Below are positions 1-60,454 of a DNA stretch of 60,454 nucleotides, piece by piece. The stretch comes from an uncultured Erysipelotrichaceae bacterium. Its GTDB lineage: Bacteria; Bacillota_I; Bacilli_A; RF39; UBA660. Both the position numbers and the translations under genes were made by a program. Position 1 is the first letter of the stretch; every line of letters begins with the position of its first letter. The DNA is taken from positions 1 through 60,454 of the forward strand of contig CADCIZ010000002.1 of assembly GCA_902801685.1 (NCBI GenBank), written 5' to 3'. Below the pieces are notes generated by a model. It saw nothing but the letters and a program-made list of their open reading frames with translations, did no database searches and was not told the DNA's origin.

Positions 1-2
1 TA

Positions 3-458
3 ATTGGATATGATGATTCAAATACATTACTTAGATTAAATGGACAAGTTACAACGTTTGTTGATGGTAAATTAGTTGATAATGGTGAGACTATTAAAGT
101 AGATGATGTATTTATAGATGGTAAAGATACTACTGATATTGGAGATATGGTATTAAAAGATAGAGAATTATTATCAGATAATGGTATCGTAATTGTTACT
201 GCAACACTGGATAAAGCTACTAAAAATATTTTAGCGAGTCCAATTATTGTAACAAGAGGATTTGTTTATGTTAAAGATAATATTGATTTAATTAAAGAAG
301 CAGAAAAGATATCACTTAATGTATTAAAAGAAAATATTAGAGGTTACTATGTAGATTATAGCAAAGTTAAATATGGTATTCGCGAGAAACTAGGTAAGTT
401 TTTCTATAATGAAACTGAATGCAAACCAATGATAATAGTAGTAATGCAAGAAATATAA
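3..458 (+). CDS. rnj: Ribonuclease J, C-terminal part (truncated by window start)
   Basis: Frame open from base 3; VLKDRELLSDNGIVIV..PIIVTRGFVYVK..PMII matches the RNase J C-terminal domain. Confidence 0.8.
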   Translation: MGYDDSNTLLRLNGQVTTFVDGKLVDNGETIKVDDVFIDGKDTTDIGDMVLKDRELLSDNGIVIVTATLDKATKNILASPIIVTRGFVYVKDNIDLIKEAEKISLNVLKENIRGYYVDYSKVKYGIREKLGKFFYNETECKPMIIVVMQEI

Positions 459-521
459 AGTGTAATTTATTTACATTTTATTTTTCGTTTGTTATAATTT
501 ATTTGCTGGAGGGTTTTAAAT

Positions 522-1250
522 ATGAGTAATAAGACAATTAATAGTGATTCTGTATATGTAGGTAAGTTAGTTAAATTAAGTTTAATTGAAAGAAATGATG
601 ATACTAATTCTAAAGAAAAGTATATTGCAACAAACTATGAACCATATAGAAGTATTATTTTTACAATAGATAAAGATGGTTTGTGTAATGATTTGATATA
701 TGATTCACCTAAGTATGCAATTTTAAATCATACTAATGATGATGTATATTGGAGTATGTTATTAAAAGAGAATAAGCATTGGAATATTGAACCTAAGATA
801 GTTGTAATTGCTCCAATATGTATTGGGCCTTTATTACAAAAATTTAACTATAATAAAGAATTAACTATTGATGATATTAACAATATTAGAAAGAATATGT
901 TTAATAATAAATTTTTAGAGGAAAACTCTTTTACTTTTGGATATTACGAATATAGAGTGCCTCATTATACTTCTGTAAGTGTAATAGGGGAATCACGTTT
1001 TCATAAACCAACATATATCAAGAATAAAATTAGATATGCGTTATTTAGAAATTTTAAAGGAAAAATATATCGCATTGGACCAATAAAGAACTATGTAGAG
1101 ATGAATGAATATTGGAATGCAATAGAAACCTTTGGAAGCGATAATATATCAGATTTTTTAAAAAAAGGATTTAACGTTAGACTGAACTCTTTTAAACCAT
1201 CTAAAAAAGAAGGGAAGATTAAGATAAAAACAGTTTTAAACAAGTTTTAA
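522..1250 (+). CDS. Hypothetical protein (242 aa)
   Basis: Long ORF with GGAGG RBS; no recognised motif. Confidence 0.7.
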   Translation: MSNKTINSDSVYVGKLVKLSLIERNDDTNSKEKYIATNYEPYRSIIFTIDKDGLCNDLIYDSPKYAILNHTNDDVYWSMLLKENKHWNIEPKIVVIAPICIGPLLQKFNYNKELTIDDINNIRKNMFNNKFLEENSFTFGYYEYRVPHYTSVSVIGESRFHKPTYIKNKIRYALFRNFKGKIYRIGPIKNYVEMNEYWNAIETFGSDNISDFLKKGFNVRLNSFKPSKKEGKIKIKTVLNKF

Positions 1251-1288
1251 ATGGTAATAAAATTTATCAAAAGATACTTGGTAAAAGT

Positions 1289-1309
1289 AGAACGTAAGTT
1301 CTTTTTTTT
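1289..1309 (+). terminator. Intrinsic terminator
   Basis: AGAAC-GTAA-GTTCT hairpin followed by a T run. Confidence 0.55.
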
Positions 1310-1347
1310 ACATTAAAAACATGTTATAATCATTACAGGTGATGCAC

Positions 1348-2640
1348 ATGAAAGAAATAAAAATACAAAACTTAAAAGGAACAACTGATTATTTACCAGA
1401 AGAACAAGTGTTGAGAGATAAAATTATAAGTATATTAAAGAATAATTTTGAAGTATATGGATATATGCCTATAAAAACACCTATTTTAAATCAATATGAC
1501 CTGCTTAGTTATAAATATGATGAGGATGCGGAAATACTTAATGAAACTTATAAACTAACAGATCAAGGAAATCGTAAATTAGGTTTAAGATATGATCTTA
1601 CTATTCCGTTTTGTAAAGTAATTGCGCTTAATAAAGATTTACGTATGCCTTTTAAACGTTATGAAATAGGTAAGGTGTTTCGTAATGGTCCTGTTAAATT
1701 AGGTCGTATGAGAGAGTTTTATCAATGTGATGTTGATGTTGTTGGTATTGATAATCGTATGATTGAAATAGAACAATTAATAATGGTAAAAAAAGTATTT
1801 GATGAACTTGGTATTGATATAGTTATTAAATGGAATAATCGTAAATTAATGAGTGGATTAATTACATATTCAGGTATTAAAGAAGAATTAATTGATAAAG
1901 TTATATCTGTAATTGATCATAAAGAAAAAATAAGTAAATCTGAAATGATTAAAGAGTTTAATAAGATTGGTATTGATGATAATAAGGCTTTAAAAATACT
2001 TGATATATTTAATTTAAGTTTAGATGAATATAATGCTTCATTTAAAGATACTGATAATGAATTAATTAAAGAAGGATTAAAAGAGATTAATGAAATTAAT
2101 GATTTAATAAATAAGTGTAATCTTGCTGATAATACATTATTTACACCTAGTTTAGCTAGAGGATTAAGCATATATACAGGAATTGTATTTGAATTTTTTG
2201 ATAAAAAGAAACGCATATCAAGTTCTTTAGGTGGTGGAGGAAGATATAACAAAATCATTACTGATTTTATAGATGATGGTAATATCTATCCTGCATGTGG
2301 ACTTTCTTTTGGACTTGAACCAATATATGCAATTTTAAAAGAAGAATTATCTGATAACAGTTTAATAGATTGTCTTATTATTCCGATGGATACGGAAGTG
2401 GAGTCGCTAGTAGTTGCAACCACTCTTCGTAATAATGGTATTAAAGTATTGGTTGAAATGAATAAAAGAAAAATAAAGAAGAGCTTTGAATTTGCTGATA
2501 AAACTAATATTAAATATGTAATAGTAATTGGAGAAAACGAGGTTAAAGAAAGCAAGTATACATTGAAAAACATGCAATCAGGTAATCAAGAATTACTAAA
2601 TACTGATGAAATTATAAGTAAAATAAAAAATAATGGTTAA
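1348..2640 (+). CDS. hisS: Histidine--tRNA ligase
   Basis: KGTTDYLP, LRYDLTIP, FRNG..GRMREFYQCDVD, LARGLSIYTG, GGGGRYN motifs; start chosen after AGGTG RBS (ORF track opens at 1339). Confidence 0.95.
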   Translation: MKEIKIQNLKGTTDYLPEEQVLRDKIISILKNNFEVYGYMPIKTPILNQYDLLSYKYDEDAEILNETYKLTDQGNRKLGLRYDLTIPFCKVIALNKDLRMPFKRYEIGKVFRNGPVKLGRMREFYQCDVDVVGIDNRMIEIEQLIMVKKVFDELGIDIVIKWNNRKLMSGLITYSGIKEELIDKVISVIDHKEKISKSEMIKEFNKIGIDDNKALKILDIFNLSLDEYNASFKDTDNELIKEGLKEINEINDLINKCNLADNTLFTPSLARGLSIYTGIVFEFFDKKKRISSSLGGGGRYNKIITDFIDDGNIYPACGLSFGLEPIYAILKEELSDNSLIDCLIIPMDTEVESLVVATTLRNNGIKVLVEMNKRKIKKSFEFADKTNIKYVIVIGENEVKESKYTLKNMQSGNQELLNTDEIISKIKNNG

Positions 2641-2662
2641 GATATATTTACCCATTATTTTT
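2629..2662 (+). repeat. hisS stop/terminator hairpin, copy 1 of 3
   Basis: AATAATGGTTAA-gatatat-TTACCCATTATT-tttt; AATAATGGTTAA recurs at 3588 and 4523. Confidence 0.8.
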
Positions 2663-2670
2663 TTAATCAT

Positions 2671-3009
2671 TTAATTATTATCGTTTAACATACTCTCTAT
2701 AAGGGTATTAAAATCAGTTATCTTAGATAAAATAATTGATTTGCTTCTATTATCTTTTAATTTTATTTCAAATTTAAATCTATTATTATCTAGCTTTATT
2801 ATATACTCATATTTAAAATCATCATAATTAATTGTAAATACGAGTATTTCATCATTATCATTAATATATTCTACACGTTTTACATTTAAAATGTAATTAA
2901 CTATAATATCATAATTATTTTCATCACAGTATTTTAATATATATTTTTCAGTGTCTATTATAAGCTTTATCTGATTGTTTGTTAATATATTATTATCAAT
3001 ATTTTTCAT
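2671..3009 (-). CDS. Hypothetical protein
   Basis: ORF track 2671-3033; likely ATG at 3009 after purine-rich RBS. Confidence 0.55.
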   Translation of the reverse strand: MKNIDNNILTNNQIKLIIDTEKYILKYCDENNYDIIVNYILNVKRVEYINDNDEILVFTINYDDFKYEYIIKLDNNRFKFEIKLKDNRSKSIILSKITDFNTLIESMLNDNN

Positions 3010-3134
3010 AAATTCACTTCTTTCATACGTCACAAAGTCACATGTAGGTATAATTGTAATCTATTGTACCCAATTTGTCAATATAAAATATTTTTCTTTA
3101 ATCGTACTATATATTATATATAGGTTGTGATTAT

Positions 3135-3599
3135 GTGAGAAATAAATTAGGGAAGCTTCGAGAAAGAGCAAATGTAGATGCAAAATATGTATATGAGAAT
3201 ATAAATGTTACAAATGATATCTATTCAAAATGGGAAAATAATAAAAGAAAAGTACCTTTAAAATATATAATAGATATATGTAATTTGTTTGAAATTAAAC
3301 TAGATTATTTATTAAACTTGTCTGATAATATCGAAATATCAAAAATTAAATATAGTAGTGATAAAAAGAAGATAGGTAATAAATTAAAAGAAATAAGAAC
3401 TGATTTATCTATGAGTTTAAGAGAAGAATCTAAACTCACTGATATATCTTTTAATGCTTTATCTAGATATGAAAGAGGCATTAGATTAATATCAACGTCT
3501 GCATTAACTAAAATATCTATTAAGACTGGATACGATGTTAATTGGATATTAAGTGAGAAAAAAACTACTAAAAATAAAATTATACAAAATAATGGTTAA
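3135..3599 (+). CDS. XRE-family regulator with two HTH domains
   Basis: LGKLRE..YSKWENNKRKVP and LKEIR..LSRYERGIR, two Cro/C1-type HTHs. Confidence 0.85.
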   Translation: MRNKLGKLRERANVDAKYVYENINVTNDIYSKWENNKRKVPLKYIIDICNLFEIKLDYLLNLSDNIEISKIKYSSDKKKIGNKLKEIRTDLSMSLREESKLTDISFNALSRYERGIRLISTSALTKISIKTGYDVNWILSEKKTTKNKIIQNNG

Positions 3600-3616
3600 A
3601 CATATTAATCGTTATT
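3588..3616 (+). repeat. hisS-terminator-like hairpin, copy 2 of 3
   Basis: AATAATGGTTAA-acata-TTAATCGTTATT; supplies the NNG-stop end of the XRE gene, identical to the hisS end. Confidence 0.75.
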
Positions 3617-3752
3617 TATATATATGTAATTATATGGGATTGTCAAAATTTAACAATAAGGCACTATGCATCTTTTGTTGATAAGAAAATATATCTTAAT
3701 ATACAGATGAATTACTTTTTAAAAAACGAATATACTATTAGTGATATACTAT

Positions 3753-3781
3753 TTGACATTTTATATGTTTTATAGTATATT
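3753..3781 (+). promoter_or_regulatory. sigmaA-type promoter of toxIN
   Basis: TTGACA-17 nt-TATATT. Confidence 0.7.
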
Positions 3782-3816
3782 ATTATTGCATTAGAAATGC
3801 GAAATGAAAAAAAAGC

Positions 3817-3920
3817 TGGTGATTCCCACCATAAGAGGAACTTAAAAAAGAAGTGATTCCGACTTTGACAGGAACTTAAAAAAGCGGTGATCCCCACCAT
3901 AAGAGGAACTTAAAAAAGGA
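3817..3920 (+). ncRNA. toxI: ToxI-type RNA antitoxin, three 34-nt pseudoknot repeats
   Basis: GTGAT at 3819, 3853 and 3887 (period 34); stems TGGTG/CACCA and TTCC/GGAA; A-rich linker; lies upstream of terminator and toxN. Confidence 0.9.
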
Positions 3921-3944
3921 AACTAGAGAGCAAACTCTAGTTTT
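3920..3944 (+). terminator. Terminator between toxI and toxN
   Basis: AAACTAGAG-agcaaa-CTCTAGTTT plus T tail. Confidence 0.85.
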
Positions 3945-3984
3945 ATTATGTAATTTATTATATAATACTGTTGGAAGTGATTAC

Positions 3985-4488
3985 ATGAAAGAACAATTAA
4001 TGTTAGTCAGACTAGATACAAAGTATTGTGATTATTTAAGAACGTGTGATGATAAAGTACCTTATAATCATAATGAAAAAGAATTAAGACCATTTGTCGG
4101 CGTTTTATTTAGAATAAATAAATTAATGTATTTTGCCCCTTTATCAAGTCCTAAACCAAAACATTTGAAATTAAAATCTAAATTGGATTTTCTAAAAATA
4201 GATAATGGTAAATTAGGCGCAATTAATTTTAATAATATGTTGCCTGTTACTAAGAAGAATATAATAAAACTAAATTTAGATAAAGAATGCTTAACTAAAT
4301 CAGAAGAAAAGTATTCTAAACTATTAAAAGAACAAATATATTGGTTAAATCGTAATGATGAAAAGTTATATGGAAGATCTAAAAAACTGTATAATAAATA
4401 TATTAATGGCACATTAGATAAAAACATTGCTAAAAGATGTTGCAATTTTAAATTATTAGAAGGGAAATGTAAAGAATACAATGCATAA
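3985..4488 (+). CDS. toxN: Type III toxin-antitoxin endoribonuclease, ToxN/AbiQ family
   Basis: DDKVPYN..RPFVGVL..YFAPLSSPKPKH..LGAINFNNMLPV..CCNFKLLE; preceded by repeats and terminator. Confidence 0.92.
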   Translation: MKEQLMLVRLDTKYCDYLRTCDDKVPYNHNEKELRPFVGVLFRINKLMYFAPLSSPKPKHLKLKSKLDFLKIDNGKLGAINFNNMLPVTKKNIIKLNLDKECLTKSEEKYSKLLKEQIYWLNRNDEKLYGRSKKLYNKYINGTLDKNIAKRCCNFKLLEGKCKEYNA

Positions 4489-4522
4489 GCAATTATTAAA
4501 TTTTAAAAAGAATAAAACAAAC

Positions 4523-4556
4523 AATAATGGTTAAAATATAATTAATCATTATTTTT
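4523..4556 (+). repeat. hisS-terminator-like hairpin, copy 3 of 3
   Basis: AATAATGGTTAA-aatataa-TTAATCATTATT-ttt. Confidence 0.8.
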
Positions 4557-4649
4557 ATTATAGCCAATTTTTTGAAAATTATAATTTTGTAAATAAAAAG
4601 ATATAAGATGATAATAATAATCATGTAGTCTGTTGATAGGAGGATTTAT

Positions 4650-5633
4650 ATGTTTTTTAAAGGTAAAAACGTATATAATTTTATCTTAAGTCTTCTTCTA
4701 TTAATACCACTTAGACTATATGCATATTCAGACTATATAATTGCTAGTGGAGAGAATATTGGTATTAAACTTATGAGTGATGGTATTATTATTGTTGGTA
4801 CTTATGATGTTGGAGGCAATAATCCTGCAACTGAGGCTGGATTAAAAGTAGGAGATATTATTGAAAAAGTAGATAATACTGAAGTAAATAGTATTGATGA
4901 AATGATTGCTAAAATAAATGATTCTAGAAGTAATGATGTAAGTATTACTTATAAAAGGAATAATGAAATAAAAGATACTACGTTAAATCTAGATAAAACT
5001 AGTGGTAATGTAAAAACAGGAATATATGTAAAGGATTCTATTACTGGAATAGGCACTTTAACTTATATTGATCCTAAAACTAAAATTTTTGGTGCATTGG
5101 GTCATGAAATAGCAGATAGTTCTACTAAGAAAATACTAGATATTAATGGCGGAACTATATTTCCATCAACAGTAACAGGTATTGTTAAATCTGGAGATGG
5201 TAATCCTGGTGAGAAAAATGCTACATTTGATTTAAGTAAAACTGATGGTAATGTTCTTGAGAATACTAATAAAGGAATATTTGGTGAATATATAAGTGAT
5301 ATTGATGAATCTAAACTATATAAAGTTGCAGATTATAAAGATGTTAACTTAGGTAAGGCTAAAATAAAAACGGTATTAGCTGGCAATGAAGTAGGGGAGT
5401 ATGATATTAATATTATTAGTGTAACTAATAGTGATAAGATTAAAAATATTGTTTTTGAAATAACTGATAACGAATTACTTAATAAAACTAATGGTATTAT
5501 TCAAGGAATGAGTGGTAGTCCAATTATACAAGGTAAAAATATAGTTGGTGCGGTAACACATGTAGTAATAGATAATCCTTTAAAAGGATATGGTATACTT
5601 ATTACTAATATGCTAGAAGAAGGCGAAAACTAG
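4650..5633 (+). CDS. spoIVB: SpoIVB peptidase (S55) with PDZ domain
   Basis: GIYVKDSITGIGTLTY, FGALGHEI, GIIQGMSGSPIIQ, VGAVTHV. Confidence 0.92.
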   Translation: MFFKGKNVYNFILSLLLLIPLRLYAYSDYIIASGENIGIKLMSDGIIIVGTYDVGGNNPATEAGLKVGDIIEKVDNTEVNSIDEMIAKINDSRSNDVSITYKRNNEIKDTTLNLDKTSGNVKTGIYVKDSITGIGTLTYIDPKTKIFGALGHEIADSSTKKILDINGGTIFPSTVTGIVKSGDGNPGEKNATFDLSKTDGNVLENTNKGIFGEYISDIDESKLYKVADYKDVNLGKAKIKTVLAGNEVGEYDINIISVTNSDKIKNIVFEITDNELLNKTNGIIQGMSGSPIIQGKNIVGAVTHVVIDNPLKGYGILITNMLEEGEN

Positions 5634-5652
5634 AATGCTTAGGCATTCTTTT
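5631..5652 (+). repeat. spoIVB stop plus terminator; left direct repeat of RhuM-Fic islet
   Basis: TAGAATGCTTAGGCATTCTTTT; 20/22 identical to 6738-6759. Confidence 0.8.
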
Positions 5653-5792
5653 AAAATACTCTTGACTGTTAGTGAAAATAATGTATAATATTAGTTATTG
5701 GAAAGAAAACAAGTGAATGAATGATAAATGTTATATATAATTTATATAAGTCCAATATTTTAAATATTTAATTAATTTTAAAGGAGATTTAT

Positions 5793-6740
5793 ATGAAAAA
5801 TGAAATTGTGTTATTTAAAAATCAACATGTAAAATTAGAAGTTAATATGAAAGATGAAACTGTATGGTTAAATGCAGAACAAATGTCGTTATTATTTGAT
5901 AGAGACTATAAAACAATTAGAAAGCACATTAACAATGCGTTACAAGAAGAATTAGATAGTTCAACTGTCGCAAAATTTGCGACAGTTCAAAAAGAAGGAA
6001 ATAGGGAAGTTACACGTAACATTGAATACTATAATCTCGATGTGATTATAAGCGTTGGTTATCGTGTAAAATCCAAAAATGGTATTATATTTAGAAAATG
6101 GGCAAATAAAATCTTGAAAGATTATTTAATTAAAGGATATGCAGTTAATGAAAAAAGGCTTAAATATCTTGAAAAGACTATCAAATTAATTGATATTGCT
6201 GGTAGAATTGATACTGAATTAAAAGGAAGTGAAGCGCAGGAGATAATTAAAGTTATAAATAATTATTCAAATGCTTTAAACTTACTTGATGATTATGATC
6301 ACAAAAGGATTGTTAAGCCAAACGGAACTAAAAATAATAATAAAATAACTTATGAAGATTGTATGGATGTAATTAGTAAACTTAAGTTTAATAGTGATAG
6401 TAATTTATTTGCACTAGAGCGAAATGAAGGTTTGAAATCTATTATAGGTGCGATATATCAATCATATGATGGAGTTGATTTATATCCAACAATCGAAGAA
6501 AAAGCAGCAAACTTTTTATACCTAATAACTAAGAATCATACATTTATTGATGGTAATAAAAGAATAGCAGCAACACTATTTATATATTTTCTTGGAATAA
6601 ATAATATTTTATATAATAAAAACGAACAGATTATTGATAATAATACACTTGTTGCAGTTACACTGTTAATCGCACAATCTAATCCTAAAGAAAAGGATAT
6701 ATTAATAGATTTAGTTATGAATTTTTTAAATAGAAATTAG
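5793..6740 (+). CDS. RhuM-family domain fused to Fic/Doc domain
   Basis: ETVWLNAEQMSLLF..YNLDVIISVGYRVKS..FRKWA (RhuM); HTFIDGNKR (Doc-type motif). Confidence 0.88.
   Translation: MKNEIVLFKNQHVKLEVNMKDETVWLNAEQMSLLFDRDYKTIRKHINNALQEELDSSTVAKFATVQKEGNREVTRNIEYYNLDVIISVGYRVKSKNGIIFRKWANKILKDYLIKGYAVNEKRLKYLEKTIKLIDIAGRIDTELKGSEAQEIIKVINNYSNALNLLDDYDHKRIVKPNGTKNNNKITYEDCMDVISKLKFNSDSNLFALERNEGLKSIIGAIYQSYDGVDLYPTIEEKAANFLYLITKNHTFIDGNKRIAATLFIYFLGINNILYNKNEQIIDNNTLVAVTLLIAQSNPKEKDILIDLVMNFLNRN
5963..5987. repeat. 25-bp perfect intragenic palindrome
   Basis: AACTGTCGCAAA-A-TTTGCGACAGTT, 12-bp arms. Confidence 0.95.
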
Positions 6741-6759
6741 AATGCTGAGACATTCTTTT
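6738..6759 (+). repeat. Right direct repeat (stop plus terminator) of RhuM-Fic islet
   Basis: TAGAATGCTGAGACATTCTTTT. Confidence 0.8.
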
Positions 6760-6888
6760 TGTATATGGTTGATTTTTCTTGGAAAACATGTATAATAATT
6801 TACGGAAGAAGTACCTCAAATATAAAGATTATAAATAAATCACTTATTAATACTATTTAGTTTTTATTAAAAACATGATACAATATCT

Positions 6889-7848
6889 ATGGTGAGAGAA
6901 ATGTATGATTATATTATCGTTGGAGGTGGCATATATGGGAGATTAATTGCTTACAAGTTAACCAAAGAAAAATATAAAATCATGCTAGTAGATAAAAAGG
7001 ATTTATCTAAGGGTTATAAACTTAATTATATGATTATTACAAATTATAGTTATAATTTTTTATGTAATATGATAGATACTGATATTGATTCTTTTATTGT
7101 TAAGAATATAAATAGTATTACTATTAATAATAAAGATTATAAAACTAATAGATATGTTTTAAATATAAAGAAGTTAAATGAATATTTGCTTAATAATATA
7201 AAAAACAGTAAAAATAAAATACTTAGTAAATCTGTAATTGATAAATATGGTTTTAAAAATAATGAGTTAGTTATTAATAATAAAAAATATAAGTATAAAT
7301 ATTTAATTGGAGCAGATGGAACTTTATCGGAAGTTAGAATGAATAAAACAAGAAAGATTCAAAGGTTTAATGTTGCTGCTTATATTAAATATAAAAAGAA
7401 TAACGATAATATAATGGTTAAGTATAATAGTTCTAATAAATTATATGAAGAAATTATATCTGTTAGAACTAATAATATAATAAGAATTGTTAATAATAAA
7501 CGTAAGAATAATATTTTTAAAGAGTTAAATAATATAAAAAATAATTATAATATTAGCTCTAAGTGTGTTGATACTTATTTAATACCTAGAGGAGATGTTT
7601 TTATTAACAGTGATAATATCTATTTTATCGGTGATGCGAGTGGTTTAATTAATCCACTAACTAATTTATCTATGGATTATAATTTAAAGATAATTAGTAA
7701 GTTTCCTAGTATTAATAATAAGAATATTAAAAAGATAAAAAAGGATATTAAAATTAAAATGGTAGTAAGTAAATTAATATATTTACCTATTATAAATAAA
7801 TTAGTTTTTAAACTAATTAAGAAACTATGTAAGGAGGACATATGTTAA
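6889..7848 (+). CDS. FAD-dependent oxidoreductase, geranylgeranyl-reductase-like, divergent
   Basis: [26 protein letters not shown] motifs. Confidence 0.7.
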
Positions 7849-8243
7849 AAGAATTTAAAGAGTTTATCTCAAAAGGAAACGTTTTGGATCTTGCTGTTGG
7901 TGTTGTTATGGGAAGTGCTTTCTCTGGAATAGTTACTTCACTTGTTAATGATATTATCATGCCATTAGTTGGACTACTTATTGGAGGAATTGATTTTTCT
8001 GGAATGCATGCAACTGTAGGTGATGCTTCAATTACTTATGGTAATTTCATTCAAAATATTGTTAATTTCTTAATAATTGCACTTTCTATATTTATGTTTA
8101 TTAAATTTATAAATAGAATATCTAAGAAAGTTAAGAAAGAAGAAGAAAAAGAAGCTGAAGAAGAGAAAGTTGATCCACAAACAAAACTCCTTGAAGAAAT
8201 ACTTGTAGAACTTAAAAAAAGTAACAAAAAAAGCGCTAAATAA
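7842..8243 (+). CDS. mscL: Large-conductance mechanosensitive channel
   Basis: [45 protein letters not shown]. Confidence 0.97.
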
Positions 8244-8253
8244 TAAGCGTTTT

Positions 8254-8343
8254 TTATCTGTTTGGAAATAATGATAAAACAAACATTCCAACCATTGCTA
8301 TTAAAAATATTATAATCATTACTTTTTGTATTACTTTGCTCAT
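8254..8343 (-). CDS. 29-aa single-TM peptide (DUF4044/Prli42-like), missed by ORF track
   Basis: MSKVIQKVMIIIFLIAMVGMFVLSLFPNR with GAGGTG RBS; converges on the mscL terminator. Confidence 0.65.
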   Translation of the reverse strand: MSKVIQKVMIIIFLIAMVGMFVLSLFPNR

Positions 8344-8441
8344 AAGTCACCTCTACTTCACATCTAATACTAATTATAATATAAATACTTTAAAAATGGA
8401 ATATTTTTTAAACTTGGTAATAGTATTTACTGGGTGATAAT

Positions 8442-9059
8442 ATGGACAAACTAAAAAAATTAATAAAATATGATAAAAAGATTATGACATTATTAAATGT
8501 AATAGCTATAATAGGTATTATTACTGGTAGTATATTTATGGTAGTTCTTAGTAAGAGTGATAAAACAACTGTACTTAACTCTATTAAAGATTTTTTTGAT
8601 AAACTAATTAATGATAAGTTTGATTTTATATCAACGTTGAAAAATACTATGATAAGTAATTTATTATTTTCATTTATTATCTGGGTTATAGGTATATCAG
8701 TAATAGGTATAATTATTGTTATATTTATAATATTCTATAAGTCATTCACTCTTGGATTTACCATTTCATCAATTATTTATACATACTCAATAAAAGGTAG
8801 TTTAATTGCTTTGCTATATGTATTTCCACATATGATTATAAATATATTAATTATGCTTTATATTGGTTCCTATTCAATAAAACTATCGATTATTTTAATT
8901 AAATCTATCTTAAAAAAAGATAATCTTAATTTTAAACTATTTATTAATAATTATTTAAGAGTATATTTAATATCTATTACTTTTTTAATTACAACATCAC
9001 TATATGAATCATTTATCGCACCTATTATTTTAAGATATTTTTGTGAACTTTTAATTTAA
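8442..9059 (+). CDS. spoIIM: Stage II sporulation protein M
   Basis: Polytopic membrane protein; WVIGISVIG..KSFTLGFT..FPH..ESFIAP pattern. Confidence 0.75.
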   Translation: MDKLKKLIKYDKKIMTLLNVIAIIGIITGSIFMVVLSKSDKTTVLNSIKDFFDKLINDKFDFISTLKNTMISNLLFSFIIWVIGISVIGIIIVIFIIFYKSFTLGFTISSIIYTYSIKGSLIALLYVFPHMIINILIMLYIGSYSIKLSIILIKSILKKDNLNFKLFINNYLRVYLISITFLITTSLYESFIAPIILRYFCELLI

Positions 9060-9107
9060 AAGTGTCTGTGATATAATATAACTAGTTTTTATGTGGGGGA
9101 TTTATAT

Positions 9108-9539
9108 ATGAAAAAGTATTATAAAACTAATGTTAGTATTTTTAATAAGCAAAGTAATTGTATTTACGAAGAAATAATTGAAGAAATAGATGAAATAATT
9201 ATTGAAGAAATAAGTAAGAATCGAAAATATAGAGAATTTGTAACTGGATATCCAATTAAAGCAGTTTATTTATATCCTGTTACTACAAAAGAGATTATGC
9301 ATGATGCAATACTTAATATTGGTAATCCCGAAGAATTTGTTAATGACGAAATTAATGAAAAAGGAGCTGCTATATTATTTTCTCTTTCGAGTTTAAATAA
9401 GGATAATATGGATAATCATTTACATGAAGTTAATAGTTATTCAGAATTATCTTCATATATAGAAGAATTTCCTAATTCAAAGTTTTATAATGCATATAAG
9501 ACTTTGGAGGATAATAATAAAATAAAAGTAAAGAAGTGA
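9108..9539 (+). CDS. Hypothetical protein
   Basis: ORF with GGGGG RBS; no motif recognised. Confidence 0.65.
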
Positions 9540-9543
9540 TGTC

Positions 9544-10647
9544 ATGAAAAAAGTAGTTATAGGAATGAGTGGGGGAGTAGATAGTAGTGTTGCTGCGATT
9601 CTGCTTAAGAATCAAGGTTATGAAGTAATAGGATTATTTATGCGTAATTGGGATGCTGGAGTTAATAATGATATTCTAGGAAACCCTACATTAAATAATA
9701 ATATTTGTCCTCAGGAACAAGATTATAATGATGCCTTAGAGGTTTGTAAAAAACTTAATATTCCGCTTAAAAGAGTAGATTTTGTTAAAGAATATTGGGA
9801 TTATGTATTTACTTATTTTTTAGATGAATTAAAAAAAGGTAGAACACCTAATCCAGATATTATGTGTAATAAATATATTAAATTTGACATGTTCTTAAAT
9901 GAAGCAGAAAAGCTAGGAGCAGATTATGTAGCGACTGGGCATTATGCTAGAATAAAAGATAGTAAATTACTTAGAGGAATAGATGATAATAAAGATCAAA
10001 CATACTTTTTATCGCAAGTTCCTAAAGAAAAATTCAAAAAAGTACTATTTCCAGTTGGTGATTTAAAAAAGGAAGAGGTTAGAAAAATTGCCCAAGAGTA
10101 TGATTTAATTACTGCCAAAAAGAAAGATTCAACTGGTATTTGTTTTATTGGAGAACGTAATTTTAAACAATTTCTATCTAATTATTTACCAAATACTCCA
10201 GGTGATATTGTAAATATTGATACCAATGAAAAGGTAGGGGACCATATAGGTTTAATGTATTATACAATTGGACAGAGAAGGGGACTAAATTTAGGTGGAA
10301 ATGATTCTCGTGGTTTTGTAGTTGGAAAAGGTTTAGATAAAAATATATTATATGTATCATTTGGGGATGAGTCTGATTATTTAATAAGTACATCTTGTAT
10401 AGTTGATGAAATAAACTGGTTAAGTGATAAAAAAATAGATAAATGTACAGCGAAATTTAGATACCGTCAAAAAGACAATGATGTAAAACTTACTTGGCAT
10501 GATGACTATATTGAGGTTATATACGAACAAGGTGTTAAAGCAGTTACTCCTGGACAAGCCTGTGTATTTTATAATAATGAAGAATGTCTTGGTGGTGGAA
10601 TTATAAAAGAAGTTAGAAAAAATAATAAAAAGTTGTGGTATTTATAA
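9544..10647 (+). CDS. mnmA: tRNA-specific 2-thiouridylase
   Basis: [52 protein letters not shown]. Confidence 0.97.
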
Positions 10648-10669
10648 TGAAAGGTTAGGGTAGTGTGGT

Positions 10670-11674
10670 ATGAATATTTTAGATTTATTAAAGAAGTATG
10701 AAAGTAATGATTCTGTACAATATTTAGTAAAAATATTAGGTAGTGAAGAATACTTAAATGATATATTCACAAGTACAATGGGCATTAAGCATCTAATTGA
10801 TAACAGACAAATGGAATATAGATTCTATGAAATATTCCATAATGTTTATAAAAGTATTGAAAATGATAATACTATTGATGATACTATAATAAATTGCCTT
10901 ATTATATTAGATTCTTTTTATAAAGGCATGAGAAAATCAATTGTTTTGGCGCAACAAGAAAAAAAACAGGCAATAAAACTATCTTTAGATGATGTTAGAA
11001 TTAAACTAGATGAAAGAATAAAAAAAATGCATTCTATTGATACATTACCTAAAGATTACAAATATTATGATTATGCTTGTAGTATTAACGATGATATAAA
11101 AGAATATTCATTAGATTTGCAATATAATTTGGAATCTGGATTAAATTATAAAGAAGGATTAAACTCTGTAACAGTAATAACTCCATCTCAAACTATATCA
11201 ATATTTAATGATGATTCAATTAATGGTTTAAAAGGCTCAGGACATCATGAAGCTAGTTTTGATAAAATCATAGAAACCGTATACGGAAGAAAATTTATGA
11301 ATAGTATGAGTGGACAAGATATAAGAATTAGACATATTGCGCAATTTAATAAAAAAAATCATAAATTAGAGTTTAAAATGATTATTGAAATGCCATATGT
11401 AATTAATTCTACACAATTTGAATCATTAAGTAATCTTAATATTGAAATTAAGAAAATTGAAAATAAACTCAGTATAAATTTTATAGTTGGTACTGTGATG
11501 ACAGATTTTGAAAATAGGGATTTTATTAAGTTTATTGAAGATAAAATAAATCTTGATGAAGTATTAGATACGGTTGCTGTAGATGATATAAAGAAAGATA
11601 AATATCAAGAAATATGTTTTATTGGTTATTCAAATTTAGAAAATCATTATAATAATATTGAATACACTAGATAG
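10670..11674 (+). CDS. Hypothetical protein (334 aa)
   Basis: Long ORF followed by terminator-like hairpin; no motif recognised. Confidence 0.7.
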   Translation: MNILDLLKKYESNDSVQYLVKILGSEEYLNDIFTSTMGIKHLIDNRQMEYRFYEIFHNVYKSIENDNTIDDTIINCLIILDSFYKGMRKSIVLAQQEKKQAIKLSLDDVRIKLDERIKKMHSIDTLPKDYKYYDYACSINDDIKEYSLDLQYNLESGLNYKEGLNSVTVITPSQTISIFNDDSINGLKGSGHHEASFDKIIETVYGRKFMNSMSGQDIRIRHIAQFNKKNHKLEFKMIIEMPYVINSTQFESLSNLNIEIKKIENKLSINFIVGTVMTDFENRDFIKFIEDKINLDEVLDTVAVDDIKKDKYQEICFIGYSNLENHYNNIEYTR

Positions 11675-11782
11675 ATCTTAGTAAGTAATTACTAAGATTT
11701 TTCTTTACAAACTATTGACAAAATAGGCATATATGATAAAATTATATATGTAGAAAGTAACAATACAAGGGAGGTTATATAT

Positions 11783-12550
11783 ATGGATGAATTAAACAAT
11801 TTGTTACACGAATTAGGTATTTCAAAAGTAAAATTAGCTAAGTTTTTAGGTGTTTCAAGGCAAATGATTTATAACTATTTAGAATTAGACAGTGTAAATA
11901 AATGGCCAAAAGATAAAAAAGTATTATTATTTAATCTATTAGGAATTAAATCATATGACGAAATGAAAAATATTAAAGTTACTACTGACTACATATTGGA
12001 TGTTGAACAAAGATTAGATAGTATAGGAAATAGAAAAAACTATATTGAAGATCCTCTAAGTGGTTTAGATAGTAAAAAGAAAGAATTATTATCTAAAACT
12101 ATTGATGTCTTAAGAGAGTATATTGAAGAAGATGATGATAATGGATATAAAATAGGGGAGTACTTATTTCATTTTATACAATCACTTAGTAATAATGATG
12201 AATTAAAATATTTACTTGGATATATTGCAAAAGAAACTGGTTATGTTAAACCTAATGAATTTATTTTTAATGAAGATAAACAATATATATTTGAAAGCAT
12301 ACTATTTTCTGCAATGGCATTATATCATAGTGGTAAATCTTCTAAAAGTCGTTTAATTGAGGCTCATAGACGTTTTGAAACGCAAATTAATAATAAAATT
12401 GAAGAAAAAATGAGTCGTACTATGGAACTTAATAATATAAAACAACAAGCTTTAAAAGAACTTGGTTTTACAGAGATTAATGATGATAATATATCTGATG
12501 TTTTTGCAAAAATAGCAGAAATTCAATCTAGAAAAACTGCATTTAAGTAA
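11783..12550 (+). CDS. N-terminal HTH DNA-binding protein
   Basis: LGISKVKLAKFLGVSRQMIYNYL HTH; strong RBS; upstream TTGACA..TAAAAT. Confidence 0.75.
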   Translation: MDELNNLLHELGISKVKLAKFLGVSRQMIYNYLELDSVNKWPKDKKVLLFNLLGIKSYDEMKNIKVTTDYILDVEQRLDSIGNRKNYIEDPLSGLDSKKKELLSKTIDVLREYIEEDDDNGYKIGEYLFHFIQSLSNNDELKYLLGYIAKETGYVKPNEFIFNEDKQYIFESILFSAMALYHSGKSSKSRLIEAHRRFETQINNKIEEKMSRTMELNNIKQQALKELGFTEINDDNISDVFAKIAEIQSRKTAFK

Positions 12551-12560
12551 AAAATGCTAC

Positions 12561-12601
12561 ACTTCCCCTACTTTAAATTTTTAATGAAATAGGGGAGTTT
12601 T
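12561..12601 (+). terminator. Intrinsic terminator
   Basis: ACTTCCCCTA...TAGGGGAGT followed by T residues. Confidence 0.65.
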
Positions 12602-12886
12602 ATATATTATCTCTATTGTGAATAATTAGATTGATTTTAAACTTCTGATGAGTAGTTGTTCACTAAATGTATTTTAAAGTTAGATCTTTTTTTCTTATAT
12701 TTAATAAAATGATCAATAATTAATAATAAATAAAAAAATATTTTTCGTAATATCTTTTAAATATAAAACTTAAAATTCATTAATATTATTAATTAATATA
12801 GATAATTAGTTAATAAAAATCAATTGTTTGAATAATAGATTAATATTAATATTCATTGTTTTAAACAAGAATGCAATTATCCTATA

Positions 12887-13942
12887 ATGTATATTATGTT
12901 AACTTCTATAAAAGAGATAAAAAGGAGTATGTGTGATGTGAAAAAAAGAATACTATATATAGATATAATAAAAGTATTTGCCCTACTATTTGTTATATTC
13001 AACCACTCTGATGATATACTTATATCTAGCAAGATGTATATTAGAATAATTCATAATAGCCTATTTTATTTATCTAAATCTGCTGTTCCATTATTTTTAA
13101 TGGTATCAGGCTCATTACTTATGGAGAAAAAAGATTCAATACCTAAGCTTATTAAAAGAATAATTAGAGTATTAATCCCACTAATTATAATTACAATTAT
13201 CTGGACTATGACTCATTCAAATGCTATTAATATACTAGGTATGATTGATCCTTTTAATGTTAATTATTTTCCTTATTGGTTATGGTATCTGCAAGCATTA
13301 TTATTACTATATATATTAATGCCATTAATTAGAATTATTACTTTAAAAAATAAAGATAAAAGTAGTTTTAAATATATAATTATTATACTTACATTATTAT
13401 CAAGTATAACATTTACAGTAGTTAACATAATATTTAAGAAAAATCAATTAGTTATCACTAACCTACTTCCTATGCCAATTCTTTATTTTATATATGGATA
13501 TATATTATCTAAAACAAATAACAAAAAAATAGTTAAAAATATAAGTTTTATTACGCTAATAATTGCAATTTCTATTCCAGCATATATCGCAACAAATTTA
13601 ATGCTAAAAAAACAATCTTATTTCTTTTTAGATGATTATCGTAATATATATACATTTATAATATCCACTTCCCTATTCATTATAATTAAGTATTATTTTG
13701 AAAAATATAGAAAAGAAAATATTTTTACTAAAGTAATAATTCATCTAAGCAATAATTCTTATGGTATATACTTATTACATGTATTTGTAATAGAATTAAT
13801 ATTAAAAACAGAGTTTATTAAACAGCTTATTGAATTTAATAAATTAGAAGGAATATTTGTACTAATTATCTTAGTAATTATTATACTCGATATAATAACA
13901 TCTATACTAAGGAAAATTCCAGGTATAAAAAAAATATTATAG
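12887..13942 (+). CDS. Acyltransferase 3 family membrane protein (surface-polymer O-acyltransferase)
   Basis: RILYIDIIK..NHS, AVPLFLMVSG, LWYL, SYGIYLLH; many TM segments; true start may be about 12929-12938. Confidence 0.85.
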   Translation: MYIMLTSIKEIKRSMCDVKKRILYIDIIKVFALLFVIFNHSDDILISSKMYIRIIHNSLFYLSKSAVPLFLMVSGSLLMEKKDSIPKLIKRIIRVLIPLIIITIIWTMTHSNAINILGMIDPFNVNYFPYWLWYLQALLLLYILMPLIRIITLKNKDKSSFKYIIIILTLLSSITFTVVNIIFKKNQLVITNLLPMPILYFIYGYILSKTNNKKIVKNISFITLIIAISIPAYIATNLMLKKQSYFFLDDYRNIYTFIISTSLFIIIKYYFEKYRKENIFTKVIIHLSNNSYGIYLLHVFVIELILKTEFIKQLIEFNKLEGIFVLIILVIIILDIITSILRKIPGIKKIL

Positions 13943-13966
13943 TTAATAATATTACTGGGTGATATA

Positions 13967-14089
13967 ATGAAAAAGAATAAAAAATCTAACAAGATGGATA
14001 AGAAAATGAATTACAATTCAGATAGTAAGATTACTAAAAGTTCTAACGATATGAAATGTGATTCACATGATTCTGATAATTGTAGATAA
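13967..14089 (+). CDS. 40-aa hydrophilic small protein, missed by ORF track
   Basis: MKKNKKSNKMDKKMNYNSDSKITKSSNDMKCDSHDSDNCR with GGGTG RBS. Confidence 0.5.
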   Translation: MKKNKKSNKMDKKMNYNSDSKITKSSNDMKCDSHDSDNCR

Positions 14090-14110
14090 CCCAAAAGAAA
14101 AGAAACACAC

Positions 14111-14362
14111 TTACGTTTCTTTTTTATATTTCTCTAATGCTTTAGTTATTTGATCTGGGCAAGAGGTATCTCTAAATCCACATTTAATACCTTTTAGCTT
14201 ATCGATTACATAATCAATATCTTTTCCTATACATAAGGCTCTAACACCAAGTGAATTACCTGGACATCCTCCAATAACTGTCATATCTTTAATTACATTA
14301 TTTTCAATTTCAAAATCCATTCTAGATGCACAAACACCTGATGGTTTATAACTATACCTCAT
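14111..14362 (-). CDS. TIGR03905-family TSCPD-domain protein
   Basis: GVC..GGCPGN..LKGIKCG..TSCPDQ. Confidence 0.9.
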   Translation of the reverse strand: MRYSYKPSGVCASRMDFEIENNVIKDMTVIGGCPGNSLGVRALCIGKDIDYVIDKLKGIKCGFRDTSCPDQITKALEKYKKET

Positions 14363-14373
14363 AAATTCTCCTT

Positions 14374-15249
14374 CTAATCACCATGTGGGTGAAAACTCTC
14401 AAATTCTTGTTTTAATTTTTCTGTTGATACATGTGTATATATTTGTGTGGTTGATATATCACTATGACCTAGTAACTCCTGAATTGTTCTTAAATCCGCA
14501 CCATTATTAATCATATGAGTTGCAAAAGAATGCCTTAATGTATGTGGGGATATATCTTTTTTTATATTATTATCTTGTGCTAGTTTCTTTATTATTTTAA
14601 AGAATCCTTGTCTAGTCATTTTTTTGCCATGATTATTTAAAAACAAGTAATCATTTATCTCTTTTTTTAAAAATGTATATCTAATAGATAGATAACTATT
14701 TAATGCATTAGTTGCATATTCTCCAATAGGAATAATCCGCTCTTTATTCCCCTTCCCCATTGTTCTAACTATATTTTCTAAAGTATCTATATCGTATGTT
14801 TTAAGATTAATTAATTCAGATACTCTAAGTCCTGCTGCATATATTAATTCTAACATAGCTTTATTACGAACACTATAATTATCTGTTATTTTTATATCTA
14901 ATATCTTATTTATTTCATCAATAGTAAGTATATCTGGTAACTTTTTTGATAATTTAATACTAGTTATATTTTCCATAGGATTAGTTTTAACATGTTTATT
15001 TATAATTAGAAACTTATAAAAAGATCTTAGTGATGAGGTATTTCTTGCAATGCTACGTTCATTATGCTTGTTATCTTTTAAATACTTTAAATAATTTTTA
15101 ATATCACTATCATCTATATTATTAATAGTTTTATTTACAAATTTATTAAACATTTCTAAATCATTTCTATAAGCATCAATTGTATTTTTACTATAATTCT
15201 TATCGATTAGTAAATATGTACAAAACTCATTAATTAAATCATCTAACAT
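14374..15249 (-). CDS. xerD: Tyrosine recombinase XerD
   Basis: LELIYAAGLRVSEL, GKGNKER, SPHTLRHSFATH, IQELLGHSDISTTQIYTH, HP at C-terminus. Confidence 0.88.
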   Translation of the reverse strand: MLDDLINEFCTYLLIDKNYSKNTIDAYRNDLEMFNKFVNKTINNIDDSDIKNYLKYLKDNKHNERSIARNTSSLRSFYKFLIINKHVKTNPMENITSIKLSKKLPDILTIDEINKILDIKITDNYSVRNKAMLELIYAAGLRVSELINLKTYDIDTLENIVRTMGKGNKERIIPIGEYATNALNSYLSIRYTFLKKEINDYLFLNNHGKKMTRQGFFKIIKKLAQDNNIKKDISPHTLRHSFATHMINNGADLRTIQELLGHSDISTTQIYTHVSTEKLKQEFESFHPHGD

Positions 15250-15331
15250 AACACCACCACTATAAATATTTTAACATGAAATAATTACATTATCTAGTAA
15301 TATATGATAAAATATTAGTAGTTTTAAGGAG

Positions 15332-16549
15332 GTGCGTATGGAACCACTAGCTATTAAAATGCGTCCTAAATCTATTAATGACGTAATAGGACAAAAACAT
15401 TTAATTGGAGATAATAAAGTAATAACTAATATGGTTAATAATAACTATTTAACATCAATGATACTATATGGTAAACCTGGTATAGGTAAGACTAGTATCG
15501 CAAATGCGATAGTTAATACTTTAGATAAAAAGTATCGTATGCTTAATGCAGTTATTAATAATAAAAAAGACTTTGATGTAGTTGTAGAAGAAGCAAAGAT
15601 GTATGGTGAGCTTGTAGTTATTATGGATGAAATACATAGACTAAATAAAGATAAACAAGACTTACTTCTTCCCTATTTAGAAAGTGGTTTAATTATTCTT
15701 ATTGGTATGACTACTGCTAATCCTTATCATAGTATTAACCCAGCTATTAGGTCTAGATGTCAAATATTTGAGCTTAATCCTCTTAAACAAGATGATATAT
15801 TAGATGGAATAAATAAAGTAATTGAGAAAAATATCCTTGAAAATATTAGCATTGATGAAGAATCTTTAAAATATATTAGTACTGTTGCATCAGGAGATTT
15901 AAGATATGCTTATAACTTACTTGAATTAGCTTATTACTCTAGTAATGATAAAATTATTAGTATAGATAAATTAAAAGAACTAGTTAATAAGCCAAATTTC
16001 TTTCATGATAAAGATTCAGATGGATATTATGACTGTATAAGTGCATTTCAAAAAAGTATTAGAGGCTCTGACGTTGATGCTGCTATTCACTATCTTGCTA
16101 GATTAATAGAAGCAGGAGATTTAGATATCATATATAGAAGAATGAATGTTATTGTATATGAAGATATAGGACTTGCTAATCCTAATATGGCTTTAAAAGT
16201 AGATGCTGCAATTCGTTCATGTGAGAGATTAGGCCTTCCAGAAGCACGAATAATCCTTTCTAACGTGGTAATTGAACTAACCTTATCTCCTAAGTCTAAT
16301 AGTGCTTATTTAGCTATTGCGGAGGCTTTAAACGATATAAATAAGGGTAATGTTGATGATGTTCCAAAGCATTTACAAGCAAACAGTCCAAAATACTTAT
16401 ATGCTCATGATTATGAAAATCATGTAGTTAAACAACAATACCTGCCTAACAATTTAAAACATAAAAGATATTATAAGCCACAGAATAATAAGAATGAAGA
16501 AATACTTAAAAATATTAATGATAAACTAAAAAAGATAATTCATGGATGA
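15332..16549 (+). CDS. rarA: Replication-associated recombination protein A (RarA/MgsA)
   Basis: PLAIKMRP, GKPGIGKT, DEIHRLNK, SAFQKSIRGSD, EDIGLA, PKSN. Confidence 0.93.
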   Translation: MRMEPLAIKMRPKSINDVIGQKHLIGDNKVITNMVNNNYLTSMILYGKPGIGKTSIANAIVNTLDKKYRMLNAVINNKKDFDVVVEEAKMYGELVVIMDEIHRLNKDKQDLLLPYLESGLIILIGMTTANPYHSINPAIRSRCQIFELNPLKQDDILDGINKVIEKNILENISIDEESLKYISTVASGDLRYAYNLLELAYYSSNDKIISIDKLKELVNKPNFFHDKDSDGYYDCISAFQKSIRGSDVDAAIHYLARLIEAGDLDIIYRRMNVIVYEDIGLANPNMALKVDAAIRSCERLGLPEARIILSNVVIELTLSPKSNSAYLAIAEALNDINKGNVDDVPKHLQANSPKYLYAHDYENHVVKQQYLPNNLKHKRYYKPQNNKNEEILKNINDKLKKIIHG

Positions 16550-16551
16550 TT

Positions 16552-16569
16552 ATCTTTTAATATTCTAAG
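16552..16569. repeat. Left direct repeat of PBECR islet
   Basis: ATCTTTTAATATTCTAAG; 17/18 identical to 17357-17374. Confidence 0.7.
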
Positions 16570-16987
16570 CAGCTTCATGATACTTATATTTATCAATAAG
16601 TATTTGTTCTAATATTTGGTGTTCCTTCTTTTTTCTATTTCTTATTTTTGTTTCCTTTACTGGATATACACTTGCAACGTAAAGTGTATCATCTTTTGAT
16701 TGTTGTACTACAACTGAAACAGGTTCAAGTAAATATTTATAATATTCTATACTTTTTTGTTTTAGATTATATGAAACATAATCAGGACAAGATATGATAT
16801 CTTTAATGTGTTTTAAGGTATAGTCTGCACTTTCATTGGATATGTACTCATTTATATATTTATAAATATGTTTATACAACCCAACTGATTGATATATTTC
16901 TTTATCTACAGAAATATCTAAGTGCCATTTTTCAATTATTCTTTTTGATAAGTGTCCAATTATAAATGTTTTTCGGCTGTTTTTCAA
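16565..16987 (-). CDS. PBECR-like (BECR-fold) putative RNase
   Basis: IGHL..GLYKHI..IKDIISCPDYV..IEYYK..YVASVYPV pattern recalled from PBECR-type proteins; TTG start 8 nt after AGGAGG. Confidence 0.65.
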   Translation of the reverse strand: MKNSRKTFIIGHLSKRIIEKWHLDISVDKEIYQSVGLYKHIYKYINEYISNESADYTLKHIKDIISCPDYVSYNLKQKSIEYYKYLLEPVSVVVQQSKDDTLYVASVYPVKETKIRNRKKKEHQILEQILIDKYKYHEAA

Positions 16988-17003
16988 GATGTCATCCTCC
17001 TAG

Positions 17004-17040
17004 AAAAAAAACAGGGCTACAATCATTAGAAAGTAACCCT
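17004..17040 (-). terminator. Intrinsic terminator directly upstream of the PBECR-like gene
   Basis: Minus strand AGGGTTAC-12 nt-GTAGCCCT-G-T8. Confidence 0.75.
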
Positions 17041-17051
17041 ATATTAATCTT

Positions 17052-17164
17052 TGAGTAATTAAGTAGGACTTCTATTCCCTACATATCTACTTTCAGTTAT
17101 AAAACTTACTCTGCCTTCTATAAGAAGTGTGACGGACGAAGATTTTCCGCCTTTTAATTACTCA
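17052..17164 (-). ncRNA. Putative multi-branched structured RNA of unknown family
   Basis: 11-bp closing stem TGAGTAATTAA/TTAATTACTCA encloses hairpins GGCGGA/TCCGTC, CTTCT/AGAAG and GTAGGG/TCCTAC; G-U pairs favour the minus strand. Confidence 0.65.
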
Positions 17165-17275
17165 TTATTTATAACAAGATTTATCTTACATTCTTCCTGT
17201 TACAAGAATAATTTAACACAAATAATATAAAATATCAATAGTTAATTAAAATTAATTTGTATCAAACTGGTGATT

Positions 17276-17303
17276 ATTATACTACAAATCATTTATATGT
17301 CAA
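17276..17303 (-). promoter_or_regulatory. sigmaA-type promoter upstream of the RNA and PBECR-like gene
   Basis: Minus strand TTGACA-16 nt-TATAAT; second candidate TTGATA-17 nt-(TG)TAAATT at 17238-17210. Confidence 0.6.
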
Positions 17304-17356
17304 ATTAAAATTAACATTGGATAGTGTCAAATAATCCTAGTCTTAAATTATTTATC

Positions 17357-17374
17357 ATCTTTTTATATTCTAAG
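17357..17374. repeat. Right direct repeat of PBECR islet, overlapping the holA stop
   Basis: ATCTTTTTATATTCTAAG. Confidence 0.7.
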
Positions 17375-18289
17375 TAAGAATAACTCTAAAGCAAGATTTT
17401 TATCTATCTCTCCTGATTTTATTTTAATATCTAAATCTGCTAGTTCTTCTAAGTGGTTTAATAAAACATCCGATGTATACCTATATCCTTTTTGAATAGC
17501 AAGATGTACTGGATACTTTTTTGAATGTAAGAGATTAGATATATCTTCTTCTGTATATCCTTTACTAGTTAGTATCTTTGCTTGATACATTAATCTAAAT
17601 TGATTGGCAAGCATTACTATTATTTTAATAGGTTCTTCCCCTACTTTTAACATTTCTTTATATGTCGTAATAGATTCTTTTTTATTTTTGTTTATAATAT
17701 TATCTATAAATTTAAATATATTTATATCTATCTTTTCATGAGTACAGCTAATTATATCATTATCAGTAATTATCTTATCATTTATCTTATAAATCTTAAT
17801 CTTTTCTGCTTCATTAGATAGACTATTTAAATCATTCCCTACTCTTTTAATAAATAAATTAATTGTATTATAACTAATATTATAACCTTCAAACAATTTC
17901 TTTACATAATTATTTATATTAGTAATCTTATTAAATTCTTCAATCTTACCTTTTTCTTTAATAAGTTTATATAGTTTTCTTCTAGAATCAACTATATCAC
18001 TATTTACAACAAATACTAGTATTGTATTCGGATTATAGTTTTCTATATACTTCTCAAGTTCAGTTGTATCAATACTTTTCTTACTAGAAAATAGTAGTTC
18101 ATTATTTACAATTATTACTTTTTTATCATCAAATAATGATATTGTCGATGCATCTTCTATTATATTAGATATTAAATCATCTTCATTATATTTAGAAATA
18201 TTAATATCAGCAATATTCTCTTTTTTTATTATTTTGTTTATATAATCAGTAATTAAAGCATCAAGTGTTCCAAAAAGCAAATATATCAT
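17363..18289 (-). CDS. holA: DNA polymerase III delta subunit
   Basis: IYLLFG, SLFDDKKVIIV, EPIKIIVMLANQFR, DIKIKSG..LELFLL. Confidence 0.88.
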   Translation of the reverse strand: MIYLLFGTLDALITDYINKIIKKENIADINISKYNEDDLISNIIEDASTISLFDDKKVIIVNNELLFSSKKSIDTTELEKYIENYNPNTILVFVVNSDIVDSRRKLYKLIKEKGKIEEFNKITNINNYVKKLFEGYNISYNTINLFIKRVGNDLNSLSNEAEKIKIYKINDKIITDNDIISCTHEKIDINIFKFIDNIINKNKKESITTYKEMLKVGEEPIKIIVMLANQFRLMYQAKILTSKGYTEEDISNLLHSKKYPVHLAIQKGYRYTSDVLLNHLEELADLDIKIKSGEIDKNLALELFLLRI

Positions 18290-21231
18290 TTAGTCTCCTT
18301 AATATCTTCTAGTTTAACGCTAACAAGTTTACTGATACCTGACTCTTGCATTGTAATTCCATAAAGAACATTAGCAAATTCCATAGTTTTTTTCTTGTGG
18401 GTTATAACTATAAACTGCGTTTTTTCTTTTAATTTTAGCAAGTATTCTCCGAATGCTTCAACATTTACTTCATCAAGCGCAGCTTCTACCTCATCAAGAA
18501 TACAAAAAGGCATACTTCTAGATTTTAATATAGCAAATAATAAAGAGATTGCTGTAAATGTTTTCTCACCACCACTAAGTAAACTAATATTCTTAAGTGT
18601 TTTTCCTGGTGGAGATGCAATAATATCAATACCGGTTTCGAGTAAGTTATCTTTATCAGTTAATTCTAACTTTGCAGTTCCACCTCTAAATAATTCTTTA
18701 AACGTTTCTTCAAAGTTTTTACTAATAATATTAAATGTATCTAAGAACTCTTTTTCCATGATTTTATCCATATCTTCAATTATAGTAAGAAGTGTATTTT
18801 CCGCATTAACTAAATCATTTTGTTGATTAATTAAGAATTCATACCTTTCACTAATTCTATCATATTCTTCAATAGCGCCTAAATTAATTACACCTAGTGC
18901 TTTAATTTTTCTCTTTAGACTATTTGCTTTTGTTCTAGCACTACTCTCATCTTCGTCTAAAATATAAATGCTTTTTGCTTTTTCATACGTAATTGTATAT
19001 TCTTCATTTAAAGTATTAAGTAAATTATCTAGTTTTACATCTGCTCTATTTACTTCAATTTCTAAGTTTTTTAGTTCTTCACTCTTTAGAGCATATGTAC
19101 TATTTTCTTTCTTAATAGAATATTCATAATTATCTAGAGTATCTTGTAATTCTTTTTTCTCATTATTTAAGATATCTATTTTACTTATTATCTCATCCTT
19201 AGTATTAACTGCTTTATAGTATTCATTTATAATCTCTTCTTCTTCAACAGATAAGGAATCATTTATTATATTATTAGTACCAACAAGTTCATTTTTAATC
19301 TTATCTAATTTTTCATTTAAATTATTAACTTGAATCTTCTTAGAATTAATCTCATCAGTTATAACTATCTTATCTTTGTTAATTAGATATAATTTATCTT
19401 CTATTGCTTGGATAGACGCATCAATAGTATTAATTTCGTTTTCTATATTCTTAATACTATTAACAACACCATTTTCTTCTTTAATCTTACTTTCTAGTTC
19501 ATACTTATCTAGTATAACATTTCTGATTTTTATATTACCACCAGTAAGAGAACCACCAATATTTATAACATCACCATCAAGAGTAACTATTCTATTAGAA
19601 AAATGTATTTTTTTACTTAATGAATTTGCAACATCTATATTATTAACTACAATAATATTACCAAGTAAATTCTTAATAATATTAGTATATTTAGGATTGT
19701 ATTTAACAAGATCTGATGCAATACCAATAAATCCATCTACTTTTATTGAATTTAATGCATTATCGTTAATATACTTTTCTTTAATATTGTTAAGTGGTAA
19801 GAATGTCGCACGCCCTATTTTATTTTCTTTTAAATAATTAATTGCTTCTTTAGCAGAAATCTCATTATCGACAATGATAGAGGAAGTACTAGTAGATAGA
19901 GCAATGCTTATTGCTTTAGAATACTTCTCTTCTACCTCAATAATATTACCTACAGTATCATGAATACCCCTAAGCTTAGGATTATTAAGTACACTTTTAA
20001 CAGCATAAGGCATACTAGAATTATTATCAATATTATTTCTTAATACTTCTATTTCACCTTTTAATTTATTATCTAATTTAACATAGCTATTTAAATCACT
20101 AATTAACTTATTCTTATTAGTTTTAACTTTATCATACTCATCATTCTCTATTTTTATTTTTTCATTAATTTTATTATAATTAGCAACTTTAATTTCAATA
20201 TCTCTTAAAATGCTATTTATATCATTTTTAATACTTGCTTCTTCTTCTTTTAAAGCTATTATATTATTATGTAATTTAACATTATCTACTTGATATTTCT
20301 TTCTTTCTAGAAGAATATTTTTCTTACTGTTAATCTTTTCTACCTCTTCAGTTATAGCAAGTAATTTATTATTTAATTCTTTAATCTCGCTATCTTTTTT
20401 ATTAATCTTAACCTTTATATCAAGTGTTTTAGCCTCTACTTTAGAATTAGAAGTTGCAATAGATGTAATCTCTTCTTTTAATTTTTCTATTTTATCTTTA
20501 TTTTCTTGATATACATCATTAATATTAGTAATATCTAGTACAGCTAAAGATATTTCTAATCTTTTTAAGTTTTCAGATAAATCTTGATATTCTAATGCAC
20601 GCTCTTTTTGTTCTTTTAATGGTTCTACTTGTACTTCTAACTCACTTATAATATCATTAATTCTATCCATATTAGCATGAGTTCTATCAAGCTTTCTAAA
20701 TGCTTCTTCTTTACGTTTACGATATTTAACTATTCCTGCAGCTTCTTCAAATATAACTCGTCTAGATTCTGGTTTACTAGATAGTATTTCTTCAATTTTA
20801 CCTTGCGAAATTATATTAAAACTTTCTTTTGCAATTCCACTATCCATAAGTATTTCTGTAATATCTTTAAGTCTTACTTTTTCACCATTAAGAAAGTATT
20901 CATTAGTACCATCTTTATATAGTCTTCTTTTAATCGATACTTCATCAAAACTAAGTGGTAGATAATTATCAGTATTATCAAATATTAAAGTAACACTTGC
21001 CACATTCATACCATTACGACTTTTAGATCCAGCAAATATTACATCAGTCATCGAATCTCCTCTTAAAGATTTTACTGACTGTTCACCTAGCACCCAACGT
21101 ACAGCATCAACAATATTACTCTTCCCACTACCATTAGGTCCAACTACACCAGAAATATCATTATTAAAATCTATTACTATATTATCTGCAAATGATTTAA
21201 AACCGTGCGCGATTAATTTCTTTAAATACAT
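18286..21231 (-). CDS. smc: Chromosome segregation protein SMC (981 aa, short arms)
   Basis: GFKSF, GPNGSGKSN, hinge GRATFLPL, LSGGEK, LDEVEAALD. Confidence 0.95.
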   Translation of the reverse strand: MYLKKLIAHGFKSFADNIVIDFNNDISGVVGPNGSGKSNIVDAVRWVLGEQSVKSLRGDSMTDVIFAGSKSRNGMNVASVTLIFDNTDNYLPLSFDEVSIKRRLYKDGTNEYFLNGEKVRLKDITEILMDSGIAKESFNIISQGKIEEILSSKPESRRVIFEEAAGIVKYRKRKEEAFRKLDRTHANMDRINDIISELEVQVEPLKEQKERALEYQDLSENLKRLEISLAVLDITNINDVYQENKDKIEKLKEEITSIATSNSKVEAKTLDIKVKINKKDSEIKELNNKLLAITEEVEKINSKKNILLERKKYQVDNVKLHNNIIALKEEEASIKNDINSILRDIEIKVANYNKINEKIKIENDEYDKVKTNKNKLISDLNSYVKLDNKLKGEIEVLRNNIDNNSSMPYAVKSVLNNPKLRGIHDTVGNIIEVEEKYSKAISIALSTSTSSIIVDNEISAKEAINYLKENKIGRATFLPLNNIKEKYINDNALNSIKVDGFIGIASDLVKYNPKYTNIIKNLLGNIIVVNNIDVANSLSKKIHFSNRIVTLDGDVINIGGSLTGGNIKIRNVILDKYELESKIKEENGVVNSIKNIENEINTIDASIQAIEDKLYLINKDKIVITDEINSKKIQVNNLNEKLDKIKNELVGTNNIINDSLSVEEEEIINEYYKAVNTKDEIISKIDILNNEKKELQDTLDNYEYSIKKENSTYALKSEELKNLEIEVNRADVKLDNLLNTLNEEYTITYEKAKSIYILDEDESSARTKANSLKRKIKALGVINLGAIEEYDRISERYEFLINQQNDLVNAENTLLTIIEDMDKIMEKEFLDTFNIISKNFEETFKELFRGGTAKLELTDKDNLLETGIDIIASPPGKTLKNISLLSGGEKTFTAISLLFAILKSRSMPFCILDEVEAALDEVNVEAFGEYLLKLKEKTQFIVITHKKKTMEFANVLYGITMQESGISKLVSVKLEDIKETK

Positions 21232-21339
21232 CTTAGTACTTCCCTTCTACATTCATACTTAACTATTATAACAAAATTGAATAAGAAAAACAATTAATTT
21301 TCAAGGTAAAATAAAACAATTCGTATGATTACAAATTGT

Positions 21340-22035
21340 TTATTTATCATCTTTTTTCTTTATTTTTTGTTTCACACCATCTGTACTATTCTGATAATCA
21401 CTAAGATTGATAACTGGCTGATTAACTATAATATTCTTATCTGATTTAGTGATTAATTTTGTTAGATATAAAGCAAACTTTTTCCTTGATATAGGCATAA
21501 TCATTTTAGAACTATATGCTTTTTTATTTGCATATTGATGTTCTTTTTTACTTATATTAACAAGTGGAATAATACCATCTAATTCAGTATTATTATCTAA
21601 TTGCTCAATAAACTCATCCATTTTCTTTAATCTAACATCTGCAAGTTCAATATTGTGCTTATCTTCATCAGGTAAATCAAACCCTAGTTCAGTAATTATC
21701 TCACTAACACCAGCATTAATATTAATGTTTTCATAAATATCATAATACTTAAATACTTTCTTTACTGCATGATATTTCTTACCTACTACAACATCATAAT
21801 TATAAATAACTAAATGATTATTAATAACCTGATATCCTAAAGTATCACAAAATGGATCAAGTTCTATTCTGTCAATAAAATATACTTCATCATCTGTTAC
21901 ATTGTAAAAGTCAGAATAATATCTTTCTTCCTTTTTATGCTTAGTATCTAATGTTTCTTTAATATTTAAAACTTGTATTGTACAATTTTCTTTGTATGGA
22001 ATCGATGATGTTCCAATTAATTTTTCTTCTTTCAT
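21340..22035 (-). CDS. Hypothetical protein
   Basis: 231-aa ORF directly after the glycosyltransferase gene. Confidence 0.65.
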   Translation of the reverse strand: MKEEKLIGTSSIPYKENCTIQVLNIKETLDTKHKKEERYYSDFYNVTDDEVYFIDRIELDPFCDTLGYQVINNHLVIYNYDVVVGKKYHAVKKVFKYYDIYENININAGVSEIITELGFDLPDEDKHNIELADVRLKKMDEFIEQLDNNTELDGIIPLVNISKKEHQYANKKAYSSKMIMPISRKKFALYLTKLITKSDKNIIVNQPVINLSDYQNSTDGVKQKIKKKDDK

Positions 22036-22042
22036 ATTATCA

Positions 22043-23065
22043 CTATTTTTCTTCTAATACTTCCTTATATACGCTTACTAGTTCTTTTCCTACTTTTTTA
22101 ATATCATGATCAAGTGCGACTTGATATCCTGCTTCAGTTAAATCTGGAAGTTTCCCTTCTAAAACATCTACTATTTTTTCTTCAAAATCATCAATATCTT
22201 TAGCCTTATAAACATTTACTCCATCTTCTAACCAATCTTCAAAGACGCCAATATCACGAATAACTGCTTTTGCTTTCATACTACAAGCCTCAAGTATTGG
22301 AATGCCTTCAGTCTCTTCTAAAGTTGGGAATATAAATAGGTCACATCCACTATATGCACCTATCAATTCCTCTGGCTCAACATAACCTGGAAATGTTAGA
22401 TTATCAAGTTCTGTATTTACTGCTTTTCTAACTTTCGCAGGAGATGCAGCAAGTGGAGAATGTCCAAACCATATAAACTTATATTCTGGAAGTCTCTTTG
22501 CAAGTTCTACAAAGTCTAAAATTCCTTTCCGTTCAATATATAAACCGACGCCTATTATAACTCTTTCACCATCATTTATGCAATACTTTTTTCTAAATTT
22601 CTTACCTAATTCTTCATTTCTTGTGAAAAATTTAGTGTCAACACCATTACTTATAGCTGTAATTGGAACATCTATCCCGTATCCTTCTAATAATCTTTTA
22701 GAATATGGTGTTGGCGTAAGTATTCTGTCTCCTAGTGAATAACAGGTAATTAGCCATTGTTTAAAAGGAACAGAGACTAAATTAGATCCAATAAATGAAT
22801 TCCTAAAATCTTCTTCTGTTGAGTGAGCGTGGTAAATAATTTTTTTACCTTCTTTCTTTGCTTTCTTGGCAAACAAATAAGACTTTGGTCCATAAAAATT
22901 TATATGTAAAATATCATAGTCATCTTCTAGATTTGTTGTGTAATCAATTTTATTTTCTTCTAAGGCACGCATTTGGTGCTTTATTGCTTTACCCAAACCT
23001 GACTTAGAAATTGTTTTTAATCCTTCTGTATATAATAATACTCTCAATTTAATCACCATATACAT
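22043..23065 (-). CDS. GT4 glycosyltransferase (glycolipid synthase, CpoA-like)
   Basis: HAHSTEEDFRNSF, ISNGVD, RKG, EETEGIPILEA. Confidence 0.88.
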   Translation of the reverse strand: MYMVIKLRVLLYTEGLKTISKSGLGKAIKHQMRALEENKIDYTTNLEDDYDILHINFYGPKSYLFAKKAKKEGKKIIYHAHSTEEDFRNSFIGSNLVSVPFKQWLITCYSLGDRILTPTPYSKRLLEGYGIDVPITAISNGVDTKFFTRNEELGKKFRKKYCINDGERVIIGVGLYIERKGILDFVELAKRLPEYKFIWFGHSPLAASPAKVRKAVNTELDNLTFPGYVEPEELIGAYSGCDLFIFPTLEETEGIPILEACSMKAKAVIRDIGVFEDWLEDGVNVYKAKDIDDFEEKIVDVLEGKLPDLTEAGYQVALDHDIKKVGKELVSVYKEVLEEK

Positions 23066-23087
23066 TGTATCATGTTTAGATTTTTTT

Positions 23088-23318
23088 TTAAAGATGCATA
23101 TTTACAAGTATTACATCTTCCCCTATTTTTTCTATTTGATTCCATTTAACAATAAACTCGCCACTACTTGAAAATCTGGAGATAAAAAATTTTGTTTTTT
23201 CTACTATTAACCCTGATGAATAGCCATCGGAATTAATATCTATATCTATAATATTACCTATCATTTTTCCATCATTTATATTTACTATGTTTTTATTTTG
23301 TAACTCTGATAAACGCAT
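23088..23318 (-). CDS. ylmC: YlmC/YmxH family PRC-barrel sporulation protein
   Basis: MRLSELQNKNIVNINDG..G.IIDIDI..WNQIEKIGEDVILV. Confidence 0.88.
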   Translation of the reverse strand: MRLSELQNKNIVNINDGKMIGNIIDIDINSDGYSSGLIVEKTKFFISRFSSSGEFIVKWNQIEKIGEDVILVNMHL

Positions 23319-23342
23319 AATACCACCTATTTAAATATATGC

Positions 23343-23455
23343 AAAATAAAAGAGGATATAAATACCCTCTACCAATTCAAGAGATTACTAAAATAGAATT
23401 GGTTTGCGCATTGATGATTACTATTAAATGCGCAGTACTCACATATCTTGAGTAC
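23343..23455 (-). ncRNA. Putative sRNA of about 110 nt: three hairpins plus terminator
   Basis: Abutting stems GTACTCA/TGAGTAC, TGCGCATT/AATGCGCA, ACCAATTC/GAATTGGT, then AGAGGGTAT/ATATCCTCT and a T-rich tail. Confidence 0.7.
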
Positions 23456-23461
23456 AAATAC

Positions 23462-23490
23462 ATGATAACATAATCAAGTGGTGATTGCAA
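23462..23490 (-). promoter_or_regulatory. sigmaA-type promoter of the putative sRNA
   Basis: Minus strand TTGCAA-17 nt-TATCAT with extended TG. Confidence 0.65.
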
Positions 23491-23540
23491 CTAGTTTTCG
23501 AAAATATTTCAATTAACTTTTATTTTCAAATATACAAAGG

Positions 23541-24332
23541 TTACATTTTTCTTAATATATCTAATCCATGTCCTGAGGCACCAAGGATATCTAATCTTTC
23601 GCAAATAGATAAATGATACTCAATATATTTATTAAAAGTAACCTCATCCATCTTATTAATTATAGGTCTAATATAGTTAGTAGGTCCATCTGGCGTAATT
23701 ATTTTAATTCTTTCCAATTTTACTTCATCATTATATTTATTAATATCTTCTAACCTTACATAACTATATAAATCAGTCTCTTTTGGAGTAATATGAAATG
23801 TATCATCTACTAAATTATTATTAATTGAATCTATTATTTTATTTTCTTTAAATCCATGGGTAAGTACTGCATATTCATTCATAATATAAGCAACCATAAT
23901 AATACCATTTTCTCTAGTTACTCTTTTAGCCTCACTTAATGCTTTTATTTTATCTCTATCACTAATTAAATGATACATCGGTCCAAATAGTAATACTAAA
24001 TCAAATGTATTATCACTAAATCTAGATAAATCAATTGCATTGCCTTGATAGGCACATACATTATCACTCCTAGATTCAATATATCTTAAATTATGTTTAA
24101 CAAGTTCAACAGCAGTAACATCATATCCATCTTCAGATAGAGGTATACAGTAAGCACCAGTACCTGCTCCAATATCTAGTATTTTAGGATTATCAAATTC
24201 TTTTAAATACTCTTTAATATACTTCATAGTTGTAATATATTCTACGTATCCACCACGAGAGTTAAACCTTTTATCTTCATTAAATTTATTATAATATTTA
24301 ACTAAATTTTCTTCATTCATATTATCCCTCAA
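23541..24332 (-). CDS. Class I SAM-dependent methyltransferase
   Basis: ILDIGAGTG, VTAVEL, FDLVLLFGPMYHL. Confidence 0.9.
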   Translation of the reverse strand: MRDNMNEENLVKYYNKFNEDKRFNSRGGYVEYITTMKYIKEYLKEFDNPKILDIGAGTGAYCIPLSEDGYDVTAVELVKHNLRYIESRSDNVCAYQGNAIDLSRFSDNTFDLVLLFGPMYHLISDRDKIKALSEAKRVTRENGIIMVAYIMNEYAVLTHGFKENKIIDSINNNLVDDTFHITPKETDLYSYVRLEDINKYNDEVKLERIKIITPDGPTNYIRPIINKMDEVTFNKYIEYHLSICERLDILGASGHGLDILRKM

Positions 24333-24373
24333 ATAAATAATAAACTATTTTTTTAAGTTATACAACAAATTAA

Positions 24374-24402
24374 GTATATTTTTTTAAATATTTGCCATAA
24401 CA
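24374..24402 (+). promoter_or_regulatory. Possible sigmaF/sigmaG-type promoter of sigG
   Basis: GTATA-15 nt-GCCATAACA resembles the forespore-sigma consensus. Confidence 0.4.
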
Positions 24403-24420
24403 TATGTGAAAGGAGAAATT

Positions 24421-25206
24421 ATGGCACGTCATAAAGTAGAGATTTGTGGCGTGAATACTGCGAATATTCAAGTATTATCTAATGAAGAGATGTTAGATTT
24501 GTTTAATAAGTATAAAAATGGTGATGATAAGGCAAGAGAATTACTTATAAATGGTAATTTAAAACTAGTACTCAGTATTTTAAAGAAGTATAATAATAGA
24601 ACTGATAATATGGATGATTTATTTCAAATAGGTTGTATTGGACTTATTAAAGCAATCGAAAATTTTGATTTAAATCATGAAGTGAAATTCTCAACTTATG
24701 CAGTACCTATGATATTAGGTGAGATTAAAAGATACTTAAGAGATAATAATAGTGTTAGGATTGCTAGAAGTATTAAAGATATTTCATTTAAGGCACTTAG
24801 AGTAAAAGAGGAACTTACTAATAAAAATAATAAAGAACCTAGTATTAAAGAGATTGCAGATATTCTTAATTTAAATGAATTTGAAGTAAGTAATGCTCTT
24901 GATAGCATGCGAGATACTGTTAGTATGTTTGAACCAATTTATAGCGATTCTGGAGATACCATTTACTTATCTGATCAATTAGAAGATAAGAAAAGTAATA
25001 TGCATAATATTGATGAAAAAATAGCTTTGAAAGACGCTATTAATAATCTTAAAAATAGAGAAAAATATATTATTGAGCAAAGATATATGATAGGTAAAAC
25101 ACAGATGGAAATAGCAAGTGAATTAGGAATATCTCAAGCACAAATATCACGTATTGAAAAAAGTGGTTTAGATAATATAAAAAAGAATATGGATATACAT
25201 AAATGA
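24421..25206 (+). CDS. sigG: Sporulation sigma factor SigG
   Basis: KVEICGVNT N-terminal signature; DDLFQIGCIGLIKAI, FSTYAVPMILGEIKRYLRD, GKTQMEIASELGISQAQISR. Confidence 0.93.
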   Translation: MARHKVEICGVNTANIQVLSNEEMLDLFNKYKNGDDKARELLINGNLKLVLSILKKYNNRTDNMDDLFQIGCIGLIKAIENFDLNHEVKFSTYAVPMILGEIKRYLRDNNSVRIARSIKDISFKALRVKEELTNKNNKEPSIKEIADILNLNEFEVSNALDSMRDTVSMFEPIYSDSGDTIYLSDQLEDKKSNMHNIDEKIALKDAINNLKNREKYIIEQRYMIGKTQMEIASELGISQAQISRIEKSGLDNIKKNMDIHK

Positions 25207-25237
25207 AATAGAGTAACGCTAAAATAATAGTGTTGCT

Positions 25238-26434
25238 CTATTTGTCTAATAACCAATCTAATGTATTTTTTACAATTATTCCTTCTTCATTAGATGTCGG
25301 CATTTTATCTAATGTTAAAATTATTTTTTCATAATTATCATTTATTTTTCTAAGAGAGTTTAGTTCTCTTTGCAAAGTATTATTGGTATTATCTTTTAAT
25401 GTTTCACATACTTGAACATATATTTTTCCGGTATCTTTTATTGCAACAAAATCAACTTCTAAATCATCCATTTTACCAACGTAAACATCATATCCCCTTC
25501 TTTTTAGTTCCAGATAAATAACATTTTCTAAAATATAGCCTCTATCTCCTATTTTACGTCCTAATATAAAATATCTTAATCCTAAATCAGATACATAATA
25601 TTTATCAATTGTTTTTAAGTATTGTTTTCCTTTAATATCATATCTTGATGCTTTGTATAAAAGAAATGCCTCAGTAAATGCTTCTAAATACTTTTCTACA
25701 GTTTTTACATTAATTGGTCTTCCATTACTCGTCATTGTATTGGCTATATTATTACTAGAGACAAGATTACTAATATTATCTAATGCAAACGTAGCCACAC
25801 TTTTAAGCATTGCCTCATCGCTTATTCCTTTTCGAGTCATAATATCTTTTATAATTAAATCATTATAAAGATTGCTTATATATAAAGAAGCATCATCCTC
25901 GTTATCAAAATTAAGTATATATGGAAAAGAACCAAACGAAATATATTTTTTATACAATTCTTCACTATCTTCAATATTAGTAGCGCTTTTATATTCCTTA
26001 AAAGATAATGGTAACATTTTAACTTCTATATATCTTCCAGATAATAGAGTTGCAAGTTCACTAGATAATAAATTTGCATTAGAACCTGTTATATATATAT
26101 CTACATTTTTATTTAAATATATACTATCAACAGCCTTTTCAAAATACTTTATTATTTGTACTTCATCTATAAATAAGTAATTTTTCTTATCACTCTTTAA
26201 ATTATCATTTATATAATTATATAAATCCATGTAATTCTCTATAAAACTATATTTTAAATCTTCTAAATTAATACTTATTATCTGACTATTATCTACTCCA
26301 TTTTCAAGTAAATACTCTTTATAGATTTCAAATAAAGTACTTTTACCACACCATTTAATTCCAGTTATAACTTTTATTAAATCTTTATCTTTAAATCTTT
26401 TTAAAACATCTAAATATTCATTTCTTTCTATCAT
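25238..26434 (-). CDS. AAA_14 / DUF4143-type ATP-binding protein
   Basis: ITGIKWCGKST, FIDEVQ, ITGSNA, LSGRY, ENVIYLEL, EVDFV; start moved to MIER at 26434. Confidence 0.85.
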   Translation of the reverse strand: MIERNEYLDVLKRFKDKDLIKVITGIKWCGKSTLFEIYKEYLLENGVDNSQIISINLEDLKYSFIENYMDLYNYINDNLKSDKKNYLFIDEVQIIKYFEKAVDSIYLNKNVDIYITGSNANLLSSELATLLSGRYIEVKMLPLSFKEYKSATNIEDSEELYKKYISFGSFPYILNFDNEDDASLYISNLYNDLIIKDIMTRKGISDEAMLKSVATFALDNISNLVSSNNIANTMTSNGRPINVKTVEKYLEAFTEAFLLYKASRYDIKGKQYLKTIDKYYVSDLGLRYFILGRKIGDRGYILENVIYLELKRRGYDVYVGKMDDLEVDFVAIKDTGKIYVQVCETLKDNTNNTLQRELNSLRKINDNYEKIILTLDKMPTSNEEGIIVKNTLDWLLDK

Positions 26435-26579
26435 ATTAATCTTCCTTTCACTATTATTATAATGAATAATTTCATTAAACCTAAGTTTTTGTATTACCAA
26501 TACCAAAACTTTATAATTTTATATATTTTTGGTATTAGCAACTGGAATTAAGATTAAAAAGAAAAAGTCATAAAGACTT

Positions 26580-27734
26580 TTAAAAACTACCACGTTTTCT
26601 TAAGAATGAAGGAATGATATCATCATCGTCATCATCATCTGAATCATCGATTACGTTGTTTGTTGTAAAAGATGGAATAGTTTGCCTTGCAGTTTCTCTT
26701 GATTGTGTTGCTGGTTGTTCTTTTGGAGCATCAACTTTAACAGATGCTTGATTATTAGCTGAATAAGAATGATATAAAGGTTCTCTATTATCTTCAAATC
26801 CAGTAGCAATTACAGTAACGATAATTTCATCATTTAAATTCTCATTTATCACTGCACCAAATATTGTATTAATATCTGTATTGGCACTACTTCTAATTAC
26901 TTCTGCAGCTTCTTCTACTTCAAATAAAGTAAGATTATTACCACCTGTAACATTGATAATTGCATCAGTAGCCCCACTAATACTAGTTTCAAGTAGAGGG
27001 GATGCAACAGCCTGTCTTGCTGCTTCTGTTGCTCTATTTTCACCAACACCAATACCAATACCAATTAAAGCACTACCACGGTTTTCCATAACAGTCTTAA
27101 CATCAGCAAAGTCTAGGTTGATTAATCCTGCAACAGCAATTAAATCTGATATAGATTGTACACCACGACGAAGTACATTATCAACTTCTTTAAATGATTC
27201 AAGTAAAGGTGTAGATTTATCAATAATCTCTCTTAACTTATCATTTGGAATAACAATTAGTGTATCTACATTCTTCTTAAGTTCTTCAATACCTACTAAT
27301 GCTTGTTCCATACGTCTTTTACCTTCAAACGAGAAAGGCTTAGTAACAATACCTACAGTAAGTGCACCTAAATCTTGAGCAATTTGAGCAATTACAGGAG
27401 CAGCTCCAGTACCAGTACCACCACCCATTCCACATGTGATAAATACCATATCCGCACCACGAAGTGCCTCCTCAATTTCTTTTTTACTCTCTAGGGCAGC
27501 TTCTCTTCCTATTTCAGGTTTAGCCCCTGCTCCACGACCACCAGTAAGTGATTGTCCAATTTGTATTTTGTTTGGAGCCTTAGAACAATTTAATACTTGC
27601 AAGTCAGTATTTGCAACTATAAACTCTACTCCCTTAACTCCAGTTTCTATCATTCGGTTAACAGCATTTCCACCGCCACCACCGATTCCTATTACCTTAA
27701 TTTTTGCAATTTGATCCATTTCTAATCCAAACAT
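26580..27734 (-). CDS. ftsZ: Cell division protein FtsZ
   Basis: [29 protein letters not shown] tail. Confidence 0.98.
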
Positions 27735-27748
27735 ATAACTAATCCTTT

Positions 27749-28972
27749 CTAATCGTTAAAGAAATATCCAAATATTTTTCCTAATGTTGAATCTGGCGCA
27801 TCAGAAATACCCTTAGTATCCTCACCATCATCTATCATTGTATAATTTTGTCCCTTTAATTTAAGTTTACTTATAAAATAAACTATGTTTCCTACTACAG
27901 ATGAGTATTTATTATTTCTTACTCCTACCATCTTCATAGAACCTATATTTATATTTTCTCCAAATATGTCATAAGATGCATACTCAAATGCTGCTATGTT
28001 TGACATACCTCCTGTAATAATAATATAATCAATTCTTTTACTTGTCAAGGTATTTAACTCATTTTTAGACAAATTAAGTATATCCTTGATACTATTTTCC
28101 ACTACTTCACTAAGTTCATATTGATTAATTTTAATATTGTTTCCAGTATTATCCATAACCTCAATAAAATCATTAGATCTAGCATGTTTTTTAGCAGCTA
28201 ATGCATATTTATGTTTAATCTTTTTAGCAACTCCTACATCTATGTTAAAATAATTAGCAATTGCCTCATCTACTCTTTTACCACCTGAGTTTAATATAGT
28301 ACTTTTAACAATAACACTCCTATTATATATCGAAATACTAGTAGTATCACTACCAATATTTATAATAGCAGATACCTTATCTTCAAAGTTTTTATTCTTA
28401 AATGAATACATATCACCAATATTATTAATAGAAATATCTACAACCTCAATACCAAGTTTCTCAAGAAGTCCTAATACCGAATAAACATTCTTCTTAGGTA
28501 CAGTTACAACAACAGCCCTAGTAGATAACTTACTACCCCTAAGACCTACTGGATCTTTAATAGACATCTCATCATTAACTTTAAAATCAATAGGCAATAC
28601 AGTTACCATCTCTCTACCTTCTATTTTCTTAGTACTAATGGCAACCTCTAAAGATTTCATTACCTCACGACTAGTAATAGTATTATTAGTATCTATTTCA
28701 ATAGAACCTTTAATAATATTATACTCAGCAAGATAACTAGGAACACTAGCAATTACCTTATCAACCTTAAAACCAACCATATCAGATATATCTAAAAATG
28801 CTTTATTAATACATGCTGCAGCCAGATCTACATCAGTAATTAACCCCCTCTTAATACCTTTAGACTTACAACTAGTAGCCGCAAGTAAATTAAGTTTATT
28901 CTGATATAACTCACATACCGCAATCTTAATAGAATCAGAACCAATATCTAAACTAGTATAAATATGCTTCAT
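27749..28972 (-). CDS. ftsA: Cell division protein FtsA
   Basis: [24 protein letters not shown]; directly upstream of ftsZ. Confidence 0.9.
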
Positions 28973-29128
28973 TTATTCATCTCCTACACTACTTTAACCA
29001 TTATACAATATTTTTTAAGAAATGTAAAAGAAAAATTAGCCATTTTGACCAATTTCCACTAATTCCCTATAAATTTTTTATCTCACCAGTAGATAATTAA
29101 GTGATATAGGCGCTAAAACATACTATTA

Positions 29129-30109
29129 CTATCCATATAAGAATTCACCTGTACCTTGATTTGTATAAAATTCTTTTGTTACGGTATCATATAATCCAGG
29201 TTTATTATCAGATTTACGATAACATGGTTGAAAATGTCTACTAATATTTGTTCCATCTTCCCATATCCATAATTCATATAACTTAATGCTCGATAAACTT
29301 AATGAATTATAATACGCACCAAAAACTATTGCAGTAGAAGTCGTTTCAAAATTTGAACTTGGATTAGTATAATACAAGTTGTTATTAACATATTGATTCA
29401 CACCATTTCTCTCAAACTCAACAATATTTGTTGAAGGTATTATACTTTGTGATTCATTAGATTGTGGTTTCCATGTATCACCATATAGCGTTTGAATTTT
29501 TGCGTTTGTCGTACCATCTTGAGTAGTTAAAATCCAACCCTTAGAAATATCATGAGCATCTCCAAATACTCTTGCAGTTGATGAACCTGCAGAATATTGA
29601 TATTTAATTTTAACTCTACTATTTTGATTTAATTTAATGCCGGTATCAATATACTGTGTTCCTGTACTTTCTATATAATCAACTTCAGTATACCCATTCC
29701 CATTATAATCACAATAATCTTGTTCACAAGGTGGAATATATACTGCACTACACTCTTTCTTATCTACTATCTCATACTTAAAACCTTTATTATAAGTTAT
29801 TTTGACACTCTTTGTATTAGTTATATCTACATCATCTGTAACATTCTTTACAGGGGATTCTAGATATTCTTTTTTAGTTAGTGTACTAATAGGTAAGCAA
29901 TAAGTATTATTATCAGTTTTATCAAACTTATCATGATTATCTGCTACATAACTCTTTGCTGCTGCTAGTACTATATTATTTGTTGTAGTATCTACATCTG
30001 TTTTCTTATTTTTAAGTGATGTTGCTATTTTAGGTATAACTAGTATAAATATTAATCCTATAATTGTAACAACTGCAAGTATCTCTATTAACGTAAATCC
30101 TTTTTTCAT
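29129..30109 (-). CDS. Type IV prepilin-like protein with large C-terminal beta-rich domain
   Basis: KKG|FTLIEILAVV class III signal; C-terminal YIESTGTQYIDTG..PCYRKSD..GLYDTV..FY. Confidence 0.8.
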   Translation of the reverse strand: MKKGFTLIEILAVVTIIGLIFILVIPKIATSLKNKKTDVDTTTNNIVLAAAKSYVADNHDKFDKTDNNTYCLPISTLTKKEYLESPVKNVTDDVDITNTKSVKITYNKGFKYEIVDKKECSAVYIPPCEQDYCDYNGNGYTEVDYIESTGTQYIDTGIKLNQNSRVKIKYQYSAGSSTARVFGDAHDISKGWILTTQDGTTNAKIQTLYGDTWKPQSNESQSIIPSTNIVEFERNGVNQYVNNNLYYTNPSSNFETTSTAIVFGAYYNSLSLSSIKLYELWIWEDGTNISRHFQPCYRKSDNKPGLYDTVTKEFYTNQGTGEFLYG

Positions 30110-30118
30110 ACAATCCCT

Positions 30119-30808
30119 CTAATTCTTAAATATTTCAAAGTATTCTCCACTATCTAGATATAGTATACCTTTCTTATCTCCTAGTGTAGATACTATTTCA
30201 TCATAATCGTTTATTTTATCAAATTTTGATAATGTTAAATATACATATATTCCATCATTCATAGTTAAATAGAATCTTTCATTATCTATACCATTAGAAT
30301 CATATTTGATCTCTGAAATACGTTCTAATATATCTAAATCTACTGTTCTTAATGCATTTATAAAATCATTATATATATCATCTGGTATATCATTAGTAAC
30401 TATAGGTACTATATGCTTATCATTTGTAGTTTTTAAGTTATATAGATATGTTTTATCATGATAATAGAATAATGGATAGTTTTCATATACTTCTATATAT
30501 ACTTGATTAAAAAATCCTTTTTTATATACTTTAGCTTTTCTAATATATAAGTTTTTCTCTAACTTAGTTTTTATAGATAATGTATTAGCATCTATTATCG
30601 TTGGATAATCTTTTAATCGTGCTATATCTATAATCTCTTCATCAGATAAGTAATTATTGTTTTTAATATATATATTAGTAATATGAGTATTAAGTACTGT
30701 AAATACAGTTATAAATATTATAATAATTATTACTAAAAATATAATTAAAGCCTTCTTCTTTAATCTACGCTTAGATTTATTCCTTTTATTCTTTTTTTTC
30801 ATAAGCAC
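30119..30808 (-). CDS. divIB: Cell division protein DivIB/FtsQ
   Basis: Basic N-terminus, single TM, POTRA-like region; position in dcw cluster. Confidence 0.8.
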   Translation of the reverse strand: MLMKKKNKRNKSKRRLKKKALIIFLVIIIIIFITVFTVLNTHITNIYIKNNNYLSDEEIIDIARLKDYPTIIDANTLSIKTKLEKNLYIRKAKVYKKGFFNQVYIEVYENYPLFYYHDKTYLYNLKTTNDKHIVPIVTNDIPDDIYNDFINALRTVDLDILERISEIKYDSNGIDNERFYLTMNDGIYVYLTLSKFDKINDYDEIVSTLGDKKGILYLDSGEYFEIFKN

Positions 30809-31705
30809 CTATTCTACAAATTCTTGTTCAACCTTTAAATCAATATTATATTTCTCTTTTACTTTAGATTTAATCTCCTTAATAAGTTTCTTAATATCAT
30901 CACCACTCGCATTACCTTTGTTTATAATAAAATTAGCATGTTTTAAACTAACCATCGCATCCCCTATAGAATATCCTTTATATCCAATTTCTTCTATAAG
31001 TCTTCCTGCATAATCTCCATCTGGATTTCTAAATACAGATCCTGCTGATGGATATTCTAGTGGTTGTGATTCTATTCTTCTTTGTTTTCTATCTTTTATT
31101 ACTTCCATTATTGCATCTGTATCACCTTTACGAAGTAATAGTGTTGCTTCTAAACATATATAACCACTCACTTTTTGTAAGAAACTACTACGATAGTGGA
31201 AATCTAAATCTTGATTAGTAAGTATTTTAATCTCTAGATTAGGATCTAATACTTTTACTGTAGTAGTAATATAACCCATGTCCATCTTATAGGCTCCTGC
31301 ATTCATGTATATTGCCCCACCTACAGTACCTGGTATACCTGATGCAAACTCTAATCCAGTAAGTCCTCTACGTGCCGTACGAAGTGCGAGTTTAGTTAAA
31401 GGATATCCTGCACCTACAGTAACATAGTTATCATTAAATTCTAACTTATTAAAGTTATCTAATTTTATTAATATACCATTATATAATGAATCTGAGAATA
31501 TTAAGTTAGAACCATTACCTAGTATTTTATGTTTAATTTTATTATCTTTTAAGAATTTAAGTAATTTAATCAAACCTCTTACATCATCAGGAATAACAAT
31601 ACCAAGAGCCTTACCACCTGCTTTATAAGTAGTGTATTCTCTCATATCTGCATTCTTAATAACTTCTCCAATATTTAATTTTTCTATTTCTTCTATTATT
31701 TCCAT
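30809..31705 (-). CDS. murB: UDP-N-acetylmuramate dehydrogenase
   Basis: LGNGSNL, GIPGTVGGAIYMNAGAY, QPLEYPSAGSVFRNP, HANFIIN. Confidence 0.96.
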   Translation of the reverse strand: MEIIEEIEKLNIGEVIKNADMREYTTYKAGGKALGIVIPDDVRGLIKLLKFLKDNKIKHKILGNGSNLIFSDSLYNGILIKLDNFNKLEFNDNYVTVGAGYPLTKLALRTARRGLTGLEFASGIPGTVGGAIYMNAGAYKMDMGYITTTVKVLDPNLEIKILTNQDLDFHYRSSFLQKVSGYICLEATLLLRKGDTDAIMEVIKDRKQRRIESQPLEYPSAGSVFRNPDGDYAGRLIEEIGYKGYSIGDAMVSLKHANFIINKGNASGDDIKKLIKEIKSKVKEKYNIDLKVEQEFVE

Positions 31706-31707
31706 AA

Positions 31708-32796
31708 CTACTTCCTATCTATTAGTTTTTTAATATTATTATAAATAATAGTCGCACTGTCATTTACTTGCATGCTTTCCAAATTCTTTTTCATATCTAA
31801 ATAATATTTTTTATCATTTAATAATTTATTAATATTTGAATCAATATTATCAAATGTTAAATTTTTTTCTTCTACCATTAAAGCAGCATTTTTATTTACT
31901 AAATCTAAGGCATTTTTATATTGATGATTATTAGGTACAAATGGAGATGGTATTAATATTGATGGTACAGTAAGTGCTATTATCTCACTTAATGTAGATG
32001 CTCCTGCTCTAGTTATTAAAATATCAGTATCTTTAAATAATCCAGCAAGATTATCTAAGTATGGTAATAGTTTTACATTGCTAGGATGTTTAATAGATTT
32101 AATATCTTCATAATTATTCTTACCAGTAATATATAATACTTCATACTTTTTATCACTAAATTTGCCTATATTTTCTTTCATAAATGTATGAACGTTTTCT
32201 GCACCTAATGATCCCATTACTACAACTACTAATTTCTTTGTTTTAGAGAAGCCTAAAGTAGTTTTATCTATCTTTTTAACTTTCAATGCATTCTCTCCAC
32301 AAGGATTACCAGTAAATATTACTTTTTTAGTTGGAAATTCACCCATCGATGATTTTAATGATACACCTATTAAATCTACGCAATCTGCCATCATTAAGTT
32401 AGCCTTACCAGCTACACTATTTTGTTCATGAATAAAGGTCTTATAACCTAATTTGTGCGCAGTTGTAATTACAGGAAATGTAATATATCCCCCTACTCCA
32501 ATTACTATATCAGGATTAAATTCTTTAATAATTTTCTTTAACTCTCTTTTACTTTTAAATAAGCATTTAATTGTTTTAAAGTTTTTAAATATATTTTTTC
32601 TATTAAATCCATACATTTCAATACCAATAAATGGAATATCATACTTAGGTACAATATCTTTTTCCATACGATTATGTGTACCTATATATAAAAACTCACT
32701 CTTTGGTTCTTTTTCTTTTATACAATTTACTATAGCTAAAGCCGGATAGATATGTCCACCAGTTCCTCCTGCACTTATAATTACTCTCATATGCAC
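31708..32796 (-). CDS. murG: Lipid I N-acetylglucosaminyltransferase
   Basis: GGTGGHIYPA, GGY, HEQN, GSLGA, RAGASTLSE, HQYKNA. Confidence 0.96.
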   Translation of the reverse strand: MHMRVIISAGGTGGHIYPALAIVNCIKEKEPKSEFLYIGTHNRMEKDIVPKYDIPFIGIEMYGFNRKNIFKNFKTIKCLFKSKRELKKIIKEFNPDIVIGVGGYITFPVITTAHKLGYKTFIHEQNSVAGKANLMMADCVDLIGVSLKSSMGEFPTKKVIFTGNPCGENALKVKKIDKTTLGFSKTKKLVVVVMGSLGAENVHTFMKENIGKFSDKKYEVLYITGKNNYEDIKSIKHPSNVKLLPYLDNLAGLFKDTDILITRAGASTLSEIIALTVPSILIPSPFVPNNHQYKNALDLVNKNAALMVEEKNLTFDNIDSNINKLLNDKKYYLDMKKNLESMQVNDSATIIYNNIKKLIDRK

Positions 32797-32883
32797 TCTC
32801 CTACTTAATTATATCATGCTTTTTATATTTTTTTACAATAAAATTAAAGGTAGTGTTAAACTACCTTTATAAAATATTGAGTA

Positions 32884-33070
32884 CTATTTTTTTATTGCCC
32901 ATTGTCCTGTCTTATTTGAACCTATTCTTTCAATTAATCCCTTATCAATGAGATTTTTTATATTCCTTTGAACTGTTCTAACATTAACATCTAACAATCT
33001 TGCAATTGTTTCTTGATTAATTCTTGGTGATTCTTCAATTAGTTTTATATATAATTCATCCTCTTTTCAT
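32884..33070 (-). pseudogene. Winged-HTH fragment with out-of-frame ATG
   Basis: KEDELYIKLIEESPRINQETIARLLDVNVRTVQRNIKNLIDKGLIERIGSNKTGQWAIKK-stop (33066-32884); ATG at 33070 is one base out of frame. Confidence 0.7.
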
Positions 33071-33116
33071 AAATGATCTAAACTGATTATAGAACTTAAA
33101 ATTTTAATTATCAATG

Positions 33117-33159
33117 AAATGTCAGGATAAATGTCGGGATAAATGTCGGGATAAATGTT
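33117..33159 (+). repeat. 12-bp tandem repeat, about 3.5 copies
   Basis: AAATGTCAGGAT AAATGTCGGGAT AAATGTCGGGAT AAATGTT. Confidence 0.9.
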
Positions 33160-33226
33160 AAAAGAAAAAACTAGATTTAATACTAGTTATTAAAAGAAAA
33201 ATTTCATGTTCTTTTATGACATCACA

Positions 33227-34567
33227 TCATTTATCCTTCTCTCTTAAAAATCTTTTTAGCAAGAAAGTTAAGAAATAAGGAAATGTATAAAATTTACCAT
33301 TAAATCCAATATTCTTATTACATAGTTTTATACCATATTTAATCTCTTTATATTTATCGTTTTCAATTAGATTATTTAATGATGGAGTAGAATTATCATT
33401 AGCTTTTACTTCTACAGGAATTAGTGAATTAGTATCTCTAACAAAGAAATCCATTTCTATAGTTCCTTTTTCATTCCTATAAAAATAGAGAGAATAACCT
33501 TCCTTAACAAGCATATCTCCAACTATATTTTCATAAATTGCACCTTTATATGTATTAAAATTTTTGTTATTTCTAAGATCGTTTTGTGATTCGTCGTCCA
33601 ATGAACCAATTAGTAATCCTGTATCTCTAAAATATATTCTATAATTATCAGGATTATAATTTCCTTTAAGAGGTAACTCAAGCATCTCAAGTGAATGACA
33701 TACATTTATTATTCCAGCATTGTTAAGCCATTCTACTGTACCAATATATTCACGATTTCTAGCACCGTGTTCAACTTTTGATATCTGAAATTTTTTATTT
33801 TCTTTTCCTAAAAATACAGGTATTTTTCTATAAATATTGAGTATTCGTGCTTGATCAAGACCTTTTGCATATTTTGTAATATCTTCTTCATAGTCAAGTA
33901 TAATTTGTTCTTGCAAGTCTAGAATTCCACTATAGTTTTTATTTGTCACAAATGTATTAACAATTTCCGGCATACCACCAATCACCATATACTCGTGAAA
34001 ATTATCCATCATTACATCATACATTACCTGTGACATAGGCTCACATTTAATCATATATGAATACATATCCTCTATTTGAGAATCTTTATATCCTTTTGCC
34101 CAAAGAAATTCCTCAAAATCCATAGAATACATTTCATAATCTTGCTTATTTCCGACACTATTAGATTCTATCTCATTGTAGTTAATCCCCATCAGAGAAC
34201 CAGAACATATTACGTCGTATCTCCTATCAATGTTAAATGCTTTAAGTGAAGTTGCTGTATTAATACAATCCTGCATTTCATCAAAGAATATTAATGTTTT
34301 ATAAGGTACAAATTTAGCATCTCGATTCATTAACGAAATGTTTCGTAATATTGTATCAACATCAAATCCATCATCAAATATCGTTTTATATTTTTTTTCT
34401 ATAGCAAAATTTATTTCTATAACATTTTCGTAATTCTTATTTGCAAAATTCAATATCGCATCAGTTTTTCCAATTTGTCTTGCACCTTTTATAATTAAGG
34501 GTTTTCTGTTTTTATTATTTTTCCATTCAATCAAAAAATCATCAACTTTTCTTCTTAGTCTTGCCAT
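33227..34567 (-). CDS. AAA_14 / DUF4143-type ATP-binding protein
   Basis: GARQIGKT, FFDEMQ, CSGSL, GGMPE, DTGLL, YENIV, EMDFF, PVEVKA; start moved to MARL at 34567. Confidence 0.87.
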   Translation of the reverse strand: MARLRRKVDDFLIEWKNNKNRKPLIIKGARQIGKTDAILNFANKNYENVIEINFAIEKKYKTIFDDGFDVDTILRNISLMNRDAKFVPYKTLIFFDEMQDCINTATSLKAFNIDRRYDVICSGSLMGINYNEIESNSVGNKQDYEMYSMDFEEFLWAKGYKDSQIEDMYSYMIKCEPMSQVMYDVMMDNFHEYMVIGGMPEIVNTFVTNKNYSGILDLQEQIILDYEEDITKYAKGLDQARILNIYRKIPVFLGKENKKFQISKVEHGARNREYIGTVEWLNNAGIINVCHSLEMLELPLKGNYNPDNYRIYFRDTGLLIGSLDDESQNDLRNNKNFNTYKGAIYENIVGDMLVKEGYSLYFYRNEKGTIEMDFFVRDTNSLIPVEVKANDNSTPSLNNLIENDKYKEIKYGIKLCNKNIGFNGKFYTFPYFLTFLLKRFLREKDK

Positions 34568-34794
34568 TTTATCAACCTCCATTCAAATTATATCACATTT
34601 TTCCGCCATAATCAACGTTCGTTATCACATTTTTCTAAGCGTTGCTATTGTTATTATATAGTTTTATAACATATTCTTCTCATTATACTTTTTTAAAGTA
34701 GTAGGTGTTATTTCATTTTACAATCATTTTGAACAATATTTTATATTACTATAAGATTTATTCAAAATCTTTTGTTTATATACTAATTAAAATA

Positions 34795-34842
34795 AAATGT
34801 CGTAAGAAATGTCATAACAAGTGCCGTAAGAAATGTCGTAAG
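34795..34842 (+). repeat. 12-bp tandem repeat, 4 copies
   Basis: AAATGTCGTAAG AAATGTCATAAC AAGTGCCGTAAG AAATGTCGTAAG. Confidence 0.85.
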
Positions 34843-34923
34843 AAAAAGCACTTTTCAATACGTTATTATCCAATAATCACAAAATTCACCATATTTTAAT
34901 ACCTAATTTACACATTTTACGAT

Positions 34924-36702
34924 TTAAAACCCACTTCTTTTAAATAGTTTTTCTAAATCAGATTTAGTATATGTAATAATAGTAGGCCTACCATGTGGAC
35001 AGTTAAATGGATTATCACATCCTCTTAAATCTTCTATTAAGTTTTTAGCCTCATCCATAGTAATAGATGTATTTGCTTTAATAGATGCTTTACATGCTAA
35101 AGTAGCAGCCAAATGGTCATTAAATCTTTGTAAATTAAAGTCTTTTTCTTTATTAATAACTGCTTCTATTATTCTTTTAATTACCTCATTTACATTATCT
35201 TTTATCCAAGTCGGATGTTCTTTTACTATAATTGTATTAAGACCAAACTCTTCAATCGTAAATCCCATATTAGTTAACAGGCTCATATTCTTCTCTAGTA
35301 TTATATATTCATTATTAGGTATTTCTAATGTAAGTGGTACAAGCATAGTCATTTTCGTATTAGAAGTTGCAAGTTTTTCTTTAAATATCTCGTAATTAAC
35401 TCTTTCTTTAGCAGCATGCTGATCAATTAAATACATACCTATTTCATTTTGACAGATGATATATGTACCCCAAACTAGTCCTACTGGATAAAGTATAGGA
35501 AGTCTATCACTCTTCTTTTTATCTTCTAAATCTAAAGTATCACTATTATCATTAGTTAAATCATCATTAACTACATATTCTTCAAAATCTAATGTTTGTT
35601 CTTCAATATTATATTTAGTTTTTCTCTCATTTACTGTATTAATATTTTCATGATAATCATATTCTATTTTGTTAATCTTAAAGGTTTCAATAGGTTCTTC
35701 TTTAGCGTTCGGGATTAATGTTTTAACTTTAATCTTATCTTTAATCATGTTTGTTACAAGTTCTATTAACTCATCTAATTTAGAAAACTTAATATCCATT
35801 TTAGTTGGATGAATATTTACATCAACTAGTGTTGTATCTACCTCTATATTTAAAACTACTATTGGATAATAATTATCTGGTTTATATGAATGATATGCTT
35901 CATTAATAGAGCTATTTAACTTACTATTCTTAACTATTCTTCCATTTACTATAGTAATAATACTATTATTACGAGATCTATATACCTCAGGTAAACTTAT
36001 ATATCCTGTTATCTCATAATCAGCAGATTCAGTATAAACGGATAACATCTTACGACTAACTCCAACTCCATAAATGCTATTAATTACTTTAAGCAAATTA
36101 CCAGATCCATCTGTTTGCAATAATACCTTGGAATCATTAATTAAAGTAAACCTAATATCAGGATGAGATAAGGCTAGTTTATTCATATAATCTGTAATAT
36201 GAGCAAGTTCAGTATATAGACTCTTTAAGTATTTTAATCTAGCTGGAGTATTAAAGAATAAGTCATTTACTTCAATTATTGTACCAATTCTTGCATCACC
36301 ATTTTTAACATCAATTATCTTTCCGCCTTCAATATTTACAATAGTTCCAATATCAGATGCACAAGTAGTTAGTTTTACTTTAGATACTGATGCAATAGAA
36401 GCAAGAGCTTCACCTCTAAAACCTAAAGTATTTATGCGGAATAAATCTTCTTCAGTTTTTAATTTACTTGTTGCATGACGCAAAAAACAATTAACTGCAT
36501 CTTCCTTATCCATACCTTTACCATTATCAGTTACGCGAATCATTTTAACTCCTGATTCAATTAATTCAACTTTAATATCATTACTATTAGCATCTATACT
36601 ATTTTCTACTAACTCTTTTACAACTGATGCACATCTTTCTACAACTTCTCCCGCTGCAATCTTATTTGCTAATATTGTATCCATTACTTTAATTATTGCC
36701 AT
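34924..36702 (-). CDS. mutL: DNA mismatch repair endonuclease MutL
   Basis: NKIAAGEVVER, GFRGEAL, DVNIHPTK, DQHAAKER, ACK, CPHGRP. Confidence 0.97.
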   Translation of the reverse strand: MAIIKVMDTILANKIAAGEVVERCASVVKELVENSIDANSNDIKVELIESGVKMIRVTDNGKGMDKEDAVNCFLRHATSKLKTEEDLFRINTLGFRGEALASIASVSKVKLTTCASDIGTIVNIEGGKIIDVKNGDARIGTIIEVNDLFFNTPARLKYLKSLYTELAHITDYMNKLALSHPDIRFTLINDSKVLLQTDGSGNLLKVINSIYGVGVSRKMLSVYTESADYEITGYISLPEVYRSRNNSIITIVNGRIVKNSKLNSSINEAYHSYKPDNYYPIVVLNIEVDTTLVDVNIHPTKMDIKFSKLDELIELVTNMIKDKIKVKTLIPNAKEEPIETFKINKIEYDYHENINTVNERKTKYNIEEQTLDFEEYVVNDDLTNDNSDTLDLEDKKKSDRLPILYPVGLVWGTYIICQNEIGMYLIDQHAAKERVNYEIFKEKLATSNTKMTMLVPLTLEIPNNEYIILEKNMSLLTNMGFTIEEFGLNTIIVKEHPTWIKDNVNEVIKRIIEAVINKEKDFNLQRFNDHLAATLACKASIKANTSITMDEAKNLIEDLRGCDNPFNCPHGRPTIITYTKSDLEKLFKRSGF

Positions 36703-36783
36703 AATTCTTACTCCTTAACAATTTACAAATTTATTTTAACACGTATTATAGTTTGTAATCAATAGAAAAAATTATGAAATTAA

Positions 36784-37263
36784 TCATAACTTTTTAATCA
36801 TTTGCTTTTCAATTGTTTTATTATCATTCATCATTAATTTATTAAGATATTCTTTTATATATTCTGGTCTATCTAATATCTCTTCTTTAAAACCATTAAT
36901 TATTACTTCCTTTACATCTATACCCAAAGCTAATTCAAACCAAGCAGCTACAATATGACGATGACAGAACTCATTATGTTCTTCATAACATAATAATATA
37001 GAGTTATCTAACTTTTCATATATTTGTTTAGGATTTAATGGTTTTAAAACTTGCTCATAGAACTCTTTCATATAATACTCATTATTGGTTACTTCATCAA
37101 TTAAACCTCGATTATGTCTCCAAGTTTTAAAGAACTCACGTTTAGGGGCTAGTGTTAAAAAGTAATCCCCTACATAATTTGCATCTTTACCTTTATCACG
37201 AGATATAGAATATACTTGATACTTATCAGTATGACAATTATTATAATTACTTGTTTTAATCAT
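36784..37263 (-). CDS. DUF488-like protein
   Basis: TSNY..SISR..LAP..LLCYE..FCHRHIVA. Confidence 0.75.
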   Translation of the reverse strand: MIKTSNYNNCHTDKYQVYSISRDKGKDANYVGDYFLTLAPKREFFKTWRHNRGLIDEVTNNEYYMKEFYEQVLKPLNPKQIYEKLDNSILLCYEEHNEFCHRHIVAAWFELALGIDVKEVIINGFKEEILDRPEYIKEYLNKLMMNDNKTIEKQMIKKL

Positions 37264-37268
37264 TCAAA

Positions 37269-38290
37269 TCACTCCTTATCACAACATACTTTTTCTGTTT
37301 CATAAACTAATTTATCAAAGTCAGATATATAATTTCTATCTTGAATAACTGCATACTTATCATATTCACCCTCAGCTTTTTTCATAGCTTTATCATGGCT
37401 TATTTTTCCTTTACCTTTTAGTACATCATACATGTTAATTTTAAATACTTCTTCTAAAGATGTTACCCAATCATAATCGCCATTGGTATATGACGAGTTG
37501 CTCTATTTTCAGCAATATCAAGATAGATATTAACTAAATCATTTAGTTCTTTTAACTCTTTTTCATCCAAATAATTTTTAGCAATTCTAACATCACTTTT
37601 TAAAATTTTACCATTAGGGGAATTTTTCCAATTAGTAAGACCTAAATGTTCCTTAGTAGAATCAACTCTATCATATATTATTTCTGCAGCAGTTTGATGG
37701 GATATTGCATAATGAAATTTATTTTGAATTGTCTTATAAAACGTTTTAGCAGTCTCACTATCTTTAATATAATCAATACTACATTCAGCAAATATATCAG
37801 TAATTTTTTGATAAAACATTCTTTCACTAACTCTAATTAGTTTTATTCTTTCAAGTAATTCATCAAAATATTTTTGATCATTTCTATTTGCTTTCATGAA
37901 TCTTTCGTCATTAAGAATAAATCCTTTTTTAATATACTCTTTTAATATCCTATTTGCCCAAGTTCTAAATTTGATTGCTTTTTTTGAATTAACTCTAAAA
38001 CCTATTGAAATAATCATATCAAGATTATAATATTTGGTTTTATAAGTTTGTAATCCATCATTACCCACATGTTCCATTTTGGAACATGTGCCTATTTCTT
38101 TTAATTCATCATCCCTATAAATATTGTTTATATGCTTCACTATTGCAGGCCTTTGTACATCAAAAAGTTCTGCAATTGCATTTGTATTTAACCATACATC
38201 TTCATCATTTAAAAGCACTTCAATTTTTAAATTATCATTATCATCTTCATAAAATATGATATCATTTTTCTTTTTAATAATATTCTCCAT
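37269..38290 (-). pseudogene. RhuM-family protein with frameshift near 37475
   Basis: RhuM motifs (VWLN..AELF, YNLDMIISIGFRVNS, IRVSERMFYQKITDI, QNKFHYA); C-terminus DWVTSLE..GKISHDKAMKKAEGEY..SDFDK continues in another frame to a stop at 37269. Confidence 0.8.
38066..38090. repeat. 25-bp intragenic palindrome
   Basis: CACATGTTCCA-TTT-TGGAACATGTG, 11-bp arms. Confidence 0.95.
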
Positions 38291-38341
38291 AAAGTCTCCT
38301 GAAATATTCATATTAAGAAAAATCTATAGATTGCTATAGAT

Positions 38342-39154
38342 TCACTCATACTTACTATCAACACCTAAATAACTTTCTAAACTAATCCAGTTACCATTAT
38401 TATATAGTTTTTTAGCAAGTTCAACTCCCACATATCTAAAATGCCATGCTTCATAATTATAACCGGTCTCTGTCTCTTTATCTTTAGGAAATCTTAAGAT
38501 AAATCCATAATCAGCAACATGTTCATTTACCCAAGCACCAGTTGGTGTTTCTAAGAAGTTCTTATTAGTTCCATTAAGGTCAAAGCATAAACCGCTTTGA
38601 TGTTCAGAATACCCTGCACGTGCAGAATAAGTATCTGCTGCATCAATTCCATCTCTAGCAGCATAATTATTATATAAATCAACTTGTACTTTATAAGAAC
38701 GATATCCACTAGTTATTTTAAGTTCATATCCTGCATCTTTAGCTGATTCTTTCATACTAATGAATTTCTCCATTACTGTTTTATCTAAATAATCTGGGCC
38801 ATATAAATAATCACTAGTAATCTCTTTATATGGTTCTTTAGGTTCATAAGTACTATCAAGCGGGTATGATTTATTTACTATAAGTATTCCATCTACATAA
38901 TAAGCACCTTCATATTTAGTTAAATGCATGCCCGTTGTAGTTTTACTAATCAGCTCTTCTCCTTCACGCAAGTCATAATTATCCTTAGTTTTTTCTTTAG
39001 ATACTTTTTTAGTTGTTGTAGTATTGTTAGTTTTTACCTTAGTTTTATTATTCTTTGGTACTAATTTAATAATACCTATAATTAATCCTAATATAACTAC
39101 CACAACTAATACCAGTATAATAATTGGACCTTTTTTTATTCTTCGCCTTTTCAT
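38342..39154 (-). CDS. M15B D-Ala-D-Ala carboxypeptidase (VanY/LdcB-like)
   Basis: N-terminal TM; SGYRS, SARAGYSEHQSGL..D, YEAWHFRYVG. Confidence 0.88.
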   Translation of the reverse strand: MKRRRIKKGPIIILVLVVVVILGLIIGIIKLVPKNNKTKVKTNNTTTTKKVSKEKTKDNYDLREGEELISKTTTGMHLTKYEGAYYVDGILIVNKSYPLDSTYEPKEPYKEITSDYLYGPDYLDKTVMEKFISMKESAKDAGYELKITSGYRSYKVQVDLYNNYAARDGIDAADTYSARAGYSEHQSGLCFDLNGTNKNFLETPTGAWVNEHVADYGFILRFPKDKETETGYNYEAWHFRYVGVELAKKLYNNGNWISLESYLGVDSKYE

Positions 39155-39156
39155 AA

Positions 39157-39375
39157 TTACTCCACATCAAAGTCTTTAATCTCATTATTTTCAGTAACTA
39201 TCTTACTAACTTGTTCATCTATCTTCTTTAACTTCTCATCACAAGACTTAACTAAACTCATAGCTTTAGTATACTTTTCAATAGATGTATCTAAATCAAC
39301 TTCTCCGTTTTCAAGTTCATTAATAATTGTTTCTAATTCTTTTATTTGATCTTCAAATTTTACAACTTTTTCCAT
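39157..39375 (-). CDS. xseB: Exodeoxyribonuclease VII small subunit
   Basis: FEDQIKELETIINELENGEVDLD; adjacent to xseA. Confidence 0.9.
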   Translation of the reverse strand: MEKVVKFEDQIKELETIINELENGEVDLDTSIEKYTKAMSLVKSCDEKLKKIDEQVSKIVTENNEIKDFDVE

Positions 39376-40647
39376 TTAAACCTCTTCCTTCTTATTAGTA
39401 ACTTTCGCAATAATTTCACCATTACTAATTTTTATATTTAACTCATCATCGATATTTATATCATTAATATCTTTAACTAATTTATTATTTTTATATGTTA
39501 CACTAAATCCTCGTTTTAAACTACTTAAAGGATTTAATAGTTCTAACTTATTAATTAAATTATCTAAGTATATTTGTTTATCTTTATATAATATACTAGG
39601 GTTTACTATAATATGATTACTAGTAAGTAATTCTAATCTATGTTTTGCATTATTTAGATTATTTATTATAGATTTGTTAAGCTTTTCAACAAGTAAATCT
39701 AATCCTTGTTTTTTAGCCTCAAACATAATCATTGGATTTTTAATAACAAATGAATTCTTAACTGATTCTAAATACAGTCTTTGATAATTAACTTTAGTAT
39801 TGATTGCTTCATTTAATCTAACCTTTAAATTATGCATATAATTTATTAAATCAGGTAAATTAGGTACTGCCATTTCTGCTGCTCCTGTTGGAGTAGGCGC
39901 ACGCATATCAGCAACAAAATCTGCAATCGTATAATCTATTTCATGGCCTACCGCACTAATTGTTGGTACTTTACATGCAAATATACGTCTGGCTAACTCT
40001 TCTTCATTAAAGTTCCATAAATCTTCAATAGAACCTCCACCACGCCCAATAATCAATACATCAAGATTAAACTCTTCTGCTTTATCGATAGATGCAATTA
40101 TACTTTTATAAGCATTATCTCCTTGTACTAATGATGGAAACAATAATACTTCACATATTGGATATCTTCTTTTAATTGTTGAGATAATATCTTTTACGGC
40201 TGCTCCTTCTCTAGCAGTAATTACACCAATTCTCTCAGGATACTTAGGTATTTTTTTCTTATATTTAGAATCAAATAGTCCTTCTTGAGCTAAATCTTTC
40301 TTTAATTTTTCATACGCTAAATAAAGATTTCCTATACCATCTTTTTCCATCTCACTAACATATATTTGATAACTTCCTGTTGCTTCATATACACTAATTC
40401 TACCAGTAACAAGTATTTTATCTCCATCATTAGGAACAAACGTTAACTTTTTAGCATTACCACTAAACATAATAGCATTTATTTTACTAGTTTCATCTTT
40501 AATAGAAAAATATATATGTCCTGTTGAATGCATCTTTAAATTAGATATTTCACCTTTTAAAAAGACATTAAATAAGTTACTATCATTATCTAATTTATGT
40601 TTTAAATACTTATTAATTGCTGATACAGTTAAATATCTATCTTGCAT
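39376..40647 (-). CDS. xseA: Exodeoxyribonuclease VII large subunit
   Basis: GEISN, GHIYFSIKD, GRGGGSIEDLW, SAVGHEID, TPTGAAE. Confidence 0.96.
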   Translation of the reverse strand: MQDRYLTVSAINKYLKHKLDNDSNLFNVFLKGEISNLKMHSTGHIYFSIKDETSKINAIMFSGNAKKLTFVPNDGDKILVTGRISVYEATGSYQIYVSEMEKDGIGNLYLAYEKLKKDLAQEGLFDSKYKKKIPKYPERIGVITAREGAAVKDIISTIKRRYPICEVLLFPSLVQGDNAYKSIIASIDKAEEFNLDVLIIGRGGGSIEDLWNFNEEELARRIFACKVPTISAVGHEIDYTIADFVADMRAPTPTGAAEMAVPNLPDLINYMHNLKVRLNEAINTKVNYQRLYLESVKNSFVIKNPMIMFEAKKQGLDLLVEKLNKSIINNLNNAKHRLELLTSNHIIVNPSILYKDKQIYLDNLINKLELLNPLSSLKRGFSVTYKNNKLVKDINDINIDDELNIKISNGEIIAKVTNKKEEV

Positions 40648-41071
40648 TCTTATCTTCCTTATCTACTTTTTCATGATATACTTTATCAAGACATGCATTA
40701 ATCATATTTTTAACTTTATCATCACTATATAACTTTGCAAGATTAACTGATTCATTTATAACTACTATAGGTGGAGTATCTGTATACATTAACTCATATA
40801 TTCCCATAAGTAATATTGCTTGATCAGTATTACCTAATCTATTTATAGTCCAACCATTTAAATAAGTATTCGCAATATTAATTAATTTATCTTTATATGT
40901 AACTACACCATATACTATTTCTTTTACAAATTCATTATCAATCTCATAAACAGATTTAATTACATCATCTACATTGTATTCAACTTTATTAGCCTCATAA
41001 ACATTTATTTGATAGAGTATCGTCATTATTTTAGTTCTTAATTCACTTCTATTTAAACTCATTTCAATCAC
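40637..41071 (-). CDS. nusB: Transcription antitermination factor NusB
   Basis: R..IMTILYQ, WTINRL..D.AIL, TPPIVVINESVNLAK, INACLD. Confidence 0.9.
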   Translation of the reverse strand: MIEMSLNRSELRTKIMTILYQINVYEANKVEYNVDDVIKSVYEIDNEFVKEIVYGVVTYKDKLINIANTYLNGWTINRLGNTDQAILLMGIYELMYTDTPPIVVINESVNLAKLYSDDKVKNMINACLDKVYHEKVDKEDKNAR

Positions 41072-41132
41072 CTAACTAATTTTATCATGATTTAAAAAAA
41101 ATATAAAGAAAGTTCTTTATATTTTCTAATTT

Positions 41133-42272
41133 TTATCCGCTATAGGTAAATGAATTAAGATCTCCATCACCAATAGTGGTGTTGTTATATGCCAATAAAT
41201 AATCTGTATAATCATAACTAATAATTAAACAAGTTTTATAACTTCCCTTTGTAGAAATATCTTGCGCAAAATCATGTGTGCCAATAGTGTATGTACAAGC
41301 AGAACCATTATAAGTACATGAGCCATCTTTATTTAATACTAAAGTATATCCTTCACTTGCTGCTTCACCAATATAAGTACCATACTTTATTGTATAATTA
41401 CCTAATTTAATACCTTCTGATTCTTGTTTTTTCTGTTCTTCGATTTGTTTTTGTTTTTCTTCTTCTATTCTAGCATTTTCTTCTTTAATACTTTTAATAC
41501 TATCTTGTTTAGTTTTTAACTCTTCTTTTAATTTATCAGTAGCCTTTTTATTAGCCTCAATAACCTTACTTATATCTTCATATATTTCTATACTTTTCTC
41601 TACTCTTTTCTTAAGTTCATTCTCAACTAATTTACTATCAAAGGTAAATGAATTATCTTTAGTATCTACTTTAATAAATGTTTCTTCAAACTTAGTTAAA
41701 GTAACCTCTTTACCTGTAGAATCAGTAACTGACTCTTTATCATTTTCATTAAATACATATTTTTCTACCATAACAGCCTTACTTGAATCTTTATTTGTCT
41801 TGCTATTGATTTGATCAGTTAAATTCTTATAATAATTAGAATCATCTGATACAGTATTAGAGTAATAATTATATGTATCTTTTTCGATATTATAGAGTAA
41901 TTCTACACTAGTTGGTTCATTATATACTAATGCATTTACTTTATCATCTTCGATATAATATACATTAGTATAATTATTATCTTCTTTATTATAACTAATA
42001 GTCATAACTGGTTCTTTAATATCAGTAACATTAAATATACTTACCTTTGCATCCTTAATATCACTAGGTAATCCTGCTTTTTCATATAACTTATTTTCAT
42101 TTATGTCTTTTAAATAAAGATAATAAGTCTCTCCCCATGTAGTTTTTAACTTATCACTTTTATTACCAAATATTTTATCTTTAAATAAGTAGCCACATGC
42201 TAATAAACATATAACTAAAATTATACCAATTGCTATAAATAATTCCTTTTTACTTTTCATATATATAACCAC
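41133..42272 (-). CDS. Membrane-anchored hypothetical protein with coiled coil
   Basis: N-terminal hydrophobic helix, EEKQKQ-rich coil, small Cys-containing C-terminal domain. Confidence 0.7.
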   Translation of the reverse strand: MVIYMKSKKELFIAIGIILVICLLACGYLFKDKIFGNKSDKLKTTWGETYYLYLKDINENKLYEKAGLPSDIKDAKVSIFNVTDIKEPVMTISYNKEDNNYTNVYYIEDDKVNALVYNEPTSVELLYNIEKDTYNYYSNTVSDDSNYYKNLTDQINSKTNKDSSKAVMVEKYVFNENDKESVTDSTGKEVTLTKFEETFIKVDTKDNSFTFDSKLVENELKKRVEKSIEIYEDISKVIEANKKATDKLKEELKTKQDSIKSIKEENARIEEEKQKQIEEQKKQESEGIKLGNYTIKYGTYIGEAASEGYTLVLNKDGSCTYNGSACTYTIGTHDFAQDISTKGSYKTCLIISYDYTDYLLAYNNTTIGDGDLNSFTYSG

Positions 42273-42335
42273 CTTTATCCTTATATAAATAATATCATAT
42301 TTTCAAATATTTAACAACTAATTAATTTTCTGATA

Positions 42336-44096
42336 TTATTTGTAATTATCTAAAAACTCTTTTAAATTCTCGCTTACATTATGCGGAAGTATTTTATCTA
42401 ACTCATCAATACTTGCCTGCTTCATTTTATTAATACTATGATACTTCTTTAAAAGTTCATTCTTTCTTTTCTCACCAATACCTTCAATATTATCAAGCAC
42501 ACTAGATAAACTTCCTTTACTTCTTATTTGTCTATGATAATTAATAGTAAAATTATGTACTTCATCTTGCATTCTTTCAAGAAGATAAAATAAATTACTT
42601 TTTTTATCAATTTCAATTTCTTCAATTGGATCAAAAGCTAATAACTTACTTGTTGCATGATGATTATCTTTCTTAAGTCCCACTACTGGAATATCAAGGC
42701 CTAATGATTCAATTACTTCTCGGGCAACATTTATCTGTCCTACTCCACCATCAACAATTATTAAATTAGGTCTTACTAGATTATCAGATAATACTCTAAA
42801 ATATCTACGATATATAACCTCACGCATCGTATTATAATCATCATTCTTATCAATGCTAATTTTAAATTTACGATAATCATTTTTAGAAGGAACACCTTCT
42901 TTAAAAACAACCATACCAGATACATTATATTCACCAAACAAATGAGCATTATCAAATATCTCTATTCTATCTAAGGTATCTAGTTTTAATATTTTTCTTA
43001 ATTCTTCATTAGCCTCTATAGTTCTTTTCTCATCTTTCTTTATTAGTTCAAATTTTTCATTCAATGCAATTTTAGCATTATCATTTGCCATCTCAACTAA
43101 TCTAAGTTTTTCCCCTTTCATAGGTACTTTAACATTAATCTCTAAATAGTTTTCTAATAAACCTTTATCAACTATATTCGGTACTAATATCTCTTTTGGT
43201 TTTAATATATCCTTATTGTAGAAATTTGCAATATATCTAGTTAACTCTTCATCCTCATTTTCAATTAGAGGAAATATTTTAGAATGTCTTTCTATTATTT
43301 TAGAATTTCTAATAAAGAATACTTGAATGCTAATATAGCCTTTATCTACATAATATCCAAAGATATCTCTATTAACATTATCTTTTAATTCTACTTTTTG
43401 ATGAGTAAGTGTTACTTTGATGTAATCAAGTAGTTGCTTTATCTCTAATGCTTTCTCATAATGCATTTGCTTAGATTCTTCTTCCATCTCACGTTCTAAT
43501 TTCTCTCTTACTATCGAATCATCACCATTTAAGAACTTAATAATCTCACTTTTCATAGATTCTATTTTATCTTTATCTATATCATAAACACAATATCCTA
43601 AGCACTGCCCTATATGATAATATAAACATGTTTTCTTAGGATAAGTACGACATTTCTTTAAAGGATAAATTCTATTTAATAAATTAACCGTACCACGAGC
43701 AGCAGTAACATTAGGATAAGGGCCATATAAATTCTTTTGATTCTTCTTACGATTTATACTTCTTACTACTTTAAGTGTAGGTACTTTTTCATTAGTAAGT
43801 TCAATATAAGGATAACTCTTATCATCTCTAAGTAAAATATTATACTTAGGATCATACTTTTTAATTAAATTAATCTCTAATATAAGTGACTCTACTTCAC
43901 TTTCAACAACTATATATTCAAAATCTACTATTTCACTAACTAACTTTGCCGTCTTACCATAGTGTTTGCCCCTAAAATAAGAATTAACTCTATTTTTTAA
44001 ATTTTTAGCTTTGCCAACATAAATAATAACTCCATCCTTATTTTTCATTAAATAGCACCCAGGTTTATTAGGTAACAAGAGTAATTTATCATGCAT
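42336..44096 (-). CDS. uvrC: Excinuclease ABC subunit C
   Basis: PGCYLM..IYVGKAKNL, PKYNILLRDDKSYPY, IEIFDNAH, DGGVGQ, GIGEKR. Confidence 0.97.
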   Translation of the reverse strand: MHDKLLLLPNKPGCYLMKNKDGVIIYVGKAKNLKNRVNSYFRGKHYGKTAKLVSEIVDFEYIVVESEVESLILEINLIKKYDPKYNILLRDDKSYPYIELTNEKVPTLKVVRSINRKKNQKNLYGPYPNVTAARGTVNLLNRIYPLKKCRTYPKKTCLYYHIGQCLGYCVYDIDKDKIESMKSEIIKFLNGDDSIVREKLEREMEEESKQMHYEKALEIKQLLDYIKVTLTHQKVELKDNVNRDIFGYYVDKGYISIQVFFIRNSKIIERHSKIFPLIENEDEELTRYIANFYNKDILKPKEILVPNIVDKGLLENYLEINVKVPMKGEKLRLVEMANDNAKIALNEKFELIKKDEKRTIEANEELRKILKLDTLDRIEIFDNAHLFGEYNVSGMVVFKEGVPSKNDYRKFKISIDKNDDYNTMREVIYRRYFRVLSDNLVRPNLIIVDGGVGQINVAREVIESLGLDIPVVGLKKDNHHATSKLLAFDPIEEIEIDKKSNLFYLLERMQDEVHNFTINYHRQIRSKGSLSSVLDNIEGIGEKRKNELLKKYHSINKMKQASIDELDKILPHNVSENLKEFLDNYK

Positions 44097-44207
44097 TATA
44101 TCACCTCCAGAAAACTATATAGATTATAACAGATTTAGCATAATAACTCAATTTGCAATATACTAAAAAAAATGGTAGAATAACGACTAACAAAGGGGGG
44201 GATATAT

Positions 44208-45113
44208 ATGAATAGTATATCACAAAGTGAAATATCAAAAATTGATGAATTGTTTGAAACATATTACGAAACTGGAGAATATCCTGCAGTTGATAAGGAT
44301 ATAGTAAGTAGAATAATAGATGTTAAACCTAATAATATGGTTAAATTTGAAATCGAAGAAGTTTATGAAAGATATATTGAATATTTAAAACTATTAGATA
44401 GTCTTGACAAAGATAAACTAAAGCACTATTTATCGACTTTAAAAAACGTTGATATTATTGATAATCAAGTATTAGAAGGCGAAGATTCATTCTTGATTAA
44501 TTTGTATTCAAATGTTGAGAAAAAGCATGCCTTAGATAGCATAGTAAAAAAAGATAAACTTAGTGATTCACTTCTTAAACAAACTCATCAATTACTTTTA
44601 AAAGGTACAACTAGTGAAGAATTAAGCACTGGAGATTATCGTGATAATAACAGAAGATTTGTAGGAACATATAAAAATGGTGTAAGAAATATTCACTTTC
44701 TTCCACTTCATACAAAAAATATTGAATACGCAATGAAAGATTTTCTTGAATATTATAATCAAAAAGAAACTAATATTGACAATTTGTTTTTAAAACCAAT
44801 AAAAATTCATGGTATGATAGGTGCTTTACAAGTATTTAATGATGGTAATACAAGATTAGGTAGATTACTTCAAAATGCTAAAATATATAGACAAACTAAT
44901 AAACTATTAGGAACAAAATATGATAATCCAACTGTATATTTAACAAGATCATATCAGCCTTGTAGAAGAGACTATCGTGAAAAAATCGATGAACTTGCAA
45001 TAAATCCAAGTGAAGAAATAGTGAATAGTTGGATGTTATTCAACTTAAGAAGAGCTGAAGAAGAAATATATGTCAACTCAAACAGAATTGAAAAAATGAA
45101 AACTTTAAGATAA
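44208..45113 (+). CDS. Fic-domain protein with non-canonical motif
   Basis: IH..QVFNDGNTRLGR versus canonical HPFxxGNGRxxR; H..LLKG..GDYR upstream. Confidence 0.75.
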   Translation: MNSISQSEISKIDELFETYYETGEYPAVDKDIVSRIIDVKPNNMVKFEIEEVYERYIEYLKLLDSLDKDKLKHYLSTLKNVDIIDNQVLEGEDSFLINLYSNVEKKHALDSIVKKDKLSDSLLKQTHQLLLKGTTSEELSTGDYRDNNRRFVGTYKNGVRNIHFLPLHTKNIEYAMKDFLEYYNQKETNIDNLFLKPIKIHGMIGALQVFNDGNTRLGRLLQNAKIYRQTNKLLGTKYDNPTVYLTRSYQPCRRDYREKIDELAINPSEEIVNSWMLFNLRRAEEEIYVNSNRIEKMKTLR

Positions 45114-45125
45114 AAGAATTATAGA

Positions 45126-45713
45126 TTATTTCAACCTATAATTCTTTTTATTATAATTTTTATATGCATTTATTAAATCAATATCCATAATATTTGCCGG
45201 AATACTATCGATATTAAAAAATTGTAATCGTTTAGTTTCTGAATCCCCTTTTAATTCTTTGATATCATTTTCAGTAACATTAGCCAAGTATAGAGATGTA
45301 TTATTATATACTATATCACCATTCGGATAACTATTTTTTCTAGATTCACCTGATAATGTATCTATTAATTCAATATCTAATGGATTTAATTTAATACCTG
45401 TTTCTTCATATGCTTCTCTTACAGCAGTAACTCTTAAATCTTCACCTAACTCTTGGCATCCTCCAGGTAATCCCCATTTATTCCTATCTGTTCTTTCTTG
45501 TAACAATATTTCACCAATTTCATTTCTTATAATAATTGCCGCACCAGTTTGAATAAATGGTATATGACTTATTCTATCATCAAGTGCCATCCTAAATAAC
45601 ACTGGATATCCACCATATTTTCTACTCAATTCTAGCAATTCTTTTTCACTTAAATTCATAACTAATTTTACAAATTCTTCATGTGTATAGTCTCTCATTT
45701 TTTTATAATCCAT
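45126..45713 (-). CDS. NUDIX hydrolase
   Basis: GGCQELGEDLRVTAVREAYEETGI Nudix box; YPNGD. Confidence 0.92.
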   Translation of the reverse strand: MDYKKMRDYTHEEFVKLVMNLSEKELLELSRKYGGYPVLFRMALDDRISHIPFIQTGAAIIIRNEIGEILLQERTDRNKWGLPGGCQELGEDLRVTAVREAYEETGIKLNPLDIELIDTLSGESRKNSYPNGDIVYNNTSLYLANVTENDIKELKGDSETKRLQFFNIDSIPANIMDIDLINAYKNYNKKNYRLK

Positions 45714-45724
45714 AAATCCTCCAC

Positions 45725-46915
45725 CTAACTATTTTCTATTAATATTTTTAACTTATCTATTTGCCTATTTAAAAGATAACATAATCTACTAATTCTATCA
45801 TCACTAATTTTAGTAATATGTTGATACTTATGTAGCAAATTATCAAACCACTCTACTACTGTATCTAACTTAGATATATCAATTCTTTTAATATTCTTAA
45901 CAACTTTTATTATTTCATCAAATGATTTTATCTCATAAAACAATCTACCATTTCCTTCGGTAACTATTGTACTATCATCGTAATAATTAACGTTTAGTGC
46001 CATACCATTATCAAATATAGGACAAACATTAACCCATTTTAATGTATTAACATCTCTAATAACACCAAAATTATTTAAATGTCTATCTTCATTCATAATT
46101 AAATAATCTAATATATACATATTTTCTAGTTTTTCTCTAGCACCTTTTATACCATTATTTTCAAGTATTTTAATATAATTCTCATAATCTAAAATACTTT
46201 TGTTTTTCTTTTCACCACGTATTATTTGAGATGCAGGTATAATTTCATTATCTTTGGTTGTTAAACATTCACATTTAGATATAACTCTACCTTTAACAAT
46301 ATCTAATGTATACTTAACGTGTTCAAAATTTAATCGTTTACATATCTCAGTTGCAAGAACCTCATTAAATGGTTGCATAATATCATTTTTATATCCACCT
46401 TTTAATAAGTATCTTTTACCATTTTCTATTATCCAAGTTTTTCTTAGCATTCCATCTGTTGTATTATTAGGCGTTCTTAAAGATGCATCATTAGTTGCTG
46501 TAAAAGTTCTATCTGTAAATGTTGCATCTAAAAAATCCGCTGAATCAAAATCATGATCAAAGAAATTAATATCATCATATTTAATGTTACTATCATACGG
46601 TTTAATCCAATATTGATCTGATAAAGATAATCCAAATGATTTATTTAAAAGATCTTCAACACTTGCAATATTTAATCTATATAATAATATATCCAATCTA
46701 TCTCGCCAAGAAGGTATACCTCTACCTTTAAACCAATTTGTTAAAACAACCCTTAAATCTTCACTTTTTTCAAGGTAAATCTTTTTTAAAACATATGGTG
46801 CATAATCAATATTTTTGATATCTATTATTTCATCAAAGAACTTTGAAATATTATTATATTCCGCAATCAATACCTCAATATTTTTATTCATAAGTATGCA
46901 TTTCAAATTAACCAC
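45725..46915 (-). CDS. HipA/CtkA-like kinase-fold protein
   Basis: GLSLSDQYW, TTDGMLRKTW, LLKG, NEV, DYLIMNEDRHLNNFG, PIFDNG. Confidence 0.8.
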   Translation of the reverse strand: MVNLKCILMNKNIEVLIAEYNNISKFFDEIIDIKNIDYAPYVLKKIYLEKSEDLRVVLTNWFKGRGIPSWRDRLDILLYRLNIASVEDLLNKSFGLSLSDQYWIKPYDSNIKYDDINFFDHDFDSADFLDATFTDRTFTATNDASLRTPNNTTDGMLRKTWIIENGKRYLLKGGYKNDIMQPFNEVLATEICKRLNFEHVKYTLDIVKGRVISKCECLTTKDNEIIPASQIIRGEKKNKSILDYENYIKILENNGIKGAREKLENMYILDYLIMNEDRHLNNFGVIRDVNTLKWVNVCPIFDNGMALNVNYYDDSTIVTEGNGRLFYEIKSFDEIIKVVKNIKRIDISKLDTVVEWFDNLLHKYQHITKISDDRISRLCYLLNRQIDKLKILIENS

Positions 46916-46952
46916 CTCAGTTTTTTATATAATTATAATATCATATTCAGAC

Positions 46953-48515
46953 TTATTTTTCACTAGAAACTATTTTCTCAAATGCTTTTATACCATCTAC
47001 AGCAGCAGAGACAATACCTCCTGCATATCCTGCACCTTCTCCTATTGGATATATTCCTTTAATATTAGATTCAAAGTTTTCATCTCTTATAATTCTTATT
47101 GGTGATGATGTACGTGACTCTACTGCAGCAAGAACTGTATCATCGCTATTAAATCCTTTTATTTTAGTATTAAAGTAATCAATTCCTTCTTTTATAGCAT
47201 CATTAATATTTTCAGGAAATATCTCGTTAATATTAGCAAACGTAAATTTTCCTTTTAACATCGGCATAATACTTCCAAAATTAGTTGATACTTTATTGTT
47301 CTTATAATCTTTATATAACTGTATAGGGATTAATCCATTACCTAGTTTATAAGTAATCTTTTCAAGTTTTCTTTGAAACTCCATTCCAGAAAATATATCA
47401 CTACCAAAATCATTTTTATTTACCGTAACGATAATCGCACTATTGGAAGTACCACTATCTCTTTTATAATTACTCATACCATTAATTGCAGTCATACCAT
47501 TTTCTGATGAAGCATTAACTACATAACCACCAGGACACATGCAAAATGAATACACACCTCTATTATTAGATGATTTATAAGTTAATTTATATGATGAAGC
47601 ACCTATATCACATCTACCATATTGATTTATATCTATCATGCGTTGATTATGCATTACACGTACTCCTACCGCAAATGCCTTGGACTCCATATTTATATTT
47701 TTTTCATATAACATTCTAAATGTATCTCTCGCACTATGTCCTAAAGCAAGTACAAGTGTATTACAACTAATATAGTTATCATTATTTACAGTTATTCCTA
47801 CTACTTTGTTATCTTTGATATCAATATCAGTTAAACATGTATTATAAAGAATAGTTCCCCCATTACTTATTATAGACTCTCGCATATTTATAATAACACG
47901 CCTTAATATATCAGTCCCAATATGAGGTTTATTATCATAAAGTATTTCATTAGACGCACCACATTTAACAAATATTTCTAATACTTTTTTAATTCTTCCA
48001 TATTTATCTTTTACTAAAGTATTAAGTTTACCATCAGAAAAAGTACCGGCTCCACCTTCACCAAATTGAACATTTGACTCAGTATTAAGTATACCATCTT
48101 GCCAAAACTTATTAACAGTATTAATTCTATCTTCTACTTTTTCACCACGTTCAATTAAAGTAACTTTATAACCATTACTTGTAAGCATGTATGCTGTAAA
48201 TAAACCAGCAGGACCACTTCCTACAATTACTATTTTCTTACTTTCATCAATCTTATCAACTTTAAATTTATAACTATCATCTGGTGTTTTAAATATATCT
48301 TTATCTTTTATTCTTTTTAATATTTCATCTTCATTATTTACTTTAACATCAACTTCATAAATATAATATAACTTAGGTTTATGCCTTGCATCGATACTTC
48401 TTTTATTAATTATAATATCTTTTATATCATTACTATTAACTTTTAATCTAGATACAATTTTATCTTTTAAATTATTTATATCAATTTCTACTTTAATCTG
48501 CCTTATTCGTATCAT
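46953..48515 (-). CDS. Uncharacterised FAD-dependent dehydrogenase
   Basis: VGSGPAG, QFGEGGAGTFSDGKL, PHIGTD, FCMCPGG, GEGAGYAGGI. Confidence 0.88.
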   Translation of the reverse strand: MIRIRQIKVEIDINNLKDKIVSRLKVNSNDIKDIIINKRSIDARHKPKLYYIYEVDVKVNNEDEILKRIKDKDIFKTPDDSYKFKVDKIDESKKIVIVGSGPAGLFTAYMLTSNGYKVTLIERGEKVEDRINTVNKFWQDGILNTESNVQFGEGGAGTFSDGKLNTLVKDKYGRIKKVLEIFVKCGASNEILYDNKPHIGTDILRRVIINMRESIISNGGTILYNTCLTDIDIKDNKVVGITVNNDNYISCNTLVLALGHSARDTFRMLYEKNINMESKAFAVGVRVMHNQRMIDINQYGRCDIGASSYKLTYKSSNNRGVYSFCMCPGGYVVNASSENGMTAINGMSNYKRDSGTSNSAIIVTVNKNDFGSDIFSGMEFQRKLEKITYKLGNGLIPIQLYKDYKNNKVSTNFGSIMPMLKGKFTFANINEIFPENINDAIKEGIDYFNTKIKGFNSDDTVLAAVESRTSSPIRIIRDENFESNIKGIYPIGEGAGYAGGIVSAAVDGIKAFEKIVSSEK

Positions 48516-49728
48516 TCAAAGCCTCCCCTGCAATAATACCTGTAATCCATGCGAAACCTAGATTATATCCACCACATTCTCCATCACAATCTAATAATTC
48601 TCCTGTAATATATAAATCGCTTTTAATTATTGATTCCATAGTATTAGGATTAATCTCATTAAGTGATACACCACCACGACAAGTTTGTGCGCTCGCAAAT
48701 CCTTTAGTATCAACTATAGTAAGTTCAAAATCAGTTAGATTCTTATATAACTCGTTTTTCTTATCAGTGCTTAAAGATTCCCAAGTATCATTATAATCAA
48801 TATTACATATATCAAGTATTGTATTAGATAATTTATAATTCATAATACCATCAAATACTTCAGAGATAGTTCTATCTTTTAATATATTATTTCTATTATC
48901 CATAAAACTTATAAAATCATCAATCCAAGGAATAAAATTAATATGAATTACTTCTTTTTTATTTTGTGATAATCCCTTAGAAACAAATGAGCTTAACTGA
49001 AATACACATATTCCACTAACACCATAATCAGTAAGTTGTACTTCCCCACTACTTTTTTTAATTAATTTATTATTTTCAAATAAACTAACATCACAATCAA
49101 TTCTAACGCCATTCCACTTTTTTAAGAAATTCCCACTTCCTACTAATTGAACTAATGCAGGAGTAACAGTATTTATTTTATGATTAAACTTACTTAAAAT
49201 ATCATAACCTATACTTTTTTCTTTTATCCATGCATTAGAACCTGTAGATATAACTAATTTATCACAAGTATAATTACCAAGTGAGGTTATTACTTCATAT
49301 GAATCATTGTAATTAACATCAAATACTTCACAATCATTAATTATCTTAACACCTCTAACCTCACATTCTTTAACTAAGGCTTCACGAACACTTATTGCTT
49401 GATTAGACATTGGATAATAATAACCATTTTTAATATTAGGTACAATTCCAATACTATCAAAAAAATCCATTACTTTTTTCTTGTTTGAATCACTAATAAT
49501 AGTCTCTAATTTATCAATATTTTCAGCATTAAAATGTACTGAAGTAAAATCACTATTAAAGTAATTACATTTACCATTACCTGTTGCGAGTATCTTTTTA
49601 CCACACTTACTGTTTTTTTCAAGTATTGTAACATCATTATTCTGTGACGCAAAGATTGCAGCAACTAATCCTGATGCACCTCCACCAATAATTATTACTT
49701 TATTATTTTTACTCATAATTACCACCAA
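48493..49728 (-). CDS. HI0933/BaiN-family flavoprotein
   Basis: IGGGASG, GKKILATGNGKCN, GGVSLNEI, GELLDCDGECGGYNL. Confidence 0.9.
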   Translation of the reverse strand: MVVIMSKNNKVIIIGGGASGLVAAIFASQNNDVTILEKNSKCGKKILATGNGKCNYFNSDFTSVHFNAENIDKLETIISDSNKKKVMDFFDSIGIVPNIKNGYYYPMSNQAISVREALVKECEVRGVKIINDCEVFDVNYNDSYEVITSLGNYTCDKLVISTGSNAWIKEKSIGYDILSKFNHKINTVTPALVQLVGSGNFLKKWNGVRIDCDVSLFENNKLIKKSSGEVQLTDYGVSGICVFQLSSFVSKGLSQNKKEVIHINFIPWIDDFISFMDNRNNILKDRTISEVFDGIMNYKLSNTILDICNIDYNDTWESLSTDKKNELYKNLTDFELTIVDTKGFASAQTCRGGVSLNEINPNTMESIIKSDLYITGELLDCDGECGGYNLGFAWITGIIAGEALNDTNKAD

Positions 49729-49861
49729 CTAGTAAAATTATATCATTATACTAAAGAAAAAGAAATAACCGATAATTATTTCTTAAGTATTCTTAATATA
49801 TATTAATAAAAGTTTTACCCAATTTAACATTTTTTTAATTCATATGAGTGTGTTTCAAAAC

Positions 49862-50884
49862 TTAAATTGTATTCTTCACATTTTTTAACAATTTGTTTAA
49901 ATCATATTCTTCTGGAATAACATTATAATCTATAGAAACTTGTTTTTTACAAAAAATTGGTATATACGAACCATTTTTATTTATCTTATTCAAATTTTTC
50001 AAAACATCATATGTTCTTGAATAATAATTACACGATTCTGATTCATTAATTGCCAAATATATATGTGGAATGCCTTTTATTTTTTCTTGCACCATATATT
50101 CCTCAAATTTTCTACTTATTAATTCTTTGCTATTAGAAAAGTATCCACTAGTCTTAATTTCAATAGTTGCTAATACATCTTGTTCTTTATACATTCTATT
50201 ATTTCTATTAACATTATTTTTCAATATTAATGCATCATATTCCCATCTATTTCCTTCAACAAAACAATCTAACTGTGACACATTATAACCATTATTTTCT
50301 AATACATCTCGAACAGCCACATAAGAACAATAAGCTCTCAATTTGTTAGATGGCATACAATAATTTGTATTACCATTTTTATCAATATTTTCTTGGAAAA
50401 AGAAATACTTAAAATAGTTATAAACTGAATAATATGATATTTTATAAATACCATTCAAATATACATCTTTTGAGTCCTGATTTTCATCAATTCTTCCATC
50501 AGCCCATTTAAATAATGCACGAATATCATCATAATAATAATTATCTATATGAACTTCTAAATTTTTTAATTTCAATTTATATATATCATTATTATAATCC
50601 GTTTTTTCAATAATTCCTCTACCTAAAATTCTTTTTTCTCCATCTTTAATATATACTATATCATCTTCCAACAAATCATCATTAGATATTCCTTCGATTA
50701 TAATACTTTTTCTCGATCTAAATCCTTCTTTTTGATATTCACCAAATATTAAAGCTTTCCATTCAGCTTTTGATATTTTATCTCTAACAAAGCAATGTAT
50801 TTCCCCATTCTTATCTTTATATTCACCCATCTTAATATCAATATTCTTGTCTAAAATTATCCTATTATATTTAATACTTTTCAT
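49862..50884 (-). CDS. Hypothetical protein with possible C-terminal PD-(D/E)xK nuclease motif
   Basis: EYDALIL...IEIKTSG; start moved to MKSIK after GGAGGT (ORF track opens at 50965). Confidence 0.55.
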   Translation of the reverse strand: MKSIKYNRIILDKNIDIKMGEYKDKNGEIHCFVRDKISKAEWKALIFGEYQKEGFRSRKSIIIEGISNDDLLEDDIVYIKDGEKRILGRGIIEKTDYNNDIYKLKLKNLEVHIDNYYYDDIRALFKWADGRIDENQDSKDVYLNGIYKISYYSVYNYFKYFFFQENIDKNGNTNYCMPSNKLRAYCSYVAVRDVLENNGYNVSQLDCFVEGNRWEYDALILKNNVNRNNRMYKEQDVLATIEIKTSGYFSNSKELISRKFEEYMVQEKIKGIPHIYLAINESESCNYYSRTYDVLKNLNKINKNGSYIPIFCKKQVSIDYNVIPEEYDLNKLLKNVKNTI

Positions 50885-50993
50885 ATTACCTCCAACAACT
50901 TTTTTACATTTTATTCTAACAGTTTCTTCGTTATTCATAAAGCATATACTCCTGTATATTTTCATTATACAAAAGAGCTGTTAAAATGTAAAG

Positions 50994-51143
50994 AAAAAAG
51001 CATCTGTTCAACTTTATGTTGTTTCAGATGCTTACCCAATCATAAAGGGATGTGTCTGATTAGCAGTTCAAACGTATCCTTTTTTTATTATATGAGATTT
51101 CCTCATCTATATACATAATATCATATAATTAAATTAAATGCAA
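50994..51143 (-). ncRNA. Orphan copy of antisense-RNA unit (promoter, RNA of about 115 nt, terminator)
   Basis: Direct repeat of 51378-51526; TTGCAT-17 nt-(TG)TATTAT at 51143-51115; GCATCTG/CAGATGC terminator plus T6. Confidence 0.6.
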
Positions 51144-51188
51144 ATTCAATTTGTACAAATAGTATATTTTTTATTCATCATCCATTTG

Positions 51189-51216
51189 TTGCACCACAGT
51201 GAATTTGTGTTATACT
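51189..51216 (+). promoter_or_regulatory. Promoter of type I toxin mRNA
   Basis: TTGCAC-16 nt-TATACT with extended TG. Confidence 0.6.
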
Positions 51217-51305
51217 TAACTTGGATACGTTTGAATATCAGATGTTTTCCCTTCTGTAGGACATCTTTCTTTTATAGAGGGTTTTGACATACAGGAGGTG
51301 ATTGT

Positions 51306-51377
51306 ATGACTAAAAGAGAATTATGTTTGTTTATAATCATTTTTGTCTTACTATACCTTTTAATTAATAATAGGTAG
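51306..51377 (+). CDS. 23-aa hydrophobic putative type I toxin, missed by ORF track
   Basis: MTKRELCLFIIIFVLLYLLINNR; AGGAGGTG RBS; 5'/3' UTR complementarity; convergent antisense unit. Confidence 0.75.
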   Translation: MTKRELCLFIIIFVLLYLLINNR

Positions 51378-51526
51378 AAAAAAACATCTGATTCAACATT
51401 AGTTGATTTCAGATGTACCCAAATAAAGGGATTACATTTGATTCTAGCAATCAAACGTATCCTTTTTTATTATATGAAGCATTGCTTCTCTACATACATA
51501 ATATCATAAAATAAAATTAAATGCAA
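51378..51526 (-). ncRNA. Putative type I antitoxin RNA with its promoter, antisense to toxin 3' UTR
   Basis: TTGCAT-17 nt-(TG)TATTAT at 51526-51498; CATCTGA/TCAGATG terminator plus T7 ending at the toxin stop. Confidence 0.7.
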
Positions 51527-51552
51527 ATTCAATTTATACAAATAGTATATTT

Positions 51553-52743
51553 TCATAATAATTCATTTTTTATATTGGGATTAACTAAGGCTTTTACAAG
51601 TTTATCTATATCTTCTTTAGTATTATAAAAATATAGAGATGCACGAACTGTGTTTTTTATTTTTAATTCATCTTTTAACATCTTCGCACAATGATTACCA
51701 GCACGCACACATATATTATACTTATCTAGATAAATTGCAAGATCTTGGGGATGAATATCCTTATAATTAAATGCAATTATACCTGTATTTACAAAATCAT
51801 TATATATAACTACATTATCGATTTCTTTTAATTTATCTATCGCATACCTATGTAATTTTTTTTCATACTCATTTATATTATCAATACCAATAGAATTAAT
51901 GTAATCTATAACTTTACCAAAGCCAATAATATCCGCAATATTAAGTGTTCCTGCTTCTAGTTTAGCAGGTAGACTTTTATATTCACGTACTTTATCAAAT
52001 GTAAATGATGCATTCATTCCACCACCAAAAGTAGTAGGATACATATCATTTAAAAGATACTCTTTTCCATACATAATGCCCACTCCAGTAGGTCCACACA
52101 TCTTATGAGCAGAAAATACTAGAAAATCAATATCTAATTCTTTAACATCTACTTTCATATGTGGTACTGCTTGCGCCCCATCAACAACAACTAATATATT
52201 ATTTTTATGAGCATATTCAATTATTTCTTTAATAGGCCTAATATCGCCAATAACATTAGTTACATAAGCAAGTGATATAACCTTAGTATTTGGTGTAATA
52301 GATTTTATAACATTATCTAGTGTTACTTCATAATTATCATTTAAAGGAATATAGTCTACATTAATACCTATCTCATCAGATAGTTCAAACCATGGAAGTA
52401 CATTACTAGCATGTTCTGCTTTAGTTATTAATACTTGATCATTCTCTTTTAAATTATATTTAAAATACCCAAAGACTATTTTATTTAATGAATCTGTTGC
52501 ATTTGATGTAAATATTATCTCTTTAACATTACTTGCATTAATAAAATCTTTAACTTTATTTCTAGTACTTAGTATTTCATCATCAACTCGTAAAGCAATT
52601 TTATAATCCCCTCTTGATGAGTTAGAACAGTAGTTATTATAATAATCACTAATTGCATCTACTAACACTTTAGGTTTTAATGTAGTTGCACTATTATCTA
52701 AATATACTACATTATCTAGCATACTAAAATCATCTCTATGCAT
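51553..52743 (-). CDS. sufS: Cysteine desulfurase, SufS family
   Basis: YLDNSATT, EHASN, DGAQ, SAHKMCGPTG, EAGT, RAGNHCA, RASLYFYN. Confidence 0.92.
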   Translation of the reverse strand: MHRDDFSMLDNVVYLDNSATTLKPKVLVDAISDYYNNYCSNSSRGDYKIALRVDDEILSTRNKVKDFINASNVKEIIFTSNATDSLNKIVFGYFKYNLKENDQVLITKAEHASNVLPWFELSDEIGINVDYIPLNDNYEVTLDNVIKSITPNTKVISLAYVTNVIGDIRPIKEIIEYAHKNNILVVVDGAQAVPHMKVDVKELDIDFLVFSAHKMCGPTGVGIMYGKEYLLNDMYPTTFGGGMNASFTFDKVREYKSLPAKLEAGTLNIADIIGFGKVIDYINSIGIDNINEYEKKLHRYAIDKLKEIDNVVIYNDFVNTGIIAFNYKDIHPQDLAIYLDKYNICVRAGNHCAKMLKDELKIKNTVRASLYFYNTKEDIDKLVKALVNPNIKNELL

Positions 52744-52746
52744 AAA

Positions 52747-53583
52747 TCACCTCCAATACTTATTTAAATCATCTTCAATATTCTTCTTTATCTCATTATC
52801 CTCTATACCACTACTTAAAAAACCTTTAATAAGTAAGTTGTATGCATCCTTCTTTGATATTCCACGAGACTCTAAATAAAACAATTCATCTTCTTCAAAA
52901 TCTCCAATCAAAGCAGAATGATTAGCTGTAACCTCTTCATTATCAATATATAATATAGGCCTAATTTCACACTTATTATTAGTTAAATTAATAATTCTAT
53001 TAAACTGATTGCAAGTACAATTAGTAATGTTTTTATCTATACTAGATGATATTTGAATAGACATATTTCCACTTACATTTACTCCATGATTTTTTATATT
53101 GCTAACTGTGTTTTTATAATTATGAAATATTGCATAATCATAAGATTCTTTTCTAGTACTAATACTTTTAAATAGATAATCAATTTTTGATTCATTACCG
53201 TTTAGATTAATTTCTACCATCTCTTTTATATTATCTACTCTATTATATTTAATAACACATATCTCACTATTTTCACCTATATTATAACTATAACCTATTT
53301 TAGCATCACTACCACTTGTTATAATATATAACTTACATAATAAGTTTGCATTAACATTAATATTAATTTTTAACTTTGTAGTATTTGAATTAATATATAA
53401 ATATAAATCAGTATTATCTTTAATATCTATAGAAACTAAACATATATCAAATAAGGATTTTCTAGGAGTAAGTGTAACATTAATATCATCATTAATATCT
53501 ACACTTTTCAATTTTTCCTTATCCACTACTATTTTATTCATGAGATACCACTCTCTTAACAGCGCACGTCCCAATAGATTCAA
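52747..53583 (-). CDS. sufD: SufD-like Fe-S assembly protein
   Basis: P.LYIDNEEVTANHSA..LFYLESRGI..LLIKGF; lies between sufC and sufS; true start likely about 53541. Confidence 0.8.
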   Translation of the reverse strand: MNLLGRALLREWYLMNKIVVDKEKLKSVDINDDINVTLTPRKSLFDICLVSIDIKDNTDLYLYINSNTTKLKININVNANLLCKLYIITSGSDAKIGYSYNIGENSEICVIKYNRVDNIKEMVEINLNGNESKIDYLFKSISTRKESYDYAIFHNYKNTVSNIKNHGVNVSGNMSIQISSSIDKNITNCTCNQFNRIINLTNNKCEIRPILYIDNEEVTANHSALIGDFEEDELFYLESRGISKKDAYNLLIKGFLSSGIEDNEIKKNIEDDLNKYWR

Positions 53584-54349
53584 CTTTTTTAGAAATATAT
53601 TTATTATATCCTTCTTTTTCTATCTTTTTAACTAAAGAAAAATCTCCTGTTTCAACTATCTTACCGTTTGTTACTATATGAACAAAATCAGGTTTAATAT
53701 AATCAAGTAATCTTTCATAATGAGTTACAAGTAATATTCCTGGTTTATTTTCTTTAAAATAGTTATATACTTCATCACCTACTATTTTTAGACTATCTAC
53801 ATCAAGTCCTGAATCAATTTCATCAAGTAAAACAAATGTAGGTTTTAAAATATTCATCTGTAATATTTCGTTTTTCTTACGTTCTCCACCACTAAATCCC
53901 TGATTAACTCCACGATGTATCATATCTGGATTCATGCTTAATTTTTCTACATTCTTATCCATATCTTTGATGAATTCATATAATTTAAACTCTGTTCCCA
54001 TTTTAGAATGTAGAGCCGTGCGAAGCATGTCTGCATTAGTAACACCTTCAATTTCAACTGGAGATTGCATTCCTAAAAATATGCCAAGTCGTGCACGTTC
54101 ATCTGTTTTTAAATCGTTAAGTAATGTATCATTATAATAAATATTTCCTTCTAATATTTCATAATCAGAATGTCCCATGATAACCTTAGATAAAGTAGAT
54201 TTTCCAACACCATTAGGACCCATTATAACATGTATTTCTCCTGATTTAACCTCAAGATTAAATCCATCAAGAATTATTCTATCTGTATTTTTAATACGAA
54301 CTTTTAAATTTTCAATTTTTAATGTATTCATTATCAACACCCACAACAA
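53534..54349 (-). CDS. sufC: Fe-S assembly ATPase SufC
   Basis: MGPNGVGKST, GFSGGERKKNEILQ, LDEIDSGLDVD, PDFVH. Confidence 0.95.
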   Translation of the reverse strand: MLWVLIMNTLKIENLKVRIKNTDRIILDGFNLEVKSGEIHVIMGPNGVGKSTLSKVIMGHSDYEILEGNIYYNDTLLNDLKTDERARLGIFLGMQSPVEIEGVTNADMLRTALHSKMGTEFKLYEFIKDMDKNVEKLSMNPDMIHRGVNQGFSGGERKKNEILQMNILKPTFVLLDEIDSGLDVDSLKIVGDEVYNYFKENKPGILLVTHYERLLDYIKPDFVHIVTNGKIVETGDFSLVKKIEKEGYNKYISKKVESIGTCAVKRVVSHE

Positions 54350-54532
54350 TTATACTAGATATTAATTAAAATTAAAAGATATAATACATCTTTTTACTAT
54401 TATTTTACAATGTATAATTTTATTAAATAGTAACATTATATATATAGAATATTCGCAGATATTCATGCAAAATAGTTTAAATAATTGAACTATTTTTTTA
54501 TATTTGTTAAAATGTGTATAGGAGATGATTAA

Positions 54533-54901
54533 ATGGATTGTTTATTTTGTAAAATAGTTAGTGGTAAAATTCCTAGTTATAAGATTTATGAAGATGAGTT
54601 AGTTTATGCATTTTTAGATATTAATCCTGATTCTAATGGGCATACACTACTTATTCCTAAGAAACATTATTTAGATATGAATGATATTCCACTAGATACT
54701 TTGACACATATATTTAAGGTCGCAAAAGAATTAAAAGTTATGCTTGAAGAAAAATTAAATGCAGATGGACTAACGTTTATTCAAAATAATGGTGATGTAC
54801 AAGAAGTAAAACATTTTCACTTACATTTAAAACCATATCATAAGAATAATGATATTAAAGATGTCAAAGAAATATATGAAACATTAAAAGATAGAGATTA
54901 A
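54533..54901 (+). CDS. HIT family protein
   Basis: CLFCKIV..IP, FLDINP..GHTLLIPKKH, HFHLH. Confidence 0.92.
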   Translation: MDCLFCKIVSGKIPSYKIYEDELVYAFLDINPDSNGHTLLIPKKHYLDMNDIPLDTLTHIFKVAKELKVMLEEKLNADGLTFIQNNGDVQEVKHFHLHLKPYHKNNDIKDVKEIYETLKDRD

Positions 54902-55512
54902 CCTCTACCTTTTTTCTTTATTTTAGCATTATTATTTAATGTTTTCTTATCAAGATTTCTCATCAACTTAGATGTAGATGAATTAAGTTGATTACTAAAC
55001 CTAGTACTAAAATAGAAACCATTATTTTCGCTATTAAAATATCTATTAACAAAATTCCACATATCTTGATACAAAAATATACCCAGATTTTCTAAACTAA
55101 TTAAATCATATTCTAAATATGTTTCATATATATTAATTATTCTTTTATCTATTTTATCAGTATGACTAAAAAATAATTTTTTTCTTGCACCAACATCACC
55201 TAAGTAAGCCCTTTTTAAAAGTTCATAATATTCTTTTTTACTATTCTTACTTTTACATGATTTTTCCAAAGAAATCAACTTAGAATGTATATATTTAGAA
55301 GGATTTGCATTAGTATCATTTCTACTTACAAATTCTGTTATTCCATTTTTATAACATTCTTCTATTGTGCTAATAGGTATAATCCCATCATTTCTAATAT
55401 ATACTTTATCTATTACATAATAATAATGATTATATAAAAAGTTTATTAATTCATCATAATTATATAATTCTTTTAATTTATTATAGTTTATTGTTCTTCC
55501 CATTATTACCAC
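54898..55512 (-). CDS. Hypothetical protein, paralog of the next gene lacking its C-terminal HTH
   Basis: Shares INY.KL.E.YN...LINFL.NHYYY..DKVY.RN.G, NPSK, AYL.D..AR, DMW.F and G.YFST.F with 55506-56318. Confidence 0.7.
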   Translation of the reverse strand: MVIMGRTINYNKLKELYNYDELINFLYNHYYYVIDKVYIRNDGIIPISTIEECYKNGITEFVSRNDTNANPSKYIHSKLISLEKSCKSKNSKKEYYELLKRAYLGDVGARKKLFFSHTDKIDKRIINIYETYLEYDLISLENLGIFLYQDMWNFVNRYFNSENNGFYFSTRFSNQLNSSTSKLMRNLDKKTLNNNAKIKKKGRG

Positions 55513-56318
55513 ACAATATTCCTTTTTTTCACAATTCTCTTTACCCTGTTATTCATGGTATTTACTCGTGATCTTGTTACCCCGATTTGACTACCTGCAT
55601 ATTCATATGTATCGCCTCGTCTTAAAGATTCAAAAACAGTTCTATATTTATCATCTAGTTCTTGTGCAATAATATCTAATACTTGTTTATTTTCAATGCT
55701 ATCTACAAAATAAGAATCAGAATATTTAACATTTTCAATATTTATATTTTCTTGAATAAGTAATTCTTTATTTAAATAATTACTTATTCTATTAGAAAGA
55801 TTGTTAAGATGTTTCATAAATTCAGTACTAAAATAAATTCCAGTATTTTCCTTATCATAGAACTTAATTGTAAATTTCCACATATCCAAATACATTATCT
55901 GCTTTATATCTTCAAGTGTAATTAAAGCAACGTTTCCCATAGTTGAATACAATTCTTCTGCTTTTTTATCAATTTTATCAATTTTCTTCATAAATATTTG
56001 TTGTCTTGCATTTATATCATTCAAATATGCTTTTTTAATTAACTGTAACTGTTTGTCTTTTAACTCATCATTTTTTAAAACGTTCTCAAAACAAACCATT
56101 CTATCGTGAAAAAACTTAGATGGATTAATAGATTTATTGACATCATTTATATATTTTTTTATTAATTCTTTTAATTTTAATTCTATTAATTCTTTTTCTA
56201 TAGTACCATTGTTTCTATAATAGACTTTGTCAACAATATAATAATAATGATTATGTAAAAAATTTATTAAATCTTCATCATTATACATTTCTCTTAATTT
56301 AAAATAATTAATTTTCAT
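55506..56318 (-). CDS. Divergent sigma70-like protein (region 2-like segment plus region 4 HTH)
   Basis: LIKKAYLNDINARQQI..LEDIKQ..GIYFST resembles region 2; GDTYEYAGSQIGVTRSRV resembles the region 4 HTH. Confidence 0.55.
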   Translation of the reverse strand: MKINYFKLREMYNDEDLINFLHNHYYYIVDKVYYRNNGTIEKELIELKLKELIKKYINDVNKSINPSKFFHDRMVCFENVLKNDELKDKQLQLIKKAYLNDINARQQIFMKKIDKIDKKAEELYSTMGNVALITLEDIKQIMYLDMWKFTIKFYDKENTGIYFSTEFMKHLNNLSNRISNYLNKELLIQENINIENVKYSDSYFVDSIENKQVLDIIAQELDDKYRTVFESLRRGDTYEYAGSQIGVTRSRVNTMNNRVKRIVKKRNIVW

Positions 56319-56382
56319 ATTTACCCCCCAGCAACGAACATATTCTATCAGAAAAAGAAAAAAAATACAAATTAATGTATTT

Positions 56383-58512
56383 TTATTTCATTGCCGCTTT
56401 TCTAGATAAATTTAGTCTTCCGCGTTTGTCATAACCAAGACATTTTACAATCATATCATCGCCTACATTGGCAATATCAGTTGTTTTTTCTACTCTTTTA
56501 ACATCAAGTTCTGATATATGTACTAACCCGTCACATCCAGGCCATAATTCAACAAAACAGCCTGAATCAATTACTTTAACTACTTTACCTTTATAGATTA
56601 CTCCTTCTTCAGGAACTCTTACTACATCCTTGATCATCTTTGCAGTTTTTTCAATTATTTCTTTATCAGTATGATAAATAATTACCTTACCATCATCTTC
56701 TAAATCTACTTTAACAGCATTAACATCATTAACACTAACAACTCCTGATGCATCTTGGATAATCTTAGTAATAGTATCTCCGCCTTTACCAATGATATCT
56801 TTTATCTTTTCAGGATCTACCATAAATGTTAATGTCTTAGGTGCATACTTAGATACTTCCTTACGAGGCTCTTTAATAGTTGAAGTCATTACATCTAATA
56901 CTTTCATTCTAGCTTCTTTTGCATTAGCTAAAGCCTCACTAAGTATTTCTTTAGTAATACCTTTAATCTTAATATCCATCTGAAGGGCACATATACCATC
57001 CTTGGTACCTGCAACCTTAAAGTCCATATCTCCTAGATGATCTTCCATACCTTGAATATCAGTTAAAATAGTATAGTCATCACCATAAGTAATTAATCCC
57101 ATCGCAATTCCCGCAACTGGATTTTTAATAGGAACACCAGCAGCCATTAAACTCATACATCCCGCACAAATACTTGCTTGTGATGATGAACCATTAGATT
57201 CAAGTATTTCTGATACAACACGAATTGTATAAGGGAAATCTTCTTCACTAGGAATAACTTGTGCGAGTGCACGCTCACCTAATGCCCCATGACCTATTTC
57301 ACGTCTTCCAGGAGCACCATATCTGCCAGTTTCACCAACAGAGAATTGTGGAAAGTTATAGTGAAGCATAAATCTCTTTTCTGTCTCTAAATCAAGTCCA
57401 TCAAGAATTTGATGTTCACCAAGCGCACCCAATGTAGTTACTGATAAACTTTGAGTCTCGCCACGAGTAAATAAAGCTGATCCATGTGTTCTAGGTAGTA
57501 AATCAATATCTGCAGAAAGTGGTCTTATTTCAGTCATCTCTCTACCATCTGCACGTAATTTTTCTTTAACTACAATAGATCTAAATATTTCATATTCAAT
57601 CTCTTCTAATACTAACTTAACTTTAGTTATTTCTTCTCTTAGCTCTTCATCAGTTAAATCTTTGTACTTTTCTTCATATTCTAAAACTACATTTTCTTTA
57701 ATCTCATCTAGTTTATTATATTTCTCAAGTTTATCTTTAATACGAAGCGCAGCATCAATATCATCTTTACACTTACTTGTAACTTCTTCTTTTAGTTCTT
57801 CAGATATTTCTAATGCTTCGTACTCCATTTTTTCTTGACCAATTTCATCAACAATTTTCTTCTCAAATTCATTTAACTCTTTAATTGCATCAAAACCAAA
57901 CATTAATGCATCAAGCATATCTTTTTCTGATACTTCTTTTGCTCCTGCTTCAACCATGTTAATTGCATCAATTGTTCCTGCAACTGTTAAATCAATATCA
58001 GATACTTCTGACTGTTCAACTGTAGGGTTTATAACCAACTCTCCATCTACTCTACCTACTTTAACTCCCGCAATAGGTCCATCAAATGGTATTTTAGAAA
58101 TAGATGTAGCAAGACTTGATCCAAACATTGCAGCCATCTCAGGTGAGTTATCAGGATCAACACTTAAAATTGTATTTACAATTTGTACCTCATTTCTAAA
58201 GTTTTCTGGAAACATCGGTCTCATTGGTCTATCAATCATACGTGCAGCAAGTGTTGCAGCCTCAGTTGGACGTCCCTCTCTTTTTATAAATCCACCAGGT
58301 ATTTTACCAACTGAATATAATTTTTCTTGATATAAAACCATAAGTGGAAAGAAATCGGATAAAACATTTGCATTTTTTGATACAACAACAGTAGATAATA
58401 CTACAGTATCACCGTATCTAACTAATACTGCTCCTGTTGCTTGTTTTGCAAGTTCTCCAATCTCAACAACTAATTTTCTTCCTCTAAAATCTAATTCATA
58501 TACTTTCTTCAT
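56383..58512 (-). CDS. pnp: Polyribonucleotide nucleotidyltransferase
   Basis: DFFPL, GKIPGGFIKREGRP, HGSALFTRGETQ, RREIGHG, GDMDFKVAG, KH and S1 domains. Confidence 0.98.
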   Translation of the reverse strand: MKKVYELDFRGRKLVVEIGELAKQATGAVLVRYGDTVVLSTVVVSKNANVLSDFFPLMVLYQEKLYSVGKIPGGFIKREGRPTEAATLAARMIDRPMRPMFPENFRNEVQIVNTILSVDPDNSPEMAAMFGSSLATSISKIPFDGPIAGVKVGRVDGELVINPTVEQSEVSDIDLTVAGTIDAINMVEAGAKEVSEKDMLDALMFGFDAIKELNEFEKKIVDEIGQEKMEYEALEISEELKEEVTSKCKDDIDAALRIKDKLEKYNKLDEIKENVVLEYEEKYKDLTDEELREEITKVKLVLEEIEYEIFRSIVVKEKLRADGREMTEIRPLSADIDLLPRTHGSALFTRGETQSLSVTTLGALGEHQILDGLDLETEKRFMLHYNFPQFSVGETGRYGAPGRREIGHGALGERALAQVIPSEEDFPYTIRVVSEILESNGSSSQASICAGCMSLMAAGVPIKNPVAGIAMGLITYGDDYTILTDIQGMEDHLGDMDFKVAGTKDGICALQMDIKIKGITKEILSEALANAKEARMKVLDVMTSTIKEPRKEVSKYAPKTLTFMVDPEKIKDIIGKGGDTITKIIQDASGVVSVNDVNAVKVDLEDDGKVIIYHTDKEIIEKTAKMIKDVVRVPEEGVIYKGKVVKVIDSGCFVELWPGCDGLVHISELDVKRVEKTTDIANVGDDMIVKCLGYDKRGRLNLSRKAAMK

Positions 58513-58567
58513 ACATACCTCCTCAAAATAAAGACACTCAAAAAAGAGTGTCCAAATGTTTTATAAA

Positions 58568-58837
58568 TTATTTTCTTAACCCTAATTCTTTAACAATTTT
58601 ACGATATCTAGTAACATCATGTTTAATTAAGTAATTAAGTAAACTCTTTCTTTGACCAACTTTCTTAAGTAATCCTCTTTTAGAATGATGATCATGTTTA
58701 TGTTCTTTAAAATGTTCAGTTAAAGAATTAATTTCTTCTGTTAAAATAGCAATTTGTACTTCAATAGAACCAGTATCAGTTTCATTTTTTCCAAACTTTT
58801 TAACAAGTTCTGCTTTCTTTTCTTTATTTAAAGCCAT
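58568..58837 (-). CDS. rpsO: 30S ribosomal protein S15
   Basis: [36 protein letters not shown]. Confidence 0.98.
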
Positions 58838-58861
58838 AATATTCTCCTTTCATCTAAATTC

Positions 58862-58906
58862 ACTTAAACCTAGTATAATGCAGGAGACATCAAACCAAGA
58901 TTAAGT
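58862..58906 (-). promoter_or_regulatory. Probable S15 autoregulatory leader hairpin
   Basis: Long stem ACTTAATCTTGGT/ACTAGGTTTAAGT in the rpsO 5' UTR, downstream of TTGCAA-17 nt-TATATT. Confidence 0.5.
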
Positions 58907-59046
58907 AGCACATATAATATACTATAAAATTGGATGAATTGCAAGTACTTTTTTATTTTTATTCTTCCATCTCAAGACTGTCTAAATCAAAATATTCTGA
59001 TAAAGTATCATTTACATCATTCTTTGTATTTTCATCATTTGCCTTA

Positions 59047-60195
59047 TCATGCATGTTTAACCCTCCTTTTTGTTTCAATACTTACTCGCTGTACTAGTGC
59101 GATAGATATTAATAGTGATAATGTAAAACTTCCTCCATAAGACAAGAATGGTAGTGGTACACCTGTAAGTGGAATAAGACCAAATAAACCACCTAGATTG
59201 ATTGCGATATGCATAAATATATATGTCGCAACACCTATACAAATATATCTATTTTTAATTGTATCAGTAATACGTGCAAGTCTAAGTATTCGATATATTA
59301 AAACTGTATAACACAAGAATATTAAACTACCACCTACTAATCCATTTTCTTCTGATATTATAGAAAATACCATATCTGTATGTGGTTCAGGAATATAAGA
59401 ATATTTCTGAGTACTCTTACCTATACCAAGTCCAAACGCTCCACCTTTATTAATCGCAATAAATGCATTACATATCTGATATCCTGTTGTTGAATAATGT
59501 GAACATGGATTACGATAATCAAATCTTGATAATTGCGCTTTTGTAAGTGGATTACCTTTTATAACTATATAACCTAGAACTCCTACTAATAATAATACAC
59601 CACCTACAAAGATAGTTTTAAACTTATCATGCGGAAGTATTGGACTAGTTAAAAAAATAACAGTAAATATCATTGCGAGTATAATTGCAGTCCCCAAATC
59701 TTTTTGTAATACTACAAGTAGTATTAATGGAATACCAATAGACAAAATTATCAATAAATATTTTAAATGACTAACTTTATTACTAGTTAATACTTTGCTA
59801 AACTTCTCTAAATAAAAAGATAGAGCAATTATCATAATAGGTTTAGCAACCTCACTAGGTTGTAAGTTAAAGAAGCCTAAATCAATCCAGTTAGACGCAC
59901 CCCTAGTAGTAGTTCCTTGAACTATTAAAAATACATTTAAACCTATTATTCCAAAGAATAATAAAGGAATAAATTTATAATATTTTTTTAAAGGCATATT
60001 CATAACTATAATAGTCGCAACTAAGGATGCAACAAGTATTAATAAATGTCTATAAAAATAATAATAGATTGACTTTTCTAAATTTATAACTGCCTCTCTA
60101 CTTGATGCAGTTACTATATTAAATAACCCAAATAAACTAAGCACTATAGTAATAAATAGAATTAGTTTATCAGAATCTCTTATAACTCTTCTCAT
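59047..60195 (-). CDS. FtsW/RodA/SpoVE SEDS-family protein
   Basis: GASNWI..QPSE.AK, QKDLGT, GLGIGKSTQK..IPEPHTD, IPLTGVPLPFLSYGGS. Confidence 0.93.
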   Translation of the reverse strand: MRRVIRDSDKLILFITIVLSLFGLFNIVTASSREAVINLEKSIYYYFYRHLLILVASLVATIIVMNMPLKKYYKFIPLLFFGIIGLNVFLIVQGTTTRGASNWIDLGFFNLQPSEVAKPIMIIALSFYLEKFSKVLTSNKVSHLKYLLIILSIGIPLILLVVLQKDLGTAIILAMIFTVIFLTSPILPHDKFKTIFVGGVLLLVGVLGYIVIKGNPLTKAQLSRFDYRNPCSHYSTTGYQICNAFIAINKGGAFGLGIGKSTQKYSYIPEPHTDMVFSIISEENGLVGGSLIFLCYTVLIYRILRLARITDTIKNRYICIGVATYIFMHIAINLGGLFGLIPLTGVPLPFLSYGGSFTLSLLISIALVQRVSIETKRRVKHA

Positions 60196-60319
60196 ATCTC
60201 TCTCCTAAAATAATAATACCATGATTTATTAATATTTACAATAATCAAAAACTAGGTTATATTCATTATCAAAAATAAATAATTGAAATAAAATATATTG
60301 AATAGATAGGAGGGTTTAT

Positions 60320-60454
60320 ATGTATTACTATGGTGGATACCAAGGTTACGGAGGATATCCAAGCGGTGGATGTTGTAACCAAGGTGGTTATGGAACTGGC
60401 TATGGTGCAGCTATAATCTTAGTATTATTTATATTACTAGTAATTGTTATTGGC
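60320..60454 (+). CDS. YjcZ/SscA-family small sporulation protein (truncated by window end)
   Basis: MYYYGGYQGYGGYPSGGCCNQGGYGTGYGAAIILVLFILLVIVIG; GGAGG RBS. Confidence 0.75.
   Translation, partial: MYYYGGYQGYGGYPSGGCCNQGGYGTGYGAAIILVLFILLVIVIG

Follow-up and report, generated by a model that had tools for sequence, protein, structure and literature searches.

Stacked accessory modules bounded by copies of the hisS terminator in an uncultured Erysipelotrichaceae bacterium: a pattern that looks like repeated site-specific insertion

Two self-contained accessory modules of about 1 kb, a regulator pair followed by a toxIN phage-defence pair, lie between hisS and spoIVB in an uncultured Erysipelotrichaceae bacterium of the cattle and sheep gut, and the hairpin in which hisS ends is repeated at the end of each. 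The pattern resembles what repeated site-specific insertion would leave behind, and not a true integron. The reading that we favour, with a probability of about 50% judged from sequence comparison, is accretion at an attachment site in the 3′ end of hisS by an enzyme of the tyrosine-recombinase type acting in trans. The window, that is the whole stretch of DNA analysed, comprises 60,454 nucleotides (GCA_902801685.1, CADCIZ010000002.1:1-60454) of an assembly of 1,310,184 bases (a genome of 1.31 Mb, G+C 26.5%) with a completeness of 91.69%. The features of the locus are listed in Table 1.

Table 1. Features of the hisS-spoIVB locus, in window coordinates
Feature	Position	Strand	Evidence or detail
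hisS (histidyl-tRNA synthetase)	1339..2640	+	Pfam tRNA-synt_His E 5.3e-39; HGTP_anticodon E 6.9e-15; translation
Repeat copy 1	2619..2667	+	12-mer 2629-2640, 7-nt loop, right arm to 2659, then T-run
Module 1 gene A, orphan protein	2671..3033	-	112-120 aa; no Pfam, NCBIfam or PADLOC match
Module 1 divergent promoter region	3034..3134		TTGACA-17-TACAAT at 3081-3053(-), consensus match only
Module 1 gene B, XRE-type regulator	3135..3599	+	HTH_3 E 5e-17, two stretches
Repeat copy 2	3581..3616	+	12-mer 3588-3599, 5-nt loop, right arm TTAATCGTTATT, weak U-tract
toxIN unit, gained or lost	3600..4534	+	935 bp, between 13-nt stretches common to copies 2 and 3
toxIN promoter-like site TTGACA-17-TATATT	3753..3781	+	Consensus match only
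toxI antitoxin RNA repeats, 3 copies	3810..3918	+	34-nt spacing, 78-100% identity
Hairpin between toxI and toxN	3920..3943		Scan calls - strand; stem near-palindromic
toxN (ToxN/AbiQ endoribonuclease toxin)	3985..4488	+	PF13958 E 5.9e-48; PADLOC AbiQ 6.2e-39
Repeat copy 3, terminal	4513..4561	+	12-mer 4523-4534, 7-nt loop, right arm TTAATCATTATT, then T-run
spoIVB (S55 peptidase with PDZ domain), right-hand core gene	4650..5633	+	Peptidase_S55 E 1e-67

The exact 12-mer AATAATGGTTAA starts at 2629, 3588 and 4523, always on the + strand, with start-to-start spacings of 959 and 935 nt, and a pairing right arm follows each copy after a loop of 7, 5 and 7 nt, respectively. This is the arrangement, about 0.95 kb apart, given in a preliminary description of this DNA. 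The left arm of the hairpin is formed by the final four codons of hisS (AAT AAT GGT TAA). Copies 1 and 3 (2619-2667 and 4513-4561) share 84% identity across 49 nt. Dinucleotide shuffles of the window (n = 100) gave a mean of 0.04 matches to the 12-mer and none reached three copies. Four exact copies exist in the whole assembly, counting both strands, the fourth (C6:39587) being without a hairpin partner. No further hairpin copy of the motif occurs elsewhere in this genome, and none of 200 genomes sampled from the same order carries it. On these grounds a dispersed REP-like repeat or a generic terminator, the latter a possibility raised in the preliminary description, was rejected. When the whole genome was searched for short, hairpin-associated direct repeats separated by 250-6000 bp, 104 pairs were returned. 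Most are repeats in paralogous coding sequence or the ends of IS elements (C61), and this core occurs in none of the 104. Hairpins with the same two arms do arise by chance in unrelated taxa (L120, L123).

The XRE regulator of module 1 runs into copy 2, and both it and HisS end in NNG (...QNNG and ...KNNG, respectively). The shared ending was already part of the preliminary description, and the endings are as stated there. In the sister species G003, however, the XRE gene stops at a TAA immediately 5′ of the 12-mer, the codon that reads CAA in the window, where translation consequently continues into the repeat; the common NNG-stop is a by-product.

Module 1 consists, as previously described, of a hypothetical gene and a divergent gene with two HTH domains. 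The first encodes an orphan protein without matches in Pfam, NCBIfam or PADLOC and with seven related clusters among 5.8 billion. Its AF2 model has a mean pLDDT of 84.8 and an order of alpha helix, five beta strands, alpha helix. Foldseek gave no match to the PDB at E ≤ 0.001, the best VIA-align Z score of 8.2 falls in the background range and the ESM Atlas gave no usable match. The regulator matches HTH_VI in PADLOC (1e-13) and an RstR-family model of NCBIfam (3e-12, under the cut-off of that model). HisS identities of 95, 85 and 83% to relatives are matched by 70, 54 and 50% for the orphan protein. The divergence of module 1 thus tracks the host, and the module is mostly inherited vertically.

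Module 2 is, again as described before, a complete toxIN. By sequence it belongs with the type III toxin-antitoxin systems (toxIN/AbiQ), having a ToxN-family gene, tandem toxI repeats 5′ of it and a promoter-like site; an Rfam search of 1-8000 gave no matches, toxI included. The stretch 3709-3798, around the promoter-like site, is common to another type III locus on contig C45. In G004 a toxIN of 82% identity is found at a different locus, beside Abi_2 and Schlafen/AlbA_2 genes and without hairpin copies, so the toxIN unit travels by other routes too. Searching with the module by blastn returned four plasmid and two phage records, in which the toxN coding sequence alone matched (68-82% identity) and no flanks are in common with the module. 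Viral contigs held one distant ToxN relative (42%). Among 14 pattern matches in viral contigs none has flanks resembling the hisS-spoIVB locus; 11 share one common flanking sequence (42-47% G+C) and the flanks of the other three all differ.

Could the array be an artefact of assembly, or the repeats a chance likeness of AT-rich terminators? The low G+C content and the same-arm hairpins of L120 and L123 would favour chance, but the shuffles and the extended likeness of copies 1 and 3 speak against it. A metagenome contig of independent origin (L028, HisS 98%) shows the same array, and the stretch turns up, as short Logan contigs, in 20 of the 24 runs listed (12 studies, bovine and sheep gut). 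Individual Logan contigs bridge copy 1 (X19 record 18, 2431-2795) and copy 2 (X12 record 5 and X19 record 19) with no differences, and copy 3 (X20 record 30, 4332-4652) with two. The L028 array and these contigs from other studies together indicate that the junctions are real. Moreover, the 13-nt core is shorter than any assembler word and so cannot cause a chimeric join. We regard both possibilities as effectively refuted. One weak contig joint (X13), from 3493 to 4523 with a side of 30, is compatible with a form lacking toxIN and proves nothing; Logan contigs are short and drop rare forms, so that circles or rare deletion forms are invisible in them.

The hisS-spoIVB interval varies among relatives, and it does so at the repeat. 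What G003 lacks is exactly the 935-bp toxIN module; hisS with copy 1, module 1 and spoIVB with the terminal copy before it are all present. Contig C72 of that genome matches query 1-2283 and then 3166-3436 with an overlap of 55 nt. The junction lies within the 13 nt common to copies 2 and 3, which diverge directly after this core. A deletion between short repeats that removed toxIN from G003 would explain these data as well as a gain in our genome (G000). Different cargo in relatives, which the preliminary description proposed looking for, is indeed found. The same 12-mer adjoins the ends of at least five kinds of cargo, namely XRE, toxIN, NUDIX, p595 and a five-gene block (L157), the HIT and NUDIX genes ending there in both L029 and G002. 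When the 30 nt immediately left of seven distal copies were compared, 20 of 21 pairs proved unrelated, with 11-16 identical positions; the remaining pair, which is orthologous, shares 26 of 30. To the right, the terminal copy and its flank to about 4600 are conserved 5′ of spoIVB in G003, L029, G002, L032 and L157. The modules are of comparable length (959, 935 and about 1,060 bp). These comparisons point to at least three separate events, each with a fresh core duplication and a new right arm, involving module 1, HIT + NUDIX (L029, G002) and toxIN.

Two observations from the relatives count against accretion. Empty sites, which the preliminary description expected to carry one motif copy, do exist between hisS and spoIVB in G007, L031 and G005, but the hisS terminator there is a different one, so that these three include no unoccupied copy of the exact site. 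Between G002 and L029, an indel of p380 + p595 has the repeat at its right boundary and none at its left. Repeated insertion at the terminator, as first proposed, is partly supported: the modules bounded by the core and the G003 breakpoint inside it favour it, and the one-sided case and the different terminator of the empty sites weaken it.

The hairpins are under selection as terminators in + strand RNA. In an alignment of 14 copies, pairing in RNA of this strand is possible at 165 of 168 stem cells, and 16 of these pairs are G.U; pairing kept through G.U pairs is functional solely in RNA of that strand. There are two compensatory double changes, both in the proximal copy of G002/L029. As in intrinsic (Rho-independent) terminators, a stem-loop of conserved structure is followed by a U-tract, weak in the case of copy 2. 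On the + strand the predicted folds are -10 kcal/mol (z -3.14) for copy 1, -9 kcal/mol (z -3.53) for copy 2 and -7.8 kcal/mol (z -3.93) for copy 3. Copy 1 also folds on the - strand (-10.4 kcal/mol, z -3.74) and so could terminate the convergent gene 2671-3033 as well; copy 2 gives z -0.39 on that strand. An automatic terminator scan omits all three hairpins because it demands three G-C pairs. Loop length varies from 0 to 10 nt among the hairpin copies. This counts against accretion, since in a classical site with two arms the crossover cannot then take place in the loop.

What enzyme might have acted here? Domain searches found no recombinase within 1-8000 and no integrase or transposase inside the interval, the latter in agreement with the preliminary description. 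None was found in or beside the interval in the occupied states (G000, G003, G002, L028-L033 and L157), nor among 34 ORFs downstream of hisS (12 of 19 screened loci, plus L157), these being a hand-chosen 34 of 54 candidate ORFs from more distant relatives. The nearest tyrosine recombinase, 10 kb away at 14374-15249(-), is the housekeeping XerD, which scores 366.6 bits against the XerD equivalog model (cut-off 329.6) and 158.3 against the integron-integrase model (cut-off 265). The remaining PF00589 matches are on contigs C74, C72 and C44. Elsewhere the genome has an integrase frame of 426 aa (C74), two fragments of integrase genes and three genes for large serine recombinases. None of the recombinase genes of G000 has a core-like site in its vicinity, and neither a Y1 transposase nor Cas1 was detected in the genome. 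A cognate recombinase using the same core was thus not found, in cis or as a helper, in these incomplete assemblies. The empty result in the occupied loci, that among the downstream ORFs and the lack of a core-like site all weigh against accretion. The literature matches listed held nothing relevant on hisS as an attachment site.

Accretion at hisS would account for the pattern as follows. The hisS-spoIVB spacer would be an insertion hotspot with a recombination core of 12-13 nt, AATAATGGTTAA(A), that doubles as the final four hisS codons and as the left arm of the intrinsic hisS terminator. Autonomous modules with their own promoters may have been stacked serially by recombination in this core, each contributing on its left the loop, right arm and U-tract of a hairpin and on its right a further copy of the core. 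With ends so built, every junction would again be a full hairpin, able to terminate the upstream gene and insulate the next unit, and the resulting direct repeats would then permit clean gain or loss of single modules. The modules themselves might be recombinase-less riders or worn-down remains. In keeping with accretion, direct repeats containing the hisS 3′ end flank each unit, and a single unit is present or absent with its breakpoint in the repeat (G003), the G002/L029 indel being the exception. The right end of the toxIN module also resembles the hisS 3′ coding end past the core, as expected of an attP that mimics attB. That the events were site-specific is our inference from these comparisons, as are the type of enzyme and whether each event was a gain or a loss.

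The main competitor, which we think possible but unlikely, dispenses with a dedicated recombinase. The spacer would be a hotspot of the 'minimal mobile element' type, with cargo swapped by homologous recombination in hisS and spoIVB and hairpins duplicated by replication slippage or template switching at a stalling-prone hairpin, or by short-homology recombination, selection having kept products in which hisS and spoIVB both keep a terminator. Since the stem contains the stop codon of hisS, an insertion would be tolerated only if it rebuilt the hairpin on both sides. The failure to find a recombinase in cis in any relative, the clear selection on the hairpins as RNA terminators, the mostly vertical descent of module 1 and the one-sided repeat of G002/L029 all suit this explanation. 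Against it, at least three independent events gave the same duplication with a boundary at the same 12-mer, whereas template switching or illegitimate joining ought to scatter the breakpoints. Copies 2 and 3 differ right past the 13-nt core, when a fresh target duplication would be identical; age could explain that difference.

Two further explanations invoke a recombinase of another kind. The preliminary description saw an integron-like array, and in its strict form, in which a dedicated but unrecognised enzyme reads attC-like hairpins in folded single strands of DNA and the hisS terminator serves as attI, we consider this very improbable. A circle made from any one module would indeed contain a single imperfect hairpin, of which one arm is conserved and the loop length varies, somewhat as in attC, and the array is co-linear with modules of similar size. 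But no IntI was found in this incomplete assembly, the best tyrosine recombinase is the XerD already described, the modules have their own promoters with genes on both strands, and the stem is of 12 bp with one arm invariant in sequence, R/L box pairs and extrahelical bases not being evident. The G.U bias indicates + strand RNA rather than a folded DNA strand, and no genome examined has more than three sites. A looser form seems somewhat less far-fetched, though still improbable: a chromosomal cassette system without an integron integrase, in which the hisS terminator doubles as attachment site, each cassette of about 1 kb carries an attC-like matching right arm and a trans-supplied recombinase or host enzyme stacks and sheds defence or accessory cassettes in small-genome gut Bacilli. 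Were it true, same-arm hairpins before cassette-like genes in the Onthousia group could represent the same system elsewhere. Hardly credible, in our judgement, is recombination by the host XerD at dif-like sites flanking the modules (IMEX or pdif-module type). An XerD gene is at hand, each site consists of inverted repeats flanking an AT-rich centre and the modules lack a recombinase of their own, but the three copies differ from the Bacillus dif motif at 11-13 of 28 positions, better dif-like candidates occur elsewhere in the assembly (window 12877; C42:7084) and the spacer of 0-10 nt contrasts with the fixed 6-8 that Xer sites require.

Comparison with known systems helps to place the locus. 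Composite islands of the staphylococcal cassette chromosome (SCC) at the 3′ end of rlmH (orfX) include recombinase-less pseudo-SCC elements. There too, modules are stacked at the end of a housekeeping gene between direct repeats containing that end, some units lack a recombinase and are served in trans, and single modules can be lost. The present units measure about 1 kb, against several to tens of kb for SCC; no recombinase, of the Ccr type or any other, was found nearby, and the repeat is a working terminator stem. Accretion by cis-mobilizable elements (CIMEs), for example with ICESt1/ICESt3 at the fda 3′ end of Streptococcus thermophilus, likewise places integrase-less DNA between att sites, and tandem integration at one att site leaves three direct repeats. 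The present modules are smaller by an order of magnitude and, in contrast to CIMEs, we know of no helper element with a cognate integrase for this core. Elements of the e14/phage 21 type integrate into the icd 3′ end, and a duplicated core-gene end brackets the insert as it does here; they comprise one insert with a known family of phage integrase, as opposed to two to three stacked units with no known integrase.

With integrons the locus shares a linear array of small, recombinase-free units. Each unit ends in an imperfect palindrome of variable length with one conserved arm, somewhat as at attC. It differs in that no IntI, attI or Pc promoter was found, in the own promoters and mixed orientation of its units and in a 12-bp stem selected as an RNA terminator. 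The 'minimal mobile elements' of Neisseria are differing whole-gene cassettes between two conserved genes, without mobility genes. The hisS-spoIVB spacer also holds different cargo in different relatives and no mobility genes, but minimal mobile elements are not known to be bounded by duplicated ends of a flanking gene. Tycheposon islands of Prochlorococcus contain cargo arrays separated by partial copies of the integration target, with many segments lacking a recombinase. This division of cargo by partial target copies, often without a recombinase, is similar; their targets are tRNA genes and their tyrosine recombinases have been identified.

If a site-specific enzyme makes the junctions, the locus would represent a very small, recombinase-less form of island accretion. 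With a working terminator as the attachment site, enzyme-made insertions would automatically stay transcriptionally insulated, a tidy way for gut bacteria with reduced genomes to swap phage-defence and toxin-antitoxin units. The core sequence offers a practical starting point in a search for the recombinase. Without such an enzyme, the locus would still show neatly how a stop codon buried in the stem of a terminator limits the insertions that can persist. In the window a further candidate defence gene, RhuM/Fic, lies directly past spoIVB.

The exact 12-mer AATAATGGTTAA occurs at 2629, 3588 and 4523 of the window and at each site forms the left arm of a hairpin whose right arm lies 5-7 nt 3′ of it. 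Between copies 1 and 3 the identity is 84% across 49 nt. In 100 shuffled windows the mean number of matches to the 12-mer was 0.04, and none of them held three copies. The whole assembly has four exact copies on both strands taken together, the fourth (contig C6, position 39587) lacking the hairpin partner, and a relaxed scan (up to two mismatches in the left arm and three in the right) revealed no further true hairpin copy in this genome. A sample of 200 other genomes of the order did not contain the exact hairpin pattern at all. With these counts the motif does not qualify as a generic terminator of the lineage, a possibility raised in the preliminary description. An independent metagenome contig, L028 (HisS 98% identity), carries the same junctions and contigs from other studies bridge all three copies. 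The presence of three copies behind hisS is confirmed by the shuffles, the copy counts and the independent assemblies, and we give next to no credence to artefact or chance as the source of the array.

Features at the left end of the window
Feature	Position	Strand
RNase J, C-terminus	3-458	
Unannotated gene, 242 aa	522-1250	
hisS	1339-2640	
Orphan gene (module 1)	2671-3033	minus
XRE regulator, two HTH (module 1)	3135-3599	
toxIN promoter-like site	3753-3781	
toxI repeats (n=3)	3810-3918	
Hairpin between toxI and toxN	3920-3943	
toxN	3985-4488	
spoIVB	4650-5633	
RhuM/Fic gene	5793-6740	

The host assembly (G000) comprises 1.31 Mb in 75 contigs, with 26.5% G+C and a completeness of 91.69%. The stretch was found in 20 of 24 listed public runs, which come from 12 metagenome studies of the bovine and sheep gut. 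The type III toxin-antitoxin locus is complete, with promoter-like site, toxI repeats, hairpin and toxN. Relatives differ in whether they have the 242-aa gene that separates rnj from hisS: G003, L028 and L032 (50% aa identity) carry it and L029, L030 and L031 lack it; no duplicated terminator was seen around it.

All seven other species representatives of the genus were compared, and 80 metagenome loci were retained, six of which (L028-L033) have a HisS identity of at least 72%. In G003 hisS is followed by copy 1, module 1 (90% DNA identity), a single terminal copy and spoIVB, without the 935-bp toxIN module. Because the two alignments overlap by 55 nt, the breakpoint falls inside the 13 nt common to copies 2 and 3. 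The interval in G002 is 4.1 kb long and contains HIT, NUDIX and two unannotated genes, p380 and p595, named for their products of 380 and 595 aa; hisS ends there in the variant arm AAAAATAGTTAA, for which the right arm compensates perfectly, and the exact 12-mer hairpin lies directly before spoIVB. Among the metagenome loci, L028 repeats the array of the window, in L029 a proximal and a terminal copy enclose only HIT and NUDIX (about 1.06 kb), and L032 has module 1, the terminal copy and then other genes. A module 1 homologue is also found behind hisS in L033 and L030, contigs that end within the XRE gene and near its start, respectively, both before the second repeat copy. In G001 and G006 hisS is followed by another gene and spoIVB is on a separate contig, and G004 gave no hisS match.

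The preliminary description looked to relatives for different cargo and for empty sites. Cargo does differ, with HIT and NUDIX, p380 and p595, or a five-gene block in place of the window modules. Empty sites occur in L031, in G007 (a hisS-spoIVB gap of 50 bp) and in G005 (about 140 bp), although in all three the terminator is not the motif of the window. The five-gene block belongs to L157, a locus of genome G234, in which it precedes the terminal copy and then spoIVB (86% aa identity); hisS (61% identity) is at another place there, beside a tRNA gene. In this genome (L157/L159) RhuM/Fic, like SpoIVB, is 86% identical to that of the window and HisS is on another contig, a contrast that may point either to transfer of the spoIVB region or to a mixed bin.

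Seven distal copies were aligned on the 12-mer and the 30 nt to the left compared pairwise. In 20 of the 21 pairs these flanks are unrelated (11-16 of 30 positions alike); the only alike pair, copy 2 of the window and the G003 terminal copy (26/30), are orthologues. On the right, conservation extends over the hairpin and the spoIVB leader. The same 12-mer is thus the boundary for five kinds of cargo end: XRE, toxIN, NUDIX, p595 and the L157 block. Since the hisS stop lies within the stem, an insertion that leaves a hairpin on either side of it must duplicate the core of 12-13 nt and bring a new right arm, and this happened at least three times, with module 1, HIT+NUDIX and toxIN. It is chiefly this recurrence that speaks for recombination at a specific core over random joining. 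Counting against it is the difference between G002 and L029, where p380 and p595 have the 12-mer at their right end and no repeat at the left.

The hairpins of copies 1, 2 and 3 fold in the plus-strand RNA with -10, -9 and -7.8 kcal/mol (z -3.1, -3.5 and -3.9). On the minus strand the fold of copy 2 is lost (z -0.39); copy 1, which faces the convergent orphan gene, folds on both strands. When 14 copies are compared, 165 of 168 stem cells are paired in the plus-strand RNA, 16 of them as G.U that would be mismatches if read on the other strand; two compensatory double changes occur in the G002/L029 proximal copy, and loops vary from 0 to 10 nt. This pairing pattern is the signature of what we predict to be intrinsic terminators under selection and, taken with the variable loops, speaks against a double-strand site that has two arms and a fixed spacer. 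The NNG-stop shared by HisS and XRE is present in the window but incidental, as the XRE gene of G003 stops one codon before the 12-mer; that of L032 stops inside it, in a different frame.

How might such an array arise? We assign a probability of about 0.5 to attachment-site accretion at the 3′ end of the housekeeping gene hisS, on account of the short identical core, the module-specific arms, the hybrid junctions and the clean single-module polymorphism. Composite SCC islands that include recombinase-less units, cis-mobilizable elements and icd-type duplicated gene ends show accretion of this kind. The anatomy at hisS resembles these but differs in unit size, only about 1 kb, in that no recombinase was found near the array, and in that the site appears to be a working terminator. 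A passive origin, in which the hairpin induces duplications and homologous exchange is combined with selection for terminators, is in our judgement clearly less likely, and recurrence of the same duplication counts against it.

Two further explanations are an integron analogue and Xer-type modules. The preliminary description proposed an integron-like array with the hairpin as attachment site; repeated insertion at the same core is favoured by the five cargo ends and the G003 breakpoint, but no integron integrase was found. Its statement that the array contains no integrase holds, no recombinase domain being detected in 1-8000, and 14374-15249 encodes a tyrosine recombinase that is classed as a XerD equivalog and fails the integron-integrase model, making a real integron analogue improbable. 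Xer-type modules are more doubtful still, as the copies bear no resemblance to the dif motif. Dif-like 28-mers do occur at 12877-12904, 1.5 kb from the XerD gene, and at contig C42, position 7084, with six and seven mismatches to the Bacillus motif. Elsewhere in G000 there are three large serine recombinases (C10, C32 and C55), an integrase frame of 426 aa (C74) and two integrase fragments, with no core-like site near them; neither a Y1 transposase nor Cas1 was found in this genome. No recombinase was found beside the site in any relative examined, and none was seen downstream of hisS in distant relatives among 34 of 54 candidate ORFs (12 of 19 screened loci plus L157).

With regard to cargo, toxIN/AbiQ is by family assignment an abortive-infection system. 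In PADLOC the RhuM/Fic gene that follows spoIVB directly gave a match to the candidate defence family PDC-S23 (E 3.7e-124), and together with toxIN it may constitute a small defence cluster. Module 1 combines the XRE regulator and an orphan protein, which is restricted to the lineage and has seven related clusters; the model of this protein is confident (alpha, beta-5, alpha) and a structure search gave no informative match.

A second type III toxin-antitoxin-like locus in G000 (C45:9383-10133) differs from that of the window in repeat and toxin and shares a promoter region of roughly 90 nt (window 3709-3798, 82% identity), similar stretches of which are also present in G003:C26 and G011:C40. 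It is flanked by repeated copies of a small glycine-rich gene and its terminator. Another toxN-like frame of G000 (C10:8300-8800, 70% DNA identity to the window toxN), directly behind two tRNA genes, appears stop-interrupted.

Hairpins with exactly the same two arms occur, at one to four per genome, in another low-G+C gut Bacilli group: Candidatus Onthousia faecipullorum (L110, L121, L125, L136), L130 and uncultured Bacilli MAGs (L113, L116, L119, L137, L139, L146). TGTAA precedes most copies, a T-run follows, and a promoter-like stretch lies downstream of most. Usually the gene upstream is unrelated and the gene on the other side belongs to a family of paralogous membrane or surface proteins; in no case were copies seen to form an array within 4 kb. 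In L137 and L130 a putative TnpB-like gene, named by eye, follows the hairpin. Unrelated taxa (L120, L123) also have these two arms by chance. Finally, at C61:646-2243 of G000 a 91-nt direct repeat with a hairpin (99% identical) flanks a 427-aa ORF, which is adjoined by a 488-aa ORF, both putative transposases by eye.

Follow-up and report, generated by a model that had tools for sequence, protein, structure and literature searches.

The stretch of DNA analysed here (hereafter, the window; 60,454 nucleotides) contains two RhuM genes with a perfect 25-base palindrome inside each coding sequence, which raises the question of why paralogues should retain such symmetry within codons and what, if anything, reads it. 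The features needed to follow the argument are:

5793..6740, + strand: gene 1, RhuM N-domain fused to a Doc/Fic toxin domain, 315 aa (Pfam, PADLOC, AF2, Foldseek)
5963..5987: palindrome 1, perfect, 25 bp, arms of 12 and a 1-base centre; spans the third base of S57 and T58 to V65, at the start of the first wing strand
37463..38311, - strand: gene 2, full RhuM type, PDC-S05-like, shortened by a TAA (Pfam and profile search of the contigs of the genome)
38066..38090: palindrome 2, perfect, 25 bp, arms of 11 and a 3-base centre; encodes G (third base)-TCSKMEHV
5662..5689, + strand: promoter-like site TTGACT-16-TATAAT upstream of gene 1, in agreement with the consensus at 11 of 12 positions, which by itself does not show function

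Two palindromes at homologous codons

An earlier note on this DNA had described two 25-bp palindromes in the same codon register of the two RhuM genes, and both proved to be perfect, at 5963-5987 and 38066-38090. Palindrome 1 (5963-5987, + strand) reads AACTGTCGCAAA-A-TTTGCGACAGTT and is translated as tcA ACT GTC GCA AAA TTT GCG ACA GTT (S TVAKFATV); palindrome 2 (38090-38066, - strand) reads CACATGTTCCA-AAA-TGGAACATGTG, in the frame ggC ACA TGT TCC AAA ATG GAA CAT GTG. In both, the first base falls on a third codon position, the centre on the last base of a Lys codon and the end on Val. The peptides of the two genes are 40% identical, with the palindromes at homologous codons in the BLASTP alignment, and both palindromes lie where the earlier note had placed them, between a helix-turn-helix-like segment and the Y(Y)NLD motif. 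They are the second and third longest perfect hairpins of the window and have the highest G+C among these. The window-wide count (26% G+C), three centres with arms of at least 11 against a mean of 1.2 and a maximum of 4 in 60 dinucleotide shuffles, is not significant, so that the case rests on the homologous position and on family-wide conservation; chance, with which the count alone is compatible, is set aside on the family data given below.

Gene 1 matches Virulence_RhuM (PF13310; 96.2 bits, cut-off 33.7) over only the N-terminal 105 of 252 model positions (1-105), Fic/DOC (PF02661; 44.3 bits, Pfam cut-off 24) and the PADLOC candidate defence gene PDC-S23 (E=3.7e-124); the full-length RhuM paralogues match another candidate defence gene, PDC-S05, with E down to 4.7e-146. 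In the AF2 model of gene 1, three strands are followed by helices 28-35 and 39-52, a wing (strands 59-68 and 71-80), helix 82-92, a long helix and a Doc-like domain, for which the best Foldseek matches are Doc of P1 (3dd7/3k33); the score against the NCBIfam Doc model TIGR01550, 31.7 bits, is under the cut-off of 38.65. The catalytic loop motif of Fic/Doc proteins is H-x-F-x-D-G-N-K-R, and in an alignment of 61 sequences D253, G254, K256 and R257 are invariant, with H249, F251 and N255 at least 90% conserved. By Pfam score, catalytic loop and fold, gene 1 belongs to the Fic/DOC proteins, Doc subtype.

Gene 2 scores 287.3 bits against PF13310 (model positions 2-203, same cut-off) and 24.0 bits against Bro-N (PF02498), slightly below the cut-off of 25.6, with no Bro-N match in gene 1. 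It was recovered in two pieces, C2:37463-38089, with one TAA, and C2:37335-37475, which accounts for the remaining family model; because the TAA cuts the gene short while the family model goes on at 37335-37475, gene 2 is probably a recently broken gene.

All 10 RhuM copies of this genome are solitary, amid housekeeping genes, which rules out a restriction-modification context in this genome, and no separate antitoxin gene was found adjoining them. RhuM genes often lie in loci that hold type I hsdS genes (PMC9881135, PMC3710099) and are enriched next to invertible hsdS genes (PMC9881135). RhuM as a HEPN domain was considered and dropped, a protein-modifying toxin being proposed instead in one of these papers (PMC3710099). 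A PDB sequence search returned nothing useful.

Conservation of the symmetry across the RhuM family

Both RhuM genes of the window and nearly all their relatives, across many bacterial phyla, carry the symmetric site. At least 9 of 10 Watson-Crick pairs were found in 223 of 246 RhuM genes and in 2 of 246 control windows; arms of at least 8 were present in 81 of 107 genes compared with 18 of 963 control windows, and a palindrome was detected in 91 of 126 genes of an out-of-sample set. Within the genome studied here, nine of the 10 RhuM copies have a perfect palindrome at the same place, each with a different sequence. Pairs of third codon positions are complementary in 243 of 259 cases, against 84.9 expected from synonymous usage, and a third-position control gave 8 of 32 against 9.4. 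Thus, the suggestion of the earlier note that selection acts on nucleic-acid symmetry inside the coding sequence is strongly supported: the enrichment at this position holds family-wide and against the synonymous expectation, and dyad symmetry is conserved beyond coding needs, as in an operator. The note's further claim of a common codon register stands for the two window palindromes and for the 81 of 107 genes in which the centre falls on codon position 3; it fails for the others, where the centre is at position 2 (18 genes), at position 1 (4) or between two bases (4). Identical 17-mers were seen in two reading frames and in both orientations. In metagenomes from the rumen, four in all, the depth over gene 1 spikes 5- to 20-fold at palindrome 1 and nowhere else, and otherwise divergent contigs have the palindrome alone in common, which also speaks for selection at the nucleotide level. 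Arm length ranges across genes, those of ORF6N included, from 5 to 21 bp, and the RhuM palindrome is perfect in three broken genes, namely, gene 2, a split copy on C25 and a copy on C4. The earlier note knew of no description of an intragenic RhuM palindrome, and our literature search found none.

Palindromes 1 and 2 each occur once in the 1.31-Mb genome. No second copies or half-sites with up to 4 substitutions were found in the promoters or the rest of the genome, which excludes classical promoter occlusion; the four single 11-mer half-site hits on other contigs are no more than chance would give. Several common roles of such sequences could be discarded as well. There is no T-run as in an intrinsic terminator, and the one "terminator-like" match, at 38066-38090, is on the antisense strand and a consensus match only; the codons around the palindrome centre rule out a frameshift site; and the spacing is unsuitable for a LexA-type box.

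Symmetry resembling that of duplex DNA

The symmetry behaves as that of duplex DNA and not as that of a sense-RNA hairpin. Among 2460 pairs, the mismatches comprise 33 G.T, 36 A.C and 53 of the transversion type. The boundary is sharp at ±12, with Watson-Crick pairing falling from 94% at k=12 to 46% at k=13. Even at k=1-2, where pairing in a hairpin is impossible, symmetry is kept in about 68%; the centre is A/T-rich. The equal frequency of G.T and A.C, the extent fixed at ±12, the occurrence in two frames and both orientations and the lack of an Rfam match jointly point to duplex DNA.

The competing explanation at the RNA level is that a sense-mRNA hairpin is selected only for its structure and modulates the translation or stability of a toxic product, whether by pausing the ribosome, by being cut by an RNase or by binding the encoded protein. 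The two palindromes fold stably as RNA (-14.9 and -16.0 kcal/mol, z = -5.5 and -5.8; none of 200 shuffles was equally stable), pairing is kept while the stem sequence varies, and the covariation with helix 2 described below would also be compatible with a protein-RNA contact; toxin genes are, moreover, often under post-transcriptional control. Nevertheless, we consider this explanation unlikely. G.T pairs, at 1.3% of the total, are no commoner than A.C, the symmetry extends to the unpairable k=1-2 positions, the occurrence of both orientations would make the loop A-rich in some genes and U-rich in others, and the length is fixed at ±12 without drift. An Rfam search up to E=10 yielded no family, only four chance-level rows at E 7-10 and far under the gathering scores; compensatory changes are present, yet with G.T equal to A.C and no Rfam family the site does not qualify as a conserved structured RNA.

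Covariation of the half-site with helix 2

The palindrome is embedded in a hypervariable segment that also encodes the helix covarying with it:

5877..6027, + strand: hypervariable "specificity cassette" (end of helix 1, helix 2, palindrome, wing), delimited by the identity drop in close gene pairs
5910..5927, + strand: codons of the N-terminal part of helix 2, K40-T-I-R-K-H45, the proposed recognition helix of gene 1, from covariation with the inner half-site
38132..38149, - strand: helix-2 codons P-A-I-V-K-H of gene 2; the PAIxKH type pairs with the TTCC..GGAA half-site

In 11 close gene pairs, nucleotide identity in the cassette is 43-76%, compared with about 80-100% on both sides, and the helix-2 cassette types are reshuffled relative to both flanks. 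The cassette resembles the target-recognition domains of type I hsdS genes in being hypervariable between conserved flanks and reshuffled among paralogues; unlike the RhuM cassette, those of hsdS do not contain their own target sequence.

The half-site covaries with the helix-2 residues, a check proposed in the earlier note. Similarity of the five residues before the invariant His correlates with that of the inner half-site (rho 0.476, with seven other segments at no more than 0.21). The KT[IL]xKH helix type goes with GTCGCA...TGCGAC in 10 of 10 genes, and all PAI.KH genes have (T/A)(G/T)TTCC half-sites. The inner arms track the upstream helix and the outer arms the downstream wing type. At k5-k3, Glu before the His is accompanied by CGG in 48 of 48 genes (18 distinct helix variants, two reading frames), Arg by GCA in 40 of 42, Lys by GCA (21) or TCC (9) among 30, and Leu, Met or Gln by (A/G)AG in 31 of 32. 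This residue-to-half-site rule, established with 77 genes, was borne out by 85 further ones. The observed pairings agree with the textbook contact preferences of Glu for C, Arg and Lys for G, Gln for A, and Met and Leu for T. Between the synonymous alternatives GTC..GCG and GTT..GCA, the choice follows the helix type in 18 of 18 genes, with the flanks intermixed. When non-overlapping gene pairs were matched over the 150 aa that follow, helix and half-site agreed in 36 of 36 (9 with both the same, 27 with both different), the number of independent co-changes being smaller than 36 because the pairs are independent in their flanks and not necessarily in cassette history.

Specificity residues thus covary with bases as in an operator, with linkage as a caveat: helix 2 and the palindrome are about 40 nt apart in one exchangeable cassette, so the covariation may be inflated. 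Part of it could, furthermore, reflect protein-protein co-adaptation of helix 2 with the wing strand that the palindrome encodes, against which only the two-frame cases and the one synonymous case argue.

The AF2 model of the RhuM N-domain has the order of elements expected for a Bro-N/KilA-N-type fold (strands, two helices, beta-hairpin wing), with only weak Foldseek matches, to the Mbp1 APSES domain (E about 0.4). The domain is predicted to form a symmetric dimer in which helix 2 and the wing are left free: for residues 1-150, the homodimer ipSAE was 0.64 against 0.00 for the best control, at a mark that 20 of 30 homodimers of solved structure and 1 of 23 monomers attained, the score being a model confidence and not a measurement. 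Contacts agree between runs in at least 88%, the partner pLDDT is at least 69, and the predicted interface comprises residues 82-134 together with 22-24 and 52-53.

A putative site for the protein encoded around it

Of the three candidate roles raised in the earlier note (an operator for the RhuM helix-turn-helix domain, a hairpin or cruciform recombination or processing site, and an mRNA hairpin), a variant-specific intragenic operator fits best, given the covariation with helix 2, the lack of G.U tolerance among the mismatches and the predicted symmetric dimer. We therefore put at about one half the probability that the palindrome is a cognate, variant-specific intragenic site for the DNA-binding domain of the gene that carries it, probably autoregulatory. 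That the RhuM protein binds the palindrome, and what such binding would do, we infer. Under this reading, the palindrome would be a dyad-symmetric double-stranded DNA site recognised by the protein coded around it. The N-terminal domain, with a putative Bro-N/KilA-N-like fold of three strands, two helices and a beta-hairpin wing, would form dimers by way of helices 82-134, each subunit reading one half-site with the N-terminal part of its helix 2. Because the site sits within the codons of the DNA-binding domain, reader and site would be inherited and exchanged jointly, as one hypervariable cassette of about 150 bp, which would keep the roughly 10 paralogues of this genome insulated from one another. 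The gene would bring its own control site into any context, solitary among housekeeping genes or inside restriction-modification operons. The most likely consequence would be negative autoregulation via a transcriptional roadblock about 280 nt into the transcript, the distance of palindrome 1 counted from the candidate promoter at 5662..5689; alternatively, a toxin-bearing protein might be tethered to its own locus.

Intragenic operators and roadblock sites are known, for example lac O2 inside lacZ, gal OI inside galE and the CcpA cre boxes inside ORFs. Like these, the RhuM palindrome is a dyad-symmetric, putative protein site in a coding sequence downstream of a promoter, so placed that a dimer bound there could impede elongation or form a DNA loop. 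Unlike these, which lie in target genes of a separate regulator and at no fixed family position, it is located within the very codons that specify the DNA-binding domain of its putative reader, persists at synonymous positions in 223 of 246 genes and diversifies with the proposed recognition helix. In type II toxin-antitoxin modules such as Phd-Doc, the DNA-binding partner autoregulates on a palindromic operator; gene 1 likewise ends in a Doc-like toxin domain, whereas its DNA-binding part is fused to the toxin, no antitoxin gene adjoins it and the palindrome is in the ORF, not in the promoter. Roi of phage HK022, which has a Rha/KilA-N-type N-terminal helix-turn-helix domain (pRha 25.2 bits, under the cut-off, and ANT), is reported to bind inside the roi gene itself (Clerget and Boccard, 1996), which would make it an experimental case of such a protein binding within its own coding sequence. 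The HK022 roi gene contains no strong palindrome (best arms of 6 bp), and we do not adopt it as a precedent.

Several observations sit uneasily with a site for the gene's own protein. A fully symmetric site of 25 bp is long for a single helix-turn-helix dimer; the arms of 15-21 bp in ORF6N genes look more like selection for a hairpin or cruciform, or like mutational symmetrisation; the palindrome of gene 2 is still perfect in what is probably a broken gene; and the promoters lack a second copy or half-site.

Alternative explanations at the DNA level

The DNA hairpin or cruciform might instead serve as a recombination or template-switch site that promotes exchange of the helix 2-wing cassette among paralogues. 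The palindrome is in the middle of the identity trough, between conserved flanks that could support gene conversion, the cassette types are reshuffled against both flanks, and the inner arms follow the helix and the outer arms the wing, as if crossovers occurred inside the element and symmetry was then restored. An A/T-rich centre, as found here, favours cruciform extrusion, and long arms, up to 21 bp in ORF6N, fit this role, as does the enrichment of RhuM genes next to invertible hsdS genes (PMC9881135). We regard such a role as quite unlikely, nonetheless, since the solitary RhuM copies have no linked recombinase, the palindromes of all 10 paralogues differ and so provide no mutual homology, and the amino-acid-to-base code is left unexplained. 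Contig "joints" seen at the site in metagenomes are expected from assembly breaks at a shared palindromic k-mer.

The palindrome could also be functionless and self-perpetuating, with changes in one arm reverted or copied by intrastrand template switching and gene-breaking deletions purged. Quasi-palindrome correction is a known, fast mutational process, the palindrome is perfect in the three broken genes, and the arms vary and can grow. Coding palindromes are also known alongside protein function: perfect inverted repeats in functional coding genes of Nematomorpha mitochondria have both arms translated (PMC6649704), although, unlike the RhuM palindrome, they reach 284 bp, are numerous and not tied to one protein family, and no cognate reader is proposed for them. 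This explanation appears very unlikely: it requires that the palindrome came into being and was maintained at a single structural position in no fewer than five gene families and in most phyla while control windows of the same genes lack it, and neither the sharp ±12 edge nor the helix-to-base code nor the hypervariability of helix 2 is predicted.

Finally, the site might be read by some other factor acting in trans, for instance a nuclease or a regulator of host or phage origin. This is highly improbable in spite of an outer motif, AACTG...CAGTT, common to RhuM and an unrelated-looking Bro-N family and of defence contexts in which a phage-host conflict over specific sites is plausible (PMC3710099), because the dozens of different inner sequences, ten of them in one 1.3-Mb genome and each unique there, are more than one external factor could recognise, and the covariation is with the gene's own helix 2.

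Similar palindromes in other families

Similar palindromes at fixed positions are present in DinD, another Bro-N family, ORF6N (arms of 15-21 bp) and DUF1016_N genes; the E. coli K-12 SOS gene dinD has the same feature in a weaker form, with 10 of 11 pairs. The palindrome is not a property of every Bro-N domain: only 1 of 9 classic phage-type Bro-N genes (L138-L146) has arms of at least 10. Tentatively, and with the odds against it, one might envisage a general, so far undescribed design principle whereby the N-domains of RhuM, RhuM-Doc, DinD, the second Bro-N family, ORF6N and the DUF1016_N/YhcG nucleases carry putative cognate palindromes in their own codons. Reader and address would form a portable, hypervariable, barcode-like cassette, and the protein would dock on the gene that encodes it, either to regulate itself or to restrain a toxin as long as the chromosome is undisturbed, with a code (E-CGG, R/K-GCA, Q/M/L-AAG) readable from genomes.

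Among the uncharacterised genes carried in restriction-modification and defence loci, RhuM and its fusions are some of the most frequent. Should the palindrome prove to be the site of the domain encoded there, each member would come with a testable target sequence, and hundreds of natural reader-site pairs would become available for a protein-DNA recognition code; self-regulation of a toxic single-gene cassette wherever it has landed would be explained, with a bearing on dinD of E. coli K-12. The RhuM palindrome further illustrates clearly how strongly selection can act on synonymous sites, and such palindromes break metagenome assemblies at this place and could mislead codon-based evolutionary analyses.

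Two palindromes and their genes in the window

Each of the two RhuM genes of the window contains a perfect palindrome:

5793-6740, plus strand: gene 1, 315 aa, RhuM-N + Fic/Doc fusion
5963-5987, in gene 1: palindrome 1, AACTGTCGCAAA-A-TTTGCGACAGTT, perfect, arms of 12
37463-38311, minus strand: gene 2, RhuM gene truncated by a stop, remainder at 37335-37475
38066-38090, in gene 2: palindrome 2, reverse strand reads CACATGTTCCA-AAA-TGGAACATGTG, perfect, arms of 11

The codon description of both palindromes in the earlier note is exact. They map to aligned residues of the two proteins (40% identity across the first 150 residues), rank second and third in length among the perfect hairpins of the 60-kb window, and are the richest in G+C; their count alone is not significant (three centres with arms of at least 11 in the window, compared to 1.2 on average in 60 dinucleotide shuffles). 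The TAA of gene 2 falls near position 204-207 of the family model, with the C-terminal part separate; gene 2 has probably become a pseudogene only recently, and its palindrome is still perfect. The longest perfect hairpin of the window (41098-41125; arms of 13, 11% G+C) is located directly past the stop of the minus-strand ORF 41133-42260 and is probably a terminator.

The palindrome is a family trait of RhuM genes

The genome to which the window belongs (G000; 1.31 Mb, 26% G+C, ruminant gut judging by the runs that contain it) encompasses about 10 RhuM copies, 9 of 10 with a perfect palindrome (arms of 9-12) in the same place, all different in sequence; the tenth has arms of just 5 bp. Among the relatives, arms of at least 8 were detected in 24 of the 27 rows, and the same feature is present in 79 RhuM-Fic genes (23-63% G+C) from Bacteroidota, Proteobacteria, Verrucomicrobiota, Spirochaetes and candidate phyla, cultured isolates included (Pasteurella testudinis, Alcanivorax xiamenensis and Flagellimonas lutimaris). 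When the best perfect hairpin within 120 nt upstream of YNLD was scored, 81 of 107 distinct RhuM genes had arms of at least 8, compared to 18 of 963 other 120-nt windows from the same genes. Extension of the set by 126 non-identical genes located on metagenome or viral contigs, with mismatches permitted, yielded at least 9 of 10 pairs at offsets 3-12 (bases from the palindrome centre) in 223 of 246 RhuM genes vs 2 of 246 control windows.

Selection on nucleotides

In a synonymous test, feasible in 70 of the 107 genes, the centre was set from the first and second codon positions alone; a centre on a third position matches third positions with one another. Of 259 such pairs, 243 were Watson-Crick, where per-gene synonymous usage predicts 84.9; the identical procedure elsewhere in RhuM genes gave 8 of 32 vs 9.4 expected. 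This result strongly supports the earlier proposal of selection on nucleic-acid symmetry within the coding sequence. The common codon register proposed along with it holds only in part: the centre is at codon position 3 in 81 genes, but 18 have it at position 2, 4 at position 1 and another 4 between two bases. Identical 17-mers were found in differing frames (TGTGCAAAAATTGCACA encodes CAKIAQ in locus L077 and NVQKLHI in L091), and the element is present in both orientations (AKFA and ANFA; SKME and SILE).

In four rumen metagenomes, the summed contig depth rises solely in the bin that contains the palindrome (in run X10, 902 vs 67-306 in the adjacent bins), which implies that many otherwise different genes have just that stretch in common. 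Contigs break at palindrome 1, with loose ends at 5960-5962 and 5989-6002; the element thus fragments metagenome assemblies of RhuM genes. Across 5952-5995 in runs X3, X10, X13 and X19, contigs tend to stop at 5989-5990 and to begin at 5969-5975.

Probable duplex-DNA rather than RNA symmetry

The symmetry might reflect a hairpin in the sense RNA, for which predicted folding is good (-14.9 and -16.0 kcal/mol, z about -5.6), but four features argue that it behaves as duplex DNA. The mismatches among 2460 pairs include 33 G.T, 36 A.C and 53 of the transversion type; a sense-RNA hairpin should accept G.U but not A.C, so the similar counts argue for duplex DNA. Symmetry stays at 90-94% up to offset 12 and falls to 46% at offset 13. 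Offsets 1-2 of the A/T-rich centre, AAA(A/T)TTT, show symmetry in about 68% of 81 genes, although these bases could not pair if a hairpin formed. Finally, no Rfam family matches.

Predicted dimer and covariation of helix 2 with the half-site

The AF2 model of the gene 1 protein (61-row alignment, mean pLDDT 81) consists of b4-9, b14-20, b23-27, H28-35, H39-52, a long beta-hairpin (59-68, 71-80; the wing), H82-92, a long helix and a Doc-like domain; palindrome 1 codes for T58-V65, the beginning of the first wing strand. For residues 1-150, a homodimer was predicted with an ipSAE of 0.64 (best control, 0.00), a mark that 20 of 30 solved homodimers attained, compared to 1 of 23 monomers, with contact agreement of at least 88% among runs and partner pLDDT of at least 69. 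The predicted interface (82-134, 22-24 and 52-53) leaves helix 2, the proposed recognition helix, and the wing free. The modeling supports a putative symmetric dimer of the RhuM N-domain.

Covariation was assessed in 77 of 120 genes; genes were left out if their arms were shorter than 8, if the centre fell between two bases, if the His motif could not be recognised, or if they contained stops. In pairwise comparisons, the more alike the five residues preceding the invariant His of helix 2, the more alike the inner half-site (offsets 3-8; rho 0.476); the other segments gave 0.05 (leader), 0.105 and 0.21 (helix 1), 0.13 (rest of helix 2), 0.06 (linker adjoining the palindrome), 0.12 (second wing strand) and 0.14 (downstream 150 aa). 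For the outer half-site, the correlate is instead the second wing strand (rho 0.54). Among non-overlapping gene pairs with matched similarity downstream, helix and half-site agreed in 36 of 36 (9 both same, 27 both different; Fisher p 1e-8 for helix-2 residues vs 0.005-0.44 for other segments), counts that overstate the number of independent events because helix 2 and the palindrome are linked in one cassette. The residue directly preceding the His predicts bases k5-k3 (k, distance from the centre), both in the first set and in the 85 usable genes among the 126 new ones.

Residue before the His of helix 2 and bases k5-k3 (162 genes, both sets combined)
E: CGG, 48/48 (18 distinct helix variants, two reading frames)
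R: GCA, 40/42
K: GCA 21, TCC 9 (n = 30)
L, M or Q: (A/G)AG, 31/32

Covariation of the palindrome with the HTH residues, a check put forward in the earlier note, is apparent. The CGG class is translated as Arg or as Gly depending on the frame, a result that speaks against an explanation by protein-protein effects alone. Within the AKFA class, a synonymous difference goes with the helix, GTC..GCG with KT[IL]xKH (10/10) and GTT..GCA with KSxxSRH (8/8), and the flanks are no closer within than between these groups (upstream 0.47 vs 0.44, downstream 0.46 vs 0.47). The exact window palindrome was also found in two viral contigs, in both cases inside a RhuM gene with KTIGKH.

A hypervariable cassette and its possible function

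Close gene pairs are 80-100% identical on either side of a segment that takes in the end of helix 1, helix 2, the palindrome and the wing (5877-6027 in gene 1), where identity drops to 43-76%. This cassette resembles a specificity module like that of hsdS. In gene 1, the first 26 residues (5793-5870) are nearly identical to those of a paralogue on contig C4 of G000 (~45255-45620, minus strand), and helix 2, palindrome and wing all differ; judging from the sequences, this mosaic is consistent with cassette exchange.

We put at about even odds (roughly 0.5) the possibility that the palindrome is a cognate duplex-DNA site for the dimeric N-domain of the same gene. Such a candidate site would be carried within the codons of the DNA-binding domain itself, the likeliest role being roadblock autoregulation or the tethering of the toxin to its own gene. 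The competing explanations are the sense-RNA hairpin considered above, a site that a different factor would recognise, a cruciform or recombination site serving cassette exchange, and a functionless, self-correcting palindrome. Intragenic operators and toxin autoregulation are already known; a literature search, with subscription journals and supplements mostly outside its scope, found no published description of a codon-embedded palindrome in RhuM genes, and a family-wide, codon-embedded cassette in which reader and site co-diversify appears to be a new form of these.

Genomic context

All 10 RhuM copies in G000 are solitary and surrounded by housekeeping genes, and each of their palindromes occurs only once in G000. 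Gene 1 is preceded by a strong promoter-like site (5662-5689), which would place palindrome 1 about 280 nt into the putative transcript. In PADLOC, the RhuM families are the candidate defence genes PDC-S05 and PDC-S23; PMC3710099 puts RhuM forward as a toxin domain of restriction-modification loci that is frequently fused to Doc, and PMC9881135 reports its enrichment next to invertible hsdS genes. Along with about 10 RhuM genes, G000 carries 9 DUF1016_N, 4 ORF6N and several Bro-N/DinD matches, a load unusual for a 1.31-Mb genome; several of all these genes are broken. Two near-identical G+C-rich palindromes of 35-37 bp outside long ORFs (G000:C62:234-270 and G000:C42:11896-11930) represent a repeated hairpin element.

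Palindromes in other families

Fixed-position palindromes extend beyond RhuM to other families:

Classic phage-type Bro-N genes: arms of at least 10 in 1/9
285-aa Bro-N family: arms of at least 8 in 12/15, several ending AACTG...CAGTT
ORF6N genes: arms of at least 8 in 17/22, up to 21 bp (controls 2/21); in G000, L371 (C14:27223-27486) and L380 (C6:12656-12925)
DUF1016_N/YhcG PDDEXK nuclease genes (L336-L365): arms of at least 8 in 18/26, mostly 9-bp (controls 1/25); in G000, C6:31017-31041, C11:6408-6431 and C17:3801-3825
DinD genes (NF008573): arms of at least 8 in 3/7 and at least 7 in 6/7; in G000, C37:6935-6958, 12-bp arms
E. coli K-12 dinD (L168, NC_000913.3, 5761-6585): 10/11 pairs at FEEILD, one T.T mismatch

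The ORF6N palindrome is fixed at nt ~157-170 of the domain match (peptide LRSxxxTS), and that of DinD sits at the DHF..V.KM segment. In DUF1016_N genes, the palindrome is directly upstream of the LSWSHY motif, with the 9-bp arms typically around CAC-T-GTG, and two of the G000 copies share an almost identical 25-mer.
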